From the NCBI GenBank assembly GCA_038882655.1, contig JAVZNT010000003.1, positions 12,411 through 76,410 on the forward strand: DNA of 64,000 nucleotides, in the 5' to 3' direction. Made by a program: the position numbers and the translations under genes. Each line of letters opens with the position of its first letter. Position 1 is the first letter of the stretch. This document shows, piece after piece, positions 1 to 64,000 of the stretch. The notes beneath the pieces are model-generated. The model did no database searches. It saw only the letters and a program-made list of their open reading frames with translations, and was not told the DNA's origin. This stretch comes from Candidatus Bathyarchaeia archaeon. GTDB taxonomy: Archaea > Thermoproteota > Bathyarchaeia > Bathyarchaeales > Bathycorpusculaceae.

Positions 1-1
1 A

Positions 2-670
2 ATAGCCGATTTTATTGTTGTTTTAACCCAAACAGACACAAAAGTTAGACCAACATACCGTGGTGAAACGTTGTTTGTCGTGAATAAGGGCACACCGGGA
101 CTTGAAACAACAAAGCTTCACAACAAGATGGGGATAAGATGTTCCGTAACTGGCGAAGTGCGCTTTGACAACGTTAAGGTCACCGACTGGCATATTGTAG
201 GCGAACTTAACAGAGGCTTCTACCACTCAATGGAGTTCTTCGACAAAACAAGGGTTGGCGTAGCAGCTCAAGCCGTGGGCATGGCTCAAGGCGCGTGGGA
301 AGTAGCCTTCAAATACTCAAAGCAGAGGGAAGCCTTCGGACAGCCCATAATACAGCATGAAGCCATAGGCTGTACCTTGGCGGAGTTAGCCACAAAAATA
401 GAGGCTGCAAGGCTTCTAACTTACAAGGCCGCTTGGCTCATAGATGTTGGAAAAATGGATCCAATGGGGACAGCCATGGCTAAACAGTACGCAAGCAGGG
501 TGGCAATGGAAGCCACAGACTTCGCCATCCAAACATTGGGCGGTTATGGCTATTTAGGCGAGTACCGTGTTGAAAGATACCATAGAGACGCAAAAATAAC
601 TGAAATCTACGAGGGAACAAGCGAAATCCAGAAGCTTACAGTGCTGAAGTATCTCCTAAGAAAGTTCTAA
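2..670 (+). CDS. acyl-CoA dehydrogenase, C-terminal part (5' end lies outside the window)
   Basis: The frame is open from base 2 (IADFIVVLTQTD...GETLFVVNKGTPG), so the listed ATG at 71 is internal. ACAD-like C-terminal motifs are present: RVGVAAQAVGMAQGA and ITEIYEGTSEIQ. Confidence 0.85.
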   Translation: MADFIVVLTQTDTKVRPTYRGETLFVVNKGTPGLETTKLHNKMGIRCSVTGEVRFDNVKVTDWHIVGELNRGFYHSMEFFDKTRVGVAAQAVGMAQGAWEVAFKYSKQREAFGQPIIQHEAIGCTLAELATKIEAARLLTYKAAWLIDVGKMDPMGTAMAKQYASRVAMEATDFAIQTLGGYGYLGEYRVERYHRDAKITEIYEGTSEIQKLTVLKYLLRKF

Positions 671-721
671 ATCTCCCAAAAGTAATATAGGCTGTTCCAT
701 AAAACATGGTTTGGTGAAATT

Positions 722-1510
722 ATGAGCAAAGCGTATGAAACCCTAAAAATTGAGAGGGAAGACAACGTCCTATGGATAACCCTAAACAGACCGCATAGAT
801 TAAACGCCTTTAACGACGTTTTAATGGAAGAGCTTGCAGACGCCTTGGATACGGCTGAAAAAGATTCATCCGTTAGATGTGTGGTGATAACCGGCGAAGG
901 CGACAGATCCTTCAGCGCTGGCGCAGACGTGACAATGTTTCCAAAGGCAACGCCCGTGAAAGCTGAAGAGTTTTCTAGGCTTGGGCAGAAGGTTTTCAGT
1001 AAAATAGAGGAAATGTCAAAACCAGTTATAGCGGCGATTAACGGCTTCGCCCTAGGCGGAGGCTTGGAACTGGCATTGGCATGCGACTTTAGAATAGCGG
1101 CAGAGCATGCAGAACTAGGTAGTCCCGAAATAAATTTGGGGCTAATACCTGGATGGGGTGGAACCCAAAGGCTTGTGAGGATTATTGGCTTAGCAAAGGC
1201 TAAGGAAATGGTTATGCTTGGAACAAGGCTTAAGGCTGAAGAAGCCCTAAAAATCGGTTTAGTCCACAAGATTGTGCATTACGAGAAGCTTAGAGACGAG
1301 GTTCGCGAGCTAGCCAAAAAACTGAGCGAAGGACCGCCTGTAGCTTTGAAGTATGCGAAATTCGCCGTAAACTTTGGAACACAAGTGCCATTAGACGCGG
1401 GCTTACGCATAGAATCAGCCCTTATGGGTCTAACCTTCTCAACAGAAGACCTGAAAGAAGGCGTTGAAGCCTTCATGTCAAGGCGGAAAGCAGAGTTCAA
1501 AGGAAAATAG
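722..1510 (+). CDS. enoyl-CoA hydratase/isomerase (crotonase family)
   Basis: Crotonase motifs ITGEGDRSFSAGADV, AAINGFALGGGLELALACDFRIA and PEINLGLIPGWGGTQRL. Confidence 0.9.
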   Translation: MSKAYETLKIEREDNVLWITLNRPHRLNAFNDVLMEELADALDTAEKDSSVRCVVITGEGDRSFSAGADVTMFPKATPVKAEEFSRLGQKVFSKIEEMSKPVIAAINGFALGGGLELALACDFRIAAEHAELGSPEINLGLIPGWGGTQRLVRIIGLAKAKEMVMLGTRLKAEEALKIGLVHKIVHYEKLRDEVRELAKKLSEGPPVALKYAKFAVNFGTQVPLDAGLRIESALMGLTFSTEDLKEGVEAFMSRRKAEFKGK

Positions 1511-1576
1511 GCACTTCACCATTTCCCCACATTTTTAATTGTTTCAAAATTTGAGGTCTAATGGAAGAGTGGTAAG

Positions 1577-2749
1577 ATGAGAAAAGTTGCGATCATCGGC
1601 GTTGGGAGCTCCAAGTTTGGAGTTAGAAACGATGTTAATGTGGCGGAACTCGCCTTTGAAGCTTTTAAGCCCTCTGTTGAGGATGCTGGGATAACGCCCA
1701 AAGACATAGAGTTCGTTGCTGTGGGCTCGACTGGAGCCGGAGCGTGGTATGAAGAGCTTCTCCCAGCCGTGGTTTCAGCTGAATATTGTGGCTTAACTGG
1801 GACTGGTCTTGTGCGTTGCGAAGCCGCATGTGCAAGTGGAAGTGCAGCCTTTTCGACAGCCTATTGGGATGTGGCAAGCGGGCAAGTCGAGATTGCAGCG
1901 GCTTTAGGTGTTGAGAAAATGCGGGAAATTGACACTCCGACAATGATGGAGTGGATTGGAAGAGCTGGATATTACCTATGGGAGTTCCACAACTTCGGTT
2001 TAACCTTTCCAGCTTATTATGCTTTATATGCAACCGCCCACATGGCGAAGTTCGGCACGACAGAAGAGGATTTAGCTTTAGTTGCTGTTAAAAACCACAA
2101 GTACGCTTCCATGAACCCAATAGCGCATCTACAAAACAGAATAACAGTTGACGACGTGTTATCTTCGATGGTTATTGCCGCACCCCTAAAACTCTTCGAC
2201 TGCTGCCCAGTCTCCGATGGGGCCGCTTCGATAATCTTGGCCTCTGAAGAGAAGGTTAAAGAGCTTAAGGTTGACACGCCAGTTTGGGTTGCCGGTATAG
2301 GATATGCTTCTGGAACAGCTAACATGAGCAAGAGGCTTGACTATGTGGGATTGGAAGCCAGCGTGGCAGCAGCCCAAAAAGCCTACAAAATGGCAAATGT
2401 AACACCAGACCAGCTTGACGTTGCAGTGGTCCACGACTGCTTCACCATAGCCGAAATAATGGCATACGAAGATTTGGGCTTCTGCAAGAAGGGCGAAGGC
2501 GCCAAACTAATTAGAGAGGGACAAACCGAAATAAGCGGAAAAATCCCGGTGAATGTAGACGGTGGCTTAAAAGCCAAGGGTCACCCGATTGGCACAACAG
2601 GCTGCTCAATGATATATGAGTTGACAAAGCAGTTGAGAGAGGAGGCTGTTGAAAAGAGCAGACAAGCTCCAATGAAAAATTACATAGCCCTAGCCCACAA
2701 TGTGGGCGGAACTGGGCACTACTGTTACGTGACGATTTTAAGGAGATGA
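1577..2749 (+). CDS. thiolase-family protein (archaeal acetyl-CoA acetyltransferase / SCP-x type)
   Basis: Active-site Cys context CEAACASGSAA and C-terminal HNVGGTG. It is followed 4 nt later by a DUF35 partner gene. Confidence 0.85.
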   Translation: MRKVAIIGVGSSKFGVRNDVNVAELAFEAFKPSVEDAGITPKDIEFVAVGSTGAGAWYEELLPAVVSAEYCGLTGTGLVRCEAACASGSAAFSTAYWDVASGQVEIAAALGVEKMREIDTPTMMEWIGRAGYYLWEFHNFGLTFPAYYALYATAHMAKFGTTEEDLALVAVKNHKYASMNPIAHLQNRITVDDVLSSMVIAAPLKLFDCCPVSDGAASIILASEEKVKELKVDTPVWVAGIGYASGTANMSKRLDYVGLEASVAAAQKAYKMANVTPDQLDVAVVHDCFTIAEIMAYEDLGFCKKGEGAKLIREGQTEISGKIPVNVDGGLKAKGHPIGTTGCSMIYELTKQLREEAVEKSRQAPMKNYIALAHNVGGTGHYCYVTILRR

Positions 2750-2753
2750 GAAG

Positions 2754-3185
2754 ATGGCTGCTATGCCCTCCATAAAATCGAGAGAAGTAAAAATCGTGCA
2801 AGACATCCCCATAAGTAAGACGCTTCAGTTTTGGGAAGCCCTCAAACAAGGGAAAATCCTAGCCACAAAATGCAGAAAATGTGGAAAACTGTATTTCCCA
2901 CCAGTTGCTGACTGCTCAAACTGCTTAACTTCAGACATGGAGTGGGTTGAACTCAGCAACGAGGCGACAATCGAAACTTTCACGCATGTGGTTGTTAGAC
3001 CAGCAACCTTCCAACAGGAAAAGCCCTACACCGTAGCCATCGGCAGACTAAAAGAAGGCGTTAGGGTGCTTGCGTGGCTTACAGGCTTTAAACTTTCAGA
3101 GGTTAAAGTGGGAATGAAAGCCAAACTTGTGGCAAAGTTAACCCCTGAAGGGCGTCCCACTTACGAGTTCACCCGTCCAGAGTAA
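2754..3185 (+). CDS. DUF35 OB-fold / zinc-ribbon protein (thiolase-associated)
   Basis: Zinc ribbon CRKCGKLYFPPVADCSNC followed by an OB-fold-like C-terminus. Typical gene pairing directly downstream of an archaeal thiolase. Confidence 0.8.
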   Translation: MAAMPSIKSREVKIVQDIPISKTLQFWEALKQGKILATKCRKCGKLYFPPVADCSNCLTSDMEWVELSNEATIETFTHVVVRPATFQQEKPYTVAIGRLKEGVRVLAWLTGFKLSEVKVGMKAKLVAKLTPEGRPTYEFTRPE

Positions 3186-3241
3186 AACCATGGAAAGTAT
3201 TATTACTTCAAAAATCGAAAATATCTCTAATAGGGTTTGAT

Positions 3242-4981
3242 ATGCCAGCTAAAAGGAAAAAGAAGGGTGAAGAGGAGAAAATTAAAAAGCCAGAAATGCC
3301 GGAAAAACCATGGTACAAGTTTTGGTCGCCCAGCGTTAGAAAACACATAGACTATCCCGAGGTGCCCCTTTTCGAGTTTTTAAGAGACTCCGCCAAAAAA
3401 TATTCAGATAAGACTGCGATAATCTACTTTGACAGAAAAATAACCTATAAGGAACTGGATTTGCTCTCTGACAGGTTTGCAACTGCCTTAGCGAATTTAG
3501 GAGTAAAGAAGGGGGACAAAGTCGCAATTTATCTTCCAAACGTTCCGCAGTTTGTAATTTCCTATTATGGCGCTTTGAAGGCTGGAGCAATTGTCACTGC
3601 GATAAGTCCGCTTTATAAGGAGCGGGAGGTGGAGCATCAGCTAAACGATTCTGAAGCTGAAACAATAGTTGTTCTTGACTTGCTTTATCCAATTGTGGCG
3701 AAGGTTTGGGGGAAAACAAAGCTTCGAAATGTTATAGTGGCAGGCCTAAAGGATTACATGCCAACTTTTAAGGCTGTTCTCGGTTCCTTATTGAAAAAGA
3801 TTCCATCTCATAAAGTTGAGCGGAAGGCCAACGTTTACTTTTTCATGGAATTGATGGCAAAGTATGAGGCTAAACCGCTGAAAGTTGAAATAAATCCGAG
3901 GGAAGATTTGGCTGCTCTCCAATACACTGGCGGGACTACTGGAATTTCTAAAGGAGCTATGCTCACTCACATGAACCTTGTTTCAAACGCTGTTATGTGC
4001 AAAGAATGGCTGCAAGCCAACGAGGCTGAAGAAGTTGTTTTAACAGTGCTTCCACTGTTCCACATCTACGGTATGACGACAAGCATGAACGCTCCAATAT
4101 TTTTCGCTGGAACAATGGTTATGTTGCCCCGCTTCGACCCAGTAGCCGTCTTGGAAGCCATCCACAAACACAGAGTGACGGTGTTTTGCGGTGCACCGAC
4201 AATGTATGCAATGCTCATAGCCCACCCAGACCTCAAAAGATACGACCTAAAATCAATAAAATTCTGTGTTTCAGGAGCAGCTCCGCTCCCACCAGAGGTC
4301 CAGAAGAAGTTCATGGAGGTTACAGGAGGCGTTTTGGTTGAAGGTTATGGGCTTACAGAATCATCGCCAGTAACACATGCTAACCCGCTTGACAAAACTA
4401 TGAAGACCGTGAAGATAGGCTCAATTGGGATACCTTGGCCTGACACAGACGCGAAAATAGTTGATTTGGAGACAGGCGAAAAAGAGCTTCCACCCGGAGA
4501 AATTGGTGAACTTATAGTTAAGGGGCCACAAGTGATGAAGGGCTACTGGAAAATGCCAGAAGAAACAGCCGAAGTCTTGAGAAATGGCTGGCTTTACACC
4601 GGCGACATTGGAAAAATGGACGAGGACGGCTACTTCTACATAACAGACAGAAAGAAAGATCTAATCAAATACAAGGGCTACAGCGTCTACCCAAGGGAGC
4701 TTGAAGATGTCTTATATGAGCATCCAGCTGTGAAACTCTGCGGAGTTATTGGCAAACCAGACCCTGTTGCTGGTGAAATCCCAAAAGCTTTCGTTGTGCT
4801 GAAAGAGGGAATGACTGCCACCGAAGAGGAGCTGATGAAATTTGTAAATGAGAAGGTTGCACCTTACAAGGCGATTAGGGAGCTGGAGATTCGCAAGGAG
4901 CTACCACTAAGCGCTGTTGGCAAGGTTCTCCGCAGAGTTCTGCGGGAAGAAGAGCTTAAAAAACTGGCTGCTAAAACCTAG
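3242..4981 (+). CDS. AMP-dependent acyl-CoA synthetase (fatty-acid--CoA ligase family)
   Basis: AMP-binding motifs YTGGTTGISKGAMLTH, GYGLTE and WLYTGDIGKMDEDGYFYITDRKKDLIKYKGYSVYPRELE. The Lys-rich first 18 codons may be non-coding; an alternative start gives MPEKPWY. Confidence 0.9.
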   Translation: MPAKRKKKGEEEKIKKPEMPEKPWYKFWSPSVRKHIDYPEVPLFEFLRDSAKKYSDKTAIIYFDRKITYKELDLLSDRFATALANLGVKKGDKVAIYLPNVPQFVISYYGALKAGAIVTAISPLYKEREVEHQLNDSEAETIVVLDLLYPIVAKVWGKTKLRNVIVAGLKDYMPTFKAVLGSLLKKIPSHKVERKANVYFFMELMAKYEAKPLKVEINPREDLAALQYTGGTTGISKGAMLTHMNLVSNAVMCKEWLQANEAEEVVLTVLPLFHIYGMTTSMNAPIFFAGTMVMLPRFDPVAVLEAIHKHRVTVFCGAPTMYAMLIAHPDLKRYDLKSIKFCVSGAAPLPPEVQKKFMEVTGGVLVEGYGLTESSPVTHANPLDKTMKTVKIGSIGIPWPDTDAKIVDLETGEKELPPGEIGELIVKGPQVMKGYWKMPEETAEVLRNGWLYTGDIGKMDEDGYFYITDRKKDLIKYKGYSVYPRELEDVLYEHPAVKLCGVIGKPDPVAGEIPKAFVVLKEGMTATEEELMKFVNEKVAPYKAIRELEIRKELPLSAVGKVLRRVLREEELKKLAAKT

Positions 4982-4988
4982 CTTTTCT

Positions 4989-6530
4989 TTAAATTGACTC
5001 ACTTAATTTCTTCCCAAACTTTTCAGTCCACTCACTGACTGATATGGCGAACTGTTTTTCCACATTGTTTCTATGGATGCTGTTGTATGTACAGAAGGGT
5101 CTAACCTTGCCGTCGGGCGTTGCATAGTGTATGACGCATCTTTGCACGCGGTCTAGATCAAAGTTCCAGACATCCATAAAATGCATTATCCCGATCATGA
5201 CTATCCTGCGCATAAACCTTCCAAGCGCCTCGTAGCTTCCCTTTGTTATAACGTCTTTAAGCAAGCCTCTAACAAGTGGTGACTTCACGAGTGGCAAAAG
5301 TTCCAACATTTTCATCTTCGCCGTTGTCCTCTTACCCTTAACGCCAGAATAGTAAATGTTCCAGAAGATTTCGGAGAAACGGTCAACATCCACGTACTGC
5401 GTAATAGGCTTGTATGAACCGTCCTTTTCAACAACAAGGAATGTTGCTGCTCCACACATGGGATGCATTGTGAATTCTGGATAAACCCTATTCTTCACAA
5501 CGCTCATGCCTTTAGAAATTGGAACAGGCCAGTTGACGGGTCGCCAGTCCCACCGCGTGACAATCCCATTTGTCTGTTCTTCTATTATTTTGATGGTGTC
5601 CGGCACTGTTATGCGCATTTTTCGCATTTCGTCTTTGCGGGCTCTTCCAGCCATAGAAATAGGCTGAATATTGATGCATCTAACAACATCGTGATTTTCA
5701 ACAGCGTAGCGCACTATGTCGCCTAGATCTATGTCGTTTACGCCTCTTGCGAGGGTGACTACCAAAACTATGGAGTCTAAGCCTATTTTTCTGGCATTTT
5801 CCAAAACCTTATGCTTAACTTGGACGAGGTCTGTTCTGCCCCTGGTTTTCTTATAGATTTCTTCCCTTAAACCGTCAAACTGAAGATAAAGTGTGCTCAT
5901 GCCAGCGTCTAAAAGTTTCTTGAAATAGTCTATTTCTTCTGCAATGCGTAAACCATTAGTATTCACTTCCACATGCTCTATTCCAGCCTTTTTCGCCTCT
6001 GCAATAAGCTGTGGCAAATCGTTTCTTATGGTTGGTTCGCCTCCACTGAACTGGAGCGCGTTGCACGCCCAAGGCTTATTGTTTCTAAGCAGTTTAATCA
6101 TATCCACAATCTGCTCGTATGTTGGTTCATAGACATAGTTAACCGCCCCAGCATAGGCGAAGCAGACGGGACAAGCCATATTGCACCGATTTGTGACGTC
6201 TATTATGCCTAAAACCGTGTAAGACTTATGTTGAGTGCATAAGCCGCAGTCGTAGGGGCACCCTTTGACAGTTTTTGTGTGGGGATTTTCCAAGCCATTT
6301 CCGATGTATTTGGCGTTGTACCATCCTCTGTAAATCCACTTGAAAAGCTCAGCGTCCCCCCAGTAAACATCTTCAAACTTTCCATGTTCTGGGCATGTTT
6401 TCTCGAGGTATATTACGCCGTGTTCCTCGTAGATTCTCATGGGAACCTTGTTTAGGCATTCTGGACATAGGCTTGTTGAGTAAGTTTCAAACTTTGCCTC
6501 TTCTTCTTGTTTTTGCATGTTAATCGCCAT
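4989..6530 (-). CDS. radical SAM protein of the MJ0619 family (tetraether lipid synthase Tes / GDGT-MAS-like)
   Basis: N-terminal Cys knuckles CPECL...CPEHG, auxiliary-cluster-like CPYDCGLCTQH, and radical SAM CNMACPVC (CxxxCxxC). Length is 513 aa. The family assignment is from memory of the MJ0619-type architecture. Confidence 0.6.
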   Translation of the reverse strand: MAINMQKQEEEAKFETYSTSLCPECLNKVPMRIYEEHGVIYLEKTCPEHGKFEDVYWGDAELFKWIYRGWYNAKYIGNGLENPHTKTVKGCPYDCGLCTQHKSYTVLGIIDVTNRCNMACPVCFAYAGAVNYVYEPTYEQIVDMIKLLRNNKPWACNALQFSGGEPTIRNDLPQLIAEAKKAGIEHVEVNTNGLRIAEEIDYFKKLLDAGMSTLYLQFDGLREEIYKKTRGRTDLVQVKHKVLENARKIGLDSIVLVVTLARGVNDIDLGDIVRYAVENHDVVRCINIQPISMAGRARKDEMRKMRITVPDTIKIIEEQTNGIVTRWDWRPVNWPVPISKGMSVVKNRVYPEFTMHPMCGAATFLVVEKDGSYKPITQYVDVDRFSEIFWNIYYSGVKGKRTTAKMKMLELLPLVKSPLVRGLLKDVITKGSYEALGRFMRRIVMIGIMHFMDVWNFDLDRVQRCVIHYATPDGKVRPFCTYNSIHRNNVEKQFAISVSEWTEKFGKKLSESI

Positions 6531-6560
6531 GTTATGTTTTAAGGTCTTGGTTTGTTGGCT

Positions 6561-6587
6561 ATATTAAAATTTCCATAATTTTAATAT
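6561..6587. promoter_or_regulatory. perfect 11-5-11 inverted repeat in a divergent promoter region (candidate operator and TATA elements)
   Basis: ATATTAAAATT-tccat-AATTTTAATAT lies in the 80-nt gap between the radical SAM gene (start 6530, minus) and the TrmB-like gene (start 6611, plus). Confidence 0.5.
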
Positions 6588-6610
6588 GGTGAAAAGTATT
6601 ACTCTCTCAC

Positions 6611-7354
6611 ATGAGCGAAAAAACAAGAACACTACTCAGAAAGGCTGGACTAACAGACTGTGAGGCAGACGCATACCTACTCCTTCTGGAGAAAGGCGCG
6701 TTAACAGCCAAACAAATAAGCTACGGGGCACAGATACCCTACTCCAAAGTTTATCAAGTTCTAAACAGTTTAGAAAAGAAAGGCTGGATAGAATCGGCTA
6801 GGAAAAGACCGAGCAAGTATTTTCCAAAATCGCCTAAAACAGCCCTAAAAACTGCAAGGGCAGCCTTTGAAAATGAGTGGTTGCAGATTGAGAAAACTAT
6901 CACCGATGAATTGCTTCCTATCTATGGAAAACTGAAGACCAAGGAGAAATATGACGTTTGGATTCTGAGGGGGGCATTAAACATAATTTCAAAGTTTAAG
7001 GAAATGACTAAAAAATGTAGGCAAGAGCTACTTATTGCTCTACCATTTGTTAAAGAAGAGTTTTTAATGGATTTTCATCAGCTGCTTTATTCCTTTGTTA
7101 GCGAAAAGGTACAGGTGCGCTTTATGATGTTAAAGGGACTAAGCGAAAACGTGTATAAGATGCTTTCAAAAATCGGCGAGGTGCGATGTCGGACAAAAAT
7201 GTTTGGCGGTGGAGCCATATCCGACGGCAGCGAAGTCTTACTACTCTTCAGTGACGAAAGAAGTGGAATAAGCGCCATATGGTCTGACCATCCAGGGTTG
7301 GCGGCACTAGCAAAAGATTATTTTAACTATTTGTGGAAGGAGTCTGAAGAGTGA
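6611..7354 (+). CDS. TrmB-family transcriptional regulator
   Basis: N-terminal wHTH typical of TrmB (LLRKAGLTDCEADAYLLLLEKGALTAKQIS...VYQVLNSLEKKGWI) plus a TrmB-like C-terminal domain of about 130 aa. Confidence 0.75.
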   Translation: MSEKTRTLLRKAGLTDCEADAYLLLLEKGALTAKQISYGAQIPYSKVYQVLNSLEKKGWIESARKRPSKYFPKSPKTALKTARAAFENEWLQIEKTITDELLPIYGKLKTKEKYDVWILRGALNIISKFKEMTKKCRQELLIALPFVKEEFLMDFHQLLYSFVSEKVQVRFMMLKGLSENVYKMLSKIGEVRCRTKMFGGGAISDGSEVLLLFSDERSGISAIWSDHPGLAALAKDYFNYLWKESEE

Positions 7355-7394
7355 AACTTTAAACCAGTGTTTTAAATGTGAATAGCTTCAAGAG

Positions 7395-9683
7395 ATGGAC
7401 ACGGTGCGAGTAAAAGTTAGAGTTACCGGCATAATTCAAGGTGTTGGATTTCGTCCATTTACATATCGCATAGCCGTGAAAAACGGTTTGAAAGGCTATG
7501 TTAAAAATATGGGTGACGCAGGCGTTGAAATCCTCTTAGAAGGCGAAGAAAACGCCATCAACAGCTTCTTAAGGGATTTGAGGGAAAAGAACCCGCCATT
7601 GGCGCATATACATGAAATTATCACAGTAAAACTTGAGGGTGAACACCAGTATTCCAGCTTTACGATCGAGAAAAGCTCCGAGGAGTCTGAGCTTTCGGGC
7701 TCTGTTATTCCGCCAGACGTAGCCATATGCGGCGAGTGCCTAAAAGAATTGAGGGAGAAGAGCAACCTTAGATATGAATACTTTTTTATAACGTGCACCG
7801 ACTGTGGTCCAAGATACACAATTATTGAAAGGCCCCCATACGACCGTGAAAACACCACTATGCGAGATTTTCCAATGTGCAGTTTCTGCCAAAGAGAATA
7901 CAAAGATCCGTTGGATAGGCGTTTCCATGCGCAAACTGTGGCTTGTCCAAAATGTGGTCCAAAAGTTTACTTAACCACAAGCAAAGGCGAACTGATTTCT
8001 GTTCATGATCCGATAAGGGAGGCTGGTAAACTGCTTGCTGAGGGCTTTATTGTTGCCATAAAGGGGTACGGCGGCTTTCACATGGCGGCGGCAACAACAA
8101 AGGATGAGCCTCTGGTAAGGCTTAGAGAGGCAAAGCATAGAAGGCAGAAGCCATTTGCTATTATGGCGCGAAGCCTCGAAACCGTGAAGTCTTTCGCCGA
8201 AGTTAGTCCAAGAGAAACTGAGCTTTTAACCTCTCATACACGACCCATAGTGCTCTTGAAAAAGAGCTGCAAATACTCCCTTTCAGATTTGGTTGCTCCG
8301 GGTTTGCATAATGTGGGCGTCATGCTTCCTTACACTGGATTGCACTATATGTTGTTTGACAGCGTAGACGAACCAGCCTTTGTCATGACAAGTGCCAATC
8401 CACCCAACCAGCCAATAGTTAAAGACGACGAGGAAGCCTTAAAAACGCTGGGCGACATTGTTGACTACTTCCTCTTCCATAATAGGCGCATAGCCCACAG
8501 ATGCGACGACTCAGTGGTGCGAGTGCATGGCGAAAAACTGGTTTTTATTAGGCGTTCAAGGGGTTACGCGCCAGCCCCTGTGATCTTGAGGGAGAAAGCC
8601 AAAAAATGTGTCTTGGCTTTGGGCGGGGAGCTTAACAACACCGCATGTGTTTTGCTCGGCAACAAATCCTTCATATCCCAACATATTGGCGATGTAGAAA
8701 ACATAGAAACGCGGGTTTTCTTGGAAAGCGCCGCCAAACATCTAATCCGTCTAACAAACAGCAAGGTGGAAGTTGTTGTGTGCGACTTGCATCCGAAGTT
8801 CACGACAACAAAGCTTGCACAAGACTTGGCTGAAGAAAATGGCTGGCAGCTTTTCCAAATCCAACATCACTACGCGCATGTTGCAGCCTTGATGGCTGAG
8901 CACGGTGTATCTGAAATTGTCGGCGTGTGCTGTGACGGCTACGGATACGGTGTTGACGGCGAGGCATGGGGCGGCGAAATAATACTGGGATTAAAAGACT
9001 CTATGGAGTTTAAGCGCCTAGCTCACCTTGAAAAGCAGCCCATGATTGGCGCAGATTTAGCCACCTGCTATCCGCTGAGAATGGCTGCTGGAATATTGTA
9101 CAAAAAGGTAGATGTGAAAGACTGGCTCATGTGGAATAGTAGGCATTTCCCTTATGGCGAAGGAGAGGTTCATTTGATTCTTCAACAACTGAAAATGGGA
9201 CGCTGCACAGTTAAAACAACAAGTTGTGGAAGGATTTTAGATGCTGTTGCAGCTGTTTTAAGCATATGCTTTGAACGAACATATGAAGGCGAGCCAGCCA
9301 TGAAACTTGAATCAACAGCAATGAAAGGAAACGACACGCTAAAATTGAAACCAATAATCAAAGAAGACACCCTAAACACCACGGAACTGCTGCTGGAAAT
9401 ATTTGAAAACAGAGAAAAATATGCTATACCTGATTTGGCTTTTTCCGCGCATGCCTACTTAGCCCGAGGCTTGGCTGAACTAGCCATAGAAAAAGCTTTA
9501 GAAAATGGCGTTAAAGTTATTGGATTTTCTGGCGGGGTTGCATGCAACGAGATATTAAACAGAATTATGCGGGAAACTATTGAGGCAGCTGGCCTAAAAT
9601 TTCTTGTCCATGAGGCGGTTCCACCGGGCGATGGCGGTTTATCCTTCGGTCAAGCTTTCACCGCTGGGTTCTCGTCATCTTAA
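7395..9683 (+). CDS. hypF: [NiFe]-hydrogenase maturation carbamoyltransferase HypF
   Basis: Acylphosphatase-like N-terminus (VTGIIQGVGFRPF). Two double zinc-finger motifs (CGECLKEL...CTDCGPRYT and CSFCQREY...CPKCGPK). YrdC-like and Kae1-like C-terminal domains. Length is 762 aa. Confidence 0.95.
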   Translation: MDTVRVKVRVTGIIQGVGFRPFTYRIAVKNGLKGYVKNMGDAGVEILLEGEENAINSFLRDLREKNPPLAHIHEIITVKLEGEHQYSSFTIEKSSEESELSGSVIPPDVAICGECLKELREKSNLRYEYFFITCTDCGPRYTIIERPPYDRENTTMRDFPMCSFCQREYKDPLDRRFHAQTVACPKCGPKVYLTTSKGELISVHDPIREAGKLLAEGFIVAIKGYGGFHMAAATTKDEPLVRLREAKHRRQKPFAIMARSLETVKSFAEVSPRETELLTSHTRPIVLLKKSCKYSLSDLVAPGLHNVGVMLPYTGLHYMLFDSVDEPAFVMTSANPPNQPIVKDDEEALKTLGDIVDYFLFHNRRIAHRCDDSVVRVHGEKLVFIRRSRGYAPAPVILREKAKKCVLALGGELNNTACVLLGNKSFISQHIGDVENIETRVFLESAAKHLIRLTNSKVEVVVCDLHPKFTTTKLAQDLAEENGWQLFQIQHHYAHVAALMAEHGVSEIVGVCCDGYGYGVDGEAWGGEIILGLKDSMEFKRLAHLEKQPMIGADLATCYPLRMAAGILYKKVDVKDWLMWNSRHFPYGEGEVHLILQQLKMGRCTVKTTSCGRILDAVAAVLSICFERTYEGEPAMKLESTAMKGNDTLKLKPIIKEDTLNTTELLLEIFENREKYAIPDLAFSAHAYLARGLAELAIEKALENGVKVIGFSGGVACNEILNRIMRETIEAAGLKFLVHEAVPPGDGGLSFGQAFTAGFSSS

Positions 9684-9729
9684 GCCATAAACGATTTATC
9701 TTCGTTTGTTTTGCTATCCACAGATAACA

Positions 9730-9975
9730 ATGTGTTTAGCCATCCCCGCAAGGGTTGTAAGTGTTCAAGGTAATTTTGCTAAAGTGGATTTTGGAGGAGG
9801 TCTAATAAGAGAGGTTGACATAAGCCTCGTAGACGTGAAAGTTGATGATTACGTGCTTGTCCACGCTGGCTACGCCATCCAAGTTTTAAGCAGAGAAGAA
9901 GCCGAGGAAACGCTGCATTTGTGGAGTGAAATTTTAGAAGCTGAAGAAAAGCTTGAACGAAAGAATTTGCGATGA
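9730..9975 (+). CDS. hypC: hydrogenase maturation chaperone HypC
   Basis: Starts MCLAIPARV. The essential Cys2 requires the ATG at 9730, not the TTG at 9706 in the ORF track. Lies between hypF and hypD. Confidence 0.9.
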   Translation: MCLAIPARVVSVQGNFAKVDFGGGLIREVDISLVDVKVDDYVLVHAGYAIQVLSREEAEETLHLWSEILEAEEKLERKNLR

Positions 9976-9981
9976 GCTGAA

Positions 9982-11067
9982 ATGTTTGAGCATTTTAAAA
10001 AATTTAGAGATCCAAATTTAGCGAAACATGTCGTAGAGAAAATCTGTGAAATTGCCCCTAGACGTGATGTTGTAAAAATATGCCACGTCTGTGGCACTCA
10101 CGAGTGGACAATAACCCATTTCGGTCTGAGAAGCCTCCTACCCCAAAATGTTGAAGTTATAGCCGGTCCGGGATGTCCAGTGTGCATAACGCCAGCCTCT
10201 GAAATAGATGAGGCTGTGCAACTTGCCCTAAAAGGAGTTGCTGTCGCATGTTTTGGGGATGCCCTCCGTGTGCCCGGTTCTGAAAAATCGCTGTTAAATG
10301 CTAAAGCTGAGGGCGCCGATGTCAGAGTTGTCTACAGTGCATTAGACGCCGTAAGAATAGCTGAAAAAGAGCCGGGCAAAGAGTTCTCTTTCTTCGCCAT
10401 AGGCTTTGAAACAACAGCGCCATCAACAGCCGTAGAAATCCTAAAAAAGCCACCAAAAAATCTAAGCTTTCTAGTTTCCCATCGTTTGATCCCGCCAGCA
10501 ATGGAACTTCTCCTCGGAATAGGCGACCTTCACATAGACGGTTTCATTGCCCCTGGACATGTAAGCACTATTATAGGCTTAAAAGCCTATGAAATATTTC
10601 CAAAAGCTTACCGCATGCCCACAGTGGTGGCGGGCTTTGAACCATTAGATGTTCTGCTCGCCATTTACATGGTTCTTAAACAATTGAAAGAGGGAAGGCC
10701 GCGCTTAGAAAACGAGTATACTCGCGCGGTAACATATGAGGGAAACGTGAAAGCCCAGCAAATTATGAACGAAGTCTTTGAGGTTGTTGGAGGAAATTGG
10801 CGGGGTCTCGGAAGGCTTCCCAACTCAGCCTTAAAGCTGCAAGATAAATACATTGGTTATGATGCACGAGAAAATTTCAATGTTATGGTTAGGCATGGCG
10901 CGGACATATTGCCCGGCTGCCAGTGCCATTTGGTAATAATTGGCAAGATAAAACCGACAGAATGCCCATTATTTATGAAAGCTTGTACTCCTCAAAATCC
11001 AATTGGCGCTTGTATGGTAAGTATAGAAGGAACCTGCCGCATATGGGCGCACGTCTACAATCTTTAG
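9982..11067 (+). CDS. hypD: hydrogenase maturation protein HypD
   Basis: Motifs GPGCPVCITP and GFETTAP, plus the C-terminal Cys cluster GCQCH...CPLF...GACMVSIEGTC. Confidence 0.95.
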   Translation: MFEHFKKFRDPNLAKHVVEKICEIAPRRDVVKICHVCGTHEWTITHFGLRSLLPQNVEVIAGPGCPVCITPASEIDEAVQLALKGVAVACFGDALRVPGSEKSLLNAKAEGADVRVVYSALDAVRIAEKEPGKEFSFFAIGFETTAPSTAVEILKKPPKNLSFLVSHRLIPPAMELLLGIGDLHIDGFIAPGHVSTIIGLKAYEIFPKAYRMPTVVAGFEPLDVLLAIYMVLKQLKEGRPRLENEYTRAVTYEGNVKAQQIMNEVFEVVGGNWRGLGRLPNSALKLQDKYIGYDARENFNVMVRHGADILPGCQCHLVIIGKIKPTECPLFMKACTPQNPIGACMVSIEGTCRIWAHVYNL

Positions 11068-11147
11068 GGACGACGTGACAAGAATTAAATATTATAAAGG
11101 CATAGTTAAGGTAAAGCTGAAGGAGGATAAAGGACGAGGTGAAGAAA

Positions 11148-11294
11148 ATGTCTGAAAAATCCTATGAAAAAGATATAGCCGAATTAAAGGAGAGGGTAAT
11201 ACGTCTAGAAATTCAGTTGGCAGAGCTTAACAAACGTGTTGAATCGCTCAGCAACTATTCCCGCCAGTTATTTGAATACCTCTCAAGAAAATAA
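11148..11294 (+). CDS. hypothetical small coiled-coil protein (48 aa)
   Basis: Not in the ORF track because it is under 60 aa. The ATG is preceded by GAAGGAGGATAAAGG. Heptad-like sequence IAELKERVIRLEIQLAELNKRVESL. Coding status is uncertain. Confidence 0.35.
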   Translation: MSEKSYEKDIAELKERVIRLEIQLAELNKRVESLSNYSRQLFEYLSRK

Positions 11295-11322
11295 AGATGA
11301 AATAAGATAAAAAGGGGACCCC

Positions 11323-11775
11323 CTATACCGGCGGGGGTGGTGGTGGGGCCTCAACACGAGCTTCAGGCTTCCATATCAAACCAAGTATGCCTCCGATTAA
11401 AGCCAAGATGAAACCTATGTAGAACCCGCTTGCAGTGAATAGGCTTAGAATGGAAAATATTAAAACCATAATGGATCCTTTTCTAACCTTGTCTTTTTCT
11501 CCAGAATTAATCATTAAAGCACCGACTAGTACAAGTATGCCGAAGACCAGCCCTACTATGCAGATGATGAGAAACATTAAGAAAAAGGCGCCTATAGCAC
11601 CACTAACACCCTCCATGCCAGGAACCATGCCAGCAAACTGGCCGATAAATCCGCCGACCATGCTTAGAAAAATGGCATAGACCAAGACGAGCACAGACTG
11701 TATGATTATCAATATGGCCCCAACTAGAGATAGCGCAAAAGCCACTGTAGGTTTTTCTCCCAAGATTTTCACCAA
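11323..11775 (-). CDS. integral membrane protein with a C-terminal hexaproline tail
   Basis: Four predicted TM helices rich in G/I/L. Ends ...EAPPPPPPV. Confidence 0.7.
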   Translation of the reverse strand: MVKILGEKPTVAFALSLVGAILIIIQSVLVLVYAIFLSMVGGFIGQFAGMVPGMEGVSGAIGAFFLMFLIICIVGLVFGILVLVGALMINSGEKDKVRKGSIMVLIFSILSLFTASGFYIGFILALIGGILGLIWKPEARVEAPPPPPPV

Positions 11776-11966
11776 ACTATAGGTTCAGGCTACTTGTATA
11801 TTAAATTAACTACTTACATGCAAAACTGTACTTTCCCTTGTTTCAATTATAGGTCAACTATTAAAAGCCCATAGTTGCAGCATTGTTGATTAACAAAAGT
11901 GTCGGCATGAACACATAAGTTTTATAAAGATTATAAAGCAGAATAAAACGCAAAGAGGAGAATAAT

Positions 11967-12209
11967 ATGGCTATCATGCAAGGAGAATGGCTATTGTTTG
12001 GTGGAGCTTGCCTAATACCGTTAATTTGGTTTATTGTTGCGATAATATTGTGCATATGGGTTTACAAGGATGCAGAATCGCGGGGAATGAATGGCGCCTT
12101 ATGGCTCATTATTGTGCTTCTTGCCGGTTTGCTGGGGCTTATAATATACTTAATTGTTAGGAAAGAGGAAAAACCGAGTCGACCTGCACCACCGCCGCCA
12201 CCACCATAA
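11967..12209 (+). CDS. small membrane protein, PLD-nuclease N-terminal (PLDc_N)-like, with a C-terminal hexaproline tail
   Basis: Two TM helices flank VYKDAESRGMNGALW...IYLIVRKEE, the pattern of the PLDc_N small membrane domain. Ends RPAPPPPPP. Confidence 0.65.
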   Translation: MAIMQGEWLLFGGACLIPLIWFIVAIILCIWVYKDAESRGMNGALWLIIVLLAGLLGLIIYLIVRKEEKPSRPAPPPPPP

Positions 12210-12245
12210 AAACGGCTTCAACAATTTTACGGATGGCGTGTTCAA

Positions 12246-12914
12246 ATGTCATGGGTAGAGGAAATAATCAATTTCTTCAACTTTATTGGAGGTTTGGTCT
12301 GCCACCAGAAGCCAGAAAGAACTTTGGTGGTGGGCGGTTACCCTCTCCCGGTGTGTGCAAGAGATACGGGTGCGTATATTGGACTTGATATGGGTTATAT
12401 AACGCTACTATTTCTCAGAAATAAGGATGCAAGTGGTCCCCCTAACTTACTTTTAACACTGGTTATGTCAGCACCCTTATATGTGGACTCTTTTGGACAG
12501 TTTTTCAGATTTTGGACCAGTAACAACGATTTAAGACTTTTTACGGGAATCCTTTTTGGGATGTCCCTTGCACCATTTCTGGTCTACACACTTTCGCTTT
12601 TCTTTTTTAAAGGCAAAATTCCATTGTTGAGAAGGATTCAGCCAAAAAATGCGGATTTAAATGCAAAGGATTCATGGTTTAATACTAAAGCTATAGGAGC
12701 AAACATGCTTATTTCAATTCTTTTATTCACTGGTATTAAATTAATTGCAAGCAGCGGATTCTACTTATTCTACTGGCTGCTAAGCATACCTATAATTTCA
12801 GGAGTGGTTTGGCATTTCTTTATTCTTTTGCCCCTCTTAGTGGCAATAACGCTAGTGCATTACTTTAGAAATAGGCTTAGTATAAAAATGCGAAATTATC
12901 ATGGCCAGAAATAG
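12246..12914 (+). CDS. DUF2085-like membrane protein
   Basis: N-terminal CHQKPERTL...PLPVCARDTGAYIG motif followed by several TM helices. Confidence 0.65.
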   Translation: MSWVEEIINFFNFIGGLVCHQKPERTLVVGGYPLPVCARDTGAYIGLDMGYITLLFLRNKDASGPPNLLLTLVMSAPLYVDSFGQFFRFWTSNNDLRLFTGILFGMSLAPFLVYTLSLFFFKGKIPLLRRIQPKNADLNAKDSWFNTKAIGANMLISILLFTGIKLIASSGFYLFYWLLSIPIISGVVWHFFILLPLLVAITLVHYFRNRLSIKMRNYHGQK

Positions 12915-12915
12915 T

Positions 12916-13986
12916 TTAGCAGATTCTTGGAACAGGGTCACCGAGGGGTCTAGCTATTATCCTTTTGCCACCTACTACTGTTTGCATCGCCACTCCGTCA
13001 AATTCTTTTGTGGCTTCGCCTATAATCTCGGCGTCTCTGCCTTCTTCCGTGGTTTTCAAGAATTGTAAAACTTCTTCGGCTTTCTCTCTTAACACTCCCA
13101 TGATTATTTTGCCTTCGTTTCCAACTTCAAGCGGGTCTAATCCTAGCATCTCGCATGCTGCCCTCACATTCTCTCTTATTGGGATTTTGTCTTCGTGGAT
13201 TAGTATGCCCACTTTTGATTTTTCGCTGAACTCGTTTAGGGCGTCTGCCAATCCGCCGCGGGTTGGGTCTTTAATGGCGACTATGCCGCCAGCCTCGCCT
13301 AACAAACGCTGAATAAGGCGGTTTAAGGGTTTAACATCGGACTTTATTTCGCTTCCAAAGCTCAAACCTTCTTGGGCAGATAAAATCGCTAAGCCATGGT
13401 CGCCTATTGTGCCGGACAATATTATTTTGTCTCCGGGTTTTAGGTTTGAATCGAGAATCCAACGCGCTTCAAAATCGCCCCTAAAGCGTTTAACAACAGC
13501 CAAATTTTTTTCTAAGGCTTCTGTTCTTCTGCCAATTCCAGAAACGTTTACAACGCAGCCACCTAGGCTTCCCTTTTCCACGACCTTTGTGTCACCCGTA
13601 ACAATGCTCACGTTTGCCTCTCGGCATGTCTGCTGCATGCTTACAAGAATCTTTTCAAAATCTGTTAGAGACAAGCCTTCTTCTAGGATAAAGCCGCACG
13701 CCAAAGCATGTGGTTCAGCTCCTAAAGCAGCAATATCATTGACAGTGCCGGAAACAGCCAAACGTCCAATGTCCCCACCTGGGAAAAAGATTGGCTTAAC
13801 AGCGTGGGAGTCGCTTTTCAAAACAATGTCGCCGATGGCTGCGGCGTCGTCTAAAGCCTCGAGGGGCACTTCAAAACTTGTGTTTTCAGCACCGCCAAAG
13901 TATTTTAGAACATATTTTTTAACGAGGTCGTGCATAACTGTTCCGCCGGCGCCATGCAACATCGTGATGTACTCGCTGTTCTTCAT
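12916..13986 (-). CDS. hypE: hydrogenase maturation protein HypE
   Basis: PurM/AIR-synthase-like fold (MLHGAGG, DDAAAI, FPGGDIG) and the diagnostic C-terminal PRIC. Confidence 0.95.
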   Translation of the reverse strand: MKNSEYITMLHGAGGTVMHDLVKKYVLKYFGGAENTSFEVPLEALDDAAAIGDIVLKSDSHAVKPIFFPGGDIGRLAVSGTVNDIAALGAEPHALACGFILEEGLSLTDFEKILVSMQQTCREANVSIVTGDTKVVEKGSLGGCVVNVSGIGRRTEALEKNLAVVKRFRGDFEARWILDSNLKPGDKIILSGTIGDHGLAILSAQEGLSFGSEIKSDVKPLNRLIQRLLGEAGGIVAIKDPTRGGLADALNEFSEKSKVGILIHEDKIPIRENVRAACEMLGLDPLEVGNEGKIIMGVLREKAEEVLQFLKTTEEGRDAEIIGEATKEFDGVAMQTVVGGKRIIARPLGDPVPRIC

Positions 13987-14145
13987 CGAGGTTCACCATC
14001 TTTGTGTCAATAAGGTCTTAGGTTGGACATAAATGCATCGAGGGATTTGCGGAGCCTTGTTGGGCGCGGCGCTTACGGGCTCGATTCACTAAATTGCGGA
14101 AGAGAGTCGTGTTTTGTTGGTGTTAGGCGAACTTCAAAATGTAAT

Positions 14146-14169
14146 GGTTTATGGAAAACCATATAAACC
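14146..14169 (+). promoter_or_regulatory. imperfect palindrome containing a TATA-like element upstream of the ribosomal protein operon
   Basis: GGTTTATGG-aaaa-CCATATAAACC. The ATATAAA element lies about 45 nt upstream of the probable GTG start of uL22, with GGAG at 14197-14200. Confidence 0.3.
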
Positions 14170-14210
14170 GCCATGTAGCTGTTCAATTGCACAGTTGGAG
14201 AGTCTATCGA

Positions 14211-14702
14211 GTGCCAAAATGGGGATACTCCATACCAGAAGAGGCATTAGATCCCGAGAAAACGGTTAAGGCAAGTGGACGTGAGGTTAGGGTGTCCCAT
14301 AAATCCGCCTGCGAAGTATGCAGTGCAATAAAGGACATGATGCTCACAGAAGCCAAAAAGTTTCTAAGAGATGTTATAACCAAAAAGAAGGCTGTCCCAT
14401 TCACAAGATTTAAAAAGAAGGCTGCCCACCGCCACGGACTGGAAAAGGCTTATGCTGGCAGATATCCGGTGAAAGCGGCAAAGCAGATTCTGAAAATCCT
14501 TCAAGGCGCGGAAGCCAACGCTGAAAACAAGGGATTAGACACGGAAAGACTCAAAATAATTCACGCCTCAGCCTATCCTGGAATGAAGATTAAGCGTTAT
14601 ATGCCGAGGGCTTCTGGAAGAGCCACGCCGAAATTTGAAACTCTAACCCATATTGAACTAGCCTTAGAAGAGCAGCCTGAGGCAGTCACGGAGGAAGCCT
14701 AA
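14211..14702 (+). CDS. rpl22: 50S ribosomal protein uL22
   Basis: PKWGYSIPEEALDPEKTVKASGREVRVSHK matches archaeal uL22 N-termini. A GTG at 14211 preceded by GGAG is the probable start. The ORF track ATG at 14151 would add a 20-aa atypical extension. Confidence 0.9.
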   Translation: MPKWGYSIPEEALDPEKTVKASGREVRVSHKSACEVCSAIKDMMLTEAKKFLRDVITKKKAVPFTRFKKKAAHRHGLEKAYAGRYPVKAAKQILKILQGAEANAENKGLDTERLKIIHASAYPGMKIKRYMPRASGRATPKFETLTHIELALEEQPEAVTEEA

Positions 14703-15389
14703 ATGGCTGTTGTAAAACATTTTATCTTAAAGTCTAGGAAAAGAACGGAAATCGATGAGTTTCTGCAGAAAAAACTTGAAAAGGCTGGTTATGGTGGGGT
14801 AAACGTCTCAGAGACCCCGCTTGGGACTCACGTAGTTATTTACGCTATGCGCCCCGGACTTGTGATAGGGCGAAGTGGTGAAACCATAAGGGAACTTGCG
14901 AAGATATTGGAAGAGAGATTCAATGTTTCAAATCCGCAAATTTCAGTCTCTGAAATTGAAGTTCCGGAGCTGAATCCGTACATCGTCGCTACGCGTGTAG
15001 CCTCTGCCTTGCAACGGGGCGTGCACTTTAGGCGCGCGGGCTTCTGGGCTTTAAATCAGGTTATAGAGGCTGGAGCTTTAGGAGCGGAGATAATTATTAG
15101 CGGGAAACTGCGAACAGAAAGAGCCAGATATGAGAAATTTAGGAGTGGCTACTTGCCCAAATGTGGAGACCCGGCTTTAAAGTATATGCGTAAAGCCGAA
15201 GTGCATGTTCAGCTTAAACCTGGTATTTTCGGCGTCAAGGTTAGGATAATGCCTCCGGACGCCAAGTTTCCGGACAAAATCCAGATAGTTGAAGCTCCAC
15301 CAGCAGAGGAAAAGCTCGGAGAGACCGTTGAAGAGGTTCCAGAAGAGACCGAAAGGACAAGCGAAGAGGGAGAAGAGGAGGCAACTTAG
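14703..15389 (+). CDS. rps3: 30S ribosomal protein uS3
   Basis: KH-domain sequence (GLVIGRSGETIRELAKILEE), operon position after uL22, and an acidic C-terminal tail. Confidence 0.95.
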   Translation: MAVVKHFILKSRKRTEIDEFLQKKLEKAGYGGVNVSETPLGTHVVIYAMRPGLVIGRSGETIRELAKILEERFNVSNPQISVSEIEVPELNPYIVATRVASALQRGVHFRRAGFWALNQVIEAGALGAEIIISGKLRTERARYEKFRSGYLPKCGDPALKYMRKAEVHVQLKPGIFGVKVRIMPPDAKFPDKIQIVEAPPAEEKLGETVEEVPEETERTSEEGEEEAT

Positions 15390-15392
15390 TAG

Positions 15393-15632
15393 ATGCCAAT
15401 AATTAGGGTTAAGGAGATAAGGGAGATGTCTTCTGAAGAGCGGCTTAAAAAGCTCAACGAGTTTAGGACAGAACTCCTTAGACTAAAGACTATGGTGAAA
15501 GCTGGCGGCACCGTAGAAAATCCTGCAAGGATTAAAGAGTTGCGGAGGGCAATTGCTAGAATATTGACAATAGAAAACGAGCAAAAGCTGGAGGCTAAAA
15601 CAGTAGAAGGCAAGGAGAGGATGAGCAAATGA
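15393..15632 (+). CDS. rpl29: 50S ribosomal protein uL29
   Basis: 79-aa helical protein (ELRTELLRLKT...) in the conserved operon position. Confidence 0.9.
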   Translation: MPIIRVKEIREMSSEERLKKLNEFRTELLRLKTMVKAGGTVENPARIKELRRAIARILTIENEQKLEAKTVEGKERMSK

Positions 15633-15910
15633 AGGTGACGTCGGACATAATACGCTACGCGTTTATTGGAGCAGAGGCGAAAGTAACCAGGAGCACTAAT
15701 CATGGTTATGTTGGGTTACGCGGCAAGATAATTGACGAGACACGTAACACGTTTACCATACTCCATAACGGTGAAAGAAAAATTGTTGTAAAAGAGTCTT
15801 CTATTTTTTGTTTCAAGTTTTCCGATGGAACCGTTGTTGAAATTGATGGTAAGCTTCTTGTTGGAAGACCCGAAGACCGCCTTAAAAAACGCGTTAGGAG
15901 GCTTTGGTAA
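15629..15910 (+). CDS. rnp1: RNase P protein component 1 (Rpp29/Pop4)
   Basis: 93 aa, located between uL29 and uS17 as in most archaea. Sm-like core GLRGKIIDETRNTFTI. Confidence 0.85.
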   Translation: MKVTSDIIRYAFIGAEAKVTRSTNHGYVGLRGKIIDETRNTFTILHNGERKIVVKESSIFCFKFSDGTVVEIDGKLLVGRPEDRLKKRVRRLW

Positions 15911-16230
15911 TGGCAATAACTCTTAAAAAGCCTAAGAAAACATGCAATGATCGGAACTGCCCATTCCATGGGAGTCTTCCAATAAGAGGCCGCATATTAG
16001 AAGGCGTGGTTGTAAGCGCGAAAATGGATAAAACCGTGATAGTGCGCCACGACTATCTGAAATATGTTTCAAAGTTCATGCGATATGAAAGGCGACGCAG
16101 TCGCATACCTTCTCATAACCCGCCATGTATAGATGCAAAAGAAGGCGACCGTGTTGTAATAGCTGAATGTCGACCAATAAGTAAGACCGTCTCCTTTGTG
16201 GTTGTAGAGAAGAAGGAGGAGGCGAAATAG
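15904..16230 (+). CDS. rps17: 30S ribosomal protein uS17
   Basis: [34 protein letters not shown] is typical of archaeal uS17. Confidence 0.95.
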
Positions 16231-16232
16231 GA

Positions 16233-16673
16233 ATGGCAGCGAAGGCAAAAACAAGAGGCTTGGTTGCGAAGGGAGTAATTGGTCAAAGGCCAAAAATCTC
16301 TAGGGGGCTGCCAGCCGGCTCCATTCTGAGGTGTGCAGACAACACCGGGGCCCGAGAACTGCGCCTAATACAAGTTATGGGTTATAAGGGTAGGCTTAGG
16401 CGTGTGCCTTCCGCTGCTGTCGGTGACCGCATAACTGTTTCGGTTAGGCATGGCACGCCAGACATGCGAAAGAAAATCTTTCAAGCAGTTGTTGTCAGGC
16501 AAAGAATGCCCTTCAGAAGGGCTGACGGCATCTGGGTTCAATTTGAAGACAACGCGGCAGTTATAATAACCCCAGAAGGCGAAATGAAGGGCTCTGAAAT
16601 TCGCGGGCCGGTGGCGAAGGAGGCAGCTGAAAGGTGGCCAAGAATAGCAAGCGCTGCCAGCATCATAATATAG
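16233..16673 (+). CDS. rpl14: 50S ribosomal protein uL14
   Basis: [15 protein letters not shown]...GDRITVSV...AVVVRQR is typical of uL14. Confidence 0.95.
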
Positions 16674-16688
16674 CGTGGTGAGATTTGT

Positions 16689-17312
16689 ATGCAGACAATA
16701 ACCCAAACATCAAAGCCTTCAAAACAAAGGAAAATGCTGTTCCAAGCCCCGGACCACGTACGCTATAAGCATTTTGCCGCCATCTTGGCGCCCGAGCTAA
16801 GAAAGTCTTATGGAACTAGAAGCCTTCCGGTGAGGAGCGGCGACACCGTTCGCGTATTGAGAGGAGACCATAAAGGGTTTGAGGGGAAAGTTGCCCGTGT
16901 TGACAGAAGAAAGTTCAGGATTTACGTTGAAGGCTTAACTCGAGAAAAGGTTGACGGCTCAACAGTCTTTGTTCCAATCCACCCATCGAAGGTTATGATA
17001 ACAAAGCTTAACGTAGACGACAAGTGGCGAAAGAAAATTCTGGAAAGGCGGAAGAAAGCCAAAGAAGTTGCGGAAAAAATGGTTGAGAAACCCCCAGAGG
17101 AAGTAGTGAAGGTTGTTGAAGAAAAACTAGCTGAGGAAAAGCCTCCAGCCGTAGAAGAGCTACCATCCAAAGAGAAGAAGCCAGTGAGGAGAAAAAGAGC
17201 CGCAAAGAAGCCGAAGGAAAAAGTAGAAGAAAAAATGGAGGAAGAAGCGCCGGAGAAGAAGAAAGGGGCTGTAAGAAGGCGCAAAAAAGAGGAGGGGTCT
17301 GAGCTTGGGTAG
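16689..17312 (+). CDS. rpl24: 50S ribosomal protein uL24 with a long Lys/Glu-rich C-terminal extension
   Basis: KOW region GDTVRVLRGDHKGFEGKVARVD. About 85 extra K/E/P-rich residues follow from roughly nt 17046 onward. Confidence 0.9.
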   Translation: MQTITQTSKPSKQRKMLFQAPDHVRYKHFAAILAPELRKSYGTRSLPVRSGDTVRVLRGDHKGFEGKVARVDRRKFRIYVEGLTREKVDGSTVFVPIHPSKVMITKLNVDDKWRKKILERRKKAKEVAEKMVEKPPEEVVKVVEEKLAEEKPPAVEELPSKEKKPVRRKRAAKKPKEKVEEKMEEEAPEKKKGAVRRRKKEEGSELG

Positions 17313-18063
17313 GAAAGGCGGCTCAACAACCCTTAAACGCAAGCCAGCACCAAGAATCTGGCCGATACATAGGAAAGAGTTCGTTTGGGTTGTAAAACCA
17401 ACCTCTGGTCCCCATTCTTTGAAGAGTTGTCTACCTATAACATTGCTTTTGCGTGACATCTTGGGAGTTGCAAAAACAAGGAAGGAAGCAGAAATAATAA
17501 CTGCGCAAGGGAAAGTTTACGTTGACGGGAGAGTTAGGCGAGACGACAAGTTTCCAACGGGACTTATGGATGTAGTCTCGCTTCTTGACATGAATAAATA
17601 CTTCCGCATTTTACCGTCACATAAGGGTTTAATCCTCCATCCAGTAAGCAGAGAGGAAGCCAACTTCAAGCTTTGCAGAATAGAGAGCAAGACGGTGGTG
17701 AAGAACGGGCATGTACAGCTGAATCTTCACGATGGCTCAAATATTCTCGTTAAGGTTGCTGACCCGAAGAATCCGCAAGAAGATGTTTACAGCAGCTTTG
17801 ACACTATTAAGATTAGTCTTCCGGATAGGCAAATTCTCGAACACATTAAGATGAAGGAGAACGATTATGTGATAATAACCAGCGGCAAAAACATGGGAAA
17901 GCATGGCAAAATTGTAGAAATTGAGAAGGTTAAGGGTAAAAAACGCAAAGACGCCATAGTAACAGTAGAAGATGAGAAGGGCAACCGCTACCAGACAGTA
18001 ATGGAGTTCGTTTTTGCAATAGGCGAGACAAAACCGCTGATATCCTTGCCGGAGGCTCAATAG
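17305..18063 (+). CDS. rps4e: 30S ribosomal protein eS4
   Basis: GSTTLKRKPAPRIWPIHRKE...TGLMDVVS is typical of eS4. The TTG start overlaps the uL24 stop. Confidence 0.95.
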   Translation: MGRKGGSTTLKRKPAPRIWPIHRKEFVWVVKPTSGPHSLKSCLPITLLLRDILGVAKTRKEAEIITAQGKVYVDGRVRRDDKFPTGLMDVVSLLDMNKYFRILPSHKGLILHPVSREEANFKLCRIESKTVVKNGHVQLNLHDGSNILVKVADPKNPQEDVYSSFDTIKISLPDRQILEHIKMKENDYVIITSGKNMGKHGKIVEIEKVKGKKRKDAIVTVEDEKGNRYQTVMEFVFAIGETKPLISLPEAQ

Positions 18064-18064
18064 A

Positions 18065-18604
18065 ATGTCTGAAGATAAAATCCGAAAAAAGTGGGAAGAA
18101 AATCCAATGCTTAAGCCGAGAATAGACAAAGTTGTTGTCAACATAAGTGTTGGAAAATCCGGAGAGCCTCTGGAAAAAGCCTCAAAGGTGCTGAAGGATT
18201 TAACCGGACAGGCACCGTGCAAAAGGAAGGCAAAGAAAACCATTAGGGATTTTGGAATAAGAAGGGGCGAACCAATGGCTTGTATTGTCACGCTTAGAAA
18301 GCAGAAAGCCATAGAATTCTTGAAAAAGGTCTTGCATGTAATTGATTACAAGATTCCGAAGAGCTGTTTTGATAATTGCGGAAATTTTGCCTTTGGAATA
18401 AAAGAGCATATAGAGATTCCTGGAGTCAAATACGATCCTGAAATAGGAATATTTGGTATGGACGTGTGCGTGACGCTAAGCCGGCCAGGATGGCGCGTTA
18501 AAAATAGACGTAGAAGTAAAGCGAAAGTAGGTTCAAGCCACGTCTTAACACCAGAGGAGGCTATGGTTTTTGTCAAAGATGCTTTGGGGGTTGAAATAGT
18601 CTAA
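18065..18604 (+). CDS. rpl5: 50S ribosomal protein uL5
   Basis: [18 protein letters not shown]...[11 protein letters not shown] is typical of uL5. Confidence 0.95.
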
Positions 18605-18626
18605 TTTGGCTATGAGAGGGAGTTTT

Positions 18627-18791
18627 ATGGGTAAAAAGAAGCTTAAAAGGGAAAGAAAATATGGCAAGGGTGCCAGACCATGCGTCAGATGCGGCTCATA
18701 CGGACCTGTTATTCGGCGTTATAATTTATATTTATGTAGGCATTGTTTTAGGGAAGTAGCCAAAAAACTTGGGTTCCAAAAATATGAATGA
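18627..18791 (+). CDS. rps14: 30S ribosomal protein uS14 (zinc-binding type)
   Basis: [25 protein letters not shown]. The ATG at 18627 is preceded by GAGGGAG. The track start at 18606 is a TTG. Confidence 0.9.
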
Positions 18792-19188
18792 TGAGGAAAG
18801 CATGATGGATGTGCTGTCAAACGGCTTAACAACAATTCTGAACAACGAGATGCGCAACAAACTCGAATGTGTTGTTAGCCCAGCCTCTAAACTTTTAGGC
18901 AAGGTTTTAAGGGTTATGCAGTTAAACGGGTACATAGGCGAATTCGAATTCATAGACGATGGGCGCTCCGGAAAGTTCAAAGTCCAACTTTTGGGCAGAA
19001 TAAACAAGTGTGGCGCCATAAGACCACGCTTCGCCGTTAAAGTTGATGAAATTGAAGACTGGGAGAGGAAGTTTCTACCATCAAGAGAGGTGGGGCTTCT
19101 AATAATCTCAACTTCGAGAGGGGTATTGTCCCATAGAGAGGCTAAAGAAAGGAGCGTTGGAGGCAGACTCTTAGCCTACGTCTACTAG
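18784..19188 (+). CDS. rps8: 30S ribosomal protein uS8
   Basis: [16 protein letters not shown]...[16 protein letters not shown]...GGRLLAYVY. The ATG at 18784 overlaps the uS14 stop. Confidence 0.95.
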
Positions 19189-19202
19189 GGGGTTTTTGAC
19201 AA

Positions 19203-19751
19203 ATGCGGGCTGTGGAGGTCTCAAAGGTCGTTCAAATTCCAGACGACGTGGAAGTAACCCTCGAAGGCAAAAAAGTGACGGTTAAAGGTGCCAAGGGAAC
19301 CCTAACCAGAGACTTCTCATCCGCCCCAATCTTAATGGAGCTTCAAGGCAAAAGCCTTCATATTTGGGCTAATTGGCCTCGCAAAAAAGAGAGCGCCCTA
19401 GTTGGCACAATTCATGCGCATATTAATAACATGATTACTGGAGTTAGGAAAGGTTTCACATACAAGCTGAAGGTGGTTTTCTCCCACTTTCCAATCTCCG
19501 TTAAAGTTCAAGACAAAATGGTGTTAATTGAAAACTTCACTGGTGAAAGAAACCCGAGGAAAGCAAAAATTGTCGGCAACGCCAAGGTGAAGGTCTCCGG
19601 CGACGACGTAATTGTTCAAGGGATAAACCTTGAAGAAGTAAGCCAAACAGCCGCAAACATAGAACAAGCCACAAAAGTGCGGAGGAAAGATCCCCGAGTC
19701 TTCTTGGACGGCATATACCTATACGAGAAAGGCGAGGGAATGGAAGCGTGA
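19203..19751 (+). CDS. rpl6: 50S ribosomal protein uL6
   Basis: Two-domain uL6 sequence (VTVKGAKGTLTRDF...) in the conserved operon position. Confidence 0.95.
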   Translation: MRAVEVSKVVQIPDDVEVTLEGKKVTVKGAKGTLTRDFSSAPILMELQGKSLHIWANWPRKKESALVGTIHAHINNMITGVRKGFTYKLKVVFSHFPISVKVQDKMVLIENFTGERNPRKAKIVGNAKVKVSGDDVIVQGINLEEVSQTAANIEQATKVRRKDPRVFLDGIYLYEKGEGMEA

Positions 19752-20311
19752 AAGAGCAGAACACCGCTGTTGTAAAGAAAGCCTTAAAGATAAGGGCGAG
19801 GCTAAAAAAGAAAAAGCCCGACTTTGTGCGACAGGAAAGCTGGCGTTACGACCGGCTAAAGGAGAACTGGCGCAAACCAAAAGGCATAGACAACAAAATG
19901 CGGAGAAAAATCAAGGGATGGCCTCAAACAGTAAACGTTGGATATAGAGGACCAAAAGCAGCTAGGGGACTCCATCCGTCCGGCTATGAAGAGGTTTTAG
20001 TGCATAATATTTATGAGCTAAAGAAAGTGAATCCTAAAACCCAAGCTGTACGGATCGCCCACACCGTTGGCAGAAAAACTAGACTGCAAATTCTTGCAGA
20101 GGCGAGAAAGAAGAAAATAACAGTCTTAAATGTGGGAGTTAGGGAAGAGGAAAAGAAGGCGGAAGCGGAGAAAGAAGAAACTGAAGAAGAGAAAAAAGCT
20201 GAAAAAGAGGCAACGGAGGAAAAAGAAAAAGAGAAGACGGTTAAAGAGGAGAAGCCGAAGCCCAAACGGAAAAGAGTAGAGAAAAGCAGGGGAGGAAAGG
20301 AAGAACGGTGA
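19748..20311 (+). CDS. rpl32e: 50S ribosomal protein eL32 with a Lys/Glu-rich C-terminal extension
   Basis: KKPDFVRQESWRYDRLKENWRKPKGIDNKMR is typical of eL32. About 55 extra K/E-rich residues follow from roughly nt 20138. Confidence 0.9.
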   Translation: MKEQNTAVVKKALKIRARLKKKKPDFVRQESWRYDRLKENWRKPKGIDNKMRRKIKGWPQTVNVGYRGPKAARGLHPSGYEEVLVHNIYELKKVNPKTQAVRIAHTVGRKTRLQILAEARKKKITVLNVGVREEEKKAEAEKEETEEEKKAEKEATEEKEKEKTVKEEKPKPKRKRVEKSRGGKEER

Positions 20312-20763
20312 CAATTCTGAAAAGTCAGAGGCGACTGGCAGCCCAAATATTGAAGGTTGGTCAAGAAAGGGTTTGGATAGACCCTAATAGGATTGAGGAT
20401 GTTGAAGCCGCCATAACCCGCGAGGAGATTAGGAAACTCATTCACGAAGGTGTAATTAAGCCCTTAAGAGAGAAGGGTGTCAGCCGGGCAAGAGCAAGAA
20501 TAATCCACCAAAAGAAAAAGAAGGGCTTGAGGCGGGGACCCGGAAGCAAAAGTAGTGCAGAAAAAGCTAAAATTTCTAAAAAGGAGGCTTGGATGCGCAA
20601 GGTTCGTGCATTAAGGAAGAGGCTTCACGAGCTAAAGGCTAACAAAACAATCACTGAAAACACGTACAGAAAGCTTTACACGATGGTTAAAAGTGGGCGG
20701 TTCACATCTGTCGCTGACATGGAGAGATTTCTAAAGGCTCATGACCTTTGGAGGAAACGCTGA
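20308..20763 (+). CDS. rpl19e: 50S ribosomal protein eL19
   Basis: [24 protein letters not shown] is typical of eL19. Confidence 0.95.
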
Positions 20764-21380
20764 TGGCGCAAGGTTCCAGTTATAGTGTACCGTACCGCCG
20801 AAGAAGAGAAGGCAAAACAGATTATCATAAAAGAAAAGCCTTAATCCTTTCCGGAAAGCCTAGGCTTGTAGTTCGCGGCACGCTCCAAAACTTTATTGTC
20901 CAAGTAGTGGCTGCCAAACCCCGAGGCGACGAAGTTTTGGTTTCAGCTCACAGTAGAGAACTCCTAAAAAATTATGGTTGGAAAACTCCTAGGGGAAATC
21001 TCCCAACAGCTTATTTAACAGGGCTTTTATGTGGGTTAAAAGCCAAAACAAAAGGCATAGAAGAGGCTGTTCTTGATGTTGGATTGCATTCTCCAACGAA
21101 GGGCGCAAGGGTTTTTGCAGCTCTTAAAGGCGTTTTAGACGCTGGTTTGAGTGTTCCATATGGGGAGGAAAAGTTGCCAGACGAGAAGAGAATTCAAGGT
21201 GCGCACATAGCCCAGTATGCGAAAACGCTTTCAGCAGATACTGAGAGGTATAGGGCAGTGTTCTCAAAATATCTTGACAATAAGGTTCCTCCCGAAAGTC
21301 TTCTTGAACATTTTGCAGAGGTTAGGAAGTCTGTAGTTGCCTCTTTTAAGAATGGAGGTAAAAGCCGTGGCAGTGGATAG
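20763..21380 (+). CDS. rpl18: 50S ribosomal protein uL18
   Basis: [22 protein letters not shown] is typical of archaeal uL18. The ATG at 20763 overlaps the eL19 stop (TGATG). Confidence 0.95.
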
Positions 21381-22002
21381 AGCTAAAAGTTTAGAGGAGT
21401 GGGTTCCTAAAACCCGTCTTGGAAAGCTGATTCAGGAGGGTAAAGTAACCTCTATTGAAGAGGTTTTTATGGAAGGCTTACCCATACGGGAACCCCAAAT
21501 TGTTGATGCTTTGCTTCCAGACCTTCAGGAAGAGGTTATAAACATTAATCTTGTGCAGAAGCAGACAGACGCCGGTGAGAAGTCTAGGTTTAAGGCGATA
21601 GTTGCTGTTGGAAATAGGGATGGCTACATTGGGCTTGGGGCTGGAAAGGCAAGCCAAGTGCGAACTGCAATAGAGAAGGCAGCTGCAGATGCCAGATTAA
21701 AACTTGTTCCAATAAGGCGAGGGTGTGGCAGCTGGGAATGTGGATGTGGAAAACCCCACTCTGTTCCATTCCAGGTTGAGGGCAGATGCGGCGGCGTAAA
21801 AATCGTCATCGTTCCAGGACCGAGAGGCTTAGGCTTGGTTGCCAGCGAAGTTGCAAAAGTGATTCTTGGACTTGCAGGGATAAAAGATTGTTGGACAAGG
21901 AGCTACGGCTCAACACGAACTGTTCCTTCCTTCGCGTATGCAGTTTTTGATGCTTTGAAGAGGACCTACAGCCTAATAACGCCAATGGATTGGGTGAAAT
22001 AG
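21352..22002 (+). CDS. rps5: 30S ribosomal protein uS5
   Basis: [16 protein letters not shown]...[17 protein letters not shown]. The exact start is uncertain (21337, 21352 or 21367). Confidence 0.9.
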
Positions 22003-22003
22003 C

Positions 22004-22492
22004 TTGCCAGAAGAGACCAAAAGCCGAAAATGTATTACAGCCATTCGCGTCCGCGGAATTATAAGCGCGCCCCTACAGGTTAGGGAAACCCTAAAAATGT
22101 TAAACTTGAAAAGGAACAACTATGCAGTTTTGATTGATAATAGACCCTCCTTTCTTGGAATGTTAAAAACAGCTCAAAGCTTTGTCACTTGGGGTGAAAT
22201 TTCAAAAGAGACCTTGAGGGCGCTGTTAAAGAAGAGGGGTAAACTTATTGGAAACAAAAAGTTGACGGATGATTATGCAAAAAAGCTTGGTTACGCCTCT
22301 TTGGAGGAGCTTGCAGAAGCAATATATAACTGTAAAGTTGAGTACTGGAAGCTTCCGAGCATACAGCCATATTTTAGGTTGCACCCGCCAACGAAGGGTT
22401 TCAAGGGTAAGACAAAGAAGGGCTATGGCATGGGCGGCGAGCTTGGATACCGCGGCGAAAAAATAAATGAGCTTTTAGAGAGAATGATTTAA
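22004..22492 (+). CDS. rpl30: 50S ribosomal protein uL30
   Basis: IRVRGIISAPLQVRETLKMLNLKRNNYAVL is typical of archaeal uL30. Confidence 0.9.
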   Translation: MPEETKSRKCITAIRVRGIISAPLQVRETLKMLNLKRNNYAVLIDNRPSFLGMLKTAQSFVTWGEISKETLRALLKKRGKLIGNKKLTDDYAKKLGYASLEELAEAIYNCKVEYWKLPSIQPYFRLHPPTKGFKGKTKKGYGMGGELGYRGEKINELLERMI

Positions 22493-22527
22493 AGGCTCTC
22501 TTATGTTGTGGCGATACCTTTTATAAC

Positions 22528-23007
22528 TTGTTTGAAGATGCGTTTGTGTCAAAGGGAGGAGAGACCAGCGTGAGATGGCGAAGAAGCGAGAAACTTCCCA
22601 AATGGTTTAGAACCGCTAAAAGACTGAGCAGAACCGAAGATAAAGCTTTAAAGTTTGAAAATTTGAGAATTGCAAAACAGCATTCTCATAGGTATAAAGG
22701 TTTAAAGACTTTTAAAGTTAAAAGTTGGAAAGAGCCCGAGCCGTTGGTGGATGTTTTTAGGGAAAAGGACAAAATAGTTGTTGTCGCCGAGCTTAAGGGC
22801 TTTAAGAAAGAAAACATAAAGATTCAAGCCAAAAAACAGCAGCTAACCCTGGCGGCGAGGGCTCAGGGGCGCAGATACTATAAAAGTTTAAATCTTCCAG
22901 AGGCTGTGATTCCAGAGGCAGTCCGCATAACATATAAGAATGGAGTCCTCGAAATACAGTTAAAGAAAGCCCTAGAAGAGAAACCACTAAACAAGGTTGC
23001 TGGTTAA
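22528..23007 (+). CDS. small heat-shock protein (Hsp20 / alpha-crystallin domain)
   Basis: Alpha-crystallin-like core PLVDVFREKDKIVVVAELKGFKKENIKIQAKKQQLTLAA...YYKSLNLPEAV...ITYKNGVLEIQLKK. TTG start. Located between uL30 and uL15. Confidence 0.75.
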   Translation: MFEDAFVSKGGETSVRWRRSEKLPKWFRTAKRLSRTEDKALKFENLRIAKQHSHRYKGLKTFKVKSWKEPEPLVDVFREKDKIVVVAELKGFKKENIKIQAKKQQLTLAARAQGRRYYKSLNLPEAVIPEAVRITYKNGVLEIQLKKALEEKPLNKVAG

Positions 23008-23009
23008 GG

Positions 23010-23450
23010 ATGCCCCATAGACTTAGGAAAATCCGCAAAAAACGCGGTTCAAGAACATGCGGCTACGGAAGAGTAGGACAGCATAGAAAATCAGGCTCCA
23101 AGGGATACCGCAGAGCCGGACGCCACAAGCACGGTTGGACATACGTCATAAAATACGAGCCAGAATACTTCGGAAAAAAGGGTTTCACCTCGCCTAAAAG
23201 TTTAAAACAAAAAAATAAAGTCATAAACGTTGGGGAGCTCGAAGAAATAGCCGAAAAATGCGGAGGAAGAACTGATGAAGGAAAAATCTTCATAGACTTG
23301 AATGGTTTAGGCTACACGAAGCTTCTTGGCTCTGGAAAAATAACAAAACCCCTAATCGTTAAAGTTGCCTTTTGCTCAAAATCAGCGGCTGAAAAAATAG
23401 AGGAGATTGGAGGGCAAGTTTTAGTAAAGTCTCAACAAGCTGGGGAGTAG
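23010..23450 (+). CDS. rpl15: 50S ribosomal protein uL15
   Basis: RKKRGSRTCGYGRVGQHRKSGSKG is typical of uL15. Directly upstream of secY. Confidence 0.95.
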   Translation: MPHRLRKIRKKRGSRTCGYGRVGQHRKSGSKGYRRAGRHKHGWTYVIKYEPEYFGKKGFTSPKSLKQKNKVINVGELEEIAEKCGGRTDEGKIFIDLNGLGYTKLLGSGKITKPLIVKVAFCSKSAAEKIEEIGGQVLVKSQQAGE

Positions 23451-23460
23451 CGGTTAACCC

Positions 23461-24879
23461 ATGGCTGGAAGGTTTCTTAACTTCTTTAAACCCGTTGCGC
23501 GTTTCATTCCAGAGGTAAAAGCTCCAGAGCGTAGAGTGAGCTTTAATGAAAAACTCTTCTGGACAGCCATAGCCCTCATAATATACCTAGTAATGGCCAG
23601 TAATGCGTGCAGCCTTTACGGTATTCAAAGTTCAGAGGAGTTTGCACCCCTAAGGATAATTTTTGCTTCAAGCCGCGGCACTTTGATGGAGCTAGGCATA
23701 GGTCCAATCGTGACCGCTGGCTTAATTTTGCAACTTTTAGTTGGTTCCGCCATGATAGAATGTGACATGTCAAAACCTGAAGACAGAGCCTTATTCACAA
23801 CAGCAAGCAAAGTTTTTGCGATAATTCTCACTGGGGTTCAAGCATCGGCTTACATAATAAGCGGAATGTACGGTAACTTGCCCGGCACAACTGCCATAAT
23901 CGTTTTTCTTCAACTCTTAGCCGCCGGGCTCATAGTCCTACTCCTAGACGAGCTTATCCAGAAAGGTTGGGGGTTCGGTAGTGGGATCAGCCTCTTCATA
24001 ATGGCAGGTGTTGCACAGCAAATATTTCTTCAATGCTTCGATATTAGTGGAGCTGTTGATGAATACTACAATCACGGAATTTTTCCAGCGTTAGCAGGTG
24101 CCATAATTAATGGAAAACCAATTACAGGATTATGGTTAAGAGGCAATCTTCCGTCCTTAACAGGGTTCATAGCAACAATAGCCGCTTTCCTTGTGATAAT
24201 TTATATGGAAGGTGTTAGAGTGGAGTTGCCGCTTTCTTACGCTGGCTACCGCGGTTTTAGGAGTCGCTACCCGATAAAGCTGCTGTACGTTTCAAATCTC
24301 CCAGTGATTTTTGCATCTGCGCTTTTTGCCAACATATACTTCTTCTCATATCTACTATGGAGCCAACCATGGGGTAAAGACAACGTTTGGATTAAACTTT
24401 TAGGAGATTATAAGTATGACTATAACGCTCGACAGAATGTGCCTGTCGGAGGCCTTGTTTATTTTGTAACTTCTCCAGGCAACCTTACCAACGTGATGAA
24501 TGAGCCTTTAAGAGCCATTGGATATTTAGCAATTCTCATAGTTTTCTGTGTAATCTTTTCGCTTACTTGGCTTGAAGTTGGCGGTTTAGGGCCTTCAACA
24601 GTGGCGAAGCAGCTTGTAGATTCTGGCATGCAGATTCCGGGTTATAGACGTTCAGGTAAGGCTGTTGAGCAGATTCTTAAACGCTACATTCCAGCAGTCA
24701 CTGTTTTGGGCGGAATTATAGTTGGATTAATCGCTGGTTTATCAGATTTCTTTGGAGTTTTCGGCTCCGGTATAGGGATTTTGCTTTCTGTAGGCATAGT
24801 TTACCAGTACTATGAAATTTTGGTGCGTGAAAGAGCAGCCGAAATGTACCCCGCCTTCAGAAGAATATTTGGAGAGTGA
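23461..24879 (+). CDS. secY: preprotein translocase subunit SecY
   Basis: 472-aa protein with 10 TM helices in the conserved operon position. Motif GTLMELGIGPIVTAGLILQLL. Confidence 0.95.
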   Translation: MAGRFLNFFKPVARFIPEVKAPERRVSFNEKLFWTAIALIIYLVMASNACSLYGIQSSEEFAPLRIIFASSRGTLMELGIGPIVTAGLILQLLVGSAMIECDMSKPEDRALFTTASKVFAIILTGVQASAYIISGMYGNLPGTTAIIVFLQLLAAGLIVLLLDELIQKGWGFGSGISLFIMAGVAQQIFLQCFDISGAVDEYYNHGIFPALAGAIINGKPITGLWLRGNLPSLTGFIATIAAFLVIIYMEGVRVELPLSYAGYRGFRSRYPIKLLYVSNLPVIFASALFANIYFFSYLLWSQPWGKDNVWIKLLGDYKYDYNARQNVPVGGLVYFVTSPGNLTNVMNEPLRAIGYLAILIVFCVIFSLTWLEVGGLGPSTVAKQLVDSGMQIPGYRRSGKAVEQILKRYIPAVTVLGGIIVGLIAGLSDFFGVFGSGIGILLSVGIVYQYYEILVRERAAEMYPAFRRIFGE

Positions 24880-24888
24880 GTTTAAAGC

Positions 24889-25356
24889 ATGTCCTTTCTC
24901 CCGACAAGTCCACCTTGGTCGACACTTTTCATTTTCCTACTTGCCGCTGCTATATCTTTTCTTATAACTCTGGCAAATCGTCTCACAACAAACCCGGAAA
25001 AGACAAGGGCTTGGAGAAAAGAAATTGCCGAATGGAATCAACAGTTTAATAAGGCTAGGAAAAGCGGGGATAAGAAACAACTGGAGAAGCTTATGAAAAA
25101 ACAGCAGTACATACTTCAGCTTCAAGCAAAAATGTCATGGCAGTCAATGAAAGTGTCCTTCTTATTCTTCGTCCCATTAATGATAATTTGGTCATTTCTG
25201 GGAAGCTTCTATACTGGTGAGAATGCCAACATTGCATACTTCCCAGGTATTGGCCCTCAGCTGTTGTTTCCGCCTTTGTTCTGGTGGTATCTTTTATGCT
25301 CCTTTTTCTTTAGTACGATATTTTCCCATTTATTAGGTATTTCAAGTGTGGAGTGA
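24889..25356 (+). CDS. DUF106 membrane protein (archaeal YidC/Oxa1-like, EMC3/TMCO1 superfamily)
   Basis: TM1, then a basic coiled coil (KTRAWRKEIAEWNQQFNKARKSGDKKQLEKLMKKQQ), then two more TM helices. Conserved location downstream of secY. Confidence 0.7.
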   Translation: MSFLPTSPPWSTLFIFLLAAAISFLITLANRLTTNPEKTRAWRKEIAEWNQQFNKARKSGDKKQLEKLMKKQQYILQLQAKMSWQSMKVSFLFFVPLMIIWSFLGSFYTGENANIAYFPGIGPQLLFPPLFWWYLLCSFFFSTIFSHLLGISSVE

Positions 25357-25362
25357 TGTAGC

Positions 25363-25641
25363 ATGCCCAGACCATCTCAACGTGCACGCAGCCGGAAACG
25401 TGTTTTCAGGACTCTGCCTGGAGGACGCACAAGCATGCATCTTAAACGCGAAGTTCCAAGAGGTGACAGTTGCGCCAGTTGCGGCAAACCTTTAGCCGGA
25501 ATTCCCCATCTTCTCCCCCATGAGGCGACGAAGCTTAACAGGACGAAGAGGAGAATTTCAAGAATTTATGGTGGGCATCTCTGCCACAACTGCTTGAAAG
25601 TAGCCCTTAAACATGCGGCACGAACACTTAGTGTTGTATGA
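25363..25641 (+). CDS. rpl34e: 50S ribosomal protein eL34
   Basis: RSRKRVFRTLPGGRT...CASCGKPLAGIP...RIYGGHLCHNC is typical of eL34. Confidence 0.9.
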   Translation: MPRPSQRARSRKRVFRTLPGGRTSMHLKREVPRGDSCASCGKPLAGIPHLLPHEATKLNRTKRRISRIYGGHLCHNCLKVALKHAARTLSVV

Positions 25642-25651
25642 GGTTCTTGGC

Positions 25652-26242
25652 ATGGCGAAAGAACCATTGATTATCTGCGTTTGTGGGATGGCTGGAAGCG
25701 GAAAAAGCACTTTAGCAAAAAAACTGGCCGAAAAGTACGGACTTAAATATTATTCTGGCGGTGATGCCCTAAAAGCTTTGGCTTTAGAGAGAGGTCATAA
25801 GCCAGCGGGGCACGGTTGGTGGGAAAGCAAAGAAGGCTTATCATTCCTAGAGAAAAGGAAGAAAAACCCCCAATTTGACAAGGCTGTTGACCAGAAACTC
25901 TTGGAAATTGCAAAACAGGGAAACGTAATTCTAGACAGTTGGACAATGCCGTGGCTTCTCGAAGGCGGGTTCAAAATATGGCTTGAAGCATCGCCAAGAA
26001 AAAGGGCGGAAAGAGTAGCAAAAAGAGACAACATGACCGTGAAAGAGGCATTAAACGCCTTGAGAAAGAAGGAGGAGAAGACAAAATCAATCTATGAGAA
26101 GCTTTACGGCTTCAAATTAGGCGAAGATTTCACCCCATTCCACATGATATTGGACACCGATAATTTATCAGCTGAAGAAGTTTTTCAAGCCCTAAGTTTA
26201 GTTTTAGACAAGCTAGTTTTTGGTAAACAGAACTTCGCGTAA
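25652..26242 (+). CDS. cmk: cytidylate kinase (archaeal type)
   Basis: P-loop CGMAGSGKSTLAKKLAEKYGLKYYSGG. ATG at 25652. Conserved eL34-cmk adjacency. Confidence 0.85.
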   Translation: MAKEPLIICVCGMAGSGKSTLAKKLAEKYGLKYYSGGDALKALALERGHKPAGHGWWESKEGLSFLEKRKKNPQFDKAVDQKLLEIAKQGNVILDSWTMPWLLEGGFKIWLEASPRKRAERVAKRDNMTVKEALNALRKKEEKTKSIYEKLYGFKLGEDFTPFHMILDTDNLSAEEVFQALSLVLDKLVFGKQNFA

Positions 26243-26313
26243 ATTTTTTAAAGCATTAGAGAAACTTCTATAATATTCCTTTAAAATAAAATCCACATCT
26301 GAATCTAAAACCA

Positions 26314-26700
26314 ATGCGGAGATTGGAGAACTTGAAAATGCTAATTTTCTGCTCCGCAATTGTTACAGCCTTAATCCTCACAATTCTTCACGGGCTTCTT
26401 CCAATGACTTGGGAAACGGCTCAAACACTGCTTACATTTAACCTTCTATTTCTGCTCATTCTCATGCCATTAAAAGGGTCTATTATGAGAAAAATAGCAA
26501 TACTTTTGTTAGGTAATATATTAAGCTTCATTTGGAGCACCCTTTTCTATCTGCTTGTTCACTTCGCTGTTGGGCAAATGGATGGAGTGTTTAACACCTT
26601 ATATGTTGTTTTGAGTCCACTGTTGAATGTTTTGTGGGTTGTAACATTTTGGTCTACAAGTCTGACCTTTTTGGCTGAACCGGGAAAAGGAAAGCGGTGA
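26314..26700 (+). CDS. hypothetical membrane protein (4 predicted TM helices)
   Basis: Hydrophobic 128-aa ORF. Its stop overlaps the start of the next gene (GTGA at 26697-26700). Confidence 0.6.
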   Translation: MRRLENLKMLIFCSAIVTALILTILHGLLPMTWETAQTLLTFNLLFLLILMPLKGSIMRKIAILLLGNILSFIWSTLFYLLVHFAVGQMDGVFNTLYVVLSPLLNVLWVVTFWSTSLTFLAEPGKGKR

Positions 26701-28019
26701 AAAACTTGATAACTGAAATTTTAGAGGTCTTGCTTTTTCTGTCGACGATCTTGATGGCGGCTTATCTTGTTCGCCATTACATCTTCACCATAACGGTTGC
26801 CAAGAAATCAAAAATAAATGGGAGGAGCCTTGTTGCAGCCGAAACCGCGGTCTTATCTTACCAACCAAAAGTGTCAATTTTGATACCTGCTCACAACGAA
26901 GAACTTGTCATTGGGCGGCTTCTCCAAAGAATGACGGAGCTGACATATCCAAAGGACAAGTTGCAAGTAGTAGTGATAGATGATGCCTCGACGGATAAAA
27001 CTGGAATTATAGCAGAACAGTATTCGAGGCATCACCCCTACATATTTGTTGTGAGAAGACATAGAGAGGAAGGTGGGCGTGGAAAGGCTTCCGCCCTAAA
27101 CGCCGGAATGAAGTGGGCTAATGGCGAGATAATTCTGTGTTTTGACGCTGACTATTACCCGCAAAGAGACATTATAGAAAAACTTGTGAAAGAGTTTAAA
27201 GACCCAAAAGTGGGAGCAGTTCAAGGAAGGGTTGTTGTGCTAAACGAACCGCAAAACATCGTCACAAGGCTTGTTGCCCTTGAAAGGATAGGCGGATACC
27301 GCGTTGATCAAGAAGCCCGCGACAGCCTCGGCTTGATAACGCAGTTCGGCGGGACTGTTGGAGGATTTAGGCGTACCCTTTTAGAATCTCTTGGCGGATG
27401 GGACGAAAATATTCTAGCGGAGGACACTGATTTGACTTTCCGCGTTTATCTCGCTGGTTATAAGGTTAAGTATGTTAGTGATGCAGAGTGCTATGAAGAG
27501 GCTGTTGAAAATTGGCGAGCCTATTGGAGGCAGCGATACAGATGGGCTAAAGGACATATGCAATGTGCCTTCAAGCATTTGCTAAAAGTTCTGAAAAGCA
27601 AAAAGCTTGGACTTAAAGAGAAAATTGATGGCTTATTCTTGCTCGGTGTCTATTTTCTCCCCATTATTGTCCTTTTCTCATGGATAATTGGGGTGTCGCT
27701 AATGTTTCTGAAATTTTCGCGGCATTTCTCTCCATTTTGGGCAACATCCTCCATTGCCCTCTACAGTTCCATCGGAAACTTCGCTCCATTTTATGAGATT
27801 GGAGTTGGCGCCTTTCTTGATGGCAGAAAGAGGGCACAGTGGCTTATCCCCCTACTTCTCTTCACCCTCTTTTACAATATCCCTATATGCACTAAAGCTC
27901 TTCTCGACATTTTTATTTCAAAAATTACAAGGAAAAACAATAACCATTGGGTTAAAACCGAACATTCAGGCAATGGAAACTGTTATATTATAAACTGCGC
28001 TAAAACCTTAGAAAGGTAG
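26697..28019 (+). CDS. family-2 glycosyltransferase with processive beta-glycan synthase architecture
   Basis: N-terminal TM helix. Motifs VVIDDASTDKTG, CFDADYYP, LAEDTDLTFR and WRQRYRWAKG (QxxRW). About four C-terminal TM helices. Confidence 0.85.
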   Translation: MKNLITEILEVLLFLSTILMAAYLVRHYIFTITVAKKSKINGRSLVAAETAVLSYQPKVSILIPAHNEELVIGRLLQRMTELTYPKDKLQVVVIDDASTDKTGIIAEQYSRHHPYIFVVRRHREEGGRGKASALNAGMKWANGEIILCFDADYYPQRDIIEKLVKEFKDPKVGAVQGRVVVLNEPQNIVTRLVALERIGGYRVDQEARDSLGLITQFGGTVGGFRRTLLESLGGWDENILAEDTDLTFRVYLAGYKVKYVSDAECYEEAVENWRAYWRQRYRWAKGHMQCAFKHLLKVLKSKKLGLKEKIDGLFLLGVYFLPIIVLFSWIIGVSLMFLKFSRHFSPFWATSSIALYSSIGNFAPFYEIGVGAFLDGRKRAQWLIPLLLFTLFYNIPICTKALLDIFISKITRKNNNHWVKTEHSGNGNCYIINCAKTLER

Positions 28020-28022
28020 AGA

Positions 28023-28274
28023 ATGGTTCCAGCTTCAGCTTTAACGTCAGTTATAATGTTGTTTTTTGGAGTTATGGCCTTCATTATTATTATGCTTTTA
28101 CCAGCAATTATGGAGCTGAAAAAACCAAAGGATGCAGGTCCAAAAATATTGGAAAGCGGCGAGCAACATGGAATTAATCTGTTGGTTAACATGGAAAGCG
28201 ACGTCAAATTTGATTGGACCACCATAAGGCGAGTTGCAGAGATAATTGCAATCCTTCCAAACTTGGAGCCCTAA
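28023..28274 (+). CDS. hypothetical small membrane protein (1-2 TM helices)
   Basis: 83-aa ORF starting 3 nt after the GT2 stop. Hydrophobic N-terminus and a charged tail. Confidence 0.5.
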   Translation: MVPASALTSVIMLFFGVMAFIIIMLLPAIMELKKPKDAGPKILESGEQHGINLLVNMESDVKFDWTTIRRVAEIIAILPNLEP

Positions 28275-28349
28275 CCCCAAAATTCAGAAAGCCTCATAGA
28301 CGAGACTGTTAAATTCAATAGTTAGGAAAAGGGAGGACGGGGCCACATA

Positions 28350-29753
28350 ATGTTCTATATAGAATGCACAGTGTGCGGTGCAAAGTTTGAAGCCTATCCA
28401 CCACAATACAGCTGCAAGAAATGTAGCGGCCTCCTAGAATACAGATGTGATAATGAAACGCTTAAAACCGGAACATTTGTCGGGCCTTTCACTTTTTGGC
28501 GTTACAGGAAGCTTCTGCCAAAGGTCAGAAATGTTGTCTCCATGGGGGAAGGAGGAACCCCACTTATCAAGGCGAGAAGACTTGCCAAAGGTATTGGGTT
28601 AAACAATTTATACTTTAAGGATGAGACGCGAAACCCAACGAATTCTTTTAGGGATAGATGCGCTGCCCTAATTGTTTCCAACGCTGTTGATTTGAAGTAT
28701 AAGTCGGTTGCTTGCGCTACAAATGGAAACCTTGGGGCCTCCTTAGCTGCATACTGTGCAAAGTCTGGATTAACATGCCATGTTGTGGTGCCGAGAAACG
28801 TGGATATGGGAAAACTTGCCCAAATGCTGATCTATGACGCCGTAATTGAAGAGTATGGGGAAATAGTGGATGATTCACTGAAAAGGGCAGATGAGCTAGC
28901 CAAAGAAATGGGCTGGTATCAAGGGTCTGCAGAGTTTAATCCGCTATCAATAGAAGCCCTAAAAACCATTGCCTACGAAGTTTACGAGCAAATTGGCGTC
29001 CCAGACTGGTTGATTGCTTCTATGGGAAGTGGTGGGACGTTATATGCTATTTGGAAAGGGTTTAAGGAGCTTGAAATAAGAGGCGAAGTAAAATCCATCC
29101 CAAAGATGGTTGGCGTTCAAGCTGAAGGCTGTTCACCAATTGTAAACGCGTATATGCAAAATATTCATGAGCTAACTCTCAAAACTAAACCTTCAACTCA
29201 CGCTCTTGCCATCCTCGTTAAAAGGCCGTGGTATGGTAAATTAGCCATCAAAGCAATCAAAGAATCTATAGGAATGGCTATATCAGTTTCAGACGAAGAA
29301 ATTTTCTCTGCGGAACAGGAAATTGCAAAACTTGAGGGTGTCTTCGCTGAACCAGCAAGCGCAGCAACATACGGGGCACTTAAGAAACTTGTAAACCAAC
29401 ATGTAATTGGCAAAAAGGACAAGATTGTATGCTTGATAACTGGAAGCGGACTTAAAGCAACAGACATCCTCCAAATTTTAACTAAGAGAAAGAAAACGGC
29501 TATTGTTGGATTAGAGCTTAGTACAAAAGAGAAAATATTGAGGATCCTATGTGAAAATGATGCTTACGGCTATGAATTATGGAAAAAACTCGGAAAAGTG
29601 ATGACGAGGGCAGCAATTTACCAACATTTAAGCGAATTATCAAAAAACGGGTTGGTCTCAAGTTATGAGAAAGATGGGCGAAAATATTTCAAAATAACAA
29701 AACGTGGAATTAAAGCTATTCATGCATTCGAGGATCTAAAACTTTTGTTATAG
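28350..29753 (+). CDS. threonine-synthase-like (PLP fold type II) protein lacking the Schiff-base lysine, fused to a C-terminal PadR-like winged helix
   Basis: N-terminal zinc ribbon CTVCG...CKKCSG. ThrC-like FKDETRNPTNSFRDRCAAL, where Arg101 (AGG, 28650-28652) replaces the PLP lysine. TNGNLGAS and MGSGGT loops are retained. The C-terminal approximately 80 aa (KILRILCENDAYGYELWKKL...IYQHLSELSKNGLVSSYEKDGRKYFKITKRG) are PadR-like. Confidence 0.75.
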   Translation: MFYIECTVCGAKFEAYPPQYSCKKCSGLLEYRCDNETLKTGTFVGPFTFWRYRKLLPKVRNVVSMGEGGTPLIKARRLAKGIGLNNLYFKDETRNPTNSFRDRCAALIVSNAVDLKYKSVACATNGNLGASLAAYCAKSGLTCHVVVPRNVDMGKLAQMLIYDAVIEEYGEIVDDSLKRADELAKEMGWYQGSAEFNPLSIEALKTIAYEVYEQIGVPDWLIASMGSGGTLYAIWKGFKELEIRGEVKSIPKMVGVQAEGCSPIVNAYMQNIHELTLKTKPSTHALAILVKRPWYGKLAIKAIKESIGMAISVSDEEIFSAEQEIAKLEGVFAEPASAATYGALKKLVNQHVIGKKDKIVCLITGSGLKATDILQILTKRKKTAIVGLELSTKEKILRILCENDAYGYELWKKLGKVMTRAAIYQHLSELSKNGLVSSYEKDGRKYFKITKRGIKAIHAFEDLKLLL

Positions 29754-29787
29754 TTTCCTATTTCATAAAGGGCATAAATTTAAAATA

Positions 29788-29805
29788 GTATAGCTACAGC
29801 TATAC
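29788..29805. promoter_or_regulatory. 8-2-8 perfect inverted repeat directly after a TATA-like element (candidate operator)
   Basis: GTATAGCT-ac-AGCTATAC is preceded by AAATTTAAAATA (29776-29787) and lies 20 nt upstream of the ATG at 29825. Confidence 0.45.
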
Positions 29806-29824
29806 CATTACACGAGGCTTTAAA

Positions 29825-30574
29825 ATGTCATTAAAGTCTGCGAACTTAACAAGGCAGCTAAGCATCACGGCTGTTTTCACAGCTCTTGTTTGCATAGCAA
29901 CAATAAGCTTCACTGTTTATGTGCCAAGCACAAAAGGCTATTTTAACATAGGGGAAACAATGGTTTACACTGCAGCCTTACTTTTCGGGCCTTTTGTAGG
30001 AGCTTTTGCTGGTGGTGTTGGTTCTATGCTCGCGGATGTTTTCTTAGGTTATTACTATTATGCACCAGCAACTTTAGTAATTAAAGCCTCGGAAGGTCTC
30101 CTTGTTGGTTTTATCAGTCGGAAAGGGCAAGTTTTTGCTAGGTCCTATGTCAAGCGTGAGTGGAGAATATTTACAATTGAAATAGGCATACTCGTAGGGA
30201 TGCTCATCAGTCTTATTGGTTTCCTTTACTATAGCGGGCTTGTCGAACTCTATTCAGGCATAGTTTCCATAGAAAACCCAGCATCAACAGTTTTCGTCCC
30301 TGTTGAGTTTTGGTTTGGAATAGGGATTCTTACAGTCATTCTAGTAACAGTTTTAGCCTTAACATCTGAACCAGATTTCAGTTTAACAATGATTGCATGC
30401 ATCTTTGGAGGGTTGCTAATGGTTTTCGGATACTTCCTCTACGAACAGCTTTTCCTTGGGGTGTTTGCTTTCGCAGAAGTTCCCATAAACATTGGACAAA
30501 TGACAGTAGGCCTAATTATTGCAGCACCCATTGTGCGAATCGCGAAGCAAACCTTGCCACAACTTAAAAGCTAA
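29825..30574 (+). CDS. membrane protein resembling ECF-transporter S components (substrate unknown)
   Basis: Six or more TM helices, with an S-component-like pattern IGETMVYTAALLFGPFVGAFAGGVGSMLADVFLG...LVIKASEGLLVGFI. Confidence 0.5.
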   Translation: MSLKSANLTRQLSITAVFTALVCIATISFTVYVPSTKGYFNIGETMVYTAALLFGPFVGAFAGGVGSMLADVFLGYYYYAPATLVIKASEGLLVGFISRKGQVFARSYVKREWRIFTIEIGILVGMLISLIGFLYYSGLVELYSGIVSIENPASTVFVPVEFWFGIGILTVILVTVLALTSEPDFSLTMIACIFGGLLMVFGYFLYEQLFLGVFAFAEVPINIGQMTVGLIIAAPIVRIAKQTLPQLKS

Positions 30575-30599
30575 CCTATTAAAATATTTGCTTGAGGCA

Positions 30600-31631
30600 T
30601 TGAAATTGAAACTGCCATTTGGAAAAGTTCCCATTGAAATACTAAAAGAGGTTATCTTTAAAAATCTTGGATTCAAACGCAGAGAGGTTATCCTTGGACC
30701 ATCAGCTGGCTACGATGGCGCGGTTATAGATTTGGGCGAGGAATCTCTGGTGGCTTCAATGGACCCCATTACCGGTGCTATTGAGCGTATCGGCTGGCTT
30801 GCAGTAAATATCAATGCAAATGACATCGCCACTTTTGGTGTAGAGCCAGCTTTTTTCCTTTCATGCATATTGCTTCCAGAAGACACAGACCGAAAAACAA
30901 TTGAAGTTATATGCCTTCAAATGAATGATGCTGCAAACGATTTAAAAATGGCTATTATTGGGGGGCACTGTGAAGTAACGCCCGGGCTCGCTAATCCTGT
31001 CGTTATAGGATGCGCTTTGGGAATAACAGAAAAGGGGCGTTATGTCACAGCCGGTGGAGCTAAGCCTGGGAACAAACTTATTTTAACAAAAAGTGCTGGC
31101 ATAGAAGGAACAGCCATACTGGCAACTGAACGCTATGATTTGCTCCTAAGGTTAGGCGCCGACGGTAAGCTGTTAAAGTCTGCGCAGAAGTTTTTTGACA
31201 AAATAAGCGTCGTCAAAGATGGCTTAACAGCATTCAAAACCGGCGGAGTTAAGGCAATGCATGACCCCACAGAAGGCGGCGTTCTAGGGGGCATCCATGA
31301 GATGGCAGATGCCTCAAACCTCGGCGTTAAAGTCTTTGAAGAGGAAATTCCAGTGGCAAAAGAAACGGCGGAAATTTGCAGGCTTTTAGGGATAGACCCA
31401 TTGCAGCTGATAAGTTCTGGAGCTATGCTTATTGCAGCAAAACAGGAATACATGGAACTTATCATCGAGAAATTAAGGAAGGAGAAGATTGAAGCGTCCG
31501 TAATTGGCGAGTTTTTGAGCGATTCGAAAAAACGGGTAATGGTTCGCCAAGATAAACGTGAAACAAACCTTCTGCGTCCGGGATGCGACCACTTATGGTT
31601 GGCATTAACAAGTCAAAAAGGAGTAAAGTAA
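30600..31631 (+). CDS. AIR-synthase-related protein (PurM/ThiL/HypE/SelD superfamily, function unknown)
   Basis: GPSAGYDGAVIDL...ASMDPITG...NINANDIATFG...GGHCEV...MHDPTEGG. No HypE-type PRIC terminus. Probable TTG start at 30600, because the track ATG at 30519 overlaps the upstream gene. Confidence 0.7.
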   Translation: MKLKLPFGKVPIEILKEVIFKNLGFKRREVILGPSAGYDGAVIDLGEESLVASMDPITGAIERIGWLAVNINANDIATFGVEPAFFLSCILLPEDTDRKTIEVICLQMNDAANDLKMAIIGGHCEVTPGLANPVVIGCALGITEKGRYVTAGGAKPGNKLILTKSAGIEGTAILATERYDLLLRLGADGKLLKSAQKFFDKISVVKDGLTAFKTGGVKAMHDPTEGGVLGGIHEMADASNLGVKVFEEEIPVAKETAEICRLLGIDPLQLISSGAMLIAAKQEYMELIIEKLRKEKIEASVIGEFLSDSKKRVMVRQDKRETNLLRPGCDHLWLALTSQKGVK

Positions 31632-31670
31632 ATATGCCTATACCTTTTGAAATATGAATTTCGCTGAAGG

Positions 31671-32651
31671 ATGAAAATGTTTCAAAACCTAAATATGGAA
31701 AGAGTTTTTATAACCGGGGGCGCCGGTTTCATTGGAAGTCACCTAGTTGACAGACTATGCGAAATGGGCGAAGACGTTATTGTATTTGACAACTTAAGCT
31801 CTGGCACCGTTGAAAATGTCAAAAAATGGTTGAACATGCCTAACTTTAAATTTATACGTGGTGATTTACTATCTCTGAAAGAGATTATTAAATCCATAGA
31901 AGGATGCGACACCGTTTTTCATCTCGCTGCCAACCCAGAAGTTCGTGTTGGTTCGGAAAACCCTAAAATCCATTATGAACAAAACGTGCTTGCAACGTTT
32001 AATCTGCTTGAAGTAATCCGCAAAGTTGGGCGTGTCAAAACCCTAATTTTCACTTCTTCTTCAACGGTTTATGGAGATGCAATAGCAATACCAACTCCAG
32101 AGGATTATGCCCCACTAAAGCCCATCTCAGCTTACGGCGCTTCTAAGCTAGCTGCTGAAGCCCTCATATCAGCATACGCCAACACATACGGCTTTCAAGC
32201 CATAATATATAGACTGGCAAACATTGTAGGCCAGAGGTCGCAGCATGGAGTCATACATGATTTCATAAAAAAACTCAAAGAAAATCCGAAAAAGCTTGAG
32301 ATACTTGGCGATGGCACTCAAACCAAATCCTATTTACATGTTGAAGACTGTATAGACGCCATTCTGACAGGCTTATATAAGAGCAATGAAAGGGTAGGCA
32401 TATTCAATGTGGGATCTGAGGACCAAGTAGTCGTAGAGGAGATAGCAGACATTGTTTGCGCAAAGATGGGGTTAAAAAGTGTGCAATATGTTTTTACAGG
32501 CGGTGTCGATGGGGGGAGAGGCTGGAAAGGCGACGTAAGGGTCATGCTTTTAAACATTGAAAAACTTAAAAAATTAGGGTGGAAGCCAAAACTGAAAAGC
32601 CGTCAAGCAGTTGAGAGAGCGGTTTCAGAAATATTGCATGCTACACGTTAG
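31671..32651 (+). CDS. NAD-dependent nucleotide-sugar epimerase/dehydratase (SDR family)
   Basis: ITGGAGFIGSHLVDRL (GxxGxxG) and YGASKLAAE (YxxxK). Confidence 0.85.
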   Translation: MKMFQNLNMERVFITGGAGFIGSHLVDRLCEMGEDVIVFDNLSSGTVENVKKWLNMPNFKFIRGDLLSLKEIIKSIEGCDTVFHLAANPEVRVGSENPKIHYEQNVLATFNLLEVIRKVGRVKTLIFTSSSTVYGDAIAIPTPEDYAPLKPISAYGASKLAAEALISAYANTYGFQAIIYRLANIVGQRSQHGVIHDFIKKLKENPKKLEILGDGTQTKSYLHVEDCIDAILTGLYKSNERVGIFNVGSEDQVVVEEIADIVCAKMGLKSVQYVFTGGVDGGRGWKGDVRVMLLNIEKLKKLGWKPKLKSRQAVERAVSEILHATR

Positions 32652-33682
32652 TGTCTTTTTAAAAAGAATCTCACGCTTCGCCACTTGTCCTTAACTATTT
32701 CAATGTTGCCAGCAACGCTTCCATGAATCGAGTAAAAAATGTAACAAAGATATGCGCATCTTTCACACTCACTATATTTTTTTCTAAGGACTTCAAATCT
32801 TTCGCTTTCCCAAAGACTGGGCAATTCGAAAATTGAAGCAACCGGTTCGTGAAGATGGCAGCCGGCAACTTCACCTCGATGATTTATTACAAAAAAATTC
32901 CGCAGCGCACCACATTTCCAGATTCTCTCATTACTCAGATAAAGGTGCTTAACAGCCTCCAAAACTTTTGTTGTAATCAAAATATTGTCATTCTCTCGCT
33001 TCATTTCAAGAAGTGAGTCGCAAACCTTAACCATGGCGTCTCTATCCCTTATTAAGAAAGCATCTTCCGCTTTTCCTATCTTAAAAAGTGAGTTTGAATG
33101 GTCGGGCGCGTCATAGGAATATAGGGAATACCAGACCGGTATTCCTTTGTCTAAGAAATATTTAGTGAAATCAACAATCTCGTAAAGATTTGCTTGCGAA
33201 ATAGTAGGCGTCACGCTTACATTAATTCCTTCCATGTGAAGTCTTTCAACAGCTTCCATAGCTTTTTTCCACGCCCCCTTAACCCCCCTTATGCGGTCGT
33301 TTTTATCCGGGTTTAGGCTGTCTATTGAAATCGCAACAAAATTTGTGTGTCTTAACGCGCCAATGTTTTTAACCGCCAAGCTACCATTATCATAAACTGT
33401 TACAAGGAAGTAACGTGACGCATACTCAATTATTTCGTCGATGTCGGCCCTCAAGAGTGGGTTACCACCAGATATCAAAACCTCCACAACGCCAAGTTTT
33501 CGAAGGATATCCAACCCGCGTTTGACCTTTTCAGTTGATAATTCCTTGTTGTCCTGCTCCCGCCAGACATTACACCCTCTACAACGGTAATTACATTTTC
33601 TCGTAACCATCCATTGCACATGATAAGGCCTATTAGGCGCCAAAACCCGCGAAACAATGCTCAAGGCTTTTCTAATGGACAT
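32648..33682 (-). CDS. radical SAM protein with a Cys-rich (SPASM/twitch-like) C-terminal region
   Basis: CNYRCRGC (CxxxCxxC) near the N-terminus. C-terminal CGALRNFFVINHRGEVAGCH...CERCAYLCY. Confidence 0.8.
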   Translation of the reverse strand: MSIRKALSIVSRVLAPNRPYHVQWMVTRKCNYRCRGCNVWREQDNKELSTEKVKRGLDILRKLGVVEVLISGGNPLLRADIDEIIEYASRYFLVTVYDNGSLAVKNIGALRHTNFVAISIDSLNPDKNDRIRGVKGAWKKAMEAVERLHMEGINVSVTPTISQANLYEIVDFTKYFLDKGIPVWYSLYSYDAPDHSNSLFKIGKAEDAFLIRDRDAMVKVCDSLLEMKRENDNILITTKVLEAVKHLYLSNERIWKCGALRNFFVINHRGEVAGCHLHEPVASIFELPSLWESERFEVLRKKYSECERCAYLCYIFYSIHGSVAGNIEIVKDKWRSVRFFLKRH

Positions 33683-33896
33683 TCACCGGCACCATTTCAA
33701 ACGATTCTCGGTTTTAATGCCCAGTACATCTTTTTAAAGATATAAACTGTACTTTTATGAATAACTTATTTTAGACTTTACTTTAGTATTTAGTGGTTGT
33801 TAAGACCCTGCGAACTTCGTGAATGTGAAGTCGGATTACTTATGCCACGTTGAAGGTTAAAATCATCAGCTTATACAAAAATTAAAGCTCAAAACG

Positions 33897-35027
33897 TTAA
33901 GGCAGCGACTTTTTAAATAGTTGATATATTCCTCCCAAGAGGAATGCCAAGGCTCTTGCGATATCTATTATTGGATAAAGGATTATTCTTCGGTATTTTT
34001 TATCTCTTCTCTTGATGGTCTGATAGCCATAAAAAGCCATAAGCCCAAAAAGTGGAAGCACAAGCGTGACTAGGAGAATTATTTGAGATGTGAAATAACC
34101 AGTTAATAGAATGTGTATTACTAATGCCAAGACTGTTAAACTCCATGTGAGAAAGCTAAGTACGCAGACCAGAAGCCATTTTGAAAATACGCTCTTAATT
34201 CCGAATTTTTTCAACATTAAACCTAAACCTCTTCCATAATTGAAATTTTGCTTCAAAAGCCCCCTTAACGTTGGTCTATGCTTATGCATCACTAAAACCT
34301 CCGGGTCCAAAACCATCTTGTATCCTTCTCTACAGATTCTTTCCACAAGTTCAACTTCGTCAAAACCATACTTAATGTCTTCATCAAACAATCCAACTTT
34401 GTTCAAGACATCACGCTTCAGTCCCATGTTGCAGCCGGCCGGATATTTTTGTGGAGGCTTAATGGAGTCTAATGTTTCTCTTCTTCTAAAAATTCTCATA
34501 ACCGGGATGAAACTTTCATCAGAATATTTGGATAAAAAATTATCATAATACCTGAGAACATTTCCCCCAACGCATCCGACATGCAAATCTCGAAGGTTGT
34601 CGACCATTTTATTTAGCCAGTTCTTTGGTACAATACAATCAGCATCCGTGAAGGCAAGAATTTCTCCAGTACTATTTTTTATGCCGGTATTTCTTGCTGC
34701 ATTTAATCCCGGGCGTTCCTCTAATATGAGTTTAACTGGATACTGTAAAACTATTTCCCTAGTATTATCTGTGGAATTTCCATCTACCACAATAATTTCC
34801 AGACAATTCTTTTCGTAGTTGATTTGCATGAGAGAATCCAAAAGCTCTCTTATATGTGCGGCTCCATTTTTAACAGGAACGATCAATGTAACTTTTGGGT
34901 AATATTTACTCTCTTCACGCAATGGTTGCGCCTTCATTAAATTGGTTTCCTTCTGCAGAATTGTTTTTAAATTTACCGCGTGCTTGAACAACTGTTCATT
35001 TTGAATTTTGCCAGAACTGTTAAACAT
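33897..35027 (-). CDS. family-2 glycosyltransferase with a C-terminal membrane domain
   Basis: TLIVPVKNGAAHI...IIVVDGNSTDNT and AFTDADCIVPKNW. About four C-terminal TM helices. Confidence 0.85.
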   Translation of the reverse strand: MFNSSGKIQNEQLFKHAVNLKTILQKETNLMKAQPLREESKYYPKVTLIVPVKNGAAHIRELLDSLMQINYEKNCLEIIVVDGNSTDNTREIVLQYPVKLILEERPGLNAARNTGIKNSTGEILAFTDADCIVPKNWLNKMVDNLRDLHVGCVGGNVLRYYDNFLSKYSDESFIPVMRIFRRRETLDSIKPPQKYPAGCNMGLKRDVLNKVGLFDEDIKYGFDEVELVERICREGYKMVLDPEVLVMHKHRPTLRGLLKQNFNYGRGLGLMLKKFGIKSVFSKWLLVCVLSFLTWSLTVLALVIHILLTGYFTSQIILLVTLVLPLFGLMAFYGYQTIKRRDKKYRRIILYPIIDIARALAFLLGGIYQLFKKSLP

Positions 35028-35139
35028 ATGCTTTTGCTAACCTTTTAGCCCGCTAATAGTGCTATACGTTTTGTTAAAAGTCTACCTCAAAAGATAAAAG
35101 TTAGCATAAGCTGAAGTGCAGATTTTATCTAGACTCCAG

Positions 35140-35898
35140 TCATGGGTAATCTCTTGAATAGCTAGAGAGAAGTGCTTTTCTGGTTAATATGTAATAGGAG
35201 CCAACAACAAGCCATACGAGAGAAAGTTTAAGGTAGCCATTTTTTTCAAATCTCCTCATTGAAACATAACCCTTCGCGTTGCGAACAAACTTGATTTTTC
35301 CATAATCCCTTAGTTTCAGGGACATGTCCACATCCTCACAGCATGCGTTTTTCTCGGTGAAACCTTCAACTTTTTCGAAAGCAGCCCTTTTAATTGCTAC
35401 GGCTGTTCCCAGTTTTCCGAAACAAGGAGTTTTAGCGTTTCTAAGGATTAGATTTGATAACTCTTCTTTGCTGTATGCCAACCAAGCTTTTAACGCTCTT
35501 TCTTTAGGTAACAGGTCCCCATATGTAGCAATAACTGTTCCATCGCGCAGGTATGGCAAGACGGTGCTAATCCAGTTTGGAGAGAGAGTTATATCTGCAT
35601 CCACAAAGAGAAATACGTCTCCTCGAGCCTCTCTTGCTCCAAGATTTCTTCCCACCGGGATTATGCAGTCTTGAACTATTATTCGGTCAGCATATTGCTT
35701 CGCAATATCAACAGTCTTATCTTTCGAATTTGAATCAACTACAATTATCTCCTTATTGGCATATGTTTGATTCTTTAAAGATCTTAAACAGTCTCCAACG
35801 TAATCTTCTTCGTTACGAGTTGTCACTATTATCGAGACAAGCTCTAACATTCTGTTTTCATTTTGCTTGCTCGGATAATTAAGAATTTTTATGAGCAA
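35140..35898 (-). CDS. family-2 glycosyltransferase (soluble type)
   Basis: VSIIVTTRNEEDYV...IIVVDSNSKDKT and LFVDADITLSPNW. Confidence 0.85.
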   Translation of the reverse strand: MLIKILNYPSKQNENRMLELVSIIVTTRNEEDYVGDCLRSLKNQTYANKEIIVVDSNSKDKTVDIAKQYADRIIVQDCIIPVGRNLGAREARGDVFLFVDADITLSPNWISTVLPYLRDGTVIATYGDLLPKERALKAWLAYSKEELSNLILRNAKTPCFGKLGTAVAIKRAAFEKVEGFTEKNACCEDVDMSLKLRDYGKIKFVRNAKGYVSMRRFEKNGYLKLSLVWLVVGSYYILTRKALLSSYSRDYP

Positions 35899-35987
35899 CT
35901 TAAAAACTTGTTTCTATTTTGGGCAAAATCTGTGGGAAAACCTAAATGCATGTTCGTCTTGATTATCGAGTTGTCAGGTTGGTTGTC

Positions 35988-36362
35988 ATGGCGGAAGAGG
36001 AAGACCCCGTTAAACTCCACAAGGATGGAAATACCCTTTACGAGCTTGGCAAATATGAAGAAGCTAAAGGAAAGTTTTTAAAAGCCTCTGAACTTTACAG
36101 GAAGGCAAATAACTTCTTTGATTCCGCCTATGCGCTTTTCAAGGCTGGTGAATGCGCTTTCATGCTGAAGGACTATGCTGGCGCGGTTGAATATTTCCTG
36201 AAGTCTGCAGAGCTCTCATTTCAAAAGGGCTTTGACAGATTCGGCGTCAGCGCTTTGGAGTATGCCAGAGACTGTTATAAGGCTTTAGACGAAAAAGAGA
36301 AAGTCTCGGAGACTGAGAAGAAGATAAAGGAAGTTAAGGCGAAGCTTGAAGAGTCCTTCTGA
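35988..36362 (+). CDS. small TPR-like helical protein
   Basis: GNTLYELGKYEEAKGKFLKASELYRKANNFFDSAYALFKAGECAFMLKDYAGAVEYFLKSAE. The ATG at 35988 is preferred over the track start at 35946. Confidence 0.6.
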   Translation: MAEEEDPVKLHKDGNTLYELGKYEEAKGKFLKASELYRKANNFFDSAYALFKAGECAFMLKDYAGAVEYFLKSAELSFQKGFDRFGVSALEYARDCYKALDEKEKVSETEKKIKEVKAKLEESF

Positions 36363-36434
36363 GAGTCCGCATCCCCCTTTTTATCGCACTTCTCTTAAAT
36401 AAACAATTTTAAATTCCATCAAACCATTTTTAAC

Positions 36435-38162
36435 ATGGCAGTATTAAAGTGTGTTATTATGCCTACATCTTTTAAGGCACTGGCCGAGTTATGCGAGAAA
36501 CTGGAAGGTATGAGTAGGCGTGTTCCAGCAGTAAACCTTGTAGTGGATTTCCTAAAAAGCCTTGAGCCCAGCGAGGTTGAGCCTGCGGTTTCGATGATTT
36601 TGGGGAGACCTTTTCCAACGTGGAGCCAGCAAACTATTGATGTGAGTTGGGCTACTCTAAGCGAGATTATTAGGCGCATTACTGGGGTTAAATGGAGAGT
36701 TTTTCTAGAAGCCTTCAATCAGACTGGCGATGTGGGTTCGGCGGCAAAGGTTGTTTTTGAAAGTTGCAAGGTTAAGCGGCAAGCAGTGCTTTTTGAAAAG
36801 CCTTTAACAATTTTGGAGGTTAGACGGAGTTTTGAAGCTATTGCCGAAACCGTTGGGTATGGTTCTAAGGGGAAAAGGGAACGTTTAATTGAGACCATGC
36901 TAAGTTTGGCTTCCCCTCTTGAGGCAAAATATCTGGTTAAAATATTCATTGGTGAGATGCGAACGGGTTTTTATGAGGGATTGATGGAGCAAGCAGTTTC
37001 AAGGGCTTTCCAGATACCGCTTGAAGCCGTTAAAAGGGCGGGGATGATGCTTGGGGATATTGGCACTGTGGCGGCGCTATTTAAGACTGAGGGTGGGGAG
37101 GCGCTGTCAAAGATTGATTTTCAAGTTTTTAGACCCGTAAAGCTTATGCTGGCTCAGATGGCGAATGATGTGGCTGAGGCGATTAAAGAACATGGTGGGC
37201 GAACAGCTTTTGAGCATAAGCTTGACGGCGCTCGTGTTCAAATTCACAAGCAAGGCAATAATGTGCGAATTTTCAGTCGCAGATTAACAGACGTTACCAA
37301 AAGTTTGCCAGAAATAACCGACATCGTGAAAAGGGAGATTAAAGCCTATAACGCCATTATGGAAGGCGAAGTAATATCCGTAGATGATGAAGGGCACCCA
37401 GTTCCTTTCCAACATCTTATGCGGAGATTTAAAAGAGTTCATGAAATTGAAGACGTGGCCGAAACAATCCCTGTTAAGCTTTACCTTTTCGACATTTTAT
37501 ATCTAGATGGTGAAAGCCTAATATCTTTGCCCTACCTTCAGCGAAGAAAAATTTTGGCTGAAAATGCTGGTGGGATACCTCTAACAAAACAGCTAATTAC
37601 AAACAGCGTTGACGAGGCTGAAAAATTCCTTAAGGAGGCTATTGACTGTGGACATGAGGGACTAATGGCAAAGAGGTTAAACAGCGAATACAAACCCGGA
37701 ATTCGTGGAAAACACTGGTTGAAGATAAAGCCGATCCTTGAACCGTTAGACTTAGCCATTGTTGCCGCAGAGTACGGTTATGGGCGGAGACGCGAATGGC
37801 TTTCAGATTATTATTTGGCTGCTCGCGACGCTGAAACTGGCGAATTTCTAATTGTTGGCAAAACCTTCAAGGGGTTAACAGACTCTGAAATTATCGAGAT
37901 GACCAAGCGCCTAAAAGAACTGACCATAAAAGAAGAGTACCGTAGGGTCTATGTCACTCCAAAAATTGTTGTAGAAGTAGCCTACAACGAAATTCAGAAG
38001 AGCCCAAAATACAAGTGTGGCATGGCACTGCGGTTTGCACGGATAGCCCGCATAAGAGAGGACAAAACACCAGAGGAAATCGACACCATCCAGAGGGTTA
38101 GGGAAATCTATCAGAAACAGTTTTTAAAAAAGGGTAATATAAGACTGCAGAACAGCATTTAA
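36435..38162 (+). CDS. lig: ATP-dependent DNA ligase
   Basis: Adenylation motif I EHKLDGARVQIHK (KxDG). Also FDILYLDG, EGLMAK and WLKIKP. Length is 575 aa. Confidence 0.95.
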   Translation: MAVLKCVIMPTSFKALAELCEKLEGMSRRVPAVNLVVDFLKSLEPSEVEPAVSMILGRPFPTWSQQTIDVSWATLSEIIRRITGVKWRVFLEAFNQTGDVGSAAKVVFESCKVKRQAVLFEKPLTILEVRRSFEAIAETVGYGSKGKRERLIETMLSLASPLEAKYLVKIFIGEMRTGFYEGLMEQAVSRAFQIPLEAVKRAGMMLGDIGTVAALFKTEGGEALSKIDFQVFRPVKLMLAQMANDVAEAIKEHGGRTAFEHKLDGARVQIHKQGNNVRIFSRRLTDVTKSLPEITDIVKREIKAYNAIMEGEVISVDDEGHPVPFQHLMRRFKRVHEIEDVAETIPVKLYLFDILYLDGESLISLPYLQRRKILAENAGGIPLTKQLITNSVDEAEKFLKEAIDCGHEGLMAKRLNSEYKPGIRGKHWLKIKPILEPLDLAIVAAEYGYGRRREWLSDYYLAARDAETGEFLIVGKTFKGLTDSEIIEMTKRLKELTIKEEYRRVYVTPKIVVEVAYNEIQKSPKYKCGMALRFARIARIREDKTPEEIDTIQRVREIYQKQFLKKGNIRLQNSI

Positions 38163-38194
38163 TATGCCTAATTGCCCTATAAGGAAGATTTAAA

Positions 38195-39241
38195 ATGGCG
38201 AAAACACGAAAGCCTCGCATTCCATATGAGGAATTCTATAGCCGGCAACTCGTTATGAAAGAGCTTGGACGCGATGGACAAGAGAAGCTTGCAAGGGCAA
38301 AGGTTGCTGTTGTGGGACTTGGTGGGCTTGGCACGGTTTCCTCGCTTTATTTGGCGCTTGCTGGTGTTGGCTACATACGCCTAATAGACCAAGACACTGT
38401 GGAACCACACAACCTCCACAGACAAGTTTTGTACACGTCAAAGGATTTGCGGTATCCAAAAGCCGAGGTTTCAGCTAAGAGGCTTATGGGGATAACCCCC
38501 TTCGTTAAAGTTGAGGCAATTCCGGAGAACTTAAATGTGGACAACGCTGAAAAACTTTTGAAAAGTGTTGACTGCGTTGTTGACGGCTTAGATAACATGC
38601 GAACACGTTATCTGGTTAATCGCACTTGTATAAAGCTTAAAATTCCATATGTTTTTGGAGCCGCCATAGGAATAGAAGGTAACCTCTCAGTTTTCGTCCC
38701 ACCAGAAACCCCATGCCTAGAATGTATCCTGCCAAACCTTGAAGACAGCAACCTACTAACATGCGACGTTAGAGGAGTTTTAGGCGCAACTCCAGGGATC
38801 ATTGGAACAATGGAAGCCATGGAAACAATAAAACTCTTGACTGGAATAGGCACGCCATTAAAAGGTAAGCTTATGATATGCGACTTCAGCGACATGTACT
38901 TCACAACAATAGACATATACAAAAGGGAAAACTGTCCAGCGTGCCGTGGCGAAGTCACCGCCCAAAAACTAAGGGAAAAGCTTGTATGGCTATGCGGGAG
39001 AAACACTGTCAACATAAACCCAGAAAAACCAACAAGACTCAACCTTGAAAGCCTCTACACAAAAATAAGGCAAATCTTTAAAGTGCGCGTGAAATCTTCA
39101 ATGGCAATAGTCTTCACATACAAAGACTATGAAGTAACACTGTTTAACGGCGGACGCATGCTAATAAAAAACATTAACAACGAAGAAAAAGCCCACAAGA
39201 TCTACAGAGAAATAGCCCAAAAAATAGGATTAAACCAATAA
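38195..39241 (+). CDS. ThiF/MoeB/HesA-family E1-like adenylyltransferase with an extra C-terminal domain of about 95 aa
   Basis: VAVVGLGGLGTVSSLYLALAGVGYIRLIDQDTVEPHNLHRQ. Zinc motifs CLEC and CPAC. Cys loop TCDVRGVLG. The C-terminal domain VWLCGRNTV...VTLFNGGRMLIKNINNEEKAHKIY is unassigned. Confidence 0.8.
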   Translation: MAKTRKPRIPYEEFYSRQLVMKELGRDGQEKLARAKVAVVGLGGLGTVSSLYLALAGVGYIRLIDQDTVEPHNLHRQVLYTSKDLRYPKAEVSAKRLMGITPFVKVEAIPENLNVDNAEKLLKSVDCVVDGLDNMRTRYLVNRTCIKLKIPYVFGAAIGIEGNLSVFVPPETPCLECILPNLEDSNLLTCDVRGVLGATPGIIGTMEAMETIKLLTGIGTPLKGKLMICDFSDMYFTTIDIYKRENCPACRGEVTAQKLREKLVWLCGRNTVNINPEKPTRLNLESLYTKIRQIFKVRVKSSMAIVFTYKDYEVTLFNGGRMLIKNINNEEKAHKIYREIAQKIGLNQ

Positions 39242-39280
39242 AACCTTTATTTGCACGTTAACAAAACTCTATTTAAAAAT

Positions 39281-39353
39281 GCCGGGGTGGCCGAACGGTT
39301 CAGGCGGCTGCCTGCAGAGCAGCTATATGTGGGTTCAACTCCCACCCCCGGCT
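39281..39353 (+). tRNA. tRNA-Cys (GCA)
   Basis: Cloverleaf folded by hand. Acceptor GCCGGGG/CCCCGGC, anticodon stem GCTGC/GCAGC with loop CTGCAGA (anticodon GCA, G37), T arm GTGGG-TTCAACT-CCCAC, discriminator U73. No intron and no encoded CCA. Confidence 0.9.
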
Positions 39354-39361
39354 CTGCACTG
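39332..39361 (+). repeat. tRNA-Cys 3' end plus 8 nt of downstream flank (copy 1 of a degenerate direct repeat, candidate att site)
   Basis: GGTTCAACTCCCACCCCCGGCTCTGCACTG. A partial second copy lies at 44253-44279. Confidence 0.5.
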
Positions 39362-39368
39362 AAGCAAC

Positions 39369-39527
39369 TCACTTAAGTTTCCTGAAGAACTTTGCTCCAT
39401 TATGGTCACAAACATATTCAAAACCAGCCTCTACGAGCTCCGTTATCTTCTCATTCGAAGTTGCGACTTTACAAATGTAATCATCTTTGTGTTTCCAAAG
39501 TTTAAAATTGTGTATATTAGTGTGTTC
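39369..39527 (-). pseudogene. start-less 52-codon remnant of a protein C-terminus abutting the tRNA-Cys 3' end
   Basis: The minus-strand frame reads EHTNIHNFKLWKHKDDYICKVATSNEKITELVEAGFEYVCDHNGAKFFRKLK-stop. It is bounded upstream by an in-frame TAA and has no start codon. The stop lies 16 nt from the tRNA end. Confidence 0.45.
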
Positions 39528-39682
39528 TTAATGTTTTTGCGGTACTCTAAAGTGGTGTTCCGATGTTTAAAAGCAGCATTGATGTCGTTAAAGGGAGGCG
39601 CATTAGGAAGTCTTCTTTAAAGTCTAATCGGTTAGGGAAAGCTTTTCTAAAAGCATGCGCACTGTTTATATGGTCTGTCAGC

Positions 39683-42600
39683 ATGCCTGAGGGCTTGAAG
39701 GTTGAGCGTTTTCTTCGTCAAGCGGAAAAAATGGAAGGAAAGTATGAGTGGCTGGAAGCTGCTGAGTCCTACAAGAAAGCGTTGAGTCTGTTGCCGCCAC
39801 GCGAATTTCTTAAGGTAGGCGACGTGTACGAGCATATAAGCTATGCTTTTTATCGAGCAGCAATGCAATCTGGGAGTTTAAACGAATTTAGGAGCAGGAT
39901 GAGCCAAGCTGTTGTTAATTGCGAGCGGGCAAGAGCTTCATATGCTAAGCTGAGCACTGCCAAAAGATTACCTCTGATGCTTCGTTGCGATGCCATGGTC
40001 GCATTGGCACATTATTGGCTTGGGTCTTCAGTGTCGGAAAGAAAAAAGCATGCGGATGAATGTTGGCAATTGACAATAAAAGCTCTCGAATTATTCAAGG
40101 AGTCTTCAAACGCTAGAGAATATGGCTTAACTTACAACAGGTTCACAACAAGCGTTCTTTTTGGGTTCTTTGCAGAATGGGATTATGAGACCCGAAGAAA
40201 AAAAGCTACAGAAGCTATAGAAAGCGGAGAGCAGGCAGTTAAGTTTCTTTCCACACGTGGCAATTCTCGCGAGTTAACAACAGCCCTTGTTAAGGTTGCA
40301 AGTTTTCGGGAAATGTTTGGTTTCTATTTCCTTGATTTAGAGGCGAGGAAAGAAGAGTATCAGAGAGCTTTAGACTGTTGGCTTAGAGCTAACGAGCTTT
40401 CTGAAGAAACAGCTTACCATGAATTATTGAATTCTTTTGCCATGGTGATGCTTGAAAACCCTGAATGGGAGTGGGGAACAGAAAAAACGCTTGCGAATAT
40501 TAAGAAAGCGTTGAACTACAGTAAAAAAGCGAGAGATAATCTAACAATCGGGCTTGCACTCGATTGGTTGGGTTTTCATGCTCTTTTCAATGCAGAAACA
40601 TGTGAAGATCCAAAACGTAGGGTTGAACTTACTAAGAAGGCCTTGCAATATGCCGAAGATGCTAAACGTAACTATTCGCGGGTTTGCTTCATCAGTCCAC
40701 TTTGGGGTCCTTTGTGGGTGGAATCTCCTCTTGCTGGCTTCTATTTCGACCTTGCTGCTTGTGCAACGAATCTTAACGAAAGACGCGATTTATTAGAAAA
40801 AGCCAGAGATGCATCAATGGAGTTGCTGAATTGTGCTTATGCGTCTACGTATCCAGAAGTCATAATGTATGCACATCATGTGTTCAGCGATGTTTTATTC
40901 TCATTTGCTCATATGGAAACCAATCCTGACAAGAGGCAGCAGCTCCTAGAAGAAGCTATGACACATTCAGATGAGACTGTCAGGATAATCGAGCAGTTTA
41001 TCCCCTATTACTATTGGAAACGTGGTAAGATGCAGAATTCCTTGGCAGACATCAAGTCTGAACTGTCTGATTTGTATAAAGATTTTGAAGTTAAAAAGAG
41101 TTTACTTGAGGAAGCTGTGATGGGGAAAGAAAGAACGGTGAAACTTGTTGCAAAGTATGTGAACTTCTGGGAAGGCATAGGGCCTATTCCACCATTGGTC
41201 GCCAATTTGGCAGAATGGCAATTCCAATACGGAGTCTTGCTAAGTCGCCTCGGCGAGTTCACAAAAAACATTGAATATCTGAAAAAAGCTGCCAAAACCT
41301 TTGAAGAAGCTGCAGCGTCCTTCATGAAGCTTAACCTATTCAGTTACATAGCTCAGTGCTACTGGAAAAAAGGGCAAACCTCCGATGCGTTAGAAGATTA
41401 CTTGACGGCTGCAGCAGATTTTGATACAGCTTCAAAGTATTTCAGAAGAGCCTCAAAGACAATTCCTCAACTGTCACAATTCTATCAAGACTACGCTCGT
41501 TACATGCATGCATGGGCTGAGATTGAAAAAGCCAGACACAACCACAAAACACAGGATTATGAGTCAGCCCGGGAGCATTTCAAGAAAGCTTCCAAAATTC
41601 ATAGGCTGTCGAAGCAATGGAGTTACCTTGCTCTAAACTATGAAGCTTGGGCAGAACTGGAAAGCGCTGAGGCTTTGAGCACAAGAGAGCAAAGTGAAAA
41701 AGCCCTCAAAACTTTCACAAATGCCATTGCAATGTTTAATGAGACGAAAAATTCTCTTCAAGCCCAGCTAAGCAGGATTAAAGATAGAGATGAAATCCAA
41801 ATGGTCGCAAGCATTATTAAAGCCGCATCGTTCAGAACAAAATACTGCAGAGGAAGAATGGCCATAGAAGAAGCAAAGATTCTCGACAGAAAAGGCGACC
41901 ATTATTCTAGCTCGGAAAAATACAGTTCAGCCGCAGAAAATTTTGAAAAAATAATTCAAAATATGGAATCAGAACACTATCGGAACGAACTTGAATTCAT
42001 TTTAATTCTTTGCCGAGCTTGGCAAAAAATGACGAAAGCTGAAGCGGAAGTTTCCCCTTCGTTGTATATGGAGGCGTCAGAGTTGTTTGAACAAGCGAAA
42101 GAGTTTAGCGTAGACGAAAGGTCCAAAATGCTGGCGTTGGGGCATAGTCACTTCTGCAAGGCGCTTGCATCAGGAACAAAATTCGTGGACACAAGAGACA
42201 AACGCCTCTACGCTGTCACTTTACAACACCTAGAAATCGCCTCCAACTACTATCTTAAGGCAGGTTTCAAAAACGCTGTAGAGTACGGAAAAGGCATTGA
42301 ACTGCTTTTCGAGGCTTATATATACATTAACACCGCTAAGAAAGAGAGAGAACCTGAGAAAAAAGTCAAACTTTTCATGATGGCTAAGAAAATTCTGGAA
42401 TCTTCTGCTGAATCATTTCTGAAGGCGAGGCACTTTGAAAAAAGAGAGCAAGTGCTCAAGTTGATCGAAAAAGTGGCGGAAGAACGGACATTAGCTCTTT
42501 CTCTCACCGAGACATTGCATGCTCCAGCTATTATTACGGCTGCATCTACTTTTCCCACTCCAAGTCCAACCAACGAAAAAGCTGTAGGCTTAGAACAATT

Positions 42601-43306
42601 TGAACACGCCAACATACAAGCCTATTTGGTTGCACCCAGAGAAGTAGAGGTTGGAGAGACGTTTGAAGTTAGACTGGATATGACAAATGTCGGCAAAGAG
42701 CCCGGGTTGCTTGTTAGAATTGAGGACCTTGTTTCGTCTGTTCTGAAGATTTCTGGAACTATACCAAAATACAATTTTGATGAAAGCTCGATAGATGTGA
42801 AGGGCAAGCAACTTGAACCTCAGAGAATCGAATCCATCCTTCTTCAAGTCACAGCATTAGGAAGCGGCATCACGCATCTGAGTCCAAAAATAGTCTACAT
42901 TGATAGCCGCGGCAACTTTAAGACGTGTCAAGCCAAACCGACCACATTAACAATTTATCCGATTGGCAAATTTCAGTTTAGAACAGTCAACGCACAAAAA
43001 GTATTTGACTATTTAGCTAAAGCCTTCTCTGACGATTATATGAGAAAGCGGATGCCATTGGAAAAGTCAGGTTGGAGAACGCTCATGCAAATTGTGAAAA
43101 ATGCGCATGTATCAAAGTCAAGTATATACGGCACAGGAGTTCATCGTGGAGTAGGCATGACTGAACTGGAAAGACGAGGCGTCGTTGAAGTCAGAATCTT
43201 CCCAGAAGAAAGAGGAAGAGGCGGAAAAATCACTAAAGCACGCATAGCTTATGAGAGAGATGTGGTAAAGAGGTACATTGACCAGCAGGTTATGAAAATA
43301 AAGTAA
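39683..43306 (+). CDS. very large helical-repeat (TPR-like) protein with a C-terminal Ig-like beta-sandwich and a winged-helix-like domain
   Basis: About 1000 aa of helical hairpins roughly 40 aa each (for example AQCYWKKGQTSDALEDYLTAAADFDTASKYFRRASK). Then VAPREVEVGETFEVRLDMTNVGKEPG...TTLTIYP (beta-sandwich-like). Then WRTLMQIVKNAHVSKSSIYGTG...MTELERRGVVEVRIFPEERGRGGKITKARI (wHTH-like). The ATG at 39683 (MPEGLKVERF) is preferred over the track start at 39563. Confidence 0.75.
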   Translation: MPEGLKVERFLRQAEKMEGKYEWLEAAESYKKALSLLPPREFLKVGDVYEHISYAFYRAAMQSGSLNEFRSRMSQAVVNCERARASYAKLSTAKRLPLMLRCDAMVALAHYWLGSSVSERKKHADECWQLTIKALELFKESSNAREYGLTYNRFTTSVLFGFFAEWDYETRRKKATEAIESGEQAVKFLSTRGNSRELTTALVKVASFREMFGFYFLDLEARKEEYQRALDCWLRANELSEETAYHELLNSFAMVMLENPEWEWGTEKTLANIKKALNYSKKARDNLTIGLALDWLGFHALFNAETCEDPKRRVELTKKALQYAEDAKRNYSRVCFISPLWGPLWVESPLAGFYFDLAACATNLNERRDLLEKARDASMELLNCAYASTYPEVIMYAHHVFSDVLFSFAHMETNPDKRQQLLEEAMTHSDETVRIIEQFIPYYYWKRGKMQNSLADIKSELSDLYKDFEVKKSLLEEAVMGKERTVKLVAKYVNFWEGIGPIPPLVANLAEWQFQYGVLLSRLGEFTKNIEYLKKAAKTFEEAAASFMKLNLFSYIAQCYWKKGQTSDALEDYLTAAADFDTASKYFRRASKTIPQLSQFYQDYARYMHAWAEIEKARHNHKTQDYESAREHFKKASKIHRLSKQWSYLALNYEAWAELESAEALSTREQSEKALKTFTNAIAMFNETKNSLQAQLSRIKDRDEIQMVASIIKAASFRTKYCRGRMAIEEAKILDRKGDHYSSSEKYSSAAENFEKIIQNMESEHYRNELEFILILCRAWQKMTKAEAEVSPSLYMEASELFEQAKEFSVDERSKMLALGHSHFCKALASGTKFVDTRDKRLYAVTLQHLEIASNYYLKAGFKNAVEYGKGIELLFEAYIYINTAKKEREPEKKVKLFMMAKKILESSAESFLKARHFEKREQVLKLIEKVAEERTLALSLTETLHAPAIITAASTFPTPSPTNEKAVGLEQFEHANIQAYLVAPREVEVGETFEVRLDMTNVGKEPGLLVRIEDLVSSVLKISGTIPKYNFDESSIDVKGKQLEPQRIESILLQVTALGSGITHLSPKIVYIDSRGNFKTCQAKPTTLTIYPIGKFQFRTVNAQKVFDYLAKAFSDDYMRKRMPLEKSGWRTLMQIVKNAHVSKSSIYGTGVHRGVGMTELERRGVVEVRIFPEERGRGGKITKARIAYERDVVKRYIDQQVMKIK

Positions 43307-43528
43307 AAATAAAGGTGAACATTCCAGCGCTAAAATGCTGTAATCTCAAAGCCCCAAGTAAATTTGCAGTTTTCAGCTTTGAATCAAGATCCTCCATTCA
43401 AATAGCCATGAAATGACCTGTTTATTATCAAAATAGGCGTTTTTTTACCTTGCATAACATGCAAAAATGCTCTACTATTTTTCCTTCTTTTAAATTAAAT
43501 CAGAAACGGGAAAAGGAGGTGGGATGAT

Positions 43529-44041
43529 ATGAAAGGAAAAATATTACTAGTCATACCCGTTGCACTCTTAGCATTGTCAATTATTCCAGCGAAGGCGGCT
43601 CCTACTTGGTACAATAAAGCTGAAATGGAAATAACAGGCTTTACGTTTATGGGACCTGATCCAGGGGGAAGAGGTCTCCTATTTGATGTAACTTTTGTTG
43701 GAGTTGCTGCTGGACCTAACATCAAAGAGGCAACTGTGGAGGGAGTAGATCATCTTCTCATGGACTGGGAAGGAATTGGCCATTTAGATGTGTACTTGAC
43801 GGATACCGACAAACAAGGTGAAAAAATTTCAGCGCATATTACTGGACTCGCTGTGACCAAGACGCCTGGCCGCATTGTTTTTGAAAATGCACAGGCAACT
43901 GTCATCAACACGGCTGGTTATCCTACTACTGGCAAGTATACTGACCTGATTGGCACCACTTTCAATGTTGAAGGCTTTATTACAGAACTCTCCATCAACC
44001 CTCCAAGTGGGTATATACACGCTAAGTGGTGCTGGACCTAA
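43529..44041 (+). CDS. hypothetical secreted beta-rich protein
   Basis: GGAGGTG lies 7 nt upstream of the ATG. Signal-peptide-like MKGKILLVIPVALLALSIIPAKA. I recognise no family. Confidence 0.65.
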   Translation: MKGKILLVIPVALLALSIIPAKAAPTWYNKAEMEITGFTFMGPDPGGRGLLFDVTFVGVAAGPNIKEATVEGVDHLLMDWEGIGHLDVYLTDTDKQGEKISAHITGLAVTKTPGRIVFENAQATVINTAGYPTTGKYTDLIGTTFNVEGFITELSINPPSGYIHAKWCWT

Positions 44042-44252
44042 ATGAAAAGCCATTCAAATTGGCTTTCCTCCTTTTTAAACGACGCTGAATACAGAGAGGT
44101 GAATTGTTCAAAAAGAACGAAGTATATGTCGAAATTCCGTTCTACTTTCTATAAATCCAGCATAATCCACATTCAAACAGGATGTCTAATCCTGAAATTT
44201 CACTCTTAAAAAGAAAAATGGAAGTTTGCGGGAGATGTCTCCACGCGTTGAT

Positions 44253-44279
44253 GGTTCAACTCCCCCCAACTCTACACTG
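44253..44279 (+). repeat. degenerate second copy of the tRNA-Cys 3' end and flank (candidate distal att site)
   Basis: GGTTCAACTCCCCCCAACTCTACACTG. The first 12 nt are identical to the tRNA T-loop/stem, and CTCT-CACTG matches the flank CTCTGCACTG at 9 of 10 positions. Confidence 0.45.
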
Positions 44280-44406
44280 CTACCCAAATACGAAAGAAGC
44301 TTACCAGTGGTTTCGGCAAAATGTCCATCTTTAACATTTAGGGATAGAATTTTCTTACATAAACGTTTTATGATTAAACATTGAATGTGAAGCGGTGACA
44401 TGAGCT

Positions 44407-45780
44407 TTGGAATATAAATGCTATTGTGGCGCGACCCTGAAATGTTCGCATGATGGAAACTGGTTCTGTCCAAATGGACACCCAGTATACACTTGTAAAA
44501 AATGCGAAGCGCTTGGAAAGAATACTCCACTTCAATGGGTTTCGCAGTATCAACGATGGTATTGTTATGAATGCAGGGAATATGCTTCAAAATCAGTTGC
44601 GGAAGAAAAAATAGAAGAGGAAGAGGAGGTAGGCGGGGAAGAAGAGGAGTTTCTCGACGAAGAAGAATTTCTTGAAGAGGAAGAAGAAGTCGAAGTAAGC
44701 GGCTACATACTCGGCATACCTAGAGGCAGTAGAGTTGACGAATTCTGTTTCATGTGCAAACATCTGAAATTCACACAAAATAATACGCACATCAAATGTG
44801 GTATGAACATCCCCAGATTCTTGGAACCAGCGATTTCAGAGGTCACCATAAGACCAACAGGCGCAGGCAAGGGGATAAGCGGTATATGCGCTCAAGCATC
44901 TTTCATCTCCGACGAGGACGCCCTATTAACTCTTCAAGAATGGCGAGAATTCATTGAGAAAATAGTTGAAAAGCAGATAGAAAATCACGAAGATGAAGCT
45001 GAACCCATCGAAATGTACCGAATTGAATTCGTCGGCGCAACCACCGCAGATGGAGGTGCAAACGCCACCAAGGTACCTGTAAGTCGCGACAGCATTGTTG
45101 GTGGCCGAATCACTGTGACAATTGACAGCGAAAATGAGAAAGTTTGGATTCATGCTGGAACTAAAAAGTCCGGTTTTCTGAGCGGCTTTGCAAAGGTTAT
45201 AGGAGGCATTGCCGGCTCCATGGAAGACTGTTTCAGTGCGCGATTTCTGAGGGATCTACTAAAACGGGATATAGAATCGTTTAGCGTTGAGAAAATATGG
45301 GCTGGAGAGGAGCCTCTGGAGTTTTGGCAGGTTTTGGATAGAGGCGCAAGAGAGCTATCTAGTCAGGCATCTGAGCATGTGTTAGAACAACCTAAATTTG
45401 AAGGTCCTAAGATAGAAATGTACCTGTTAAAGTATCACATGGGAAGGGCATACGGTGAATATTATACTGGAGGCAGAAGTGATAGCGAAACAAAATCAAT
45501 AACTATCGAGCCATTAAAAGCATCCGTTGAAGAACTTCAGTCAAAACGCATGGTAATCGTCATAGATCACCAAGCAAAAATTGTTTGGCACTGGATAGGA
45601 GACAAAAGTGCACGCCTAATGAAGTTCTTCGTAAAAAGAATACCCTCAGATGGACAGTCACGGAGGCATCATTTAGGCATTATTGGAAGTCGAATAGGGC
45701 AAAGCATAGACGATTATGACTATGTCGTAGTCGAAGAGAAAAAGGAACCAGAACAGTTCAAGAGGCTTTTCCAAGCTTAA
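44407..45780 (+). CDS. hypothetical protein: N-terminal zinc ribbons, poly-Glu linker, unknown domain, and two tandem gelsolin-like repeats
   Basis: TTG start immediately after an in-frame TGA. CKKCEALG...RWYCYECREY ribbon. Residues 66-96 are almost pure E. An internal duplication covers aa 200-311 and 335-457, with IEMY..., (T/V)ID...K(V/I)W.H.G.K.S and EEPLEFWQVL / KEPEQFKRLF motifs. Confidence 0.7.
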   Translation: MEYKCYCGATLKCSHDGNWFCPNGHPVYTCKKCEALGKNTPLQWVSQYQRWYCYECREYASKSVAEEKIEEEEEVGGEEEEFLDEEEFLEEEEEVEVSGYILGIPRGSRVDEFCFMCKHLKFTQNNTHIKCGMNIPRFLEPAISEVTIRPTGAGKGISGICAQASFISDEDALLTLQEWREFIEKIVEKQIENHEDEAEPIEMYRIEFVGATTADGGANATKVPVSRDSIVGGRITVTIDSENEKVWIHAGTKKSGFLSGFAKVIGGIAGSMEDCFSARFLRDLLKRDIESFSVEKIWAGEEPLEFWQVLDRGARELSSQASEHVLEQPKFEGPKIEMYLLKYHMGRAYGEYYTGGRSDSETKSITIEPLKASVEELQSKRMVIVIDHQAKIVWHWIGDKSARLMKFFVKRIPSDGQSRRHHLGIIGSRIGQSIDDYDYVVVEEKKEPEQFKRLFQA

Positions 45781-45794
45781 TGTCTGGGAATTAA

Positions 45795-46646
45795 ATGAAT
45801 GTTGAGGCCATCACATTCCTTGCAATTAGCACAATCTACTGGGTACTTGCACTGCGTTATTATTATGGCGTTTCTAAAGAACTGAGTCAGTATGCGCAAA
45901 AACCTCTAAAATCACCTAAAACTAGGACACTCATTATCGCTATTTACGGTTTCGGGCTAACATTATCTTTCGCGCTTGTGGGCCTAAACTCGAAATCAAT
46001 CCTGCTGTCAGCCCTTCGAGGAGGCGCCCCTATTTCAGCTTTCTTTATAATCCTTCTTTCTTTTTTAAGCCCAATTATCAATTATCTTTCTGTTTGCATT
46101 CAAGCTACGAATAGTGTTAATACTATTTTTCTATCCTCTAGCTTTCTGTTGGCAGTTGCTTCCGGCATAGCCATCCTTATTCCCTTCGGCTATGTCCTAT
46201 ATAAAACTCGAAAAGAAATAGAGATGCGCTTTCAAATGGCTACAGGTGGAATGCCTAAAAAACTGCGTGGAGATTTTAAAATGTACAGAACATCTCATGG
46301 AAAGCCGGTTACACGAGGCATATTTGGAGGGCTTATGGGCTTGATTATGTTTCCTTGGTATTTGTACTTTGATTTATTCAAAGCTAAGCAAGGCCTCGTT
46401 GTATATAGAAAAGCGACAACAACCGAATACGACTGGACTTTCGTTGATTCGTCCCATCCTCCGCCCTTTTATGTTAGAGATGAGAGATTAGAGGTGGATA
46501 TAGGAGAGGCGCTCGCTAAAACAGACAAAAGAACTATAAATCATGCCGGCGTCCCTATTTGCCCAAAATGCAAAAAGGCGCTCATCTACTTAGAAGACCA
46601 TCAAAAATGGTGGTGTACCAAGTGCAAAAGAGCCTATATAGAATAA
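45795..46646 (+). CDS. hypothetical membrane protein with a C-terminal zinc ribbon
   Basis: Four or more N-terminal TM helices, one further hydrophobic segment, then CPKCKKALIYLEDHQKWWCTKCKRAY at the extreme C-terminus. Starts 14 nt after the upstream gene. Confidence 0.7.
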   Translation: MNVEAITFLAISTIYWVLALRYYYGVSKELSQYAQKPLKSPKTRTLIIAIYGFGLTLSFALVGLNSKSILLSALRGGAPISAFFIILLSFLSPIINYLSVCIQATNSVNTIFLSSSFLLAVASGIAILIPFGYVLYKTRKEIEMRFQMATGGMPKKLRGDFKMYRTSHGKPVTRGIFGGLMGLIMFPWYLYFDLFKAKQGLVVYRKATTTEYDWTFVDSSHPPPFYVRDERLEVDIGEALAKTDKRTINHAGVPICPKCKKALIYLEDHQKWWCTKCKRAYIE

Positions 46647-46709
46647 TAGAGAGAAATAAGCGATTTTGCGGTATATCACGTAGCAGTAAGTTCACTTTTC
46701 AAGCCGGTG

Positions 46710-48110
46710 CTAAGTGCTTTTGATGACCGCTTTTGCCCAGCTTCCATATTTTATCCAGAGTATGGCTATCATTCCGCTTATAATGTTGCTTATTGCTATG
46801 GCTAGCCAAATCCCTATAGAGCCCATGTCGAGAATGAAAGCCATGAGATAGCCTGCGGCTATCCTTATTCCCCAAAGCCTCACCATTCCCAAGCCCGTTG
46901 GAAATGTTGTGTGTCCCGAACCCCTCCCAACTGATAGGGCTACGGCGAAAAGTCCAAAGAATGGAAGCGTGGGAAGCATTGTTTGGAGGAAAATGTCTGT
47001 CTCATTTACTGTGTTAGGATCATCTGCGAAGACGTCCACTAAGTTTCTCCTAACTGGGTATACTATGGCGGCACTTATCATCATTAGGGCGAATATGAGG
47101 AGGGTTGCTTTAAAGGCTACTTCTCTGGCTCTTTTATGGTTGTCCGCGCCGAGACTTTGCCCTATCATTATGGCCGGGGCTCCACTTAAACCCCAAAGCG
47201 CAGCATCCACAATATCCATCATTACAAAACCTATAGAAAAGGCGGTTGCGGTTACGATTCCAAGCATGTTGACAAGTCTAAGCTGCATGAGAAAGGCGAA
47301 ACCATTTGTTAAGCCAAGCGTTAAAATTGGCAGCCCTATACGTAAAACCAAGCGAGCCCATGTGACGTCTATTTCCTTAGTTGGTCTTATATGGAGCTCT
47401 GGGTAGTATTTTCTCAAAATGTATGTTAGGGCTGTTATTGATATTATTTTTCCCATAACATCTGTTAGGGCTGCTCCGACTACTCCGAGTCTTGGAATGG
47501 GTCCTATACCTAAAATAAGGAACGGGTCTAAGGCTATGTTTATGGCGACAGATATGACATTAACAATTGCTGGTCTTCTTGTGTCTCCCACGCTTTGGAG
47601 AATCGTCGTATATGTTAGGGCTATGTAGTTGAAAAACACGTCGAAGACTATTACGCCAGAATACCTCATAACATCCTCAAAAATTTCTGTGGGTGTGGAC
47701 ACAACAACTGTAAAAATCGAATTTCTAAGTGCCAAAAGGAGCATGCTTAAGGCACCACCAGATATTAGGGACAGCGTAAAGAAGCGTGATGCTGACATAC
47801 TTGCTTCCTTGTAGGCTTTGCTTCCCACATACTGTGAGATTACGCTTAGACTTGCTGTGGTGATGGCGTTTGCAAGGGCTTGAAAAAGCATTAGAATGGG
47901 CCAAATCTGTCTAGGAACAGCCACAGCTTGTTCGCTGTAGTTGCTAAGCCAATAAGTGTCAGCCACGTTGTAAGTTACAACCACAAGTTGGTTTACAAGG
48001 GGAGGGGTTCCCAACCAAAAAATTGTGCGAATAATGGGGCCGTCAATAATTTTATCCCTGTACTTGCTTATTCCACTAGGCTCTAGTGGGCTTTCAGAGT
48101 CTTCAGCCAT
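46710..48110 (-). CDS. MATE-family efflux transporter
   Basis: 466 aa with 12 predicted TM helices. MATE-like N-terminal TPPLVNQLVVVTYNVADTYWL. Confidence 0.85.
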   Translation of the reverse strand: MAEDSESPLEPSGISKYRDKIIDGPIIRTIFWLGTPPLVNQLVVVTYNVADTYWLSNYSEQAVAVPRQIWPILMLFQALANAITTASLSVISQYVGSKAYKEASMSASRFFTLSLISGGALSMLLLALRNSIFTVVVSTPTEIFEDVMRYSGVIVFDVFFNYIALTYTTILQSVGDTRRPAIVNVISVAINIALDPFLILGIGPIPRLGVVGAALTDVMGKIISITALTYILRKYYPELHIRPTKEIDVTWARLVLRIGLPILTLGLTNGFAFLMQLRLVNMLGIVTATAFSIGFVMMDIVDAALWGLSGAPAIMIGQSLGADNHKRAREVAFKATLLIFALMMISAAIVYPVRRNLVDVFADDPNTVNETDIFLQTMLPTLPFFGLFAVALSVGRGSGHTTFPTGLGMVRLWGIRIAAGYLMAFILDMGSIGIWLAIAISNIISGMIAILWIKYGSWAKAVIKST

Positions 48111-48161
48111 AGGCTTCCCTTTACGTTGAAAATGAATTCTTAAAAGCTTTTCCTAAAATTT

Positions 48162-49022
48162 TCAGAAATATTCAAGAATTTTTGAAGAGATGGGCCTGTG
48201 GAACTTTCTTTTCACCCTTTCAATAGGCTCTCCGACAACTTCTATGTTTTCCAGTCGGCATGTTCCAAGTCCCTTTTTCTCCGCCAAAACCAGATGCTTA
48301 ACTTTCGTTGGCGAAACTCCCATAACAGCAGCACCAACAGTGTCAACAGCCACAGGGTCTGCGCCTGCTATAACCAAATCCATTTTTACAGGATTTCCAC
48401 TCGTTTCATGTCCTTCTCCAGCTATTATTCCATCAATAACCGTTAGGCTTGGCTTTAGTACGGAAGTCAAGTCCACAATGTTCGCGTGAAGTCTACCGTT
48501 GTGCATGCTTCCTTTGGAGGCGAGGGCTCCCATCATGTTCTTTATTCCAAGCGTGACTGTGGCGAGCCTATGAAGTTTCAGCTTTGGAACACTTATTATT
48601 ACGCTTTCTAGGGCTGTTTTTGCTACCTTAACCTTTCTTAGAGCCAAAGGATTTGACGGATAAACCTCAACGAAAATGTCCTTGTTGAGGTCGACAAGTT
48701 TCACTTTCCATTTTTCGCTTACTTTGTCTAACTCAGCAACTTTGAAGGCTTCAAACGTGTCTGCCCAACCGCTTCCCTCACCAATAACGATGTCGTCTTT
48801 ATCATGCTCTTTAAGAAATTTAACAACCCCTTCCACCACCCTGCCGTCTGTTGTGATTCCAGTTGAAGGGTGCTGAGCTGTTATGTAATTCGGCTTTATG
48901 AGAATGGGCTTTTTTGCGGAAAGAATGGCGTCTAAATCCGACTTTACTGCTTCAAGCGCTCTAACAGTTGTTTCTATGGGGTCTGAGCCTTTAATTATGG
49001 CTACTTGGCTAATTTTACTCAT
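48162..49022 (-). CDS. DUF362 domain protein
   Basis: ILIKPNYITAQHPSTGITTDGRVVEGVVKFLKEH...IVIGEGSG pattern typical of DUF362. Confidence 0.7.
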   Translation of the reverse strand: MSKISQVAIIKGSDPIETTVRALEAVKSDLDAILSAKKPILIKPNYITAQHPSTGITTDGRVVEGVVKFLKEHDKDDIVIGEGSGWADTFEAFKVAELDKVSEKWKVKLVDLNKDIFVEVYPSNPLALRKVKVAKTALESVIISVPKLKLHRLATVTLGIKNMMGALASKGSMHNGRLHANIVDLTSVLKPSLTVIDGIIAGEGHETSGNPVKMDLVIAGADPVAVDTVGAAVMGVSPTKVKHLVLAEKKGLGTCRLENIEVVGEPIERVKRKFHRPISSKILEYF

Positions 49023-49309
49023 CTCGACACTTGAAAGTCAAAAATAAGAGCGGCAATTTAACACTTACCATCTTACAAACCATAAAAAAGCAAGGAGAAA
49101 GACGTTGAAATTTAAAAGCGGGACCGGTGAAGGCAAAACATCTTCAAGAGGCAATGGGAAGCTTTTACTTCTTTTCCTTCTTCTTTGGCACGGCCATCAT
49201 CAAATTTTGATGGGAAAAACCAGATGTTAAAATTTTTCGTTCCATCTAAAGGTGTTTAGAGGCATTTTGTTGCAATATTTTTAAATGGGGCTTTGCGGGA
49301 GGCTTTCCT

Positions 49310-49708
49310 ATGCACGAATGGGCTTTAGCGGAGGCAATAATCTCTTCCGTTTCGCAAATAGCTGAAAAGGAGGGGCTAAAAGAGGTCAAGGAGGTCAAGA
49401 TAAAAGTTGGCGAGCTTCAGCAGGTAGAAGTAGACATTTTAGAGTTTGCGCTGTCGGAGCTTAAGATGGACAAGCTCAAAAACACCAAATTTTCGATAAA
49501 AACTGTTAAAGTCAAGTTGCAATGCAGAGCTTGCAGACATAAATGGTCTTTCAACAAGAACAAACTTGATGAGGAATCAGCCGAAGCCATTCACTTCCTC
49601 CCCGAAACAGTGCACGCCTACATTAAATGTCCAAGATGCGGCAGTCCGGACTTTGAAGTTTTACAAGGTAGGGGTGTATGGCTTGAAAGCGTAAGGGGAG
49701 TCAAGTAG
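49310..49708 (+). CDS. hypA: hydrogenase nickel-insertion protein HypA
   Basis: MHEWALAEAI N-terminus (metal-binding MHE). Zinc motifs CRACRHKW and CPRCGS. Confidence 0.9.
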   Translation: MHEWALAEAIISSVSQIAEKEGLKEVKEVKIKVGELQQVEVDILEFALSELKMDKLKNTKFSIKTVKVKLQCRACRHKWSFNKNKLDEESAEAIHFLPETVHAYIKCPRCGSPDFEVLQGRGVWLESVRGVK

Positions 49709-49710
49709 CC

Positions 49711-50439
49711 ATGTTAGACCCGCGAGAAAATGTTATCAACAAGAGACTTAAAGGGGTAAAGCGCATAATTGCCGTTTCAAGTGGTAAAGGCGGTGTTGGA
49801 AAAAGCCTTGTTGCATCCACCATTGCCTTGACACTGGTGAGAAAAAACTTTAAAGTCGGGCTTTTTGACGCGGATTTCACGAGTCCCTCAACCCACCTAA
49901 TTTTAGGTGTTAAAAAAGCGGAGCCAAAAGAGGAGAAGGGCATAATTCCAGTTCAAGTTCACGGTTTAAAATACGTCTCAATTGTCGCTTACTCAAAAGA
50001 AAGAGCGTTGCCTTTGAGGGGCGCAGATGTTTCAAATGCTCTTATAGAACTTTTCGCCACTACGATATGGGGAGATTTAGACTTCCTAATAATAGATATG
50101 CCTCCAGGCATAAGCGACGTCGCATTAGACGTAGTTAGACTTGTTAAAGGCATAAACTTCCTCGTAGTTACGACACCTTCTTTGCTTGCCTTTGAAACCG
50201 TTAAGAAGTTGCTGGATCTGCTTGCTGGGCTTAAAGTGCCAGTTTTAGGCGTTGTTGAGAACATGAAAACTAAGGGAAACGCGTTTATATCGCAGAATGT
50301 TGTGGCCACGAGTTTTCCTTTTCTTGGAGAGTTACCCTTCGACTCGAAGGTTGAGGATTCACTGGGGGACGTAGATGCACTTTTAAAGACAGATTTTGCC
50401 AAAAAATTGGCTGAAATTGTTTCAAAAAATTTCCTTTAA
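49711..50439 (+). CDS. hypB: Mrp/MinD-family P-loop ATPase, probable ATPase-type HypB
   Basis: Deviant Walker A VSSGKGGVGKS. No CxxC FeS-scaffold motif. Starts 2 nt after the hypA stop. Thermococcales use an Mrp/MinD-type HypB. Confidence 0.6.
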   Translation: MLDPRENVINKRLKGVKRIIAVSSGKGGVGKSLVASTIALTLVRKNFKVGLFDADFTSPSTHLILGVKKAEPKEEKGIIPVQVHGLKYVSIVAYSKERALPLRGADVSNALIELFATTIWGDLDFLIIDMPPGISDVALDVVRLVKGINFLVVTTPSLLAFETVKKLLDLLAGLKVPVLGVVENMKTKGNAFISQNVVATSFPFLGELPFDSKVEDSLGDVDALLKTDFAKKLAEIVSKNFL

Positions 50440-50440
50440 T

Positions 50441-50836
50441 CTATTTAGCCGTTTTCTTAGCCGGTTTTTTCTTCGTTTCGCTTGAAACCCGCTTTCTAGA
50501 CAGCAAAACTTCTTCCATTGAGTTTGCCTTTTGCAACTCATTCATATACCAACCTCTGTCCCTTGAATAGTTTATTCCAGCCGCTATTCCATAAATGATT
50601 AGGGTTAGACCACAAATTATTAGGGCTAAACCTAGAAGGGTTCCGCTGTGAAAGACAGCATAATAAGGAATAAATAGAAACCACTCGGGATTTCTACCAA
50701 TCACACTGCTGATAAGTAGGTTTTCAAGGATTCCTCCAACAAAGAATGTTGTTCCAGCGAGAAACATTAGATAAGCCACTGTCTCGTTGTGTCTTGATTC
50801 TTCAGCCTTTTCGTGCAAGTAGTCTCTGAAAGACAT
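50441..50836 (-). CDS. hypothetical membrane protein (3 TM helices) with a basic C-terminal tail
   Basis: 131-aa hydrophobic ORF ending KKKPAKKTAK. I recognise no family. Confidence 0.55.
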   Translation of the reverse strand: MSFRDYLHEKAEESRHNETVAYLMFLAGTTFFVGGILENLLISSVIGRNPEWFLFIPYYAVFHSGTLLGLALIICGLTLIIYGIAAGINYSRDRGWYMNELQKANSMEEVLLSRKRVSSETKKKPAKKTAK

Positions 50837-50896
50837 AACTTCTCAATATTCTCATCATTGGACATATACCTAAATCTTATTATGTGGAAATAAGTA

Positions 50897-51676
50897 TTGC
50901 AAAAAAGTATTAGAAATTCAGCGAAGTGGAGAAGAAAGGCTTTGCCACTCATTAAGGCTGTTATATTTGATTTCATTGGTACGCTGGTGAATGTTAAAGG
51001 TTACAACTTGGAAACTTCAAAAATGAAGCTTTGTAAGGCTATTTTCGACGCTGGTTTTAAAGTGAGCCAAAAAGATTTTTTAGAGGCGTACAGTCAAGCC
51101 CATGAAAAATATCGTGCTATACGCTATCAGAAACTTATCGAAGTCACAAACGCTATATGGATTTCCGAAGCACTAAACAGTTTAGGATTTAAGACAAGCC
51201 CAGAGGACGCTCGCATAAGAACTGCTGTTAACATTTTCTTTGAGGACTACCTGAACTCTTTTAGGCTAAGAAAGTGTGCAAAGCAAACTTTGAGAATGTT
51301 GGCTGGGGATTATAAGCTTGGGCTTGTTTCAAACTTTACATATGCCCCAGTTATATACGCTGGGCTTAGAAGAGTTGGAATAAGCAATTTTTTTGATGTT
51401 ATACTGGTCTCGGAGGCTGTTGGCTGGCGAAAGCCCCACGCCAAAATTTTTGAGGAAATGTTAAAGAGGCTTGGAGTAGAGGCTAAAGAGGCGCTTTATG
51501 TCGGGGACAGTCCTGAGGAAGATATCAAGGGTGCAAAGCAGTTAGGCATGAAAACAGTCTTTGTTGCCTCTCAGTTTTTCCCGGTTGAAAGACTTCTTGA
51601 AAGCGAACAGAAGCCAGACGTCATAGCAAGGAACATGTGCGAGGCGAGAAGAAAAATTCAAGGTATAGTTCGCTAA
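50897..51676 (+). CDS. HAD-superfamily hydrolase (subfamily IA-like)
   Basis: Motif I VIFDFIGTL, motif II LVSNFT, motif III/IV K...YVGDSPEEDIKGAKQLGM. The true start may be the TTG at 50942. Confidence 0.8.
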   Translation: MQKSIRNSAKWRRKALPLIKAVIFDFIGTLVNVKGYNLETSKMKLCKAIFDAGFKVSQKDFLEAYSQAHEKYRAIRYQKLIEVTNAIWISEALNSLGFKTSPEDARIRTAVNIFFEDYLNSFRLRKCAKQTLRMLAGDYKLGLVSNFTYAPVIYAGLRRVGISNFFDVILVSEAVGWRKPHAKIFEEMLKRLGVEAKEALYVGDSPEEDIKGAKQLGMKTVFVASQFFPVERLLESEQKPDVIARNMCEARRKIQGIVR

Positions 51677-51683
51677 TTTTCTG

Positions 51684-51974
51684 GTGGCAATTAACATGAC
51701 TGGTCCTTTTAATATTGTTGTGCTTGTCCTTCCGTTGGTTGCTGGTATGGTAGCGGGCTATTATTCAAGAAGTAAGAAACTTTTAAATGTTGGAAAGCTT
51801 GTACTTGGCACTATTTTGGTATTGATCTTCTCTCTTGGCTTTTCAATAGGTTCAAACACCGAACTTTTGGCGATAATGCCAAACGTCGCTTTTAATGCTC
51901 TGGTGCTTTTGGTTATGGCTTTATTTTTTAGCATACTCTTTGTAAAGGCAGCTCGAAAACTGGTGAAAATATGA
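51684..51974 (+). CDS. LysO/DUF340-family membrane protein, small subunit
   Basis: 96-aa protein with 3 TM helices. It overlaps the next gene by 4 nt. The two ORFs together (96 + 203 aa) match the size I recall for single-chain LysO (YbjE). Confidence 0.6.
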   Translation: MAINMTGPFNIVVLVLPLVAGMVAGYYSRSKKLLNVGKLVLGTILVLIFSLGFSIGSNTELLAIMPNVAFNALVLLVMALFFSILFVKAARKLVKI

Positions 51975-52582
51975 TAAAATATGTTTTGCCAGTCCTCTCC
52001 ATCGGAATTCTGGCGGGTTACTTAAACAATAGTTTCGGTGCTCCGTTGTTAAACATCGTTTTTTCAGAATACGCTTTTAACTTCTCCCTAATAGTGTTGT
52101 TGTTTTTGATGGGCCTGCTTTTCGCAGTAGATGAAAAAGCAGTGGCAAAAATGAGGCAAGCCAAGTTTAAAATATTGGTTTTTCCGCTGGCAGTGGCTTT
52201 AGGCAGCATAATAGGAGGGCTTGTTGGCGGAACAATCCTTAGAATCAACATATTTGCCTCTATGGGAGTCTGCGCTGGCTACGGCTGGTATACGCTGGCC
52301 GGACCATTAGCCGGGCAGCTTTTCGGGCTGGAATGGGGCGCCCTTGGCTTCACAGTAAACCTTCTCAGAGAACTTGTCACAATAGTTTTTGCGTCGCTGG
52401 CGGCAAAACTGGATAGATATGCACCGATAGCAATGGGAGGCGCAACCGCAATGGACACAACGCTGCCAATAATAGTGCGCTACTGCGGCCAAGACACGCT
52501 TATAACAGCCTTCTCCAGCGGCTTCATCCTAACGATGGCAGCGCCTTTCACTATAACCGCCATAGCAGCCATAGCCCATTAA
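51971..52582 (+). CDS. LysO/DUF340-family membrane protein, large subunit
   Basis: 203-aa polytopic protein. DUF340-like ASMGVCAGYGWYTLAGPL. Confidence 0.6.
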   Translation: MIKYVLPVLSIGILAGYLNNSFGAPLLNIVFSEYAFNFSLIVLLFLMGLLFAVDEKAVAKMRQAKFKILVFPLAVALGSIIGGLVGGTILRINIFASMGVCAGYGWYTLAGPLAGQLFGLEWGALGFTVNLLRELVTIVFASLAAKLDRYAPIAMGGATAMDTTLPIIVRYCGQDTLITAFSSGFILTMAAPFTITAIAAIAH

Positions 52583-52776
52583 GGTTTGTCCCTAAACTTT
52601 TCAGATGCTGGTTCCCCGCCGATACCCCAATGCACTTTCGGGACTTCATGCACAATCACTTCCACAGCACTTTCAGGAACACCCAAGCCTCCAAACACCC
52701 TCGTTATCTCTCGAATCAATGTTTTGACGCGGTCTTTTCCGAAACCTTTCCAAACATACACGTGAACTATAGGCAA
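52579..52776 (-). CDS. 4-oxalocrotonate tautomerase-family protein
   Basis: With the TTG start at 52776 (GGAG upstream) the product begins M-PIVHVYVWKGF..., giving the catalytic Pro1. Also EVIVHEVPKVHWGIGG. Confidence 0.8.
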   Translation of the reverse strand: MPIVHVYVWKGFGKDRVKTLIREITRVFGGLGVPESAVEVIVHEVPKVHWGIGGEPASEKFRDKP

Positions 52777-52829
52777 GCACAACCAACTCCTTACACTAAC
52801 AATTATACACATTTTAGGTTTAAAATCTG

Positions 52830-52907
52830 TGGTGCGGCCGCCGGGATTTGAACCCGGGTCGTCAGCGTGGCAGGCTGATGTCCTAGTCCAGGCTAGACTA
52901 CGGCCGC
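52830..52907 (-). tRNA. tRNA-Gly (GCC) with genomically encoded CCA
   Basis: Reverse complement GCGGCCG-TA-...-TCAGC-CTGCCAC-GCTGA-...-CCGGG-TTCAAAT-CCCGG-CGGCCGC-A-CCA. The anticodon is GCC. Confidence 0.9.
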
Positions 52908-53129
52908 CCTGATAATTTCTGGTTATCCTCTTACCGTTATTTTCCTAAAAAGCGTTATGTTCAATTTTGCGGGTAGGTCAATTTTGTGCTGGTTTTCTAC
53001 TGTCAAAATTGGTAGCCCCTCTAGGTTTTTGGTGTTGGGTTGGAAGTGGCAATCTTTTGCAGTTTGTTTGCATGGTTTTATGTTTTTCATTCGTCAAGTT
53101 TTTATGGTTTGTTGGCTTTTGTGTTTTTG

Positions 53130-54017
53130 ATGTTTGGCGAGGAGTTTTTTGTTAATCGTTATCGGCTGTTTGGTTGGGAGTTTAGGGATGTTACGCCAAA
53201 ACAAGCCATCAGAGTTAATTTCATGAATGTTAAGGGCATCAACATCTTGGAGAGGCTTAAGGGTTTGGGGGTTAAGCTTGAGGGAATTCATTTTCTGCGC
53301 GGTGGTTATTGGGTTGTGCGTTCGGAGTTTTCTGTCGGCGCTACAATAGAATATCTTTTGGGCTATTACTCTGTCCAGGAAGCTGCAGCTCAAATCCCAG
53401 CAACATTGTTTACAGATTTAAGAGGCAAGACTGTTCTGGATGCCTGTGCTGCCCCGGGCGGAAAGACTGTTCAGTTGGCTGATTTGATGGAGAACACTGG
53501 TGTTATTGTGGCTTTGGACGTTGATGGGCGGAGGCTTAACGCCCTAATGAATCAGCTGGAGCGGTGCTGCGTAAAAAACACTATTGTTTATAGGTTGGAT
53601 GCCCGAAAGGCTTCAAGGTTGGGTTTAAGGTTTGATAGGATACTGCTTGATGTTCCGTGCTCGGGCAATTTTGCTACCGACAAAGACTGGTTTAGTCGAA
53701 GGACACTGGCTGATGTTAAGCGAAACGCCAAGCTTCAAAGGGAGATTCTCGCCGAAGCCGCCAAGGTTCTAAGGAAAGACGGCGAAATAATTTATGCCAC
53801 ATGCTCCCTAGAGCCAGAAGAAGACGAACTAAACATTGACTGGGCTGTGAAGAACCTTGGTCTTGAAACCGTGGAGATAGAATGTTATGGCGAGGAAGCG
53901 CCAACAGAGATTTTCGGCAAAAAATTGGATGATTCTGTAAGAAATTGTCGCCGCATATGGCCCGGTGAAACTCAAGGCTTCTTTGTATGCAAACTCAAAA
54001 AACGCAAGCAAAGGTGA
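53130..54017 (+). CDS. NOL1/NOP2/Sun-family RNA cytosine-C5 methyltransferase
   Basis: SAM motif DACAAPGGKT. Catalytic motifs LLDVPCSG and IYATCSLEPEEDE. The ATG at 53130 is preferred, because the track extension from 53040 lies in GT-rich low-complexity sequence. Confidence 0.9.
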   Translation: MFGEEFFVNRYRLFGWEFRDVTPKQAIRVNFMNVKGINILERLKGLGVKLEGIHFLRGGYWVVRSEFSVGATIEYLLGYYSVQEAAAQIPATLFTDLRGKTVLDACAAPGGKTVQLADLMENTGVIVALDVDGRRLNALMNQLERCCVKNTIVYRLDARKASRLGLRFDRILLDVPCSGNFATDKDWFSRRTLADVKRNAKLQREILAEAAKVLRKDGEIIYATCSLEPEEDELNIDWAVKNLGLETVEIECYGEEAPTEIFGKKLDDSVRNCRRIWPGETQGFFVCKLKKRKQR

Positions 54018-54024
54018 AATAATT

Positions 54025-54492
54025 ATGGCGAAGACCATAGAAGATTTTGCCAAACTGTTTGGTGCAAAAATTAGCTTGGAAAAGAGTTTGGTGTTTAAGA
54101 AGAAGGACAAGTTTTTCTTGTTTGGTCCGAATTTGAAGAAATTAGCCGGGAAAGGCGGAGGCTGGCTTTTTGCAGGCACATATCTTGGCAAAATCGAGAA
54201 TGGAGAGCTCTTTCCAAGTTTTCCCTTGCTTTCTATGGTTGCAGAGCAAGCCAAAAACAAGGTGGTTGTTGATGATAAGACGGCTTGGCTTTTCGTCTGC
54301 GGCAGAGACATATTCAAGGAAGGGATATTGGAGGCTTATGGCTCAAGGAGTAGAGGCGCCTACACATTGGTTTTTAATCGTTATGGCGAGTGCCTTGGCT
54401 TTGGCAAAATAGAAAGAGACTTAGACGAGACGAAAAGGGGCGTAGTCATCAAAAATATTTTGGATGTTGGAGATTTCCTAAGAAGGGAGTGA
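54025..54492 (+). CDS. Nip7-like PUA-domain protein (ribosome biogenesis factor homologue)
   Basis: C-terminal PUA-like region YTLVFNRYGECLGFGKIE...GVVIKNILDVGDFLR. ATG at 54025. Adjacent to the NOP2/Sun methyltransferase gene. Confidence 0.65.
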   Translation: MAKTIEDFAKLFGAKISLEKSLVFKKKDKFFLFGPNLKKLAGKGGGWLFAGTYLGKIENGELFPSFPLLSMVAEQAKNKVVVDDKTAWLFVCGRDIFKEGILEAYGSRSRGAYTLVFNRYGECLGFGKIERDLDETKRGVVIKNILDVGDFLRRE

Positions 54493-54512
54493 AACACGAG
54501 AATTTTAGAGAC

Positions 54513-55811
54513 CTAAACTTCGCCAGATTTTATTTTTTTGGCTAGTTCCTCAATTTTGACCTTGCTTTGTTCTTTTTTCTGCATGTTTCTTAGGACGACT
54601 GCTCCCACGCTTAGTTCTTTTTCGCCAACTATTATTACGTGACTCATGCCCCTTCTATTCGCGTCTTCCAAAGCCTTTGTAACCTTCCGCCTAATGACTT
54701 CTGTTTCAACGGCTATTCCCTCGTTCCTCAGCATTTCTGAAATCTTCAAGGCTTCATTGTTTAAGTTTTCACTAACTGGAATAACCATAACTCTCTTTTC
54801 CTCTTCGGCTGGTAGGATAGTTTTCTGCTCTTGCATGGCAAGCATTATTCTATCTATTCCATGGGCAACCCCAACGGCCGGCGTTGGTTCTCCACCAAAA
54901 AGCTCTACAAGTTTGTCATACCTTCCCCCACCAGCTAGTGCAATGTCCAATTCTGGGGCGTAAACCTCAAAAATCATTCCAGTATAATATTCTAATCCAC
55001 GGGCAAAACCAGCATCCAAAATGATTTCCAGCTCTTTTTCCGACTCCATTATTAGTTTGATAATTTCACCGAGGTTTTCCACCGCTTCGGAAGCTTTCCC
55101 GTAATCTTTCACGAGTGTTCCCATTTCCTCCAGAATACTCGCGATGTTGCTTCCCCTTAAATCGACCAGCCTCTGGAGCGTTTTTAGGCACTTACTTGAT
55201 GAGCCAGCTTCCGTTACAATGCCTAGTGCTTCCTTATACTGTTTTTTGTCCATTAACTGCATAACGCGGTTTTGGGTTTCCTCTTCTAATCCTTCGCTGT
55301 TTAAAATGCCTCTTAAAACGCCGACATGTCCAACCTTGAAGGCGTAGTTTTTTAGCCCAACAGCCCTCATTAAAGTGTTTGTTAAAAGAAGCACTTCTGC
55401 GTCTGCTTCTGGTTTTTCAGAGCCCATAAGTTCAAAGTTTGACTGCCAAAACTCTCTAAAGCGTCCTTTTTGGGGTTCGTCATATCTGTAAAGGCTTCCA
55501 ATGCAAAAAAGCCTTAATGGTTTAGGCTCATTTCGCATCGTTGTTGCCACAAGCCTTGCAACGGAAGCCGTGAACTCTGGTCTTAGGGCGACTTTTCTCC
55601 CGCCTAAATCTTCAAAGGCGTACATTCTTGCGCGGACTTCTTCGCCTGCCTTTGCCGCCACAAGCTCATAGGACTCTACAACTGGGGTTATTATTTCCTT
55701 GTATCCGTATAGTTTGGCTGTTTTTCTGGCTTTTTCCTCTATTAAGCGCATTATTTTTGCTTCTTCCGGTAGGAAGTCCCTCATTCCACGGACTGTTTTG
55801 TAGGCGCTCAT
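54513..55811 (-). CDS. hisS: histidyl-tRNA synthetase
   Basis: Class II motifs VRGMRDFLP, LYRYDEPQKGRFREFWQ and GGGRYD. C-terminal anticodon-binding domain. Confidence 0.95.
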   Translation of the reverse strand: MSAYKTVRGMRDFLPEEAKIMRLIEEKARKTAKLYGYKEIITPVVESYELVAAKAGEEVRARMYAFEDLGGRKVALRPEFTASVARLVATTMRNEPKPLRLFCIGSLYRYDEPQKGRFREFWQSNFELMGSEKPEADAEVLLLTNTLMRAVGLKNYAFKVGHVGVLRGILNSEGLEEETQNRVMQLMDKKQYKEALGIVTEAGSSSKCLKTLQRLVDLRGSNIASILEEMGTLVKDYGKASEAVENLGEIIKLIMESEKELEIILDAGFARGLEYYTGMIFEVYAPELDIALAGGGRYDKLVELFGGEPTPAVGVAHGIDRIMLAMQEQKTILPAEEEKRVMVIPVSENLNNEALKISEMLRNEGIAVETEVIRRKVTKALEDANRRGMSHVIIVGEKELSVGAVVLRNMQKKEQSKVKIEELAKKIKSGEV

Positions 55812-55841
55812 AGCAGTTCACGTTTTAGGCTTACGTCCCTT

Positions 55842-56402
55842 TTATGGTAGGGTTAATTGTGAGACGGAATAGTAAACTATTTCGCCTCTTCGGCTCATAA
55901 CCGCCAAAATAAGCTCCTTTTTTAAGCTTTGGCACTGCCTCATTATTTGGGTTAATTCCTCCATTGTTAATGGTCTGCCTTCTTGAAGGCTTAGAATTAG
56001 GTATTTGGCTGTGTCCTTTCCATATTCGCCTCTTTCGTAAACTCTGAAGTCTACGCCTAAGCCGAAGCCTTCGCGGACAACGTATCCGCGGTTTCTTAGG
56101 TCTCTGTAAACAAGGTACTTAGCCCAAGCATTCTCATCTTTTTTCTCCGCAACCTGCAAGAGTTGTTGGAAGTCCATTTCCCCACCCTTCTCGTCTTTAA
56201 CTAAAATTAAACCCTTGTCGAGGATATGAAGTGCCTCGTAAAAGTTTAGGAGGAGCTCACCGTTTTCTTCTATGCCGTAGCCTTTTGCTTTCAGCTCTTC
56301 TATTCTCTGTTTGCTGGCTATTTTCACTCCCTTTTCCGTTAATGTCCCTTCTATTCTTGTTTCTTGGCGGATTGGCTGCGGCTGCTCTTTATTTTTGCTC
56401 AT
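55842..56402 (-). CDS. endA: tRNA-splicing endonuclease (short, homotetramer-type subunit)
   Basis: YLVYRDLRNRGYVVREGFGLGVDFRVYERG...YLI is typical of EndA catalytic domains. Length is 186 aa. Confidence 0.9.
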   Translation of the reverse strand: MSKNKEQPQPIRQETRIEGTLTEKGVKIASKQRIEELKAKGYGIEENGELLLNFYEALHILDKGLILVKDEKGGEMDFQQLLQVAEKKDENAWAKYLVYRDLRNRGYVVREGFGLGVDFRVYERGEYGKDTAKYLILSLQEGRPLTMEELTQIMRQCQSLKKELILAVMSRRGEIVYYSVSQLTLP

Positions 56403-56406
56403 AGGC

Positions 56407-57426
56407 TTAACCGTGTTGGCTTATTTTTGCTAAATCGTCCTTATATAGAATGCCTTCCTCGCAGATGATTGCTGTCACATATTTTATTGGCGTAATGTCA
56501 AAGGCTGGATTTAGGACTGGAACGTCTTCCGGGGCTATCCGCTCAGAGCCTATACATGTCACTTCTTCTGGGCTTCGCTCCTCTATTGTTATGTCTGCTA
56601 CTGTGTGGGCTAAATCGAAGGTTGATTTTGGAGCCGCCACATAAAAGGGTATGCCATGCTCCTTGGCTAAAACCGCTATTTGATAGGTTCCAATTTTGTT
56701 GATGACGGCGTCCCGCACTATACGGTCAGCTCCAACAATAACCTTGTTGACTATGCGCTTATACATGACGTATCCCACCATAGTGTCGCTTATCAAGATG
56801 ACTGGTATGCCGTCCCGTTTAAGCTCGTAGACTGTTAGGCGCGCGCCTTGCAGTTTAGGTCTTGTTTCGGTGGCAATAACCCTAACCTTCTTGCCTTGTT
56901 TAACGGCTGCCCTAATAATGCCTAGGGCTGTTCCATAGTCAACTGTGGCTAGCGCCCCAGCATTACAATGCGTTAGCACAGTGTCCCCATCATTAATTAG
57001 GGCGGCTCCATACTTTCCCATCAAACGGTTTGCTGCGGCGTCCTCGTCAGCTATTTTATTTGCCTCTTCAACAACGGAGACGGCTAAATCCTCAACGTTT
57101 CCTTGGAAAGCCTTAGCCTTGTTTAAAATTCTGTCAACCGCCCAGAAGAGGTTAACCCCTGTTGGTCTGGTTTTCCATAACGTTTTTGCCTCCTCCTCCA
57201 ATTCGCGGATAAGGTCTTCTTTCCGCCGTGCCTTTGAATGATAAGCTGTCAGCGCCAAAGCGTAGGCTGCGGCAACCCCAATTAGTGGAGCGCCCCTAAT
57301 CTTCATGGTTTTTATGGCTTCAGTCACTTCACTACAATTTTTCAGCTCTAGAAACTCTGTTTTGTGAGGAAGCTTCGTCTGGTCTATTGTTATGACTGTT
57401 CCGTTGCGCCACATTATGGTTCGCAT
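56407..57426 (-). CDS. mtnA: eIF-2B alpha/beta/delta-family isomerase (methylthioribose-1-phosphate isomerase type)
   Basis: ITIDQTKLPHKTEFLELKNCSEVTEAIKTMKIRGAPLIGVAAAYALAL is the MtnA-type N-terminus. Confidence 0.8.
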   Translation of the reverse strand: MRTIMWRNGTVITIDQTKLPHKTEFLELKNCSEVTEAIKTMKIRGAPLIGVAAAYALALTAYHSKARRKEDLIRELEEEAKTLWKTRPTGVNLFWAVDRILNKAKAFQGNVEDLAVSVVEEANKIADEDAAANRLMGKYGAALINDGDTVLTHCNAGALATVDYGTALGIIRAAVKQGKKVRVIATETRPKLQGARLTVYELKRDGIPVILISDTMVGYVMYKRIVNKVIVGADRIVRDAVINKIGTYQIAVLAKEHGIPFYVAAPKSTFDLAHTVADITIEERSPEEVTCIGSERIAPEDVPVLNPAFDITPIKYVTAIICEEGILYKDDLAKISQHG

Positions 57427-57516
57427 CCGGCATCCGCCTCTCCATGCCCGCTAACCGTTTATGCCAGTATAAGTATAAATCTTGTTAGACACTTGTGAGA
57501 GGAGTGGCAAAAAGTT

Positions 57517-58227
57517 TTGAAGAGGGAAATCCTCCAAACCCTCGTTGAAAAACTTGGAACGCGATATTCCGAAATCTTAGGCATAGACCTAAAAAGCCGA
57601 GGGGAAAAGGAAATTTTCAAGTGGTTTTTGACTTCCATACTTTTTGGCGCGCCCATAACCGAAACTTCCGTCATAAAAACCTACAAGTGCTTCGAAAAGC
57701 ACGGTATCTTAACCCCGCAAAAGATTTTGGAAACCGGCTGGGATGGCTTGGTGCAGATTCTCGACGAGGGCAGTTACACACGTTACGACTTCAAAACGGC
57801 TGACAAGCTTCTCGAAGTTATGCGAAACCTAACTGAAAAGTATGGCGGTAAACTAACCACTCTCTATGAGGAAGCCCACAACCACGCAGATTTGGAAGAG
57901 AAGCTTAAAGGTTTAGGGAAGGGCGTCGGCGAAGTAACGGTGGGCATATTTCTAAGGGAACTGCGTGACGTTTGGGAAAAAGCCAAACCAAAACCAACAA
58001 GCCTCGTTGTAGTGGCAGTCAAAAACCTTGGAATAGTTGATGAGAAATCTCCAAAGGATGTTTTGCGACAACTTGAAGATTTTTGGGCTAAGAATGCTTT
58101 TTCCGGCGAGTCCTTCATAAACTTTGAAACTGCGCTGCTTCGCCTAGGCAAGAACTATTGTAGAAAAGAAAAGTGCGCCGCTTGCCCGGTTAGGGCGGAT
58201 TGCAAACGCCACGTTATGGAGGCTTGA
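57517..58227 (+). CDS. HhH-motif DNA-glycosylase-superfamily protein with a C-terminal Cys cluster
   Basis: Helix-hairpin-helix-like LKGLGKGVGEVTVGIFLREL. C-terminal CRKEKCAACPVRADC. TTG start. Confidence 0.55.
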   Translation: MKREILQTLVEKLGTRYSEILGIDLKSRGEKEIFKWFLTSILFGAPITETSVIKTYKCFEKHGILTPQKILETGWDGLVQILDEGSYTRYDFKTADKLLEVMRNLTEKYGGKLTTLYEEAHNHADLEEKLKGLGKGVGEVTVGIFLRELRDVWEKAKPKPTSLVVVAVKNLGIVDEKSPKDVLRQLEDFWAKNAFSGESFINFETALLRLGKNYCRKEKCAACPVRADCKRHVMEA

Positions 58228-58966
58228 TGTAGGTTACAACCTCTATTGGGCACTCTTCCGGAAGTTTCAGCCGTTTCCGCCACTCGTCGCCTATAGCTAT
58301 GAGAGAAAAAACTCCTGAAATTTCAGCCTTCGCCTTACGCACCAGATTGACGAGGGCTGCTTGTGTTTCGCCAGTCTTTATCATGTCATCCACTATTAGG
58401 ACGCTGTCGCGCTTTTTGATGGCTTCCTTTGGAACATAAAGCGTCATTGTTACGCCGGAATCTCTAAGCACATAAGTTTCTTCAAGGAATTCTTTAACTC
58501 CAACTTCCTTGCTTCTTTTGGCTATGACGAGGTTTACGCCTAAAGCATTTGCCACCATAGTCGCTAAAGGAATCCCATCCACCGCCGCTGTGAAAACTTT
58601 TGTAACGCGTTTTCCAGCAAAATTTGCAAGCGCATGATTAGCCGCCTGCTGAAGAATGTTAAAATCGCCGATAATCTCCGTGTTATCAAAATAACCATCC
58701 TCATTAAACCTTATTCTGTTCCGAAGTTCGTTCTCCAAACCAACAAACTTTGACAAAACCTTCCAAAGCTGCTTGGCTCTGGCAGTGTTGGGCAAAACAT
58801 GTCCTTTGGCGTATCTGCTTAAAACTGTTACTGGCAAGCCAGTTTTTGCCGACAACTCGCGGTATGTGATGTTCCGCTTATATTTGGCTGTTCTAAGAAG
58901 CTCTATGGTCATCAAGCGCAGTTTCAACTCTTCTGCATGTGTGCTCATCAGCCTTCCCCCATACAC
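58214..58966 (-). CDS. HTH plus phosphoribosyltransferase-domain protein (PyrE-like / GfcR-like regulator)
   Basis: N-terminal HTH YRELSAKTGLPVTVLSRYAKGHVLPN. PRPP-binding loop VLIVDDMIKTGETQ. Confidence 0.7.
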   Translation of the reverse strand: MYGGRLMSTHAEELKLRLMTIELLRTAKYKRNITYRELSAKTGLPVTVLSRYAKGHVLPNTARAKQLWKVLSKFVGLENELRNRIRFNEDGYFDNTEIIGDFNILQQAANHALANFAGKRVTKVFTAAVDGIPLATMVANALGVNLVIAKRSKEVGVKEFLEETYVLRDSGVTMTLYVPKEAIKKRDSVLIVDDMIKTGETQAALVNLVRKAKAEISGVFSLIAIGDEWRKRLKLPEECPIEVVTYIKPP

Positions 58967-59060
58967 ATGGACTAGTTAAATTTCAAGGCGTTTACATCTT
59001 ATTATTTCCTTACCAATTTATAATTTCCGCTCGAAAACCGAACAATGGCAAACGAACACT

Positions 59061-60011
59061 TCAAGGCGCCGCCGCTAAAACTACTTCAACAGAATACTCA
59101 AACCTGTCCCGGTAAACTGTTAGGTTGACTCTTTCGCCAGCCCTTTTCTTGTGAATTTCGCCTAGAAGCTTCTCTATCCGTGTTATGGGCACGTCGTCCA
59201 AAGCCAGTATTATGTCGCCAGCCACTATGCCAGCTTCATGTGCTGGGCTTCCATCCACAACTCTTGTCACCAACACACCCTCGTCTACTGGTATTCCATA
59301 ATAGCGGGAAATCTCTTTAGTAAGGCTTAAGCCCATTATCCCAAGCCACGGGCGTGTGTGTACTCCTTTTGATATGATTTCTGCTGCGCATTTATTAGCA
59401 GAGTTTATGGGAATGGCAAATCCGATTCCATGGGCGAATGGGATAATCGCCGTGCTTATGGCAACAACCTTGCCATTAACATCCACGAGGGGGCCACCGC
59501 TGTTTCCAGGGTTTATGGCTGCATCCGTCTGAACGAGGTTTTCCAAAAGCTCGTTTTTAGATTCTATGGTGCGGTTTAGAGCGCTTATAACCCCAGAAGT
59601 TATTGTGGGTCCGCCCGCCAAACCGAAGGGGTTGCCGATCGCGTAGACGCGTTGCCCAATCCTCAGCTTATCGGAGTCTCCCAACTCGGCGTAGGGCAAG
59701 CCTTTCTTATCAACTTTGACGACGGCTATGTCGTGGATTGTGCACGTTCCAAGCAAGCGTCCATTTAAAACCTCGCCGTTCCAGAGGGTGACAGCTATTC
59801 GTTCGGCGCCTTGAACCACATGATTATTCGTCAATATGTGGCCTTCACTGTCTATTATTGTTCCGGAGCCCATGCCCTTAACTGGAAAAACTTGATAGAA
59901 TACGTCTTGAATCAGCCTTATCGTGCTGATGTTAACAACACACTTGCTGGCTTTCTCTAGAACATCCAAAACCTTAGATTCATCATCCGATACCAATTTT
60001 AATCGCCACAC
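59061..60011 (-). CDS. HtrA/DegP-type trypsin-like serine protease with a PDZ domain
   Basis: Catalytic triad contexts LTNNHVV, DIAVVKV and GNSGGPLV. PDZ domain GVLVTRVVDGSPAHEAGIVAGDIILALDD. Confidence 0.9.
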   Translation of the reverse strand: MWRLKLVSDDESKVLDVLEKASKCVVNISTIRLIQDVFYQVFPVKGMGSGTIIDSEGHILTNNHVVQGAERIAVTLWNGEVLNGRLLGTCTIHDIAVVKVDKKGLPYAELGDSDKLRIGQRVYAIGNPFGLAGGPTITSGVISALNRTIESKNELLENLVQTDAAINPGNSGGPLVDVNGKVVAISTAIIPFAHGIGFAIPINSANKCAAEIISKGVHTRPWLGIMGLSLTKEISRYYGIPVDEGVLVTRVVDGSPAHEAGIVAGDIILALDDVPITRIEKLLGEIHKKRAGERVNLTVYRDRFEYSVEVVLAAAP

Positions 60012-60032
60012 ATAAAATCTGTTTTACATGAT

Positions 60033-61238
60033 TTAAACACTTTTCCCGCTGGTTTGAGTTTTTAAGTAAGCATTGATGAGCAGAGTCACCGCGGCGAATT
60101 GTGTTGCAAGAACATATGCTACCACCACCAAGTATGAAATGCTCAGCTCTATCATTAAGCCGTATACCGCCCCGCCAATTAGCATTCCAACACCATACGC
60201 TGTGTTAAATATGCCGTAGGCTGTTCCCCGCAAAGAGATTGGGGCAAAGCTGGAAACAGCTGCGCGGTAAATGGACTCTTGCATTCCCAAAACTAGACCG
60301 AAAAATGCTGCAGCAACGATGAGCATTGTTAAGTCTGCATTAGCCATAGCGAAAAATGTTGGAACAACCGATAGAATGAACGGCAGCATCAAAACCCTAA
60401 TCTTGAACTTGTCGTAGGCGAACCCGGCAAAAAGCGCTGTTGGTGCATCAACCCCTTGTATCAGCGTGTAGATTAAGGGAACAATCCACAACTGATTTGG
60501 CTCCAGAATTTTCGTAGCCCTAAGAAGTATCAGCTCAAAAGGTATAAGCCCAACCGCATTCAGCAAAACAGCCAAAGCGTAAACATAGAAGGCTTTCCCA
60601 AGTTTTTCTCCACCCTTTTCCAGCTTAGCCTCCGCTGGCTCGGCAGCTTTTCTCCAGCCAACCTTCCTAAACGTGTAGGCTAGAAATGCCAAAAGCATAA
60701 CGAAGGGCAATGCTAGAAGACTGAAGGTCAAATTATAATTATTGCTAGTGTAAAACATTAAGCCAGCCACGACGAGGGGACCTAAAATAGCGCCTATCTG
60801 GTCTAATAGCTCATGGATTCCAAAGGCTTTTCCAGCACCAACCCCTCGGCTTACAATTGATAACACCGCGTCTCTTGCCGGCGACCTTATGGCCTTTCCG
60901 ATTCTTTCCAGAAGCACCAGGATTATTGCTATTCCCCATATCCCTGCCACTCCTAGCAGTGGTATTGCCGCAATAAGCCCGTATCCCAGAAATATGAAAA
61001 GCCAGTAAGCCCTTGTGGTATCCGCAAGTTTCCCGCTTACAAGCCTTAAGGCGTATCCCAAAAACTCTCCAAATCTGCCGAAAAAGGCTATGGCAAAGGC
61101 GGAGGCTCCTAGAAACTCTAGGTATGGTGTAACAATTCCCTTTGAGCCCTCATAGACAACATCTCCCATGAGGCTCACTATTCCGAGAAGGAGAATAGCC
61201 ATGTAGGCATTTTTCGCGTTTACCAAGCCATGTTTCAT
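60033..61238 (-). CDS. MFS transporter
   Basis: 401 aa with about 12 TM helices. MFS loop-like LVSGKLADTTR. Confidence 0.8.
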   Translation of the reverse strand: MKHGLVNAKNAYMAILLLGIVSLMGDVVYEGSKGIVTPYLEFLGASAFAIAFFGRFGEFLGYALRLVSGKLADTTRAYWLFIFLGYGLIAAIPLLGVAGIWGIAIILVLLERIGKAIRSPARDAVLSIVSRGVGAGKAFGIHELLDQIGAILGPLVVAGLMFYTSNNYNLTFSLLALPFVMLLAFLAYTFRKVGWRKAAEPAEAKLEKGGEKLGKAFYVYALAVLLNAVGLIPFELILLRATKILEPNQLWIVPLIYTLIQGVDAPTALFAGFAYDKFKIRVLMLPFILSVVPTFFAMANADLTMLIVAAAFFGLVLGMQESIYRAAVSSFAPISLRGTAYGIFNTAYGVGMLIGGAVYGLMIELSISYLVVVAYVLATQFAAVTLLINAYLKTQTSGKSV

Positions 61239-61306
61239 TGTTGTTTTCCTGCTGAAAGTAACCCTTTAATTTAGGGTGAAGTTAAGAGTTTCGCTATCTT
61301 CTCAAG

Positions 61307-61729
61307 CTACTCCCTATCCTTCTCATCAAAACTGCTGTGCTCCTCGCTGTCCACGTCGAGGACAGCTACAACATCACCTTTCTCGCCAAAGACTGGCACG
61401 GCAATTTCAGACCTAGACCTTGGGTCACATACGATGTGTCCCGGAAACTCGTGAACATTTGGCACAATAATGGTTTTCCGGCTTTTGGCGCACTTTCCGC
61501 AAACGCCAGTATAGGCTATTCTGGCGCATGCTGGTGGTCCACGAGAATGTCCAAGTTCCAGCCGCTCTTCTTTTGGAATGTAGAATCCAACCCAAAAATA
61601 GTATGGGATTTTCGCCTTCAACACGCTACACACAAGCGCCATCCTTTCCTCGAAGGTTTTTCCCCTAATTTCTCTCTTTATAGTGTCGAGGCATTCGCTG
61701 TAAACTCTGTCTTTTTCATGATGTTCCAT
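61307..61729 (-). CDS. GAF-domain protein (free methionine-R-sulfoxide reductase family)
   Basis: WVGFYIPKEE...ACARIAYTGVCGKCA...IVPNVHEFPGHIVCDPRSRSEIAVPVF...AVLDVDS. Confidence 0.75.
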   Translation of the reverse strand: MEHHEKDRVYSECLDTIKREIRGKTFEERMALVCSVLKAKIPYYFWVGFYIPKEERLELGHSRGPPACARIAYTGVCGKCAKSRKTIIVPNVHEFPGHIVCDPRSRSEIAVPVFGEKGDVVAVLDVDSEEHSSFDEKDRE

Positions 61730-61839
61730 AATGCTCCACTCAGCTGTTGTGTTGCAAATTTAAAGCGTGTTTTTGTTGGATAAAGCTTTTATTGGTGCTC
61801 TAGGTTTAGTTTGGCAAATGCCCTAAAAGATGATGTGAA

Positions 61840-62544
61840 ATGGCTCTGCAAAAAGGCGAGTTTATACTGTTAGATTACACTGCCAAAGTGAAGGAGACAG
61901 GCGAAGTTTTCGACACCACAATTGAAGAAGTAGCCAAAAAAGAGCGCCTATACAAGGAGGGCGAAATCTACGAGCCAAAACTTGTTGTCATAGGCGAAGG
62001 TTGGGTCCTCAAGGCTTTAGATGAGAGCCTAACAGGCATGGAAGTTGGGAAAACCGAGACTGTGGAAATACCGCCGGAAAAAGCCTTCGGAGCCAGAGAC
62101 CCGGAAAAGGTTAGGCGGGTTCCTCTTAGGCACTTGACGGCTAAGGGCATAACCCCAACTCTTGGAATGCGCCTCGAATATGACGGTAAACTGGCGACTG
62201 TTAGGGCTATTGGCGCTGGGCGTGTCCTTTTAGACTTTAATCCTCCGTTGGCTGGAAAAACGCTTGTTTATGAAGTTGCAGTCAAAAAGAAGCTTGAAAC
62301 GCCTGAAGAGAAGATAGCCGCTTTAATTCACCGCAGAATACCAACAGTTGAGGTTGAAAAGTTCAAGTTCACGGTCAAGGCGAAAAATGTTAGCATAGAA
62401 ATGCCAGAAGAAGCCTTCTACTTGGAAGGAATTCAAGTTGCAAAGCGCGGCATAGCCTTAGACGTACAGAAGTTTTTCCCAGAAATAACAACCGTCAAGT
62501 TCACAGAAACTTTTAAGGCGGAGCCAAAACAAAAGTCTAAATAA
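61840..62544 (+). CDS. FKBP-type peptidyl-prolyl isomerase (long archaeal type with an insert-in-flap domain)
   Basis: GEFILLDYTAKVKETGEVFDTT...VVIGEGWVLKALDESLTGMEVG...DFNPPLAGKTLVYEV. Confidence 0.9.
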   Translation: MALQKGEFILLDYTAKVKETGEVFDTTIEEVAKKERLYKEGEIYEPKLVVIGEGWVLKALDESLTGMEVGKTETVEIPPEKAFGARDPEKVRRVPLRHLTAKGITPTLGMRLEYDGKLATVRAIGAGRVLLDFNPPLAGKTLVYEVAVKKKLETPEEKIAALIHRRIPTVEVEKFKFTVKAKNVSIEMPEEAFYLEGIQVAKRGIALDVQKFFPEITTVKFTETFKAEPKQKSK

Positions 62545-63571
62545 CCCCAGTTGTTTTTGCGATTCTCTCGCATTCTTCGAGGCTTAGGTTCAACTTGTTA
62601 AGGATCGTGTAGCGTTCAGGTCTTATGGAAGACGCCATAAACAAGGCTTTAACAAGTTCGTCTTTAGTTAACCCCAGTTCGTAGATATTGGTCGGCGCCC
62701 CAATAGTCTTTAGGGTTTCCCTTATGCGTCTCCAGTTTGCACCGTGCAGATAAGCCATAACAATTGTTCCAATGCCACATTGCTCGCCATGAAGGGCGTT
62801 ATTCGGCTTTATCAGGTCTAAGGCATGGCTGAACAAGTGCTCCGCACCGCTGCATGGGCGGCTGCTCCCAGCAATGCTCATGGCCACGCCACAGCTTATT
62901 AGAGCTTCAAGGAGCACGCGAAGTCCTTCCTCGTTTTCTGGTTTTATGAGGCTCGCGTTTCGCATCACAAGTCTTGCGCTCATTAGAGCTAGGCTTGCGG
63001 CATACTCTCCATAATACTCATTCCTATCCATGCTTGCAAGTTTCCAGTCTCTCACTGCTGTAAACTTTGCAATTACGTCTCCGCAGCCACTTGCAATAAA
63101 ACGTTGAGGCGTTTGTGCAATTATGTTTGTGTCGGCTATTATAGCTATTGGAGCTTGAGCCATAACTGAAAAAGGTTTTTCAAGACCCTTAACTGACGAA
63201 AGCGGGCTTGCAATTCCATCGTGAGAGGCTGTTGTTGGCACACTAATGAAAGGCACCCTTTGCCGACCAGAGCTCAACTTTGCCACGTCAATTTTTGTTC
63301 CTCCACCCACGCCGAAAACCACTTGAGGTTTTAGAGTTCCAATTTTTTCCTCAACGGCTTCCACATCTTTTATGGTGGCTGACTCTACAATGTGTGTTTT
63401 GGCTTCCACGCCATCGTTTTCAAGAATCTCCTTAACAATTTTTCCAGCAATATCATAGGTTTTCTTCCCAGTAATTATTAGGGCGGACTCCGTGAATCCC
63501 AACCTTCTAGATATCTCTGCAGTTTGTTCTATTACACCCTTTCCAACAATAACCTCTCTTGGAAGCTGCAT
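62537..63571 (-). CDS. egsA: glycerol-1-phosphate dehydrogenase
   Basis: MQLPREVIVGKGV start. GVGGGTKIDVAK and SVPTTASHDGIASP, plus the His-rich metal site SHALD...HGEQCG. The ATG at 63571 gives 344 aa. The upstream 91-codon extension in the ORF track looks non-coding. Confidence 0.85.
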   Translation of the reverse strand: MQLPREVIVGKGVIEQTAEISRRLGFTESALIITGKKTYDIAGKIVKEILENDGVEAKTHIVESATIKDVEAVEEKIGTLKPQVVFGVGGGTKIDVAKLSSGRQRVPFISVPTTASHDGIASPLSSVKGLEKPFSVMAQAPIAIIADTNIIAQTPQRFIASGCGDVIAKFTAVRDWKLASMDRNEYYGEYAASLALMSARLVMRNASLIKPENEEGLRVLLEALISCGVAMSIAGSSRPCSGAEHLFSHALDLIKPNNALHGEQCGIGTIVMAYLHGANWRRIRETLKTIGAPTNIYELGLTKDELVKALFMASSIRPERYTILNKLNLSLEECERIAKTTGVI

Positions 63572-64000
63572 CCAATGGCGTTTTAAAGGCAAATCAACCA
63601 CTCGTTGGGCTTTTCCCTTTAGGATGATATGGGCGTGGCTCTTAAAACCCTTTTCACGGCAACGCTGCAATCTGAAGATTTTAGCTATGAATTTTAGTTT
63701 CATACCGATAAGAATCACGGATTTAAACCCACTGCCATGTTTGATAAGCCGACGGTTGAGAAAAGAAAATGTAAATATTACTGTGAAAGATGCGGCAAGG
63801 AGGACGAGCTGATAGAGGAAGAGGGCATAATCTAGGCTATGCAAGTTTGTAGACGAATCGGCGATTTTCGAAGCGTAATATTAATAAGCTTCATGACGTG
63901 ATTAAATGATGCTACTTCCTAGCGAAGTAATCTGGCACATGTTTAGGTTTTGGGAGAAATGTGTAAAATGTCAAACAACAACGTAGTTGACAAGTTGACG

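Follow-up and report, generated by a model that had tools for sequence, protein, structure and literature searches.

A predicted two-domain gelsolin-homology protein with N-terminal zinc modules and a conserved membrane-protein neighbour in Bathyarchaeia

Gelsolin-homology domains comprise about 100-125 amino acids (aa) and contain a mixed beta-sheet packed between two helices, a long one and a short C-terminal one. Proteins that carry these domains are treated as eukaryotic signature proteins, and, to our knowledge, no prokaryotic members other than those of Asgard archaea have been characterised. The fold by itself does not imply actin binding, as the gelsolin-like domain of Sec23/24 does not bind actin. 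Bathyarchaeia belong to the TACK/Thermoproteota lineage, and literature searches returned no earlier report of gelsolin in Bathyarchaeia or TACK archaea.

Gelsolin domains are marked by a DWG motif (D...W-x-G), in place of which cofilins carry WP (PMC7444086). The Asgard two-domain gelsolins (2DGel) have a WH2-like motif, L-[KR]-[KR]-[TV], between domains 1 and 2, and Loki2DGel consists of two gelsolin domains, an acidic Link, and a C-terminal (CxxC)2 Zn domain (PMC9433394). Akil et al. considered a pre-Asgard origin of gelsolin unlikely because other archaea had none (PMC7444086). Actin homologs of the 'bathyactin'/crenactin type have been reported in some Bathyarchaeia (PMC8850707, PMC4571567).

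Gene, modules and tandem duplication

The 64-kb window (the whole stretch of DNA that was analysed) contains a gene for a 457-aa protein that is identical to the NCBI record MEM3770016.1, annotated as "hypothetical protein". The proteins of the window match exactly the records of a Candidatus Bathyarchaeia MAG, which places the contig in Bathyarchaeia and not among the Asgard archaea. The start codon is TTG, in agreement with the N-termini of the homologs (MDYKC...) and with the NCBI gene model. From the N- to the C-terminus, the protein consists of two zinc ribbons, an acidic linker that is dispensable, a Cys4 domain, the long helix, and two gelsolin-like domains (Gel1 and Gel2) separated by a second linker, encoded as follows (basis in brackets):

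44394..44398, + strand: Shine-Dalgarno-like GGTGA, 8 nt 5' of the TTG (direct reading)
44407..45780, + strand: gene of the 457-aa protein (ORF call, homologs, NCBI record)
44407..44490, + strand: zinc ribbon 1, aa 1-28, with C5, C7, C21, and H25 (family-conserved ligands)
44491..44586, + strand: zinc ribbon 2, aa 29-60, with C30, C33, C53, and C56 (family alignment)
44587..44700, + strand: Glu-rich acidic disordered linker, aa 61-98 (pLDDT ~30, composition)
44701..44931, + strand: middle Cys4 domain, aa 99-175 (invariant columns, AF2)
44932..45003, + strand: long connecting helix, aa 176-199, QI..HE invariant (AF2, alignment)
45004..45339, + strand: predicted Gel1, aa 200-311 (Foldseek, motif conservation)
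45340..45408, + strand: variable inter-domain linker, aa 312-334 (AF2, conservation)
45409..45777, + strand: predicted Gel2, aa 335-457 (profile match, hhalign, Foldseek)

The two "Cys knuckles" that the first-pass annotation had placed at aa 5-56 are genuine cysteine modules, but each is a complete zinc ribbon rather than a knuckle. Zinc ribbon 1 forms short beta hairpins in the AF2 model (pLDDT ~80), and zinc ribbon 2, with the motif PLQW...QRWYCxEC, is the best-conserved module of the protein (mean column conservation 0.80). The following stretch at aa 66-96, previously described as almost pure Glu, is Glu-rich but less pure than stated, with Glu at 20 of its 31 residues; the length of the acidic linker varies across the family alignment, and P0005, P0007, P0010, and P0012 have no such linker. 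The Cys-containing domain of about 100 aa noted earlier is borne out by four family-invariant cysteines (C114, C117, C131, and C161). This middle Cys4 domain is small and beta-rich in AF2 (pLDDT ~80), probably binds Zn, and gave no Pfam, PDB-profile, or Foldseek structural match of its own. It leads into the connecting helix, which AF2 predicts at residues 176-195 (pLDDT ~90) and in which Q190, I191, H194, and E195 are invariant.

The internal duplication proposed for aa ~200-311 and ~335-457 exceeds chance in each of three comparisons. Repeat 1 matches repeat 2 in single-sequence BLASTP with E=7e-4; the Smith-Waterman score has z=5.0 and was reached in 2 of 2000 shuffles; and profile-profile comparison by hhalign, based on 22 family members, gives a probability of 96.3% and P=1.2e-9 over 115 aligned columns. 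Judged by these alignments, the repeats are a diverged tandem duplication. Every string quoted for them in the first-pass annotation was located in the protein: the opening strings PIEMYRIEF (aa 200-208) and KIEMYLLKY (aa 335-343), the central blocks ITVTIDSENEKVWIHAGTKKSG (aa 235-256) and MVIVIDHQAKIVWHWIGDKSA (aa 382-402), and the closing strings EKIWAGEEPLEFWQVL (aa 295-310) and YVVVEEKKEPEQFKRLF (aa 439-455).

Fold and relatives of the repeats

The suggestion that the repeats form two tandem domains of gelsolin/cofilin fold is backed by Foldseek, by the family profile, and by Asgard relatives. In the structure search with the full AF2 model, 60 matches were obtained at E<=1e-3, with about 260 aligned columns spanning both repeats, and the best 50 PDB matches all belong to the gelsolin superfamily (gelsolin, adseverin, villin, CapG, fragmin, and Asgard 2DGel), with no ADF-H entries among them. 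The best match is adseverin 3FG6 (E=5.4e-10), and the Asgard 2DGel structures from Thor and Heimdall match both domains with E of about 1e-9 to 1e-8; in the structural alignments, identity to eukaryotic gelsolin-type proteins is 11-20%. A separate model of aa 97-322, which contains Gel1, matches adseverin (E=1e-4) and Heimdall 2DGel (E=4.6e-4), and the target-normalised TM-score is 0.70 against ProGel and 0.54-0.59 against gelsolin G2. DSSP analysis of the AF2 model gives four strands, a helix, a strand, and a helix in both repeats, which is the order of a gelsolin domain, and the long helix of both is broken by low-confidence insertions.

The family profile matches Thor ProGel in the PDB (7c2f_B) with E=9.4e-4. 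HMMER comparison with Pfam PF00626, which the first-pass annotation had proposed as a check, gave no match for the window protein at E<=1, and 0 of the 22 aligned family members match at E<=10. The commonest weak Pfam match, found in 7 of the 22 members, is PF25466 (MPK1_gelsolin_C; best E=0.006, sub-threshold), a gelsolin-domain family of plant MKP1; an extra Pfam scan of eight family members added nothing further. In a single-sequence PDB search, the window protein matches ProGel at E=0.57 amid spurious CD3-epsilon matches to the acidic linker.

Residue conservation differs between the domains. In the family alignment, D387, W396, and G398 of Gel2 are invariant and fit the gelsolin DWG motif as described (PMC7444086), with EEx-KEPEQF at the C-terminus; in Gel1, D240 and W247 are invariant, but G251, at the position of the Gly, is variable. 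Gel1 also contains, at aa 273-292, the motif with the highest conservation in the family, ED..S.RYLRDLLKRDIESF (0.85). The inter-domain linker has a conservation of 0.47 and low pLDDT at 320-332. As read from sequence profiles and predicted structures, both repeats are gelsolin-fold domains and divergent members of the gelsolin-homology superfamily.

The family comprises about 27 clusters, and its taxonomically labelled members all come from Bathyarchaeia MAGs. An exhaustive HMM search of 1.84 billion proteins returned only 10 representatives, and the only outsiders are the Asgard gelsolin-like proteins P0037 (Promethearchaeota; E=1.2e-5) and P0038 (Hodarchaeota; E=5.1e-4). P0037 aligns to the family by hhalign with a probability of 96.2% and 34% identity, and P0038 scores 20.5 bits on PF00626, for which the gathering threshold is 21 bits. 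Single-sequence PDB searches gave nothing relevant with P0037 and only marginal fragmin and gelsolin matches with P0038. A scan of the genome collection returned a single locus, a one-domain relative at a contig edge in a Bathyarchaeia MAG, and the phyletic spread among named genomes is therefore poorly sampled. One-domain relatives consist only of the Cys4 domain and Gel1; P0027, P0034, and P0036, which are such variants, keep the Cys4 domain, and the members without N-terminal ribbons (P0020, P0022, P0034, and P0036) retain both modules. The one-domain relatives indicate that the Cys4 domain and Gel1 form the functional core of the family. At locus L008, where P0020 is short at the N-terminus, the 93-aa ORF that lies upstream contains no zinc ribbons in its frame.

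The type II Ca2+ signature of Ca2+-regulated gelsolins (eukaryotic gelsolin and Asgard 2DGel) consists of an Asp before the central strand and a Glu where the long helix begins (D187 and E209 in human G2). These columns were read from a MAFFT alignment to human G1-G3, which is of low identity and whose register may be one position off: in every member shown, both repeats have Arg/Lys in place of Asp and Met, Leu, or another non-acidic residue in place of Glu, and the adjoining positions contain no acidic residue either. The WH2-like motif, which together with the canonical Ca2+ sites underlies the activity of 2DGel, was also sought with the expression L[KRH][KRH][TV] and was found in 0 of the 22 members, anywhere in the sequence.

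Membrane-protein partner and candidate function

The gene that follows 14 nt after the stop codon encodes a putative partner of the gelsolin-like protein:

45795..46646, + strand: partner gene, 283-aa product (conserved adjacency, alignment, hydropathy)

The N-terminal part of the product contains about four TM helices; there is one more hydrophobic segment, and the C-terminus carries a CxxC...CxxC zinc ribbon. At each examined locus with a two-domain member (L002/L003, L004, L005/L006, and L008), the partner gene is its neighbour, and the adjacency is kept in 5 independent contexts. The 313-aa gene 3' of the one-domain P0027 was considered as a membrane partner and rejected as non-homologous. 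The partner family, with 21 clusters, is similar in size to the gelsolin-like family, and none of its 21 members has a Pfam domain. Zinc ribbon 2 and the C-terminal ribbon of the partner align by hhalign with a probability of 88.8% and P=2.5e-6 over 27 columns, and the zinc ribbon that terminates the cytoplasmic tail of the partner is of the ribbon 2 type.

Actin regulation is a candidate function of the gelsolin-like domains. The likeliest role of the protein, put forward tentatively and with slightly less than even confidence, is that of a Ca2+-independent, membrane-associated binder of actin-family filaments that is coupled to the partner. The domains would bind a subunit or the side of a host actin-family filament through the face that corresponds structurally to the long-helix face of gelsolin and that in Gel1 carries the most conserved motif of the family, LRDLLKRDIESF. 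The replacement of the type II Ca2+ residues and the lack of a WH2-like motif lead to the proposal that binding would be Ca2+-independent, in the manner of ProGel or cofilin rather than of 2DGel or gelsolin. The matching zinc ribbons may bring the soluble protein and its membrane partner together, directly or via a common ligand, a proposal based on the 27-column profile match. The two proteins together would then serve to link filaments, or to regulate them, at the cell membrane. Against this role, no actin, profilin, or other cytoskeletal gene was found among the Pfam-scanned ORFs of the window (every ORF of 300 aa or more apart from the SecY gene, and several shorter ones), and no actin-family, profilin, or cytoskeletal gene was found within +/-10 kb at five related loci.

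A generic adaptor, in which the gelsolin-fold domains have no link to actin and the protein and its partner form a membrane complex for another process (such as secretion, signalling, or the remodelling or trafficking of membranes, with Sec23/24 as the parallel), is the main alternative and a distinctly plausible one. The sole conserved genomic link of the rare and patchy family is to a membrane protein and not to a cytoskeletal gene, the actin-regulatory Ca2+ and WH2-like signatures are absent, and the gelsolin-like domains of Sec23 match the Cys4 and Gel1 model with E of about 0.012-0.07. Foldseek nevertheless ranks true gelsolins far above Sec23, the trunk, beta-barrel, and other COPII-type domains are absent, and the nearest relatives in sequence are Asgard gelsolin-like proteins and the actin-binding ProGel (PMC7444086).

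It is improbable that the three Zn modules are the functional part of a nucleic-acid or transcription/translation protein for which the gelsolin-like domains serve as a scaffold. The high conservation of zinc ribbon 2 would fit such a role, as would weak matches to TFIIB/Rrn7-type and other ribbons in Pfam and the ribosomal-protein cluster on the same contig in the window and at L008; however, these Pfam matches all lie far under threshold, four members lack the N-terminal ribbons yet keep the Cys4 domain and Gel1, the membrane protein bears the same type of ribbon, and beyond the partner gene the neighbourhood is not conserved. Least credible of all is a spurious resemblance, with chance motifs and an AlphaFold artefact superimposed on a duplicated unit of unrelated fold. 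The missing PF00626 match would allow this reading, together with the moderate confidence of the AF2 models (pLDDT 73-79, shallow alignments) and the low global TM-scores of the full model in Foldseek (0.17-0.36), but low global values would follow from differing inter-domain orientations, and single-domain targets reach a TMt of 0.5-0.7 against the Gel1 model. Two separately predicted models agree in the structure searches, the order of secondary structure elements in both repeats fits a gelsolin domain, and three independent sequence links (the ProGel profile match, P0037, and P0038 on PF00626) likewise argue against an artefact.

With the window protein read as a membrane-associated filament binder, a broader and rather doubtful possibility is that some Bathyarchaeia own a regulated actin cytoskeleton, in which a gelsolin-homology protein couples bathyactin filaments to the membrane via a co-transcribed partner. 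If this is true, a 'regulated actin cytoskeleton' would cease to be confined to Asgard archaea and eukaryotes, and the gelsolin/cofilin fold would be older than the separation of Asgard and TACK or would have passed between the lineages; a gelsolin-homology family in Bathyarchaeia implies one or the other and bears directly on the argument of Akil et al. (PMC7444086). The family offers a candidate regulator for the uncharacterised 'bathyactins', and its consistent association with a gene for a membrane protein of the same ribbon type suggests a link from filament to membrane. A fold and a hypothesis can now be assigned to two "hypothetical" families that lie outside Pfam coverage.

Comparison with known systems

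Among single-domain proteins, ProGel of Thorarchaeota (7C2F) is both the best sequence-profile match and the best single-domain match to Gel1. The IDH..K.(V/I)W.W.G core is common to ProGel/1DGelX and the window protein, and canonical Ca2+ sites are absent from ProGel (PMC7444086) as the type II signature is from the window protein. One-domain relatives, comparable to the Asgard 1DGelX-type single domains, also exist in the Bathyarchaeia family. Unlike ProGel/1DGelX, the window protein combines two gelsolin-like domains with three Zn modules and an acidic linker; it comes from Bathyarchaeia and has a conserved membrane partner, and its actin binding is only predicted.

The eukaryotic gelsolin, adseverin, villin, CapG, and fragmin proteins (PF00626) share with the window protein the fold and the order of motifs, namely an N-terminal strand, the hydrophobic strand-D, W-x-G, the long helix, and E-x-EP-x-x-F. 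They contain 3-6 domains and the type II Ca2+ signature, whereas the window protein contains two domains, lacks the signature, and lies beneath Pfam detection. Sec23/Sec24 combine a C-terminal gelsolin-like domain that does not bind actin with a zinc finger and give weak Foldseek matches, but the window protein, which has no Sec23 Pfam match, lacks the trunk, beta-barrel, and helical COPII domains. The fold of the superfamily is also common to ADF/cofilin (ADF-H), to which the proposed Ca2+-independent binding mode would be analogous; cofilins have WP in place of DWG and extra helices (PMC7444086), whereas the window protein keeps W-x-G.

The Asgard 2DGel proteins (Thor 7C2G/7C2H, Heimdall 7WHF, and Loki 7WHG) consist of two tandem gelsolin domains, as does the window protein, and neither 7WHG nor 7C2G is a sequence match among the matches listed at E<=10. 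The "new context" that the first-pass annotation had seen in this protein holds for the N-terminal position of the Zn modules and not for the combination itself, since Loki2DGel already joins a pair of gelsolin domains to an acidic linker and a Zn domain; the three Zn modules and the linker of the window protein are N-terminal, and the Zn domain of Loki2DGel is C-terminal. Compared with the Asgard proteins, the window protein is a non-canonical 2DGel, in which both domains carry other residues at the type II Ca2+ positions, the WH2-like motif is missing, and the zinc modules and linker precede the gelsolin-like domains.

Architecture of the gelsolin-like protein

The gelsolin-like gene starts at a TTG codon and is followed directly by a gene encoding a membrane protein, its partner:

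44407-45780, + strand: gelsolin-like gene, ORF of 457 codons with a TTG start
8 nt 5' of that TTG start, + strand: Shine-Dalgarno-like sequence GGTGA
45795-46646, + strand: partner gene, ORF of 283 aa starting 14 nt 3' of the gelsolin-like gene

The translation of the gelsolin-like gene is a 100% match to NCBI MEM3770016.1 ('hypothetical protein QXG76_02370 [Candidatus Bathyarchaeia archaeon]'), which sits on a MAG contig of 93,387 bp; this exact match assigns the contig to Bathyarchaeia, a determination for which the first-pass annotation had called. The peptide strings quoted in that annotation were all found at their positions. The two N-terminal Cys knuckles that it described are each a complete zinc ribbon (C5/C7/C21/H25 and C30/C33/C53/C56), and the linker described as almost pure Glu is Glu-rich, with Glu at 20 of the 31 residues of aa 66-96. 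The linker is poorly conserved and missing in several members of the family alignment, and is read as a flexible spacer. The Cys-containing domain that follows, also part of the earlier description, carries four cysteines (C114, C117, C131, and C161) that are invariant in the 22-member family alignment. In all three Cys-rich modules, the conserved ligand residues fit putative zinc sites. Conservation across the protein peaks in repeat 1 at ED..S.RYLRDLLKRDIESF (0.85), a segment that aligns with the C-terminal half of the actin-binding long helix of gelsolin G1 and may represent a candidate ligand-binding surface.

Tandem gelsolin-fold domains

The C-terminal half had been described as an internal tandem duplication, and the similarity of the two segments exceeds chance: BLASTP aligns aa 196-318 with aa 330-457 at E=7e-4, a Smith-Waterman shuffle test of the two C-terminal halves gives z=5.0 (the observed score being reached in 2 of 2000 shuffles), and a profile-profile comparison of the segments cut from the 22-member alignment gives a probability of 96.3% (P=1.2e-9, 115 columns, 18% identity).

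The gelsolin identity proposed for the repeats escapes Pfam, which yields no match for the protein at E<=1 and, across the family, only one recurrent weak match (PF25466, 'MPK1 gelsolin domain C-terminal'; 7 of 22 aligned members, best E=0.006). It is upheld by the family profile, which matches one family in the PDB, Thorarchaeota ProGel (7c2f_B, E=9.4e-4, via the repeat 2 core), and by structural models. In an AlphaFold2 model derived from the family alignment (pLDDT 72.9, pTM 0.62), the secondary-structure elements of each repeat follow the order of a gelsolin domain (four strands, helix, strand, short helix). A Foldseek search of this model against the PDB returned 60 matches at E<=1e-3, the best 50 of which are all gelsolin-superfamily proteins, including adseverin (3FG6, 5.4e-10), Thor 2DGel3 (7C2H, 2.5e-9), Heimdall 2DGel (7WHF, 1.3e-8), gelsolin, villin, CapG, and fragmin. 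As the alignments span about 260 columns, both repeats are covered; the global TM-scores are low, as differing inter-domain orientations would make them. Repeat 1, the more divergent one, was tested separately with a model of aa 97-322 only (pLDDT 78.8, pTM 0.79), which again retrieved gelsolin domains (adseverin, 1e-4; Heimdall 2DGel, 4.6e-4), with a TM-score of 0.70 against ProGel, normalised by target, and of 0.54-0.59 against human G2. Both repeats thus have the gelsolin fold and are homologs of the gelsolin domains of Asgard archaea and eukaryotes; a spurious resemblance is very improbable.

Family, membrane partner, and genomic neighbourhood

A word-indexed search found 27 family clusters, all metagenomic and none with Pfam domains, and an exhaustive HMM search with a profile of aa 196-457 against 1.84 billion representatives found only 10 matches at E<=1e-3. 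Eight are family members, some being one-domain variants. These variants (P0027, P0034, P0036, and also L001 17-331) end after repeat 1 and retain the Cys4 domain, the long helix, and gelsolin-like domain 1, with P0027 also keeping a zinc ribbon. The sole outsiders are two Asgard proteins, P0037 (Promethearchaeota; E=1.2e-5; 34% identity to repeat 2, hhalign probability 96.2%) and P0038 (Hodarchaeota; two matching stretches, E=5.1e-4; Pfam Gelsolin score of 20.5 bits, just under the cut-off of 21, with E=4.2e-4), so the nearest relatives outside the family are Asgard gelsolin-like proteins. All named family members, and the only genome-collection match, come from Bathyarchaeia. The member P0020 (L008 8444-9834) is without N-terminal zinc ribbons and is preceded by an overlapping 93-aa ORF encoding no ribbons in that frame; its short N-terminus may reflect a frameshift, a misassembly, or a genuine truncation.

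The partner has about four N-terminal transmembrane helices, one more hydrophobic segment, and a C-terminal CxxC...CxxC ribbon. A homolog lies directly 3' of the gelsolin-like gene in all two-domain loci examined (L002/L003, L004, L005/L006, and L008), which share no other conserved neighbour of that gene. With 21 clusters, the partner family is of a similarly small size, and the partner ribbon is similar to the second zinc ribbon of the gelsolin-like protein (PL.[WY]...Q.W[WY]C..C; hhalign probability 88.8%, P=2.5e-6). These data establish the Bathyarchaeia origin, and also the conserved membrane-protein partner, encoded close by and bearing a ribbon that matches. The gene 3' of the one-domain variant P0027 was ruled out as the partner. 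In NCBI, the partner is deposited as QXG76_02375 with just 165 aa (58% of the ORF); its homologs (260-288 aa) align from the first ATG, four transmembrane helices included, and the deposited gene model probably lacks the N-terminal part.

The window is archaeal, encoding ATP-dependent DNA ligase, aIF-2B, HisRS, SecY, HypF, HypD, and HypE. Genes of hydrogenase maturation (HypF, HypD, a HypE-like AIRS protein) and then an apparent ribosomal-protein cluster occur in both the window (7395-13986) and L008 (3341-12082); in the window, the cluster is a series of short ORFs on the same strand ahead of SecY, read from ORF pattern and synteny, the Pfam assignments being in L008 only. The gelsolin-like gene pair lies between HypD and HypE in L008 and about 30 kb away in the window, indicating that the pair has moved within an otherwise syntenic region. 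Directly 5' of the gelsolin-like gene, a 170-aa ORF (43529-44041, + strand) has an N-terminal hydrophobic signal-like segment and a weak DUF3237 match (E=0.011), and shows no conservation in related loci. Further upstream, a 1247-aa protein (39563-43306, + strand), in which a few marginal TPR matches are the only domain similarity recognised, is encoded after tRNA-Cys (39281-39354), and it is not a conserved neighbour of the gelsolin-like gene in other loci. A 467-aa ORF (28350-29753, + strand) combines a PALP (pyridoxal-phosphate-dependent, cysteine-synthase-like) domain with a C-terminal PadR/ArsR-type winged helix, and would be an enzyme-regulator fusion. On a metagenomic contig of 120 kb, a heliorhodopsin gene (L004 20-835) lies 9 kb 5' of a family member.

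Predicted function and comparison with characterised gelsolins

The gelsolin-like domains may bind a host actin-family filament or monomer without Ca2+, in a ProGel/cofilin-like manner, with the zinc ribbons coupling the protein to its membrane partner; this reading is favoured tentatively. Actin homologs ('bathyactins') have been described in some Bathyarchaeia (PMC8850707), and an actin has been reported from an MCG single-cell genome (PMC4571567). The window ORFs scanned with Pfam (several below 300 aa, and every one of 300 aa or more apart from the SecY gene) include no gene for actin, profilin, or any other cytoskeletal protein, and neither do the related loci. The main alternative, only somewhat less probable, is that the protein serves as a non-actin adaptor at the membrane, by analogy with the gelsolin-like domain of Sec23/24; a nucleic-acid function of the zinc ribbons is improbable. 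The protein is relevant to research on the archaeal cytoskeleton and eukaryogenesis.

Reviews up to 2026 class gelsolins as Asgard ESPs. Full-text searches of the literature turned up no gelsolin-domain protein from Bathyarchaeia or any other TACK archaeon, nor do the recent papers that bear most closely on Asgard and archaeal ESPs mention one. ProGel is a one-domain protein that lacks Ca2+ sites and whose actin binding is cofilin-like; 2DGel combines two domains with type I/II Ca2+ sites and, between the domains, a WH2-like L-[KR]-[KR]-[TV] motif; both share a DWG motif that separates gelsolin from cofilin; and in Loki2DGel, the C-terminus bears an acidic linker and a (CxxC)2 Zn domain (Akil et al., PMC7444086, PMC9433394). 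In the family alignment, the DWG residues are invariant in repeat 2 (D387, W396, and G398), and repeat 1 retains D240 and W247. Aligned with human G1-G3, whose sequence was checked against 8VKH, both repeats have Arg/Lys and Met/Leu in the type II Ca2+ Asp and Glu columns, and none of the 22 aligned members has a WH2-like motif. The fold is already known, and its union with both an acidic linker and a Zn domain has a precedent in Loki2DGel, where these elements are C-terminal rather than N-terminal as here; the lineage, the placement of three Zn modules at the N-terminus, and the conserved membrane partner are new. Likewise new is the loss of the type II Ca2+ signature and the WH2-like motif in a two-domain protein. 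The coexistence of one-domain and two-domain members parallels the ProGel/2DGel split of Asgard archaea.
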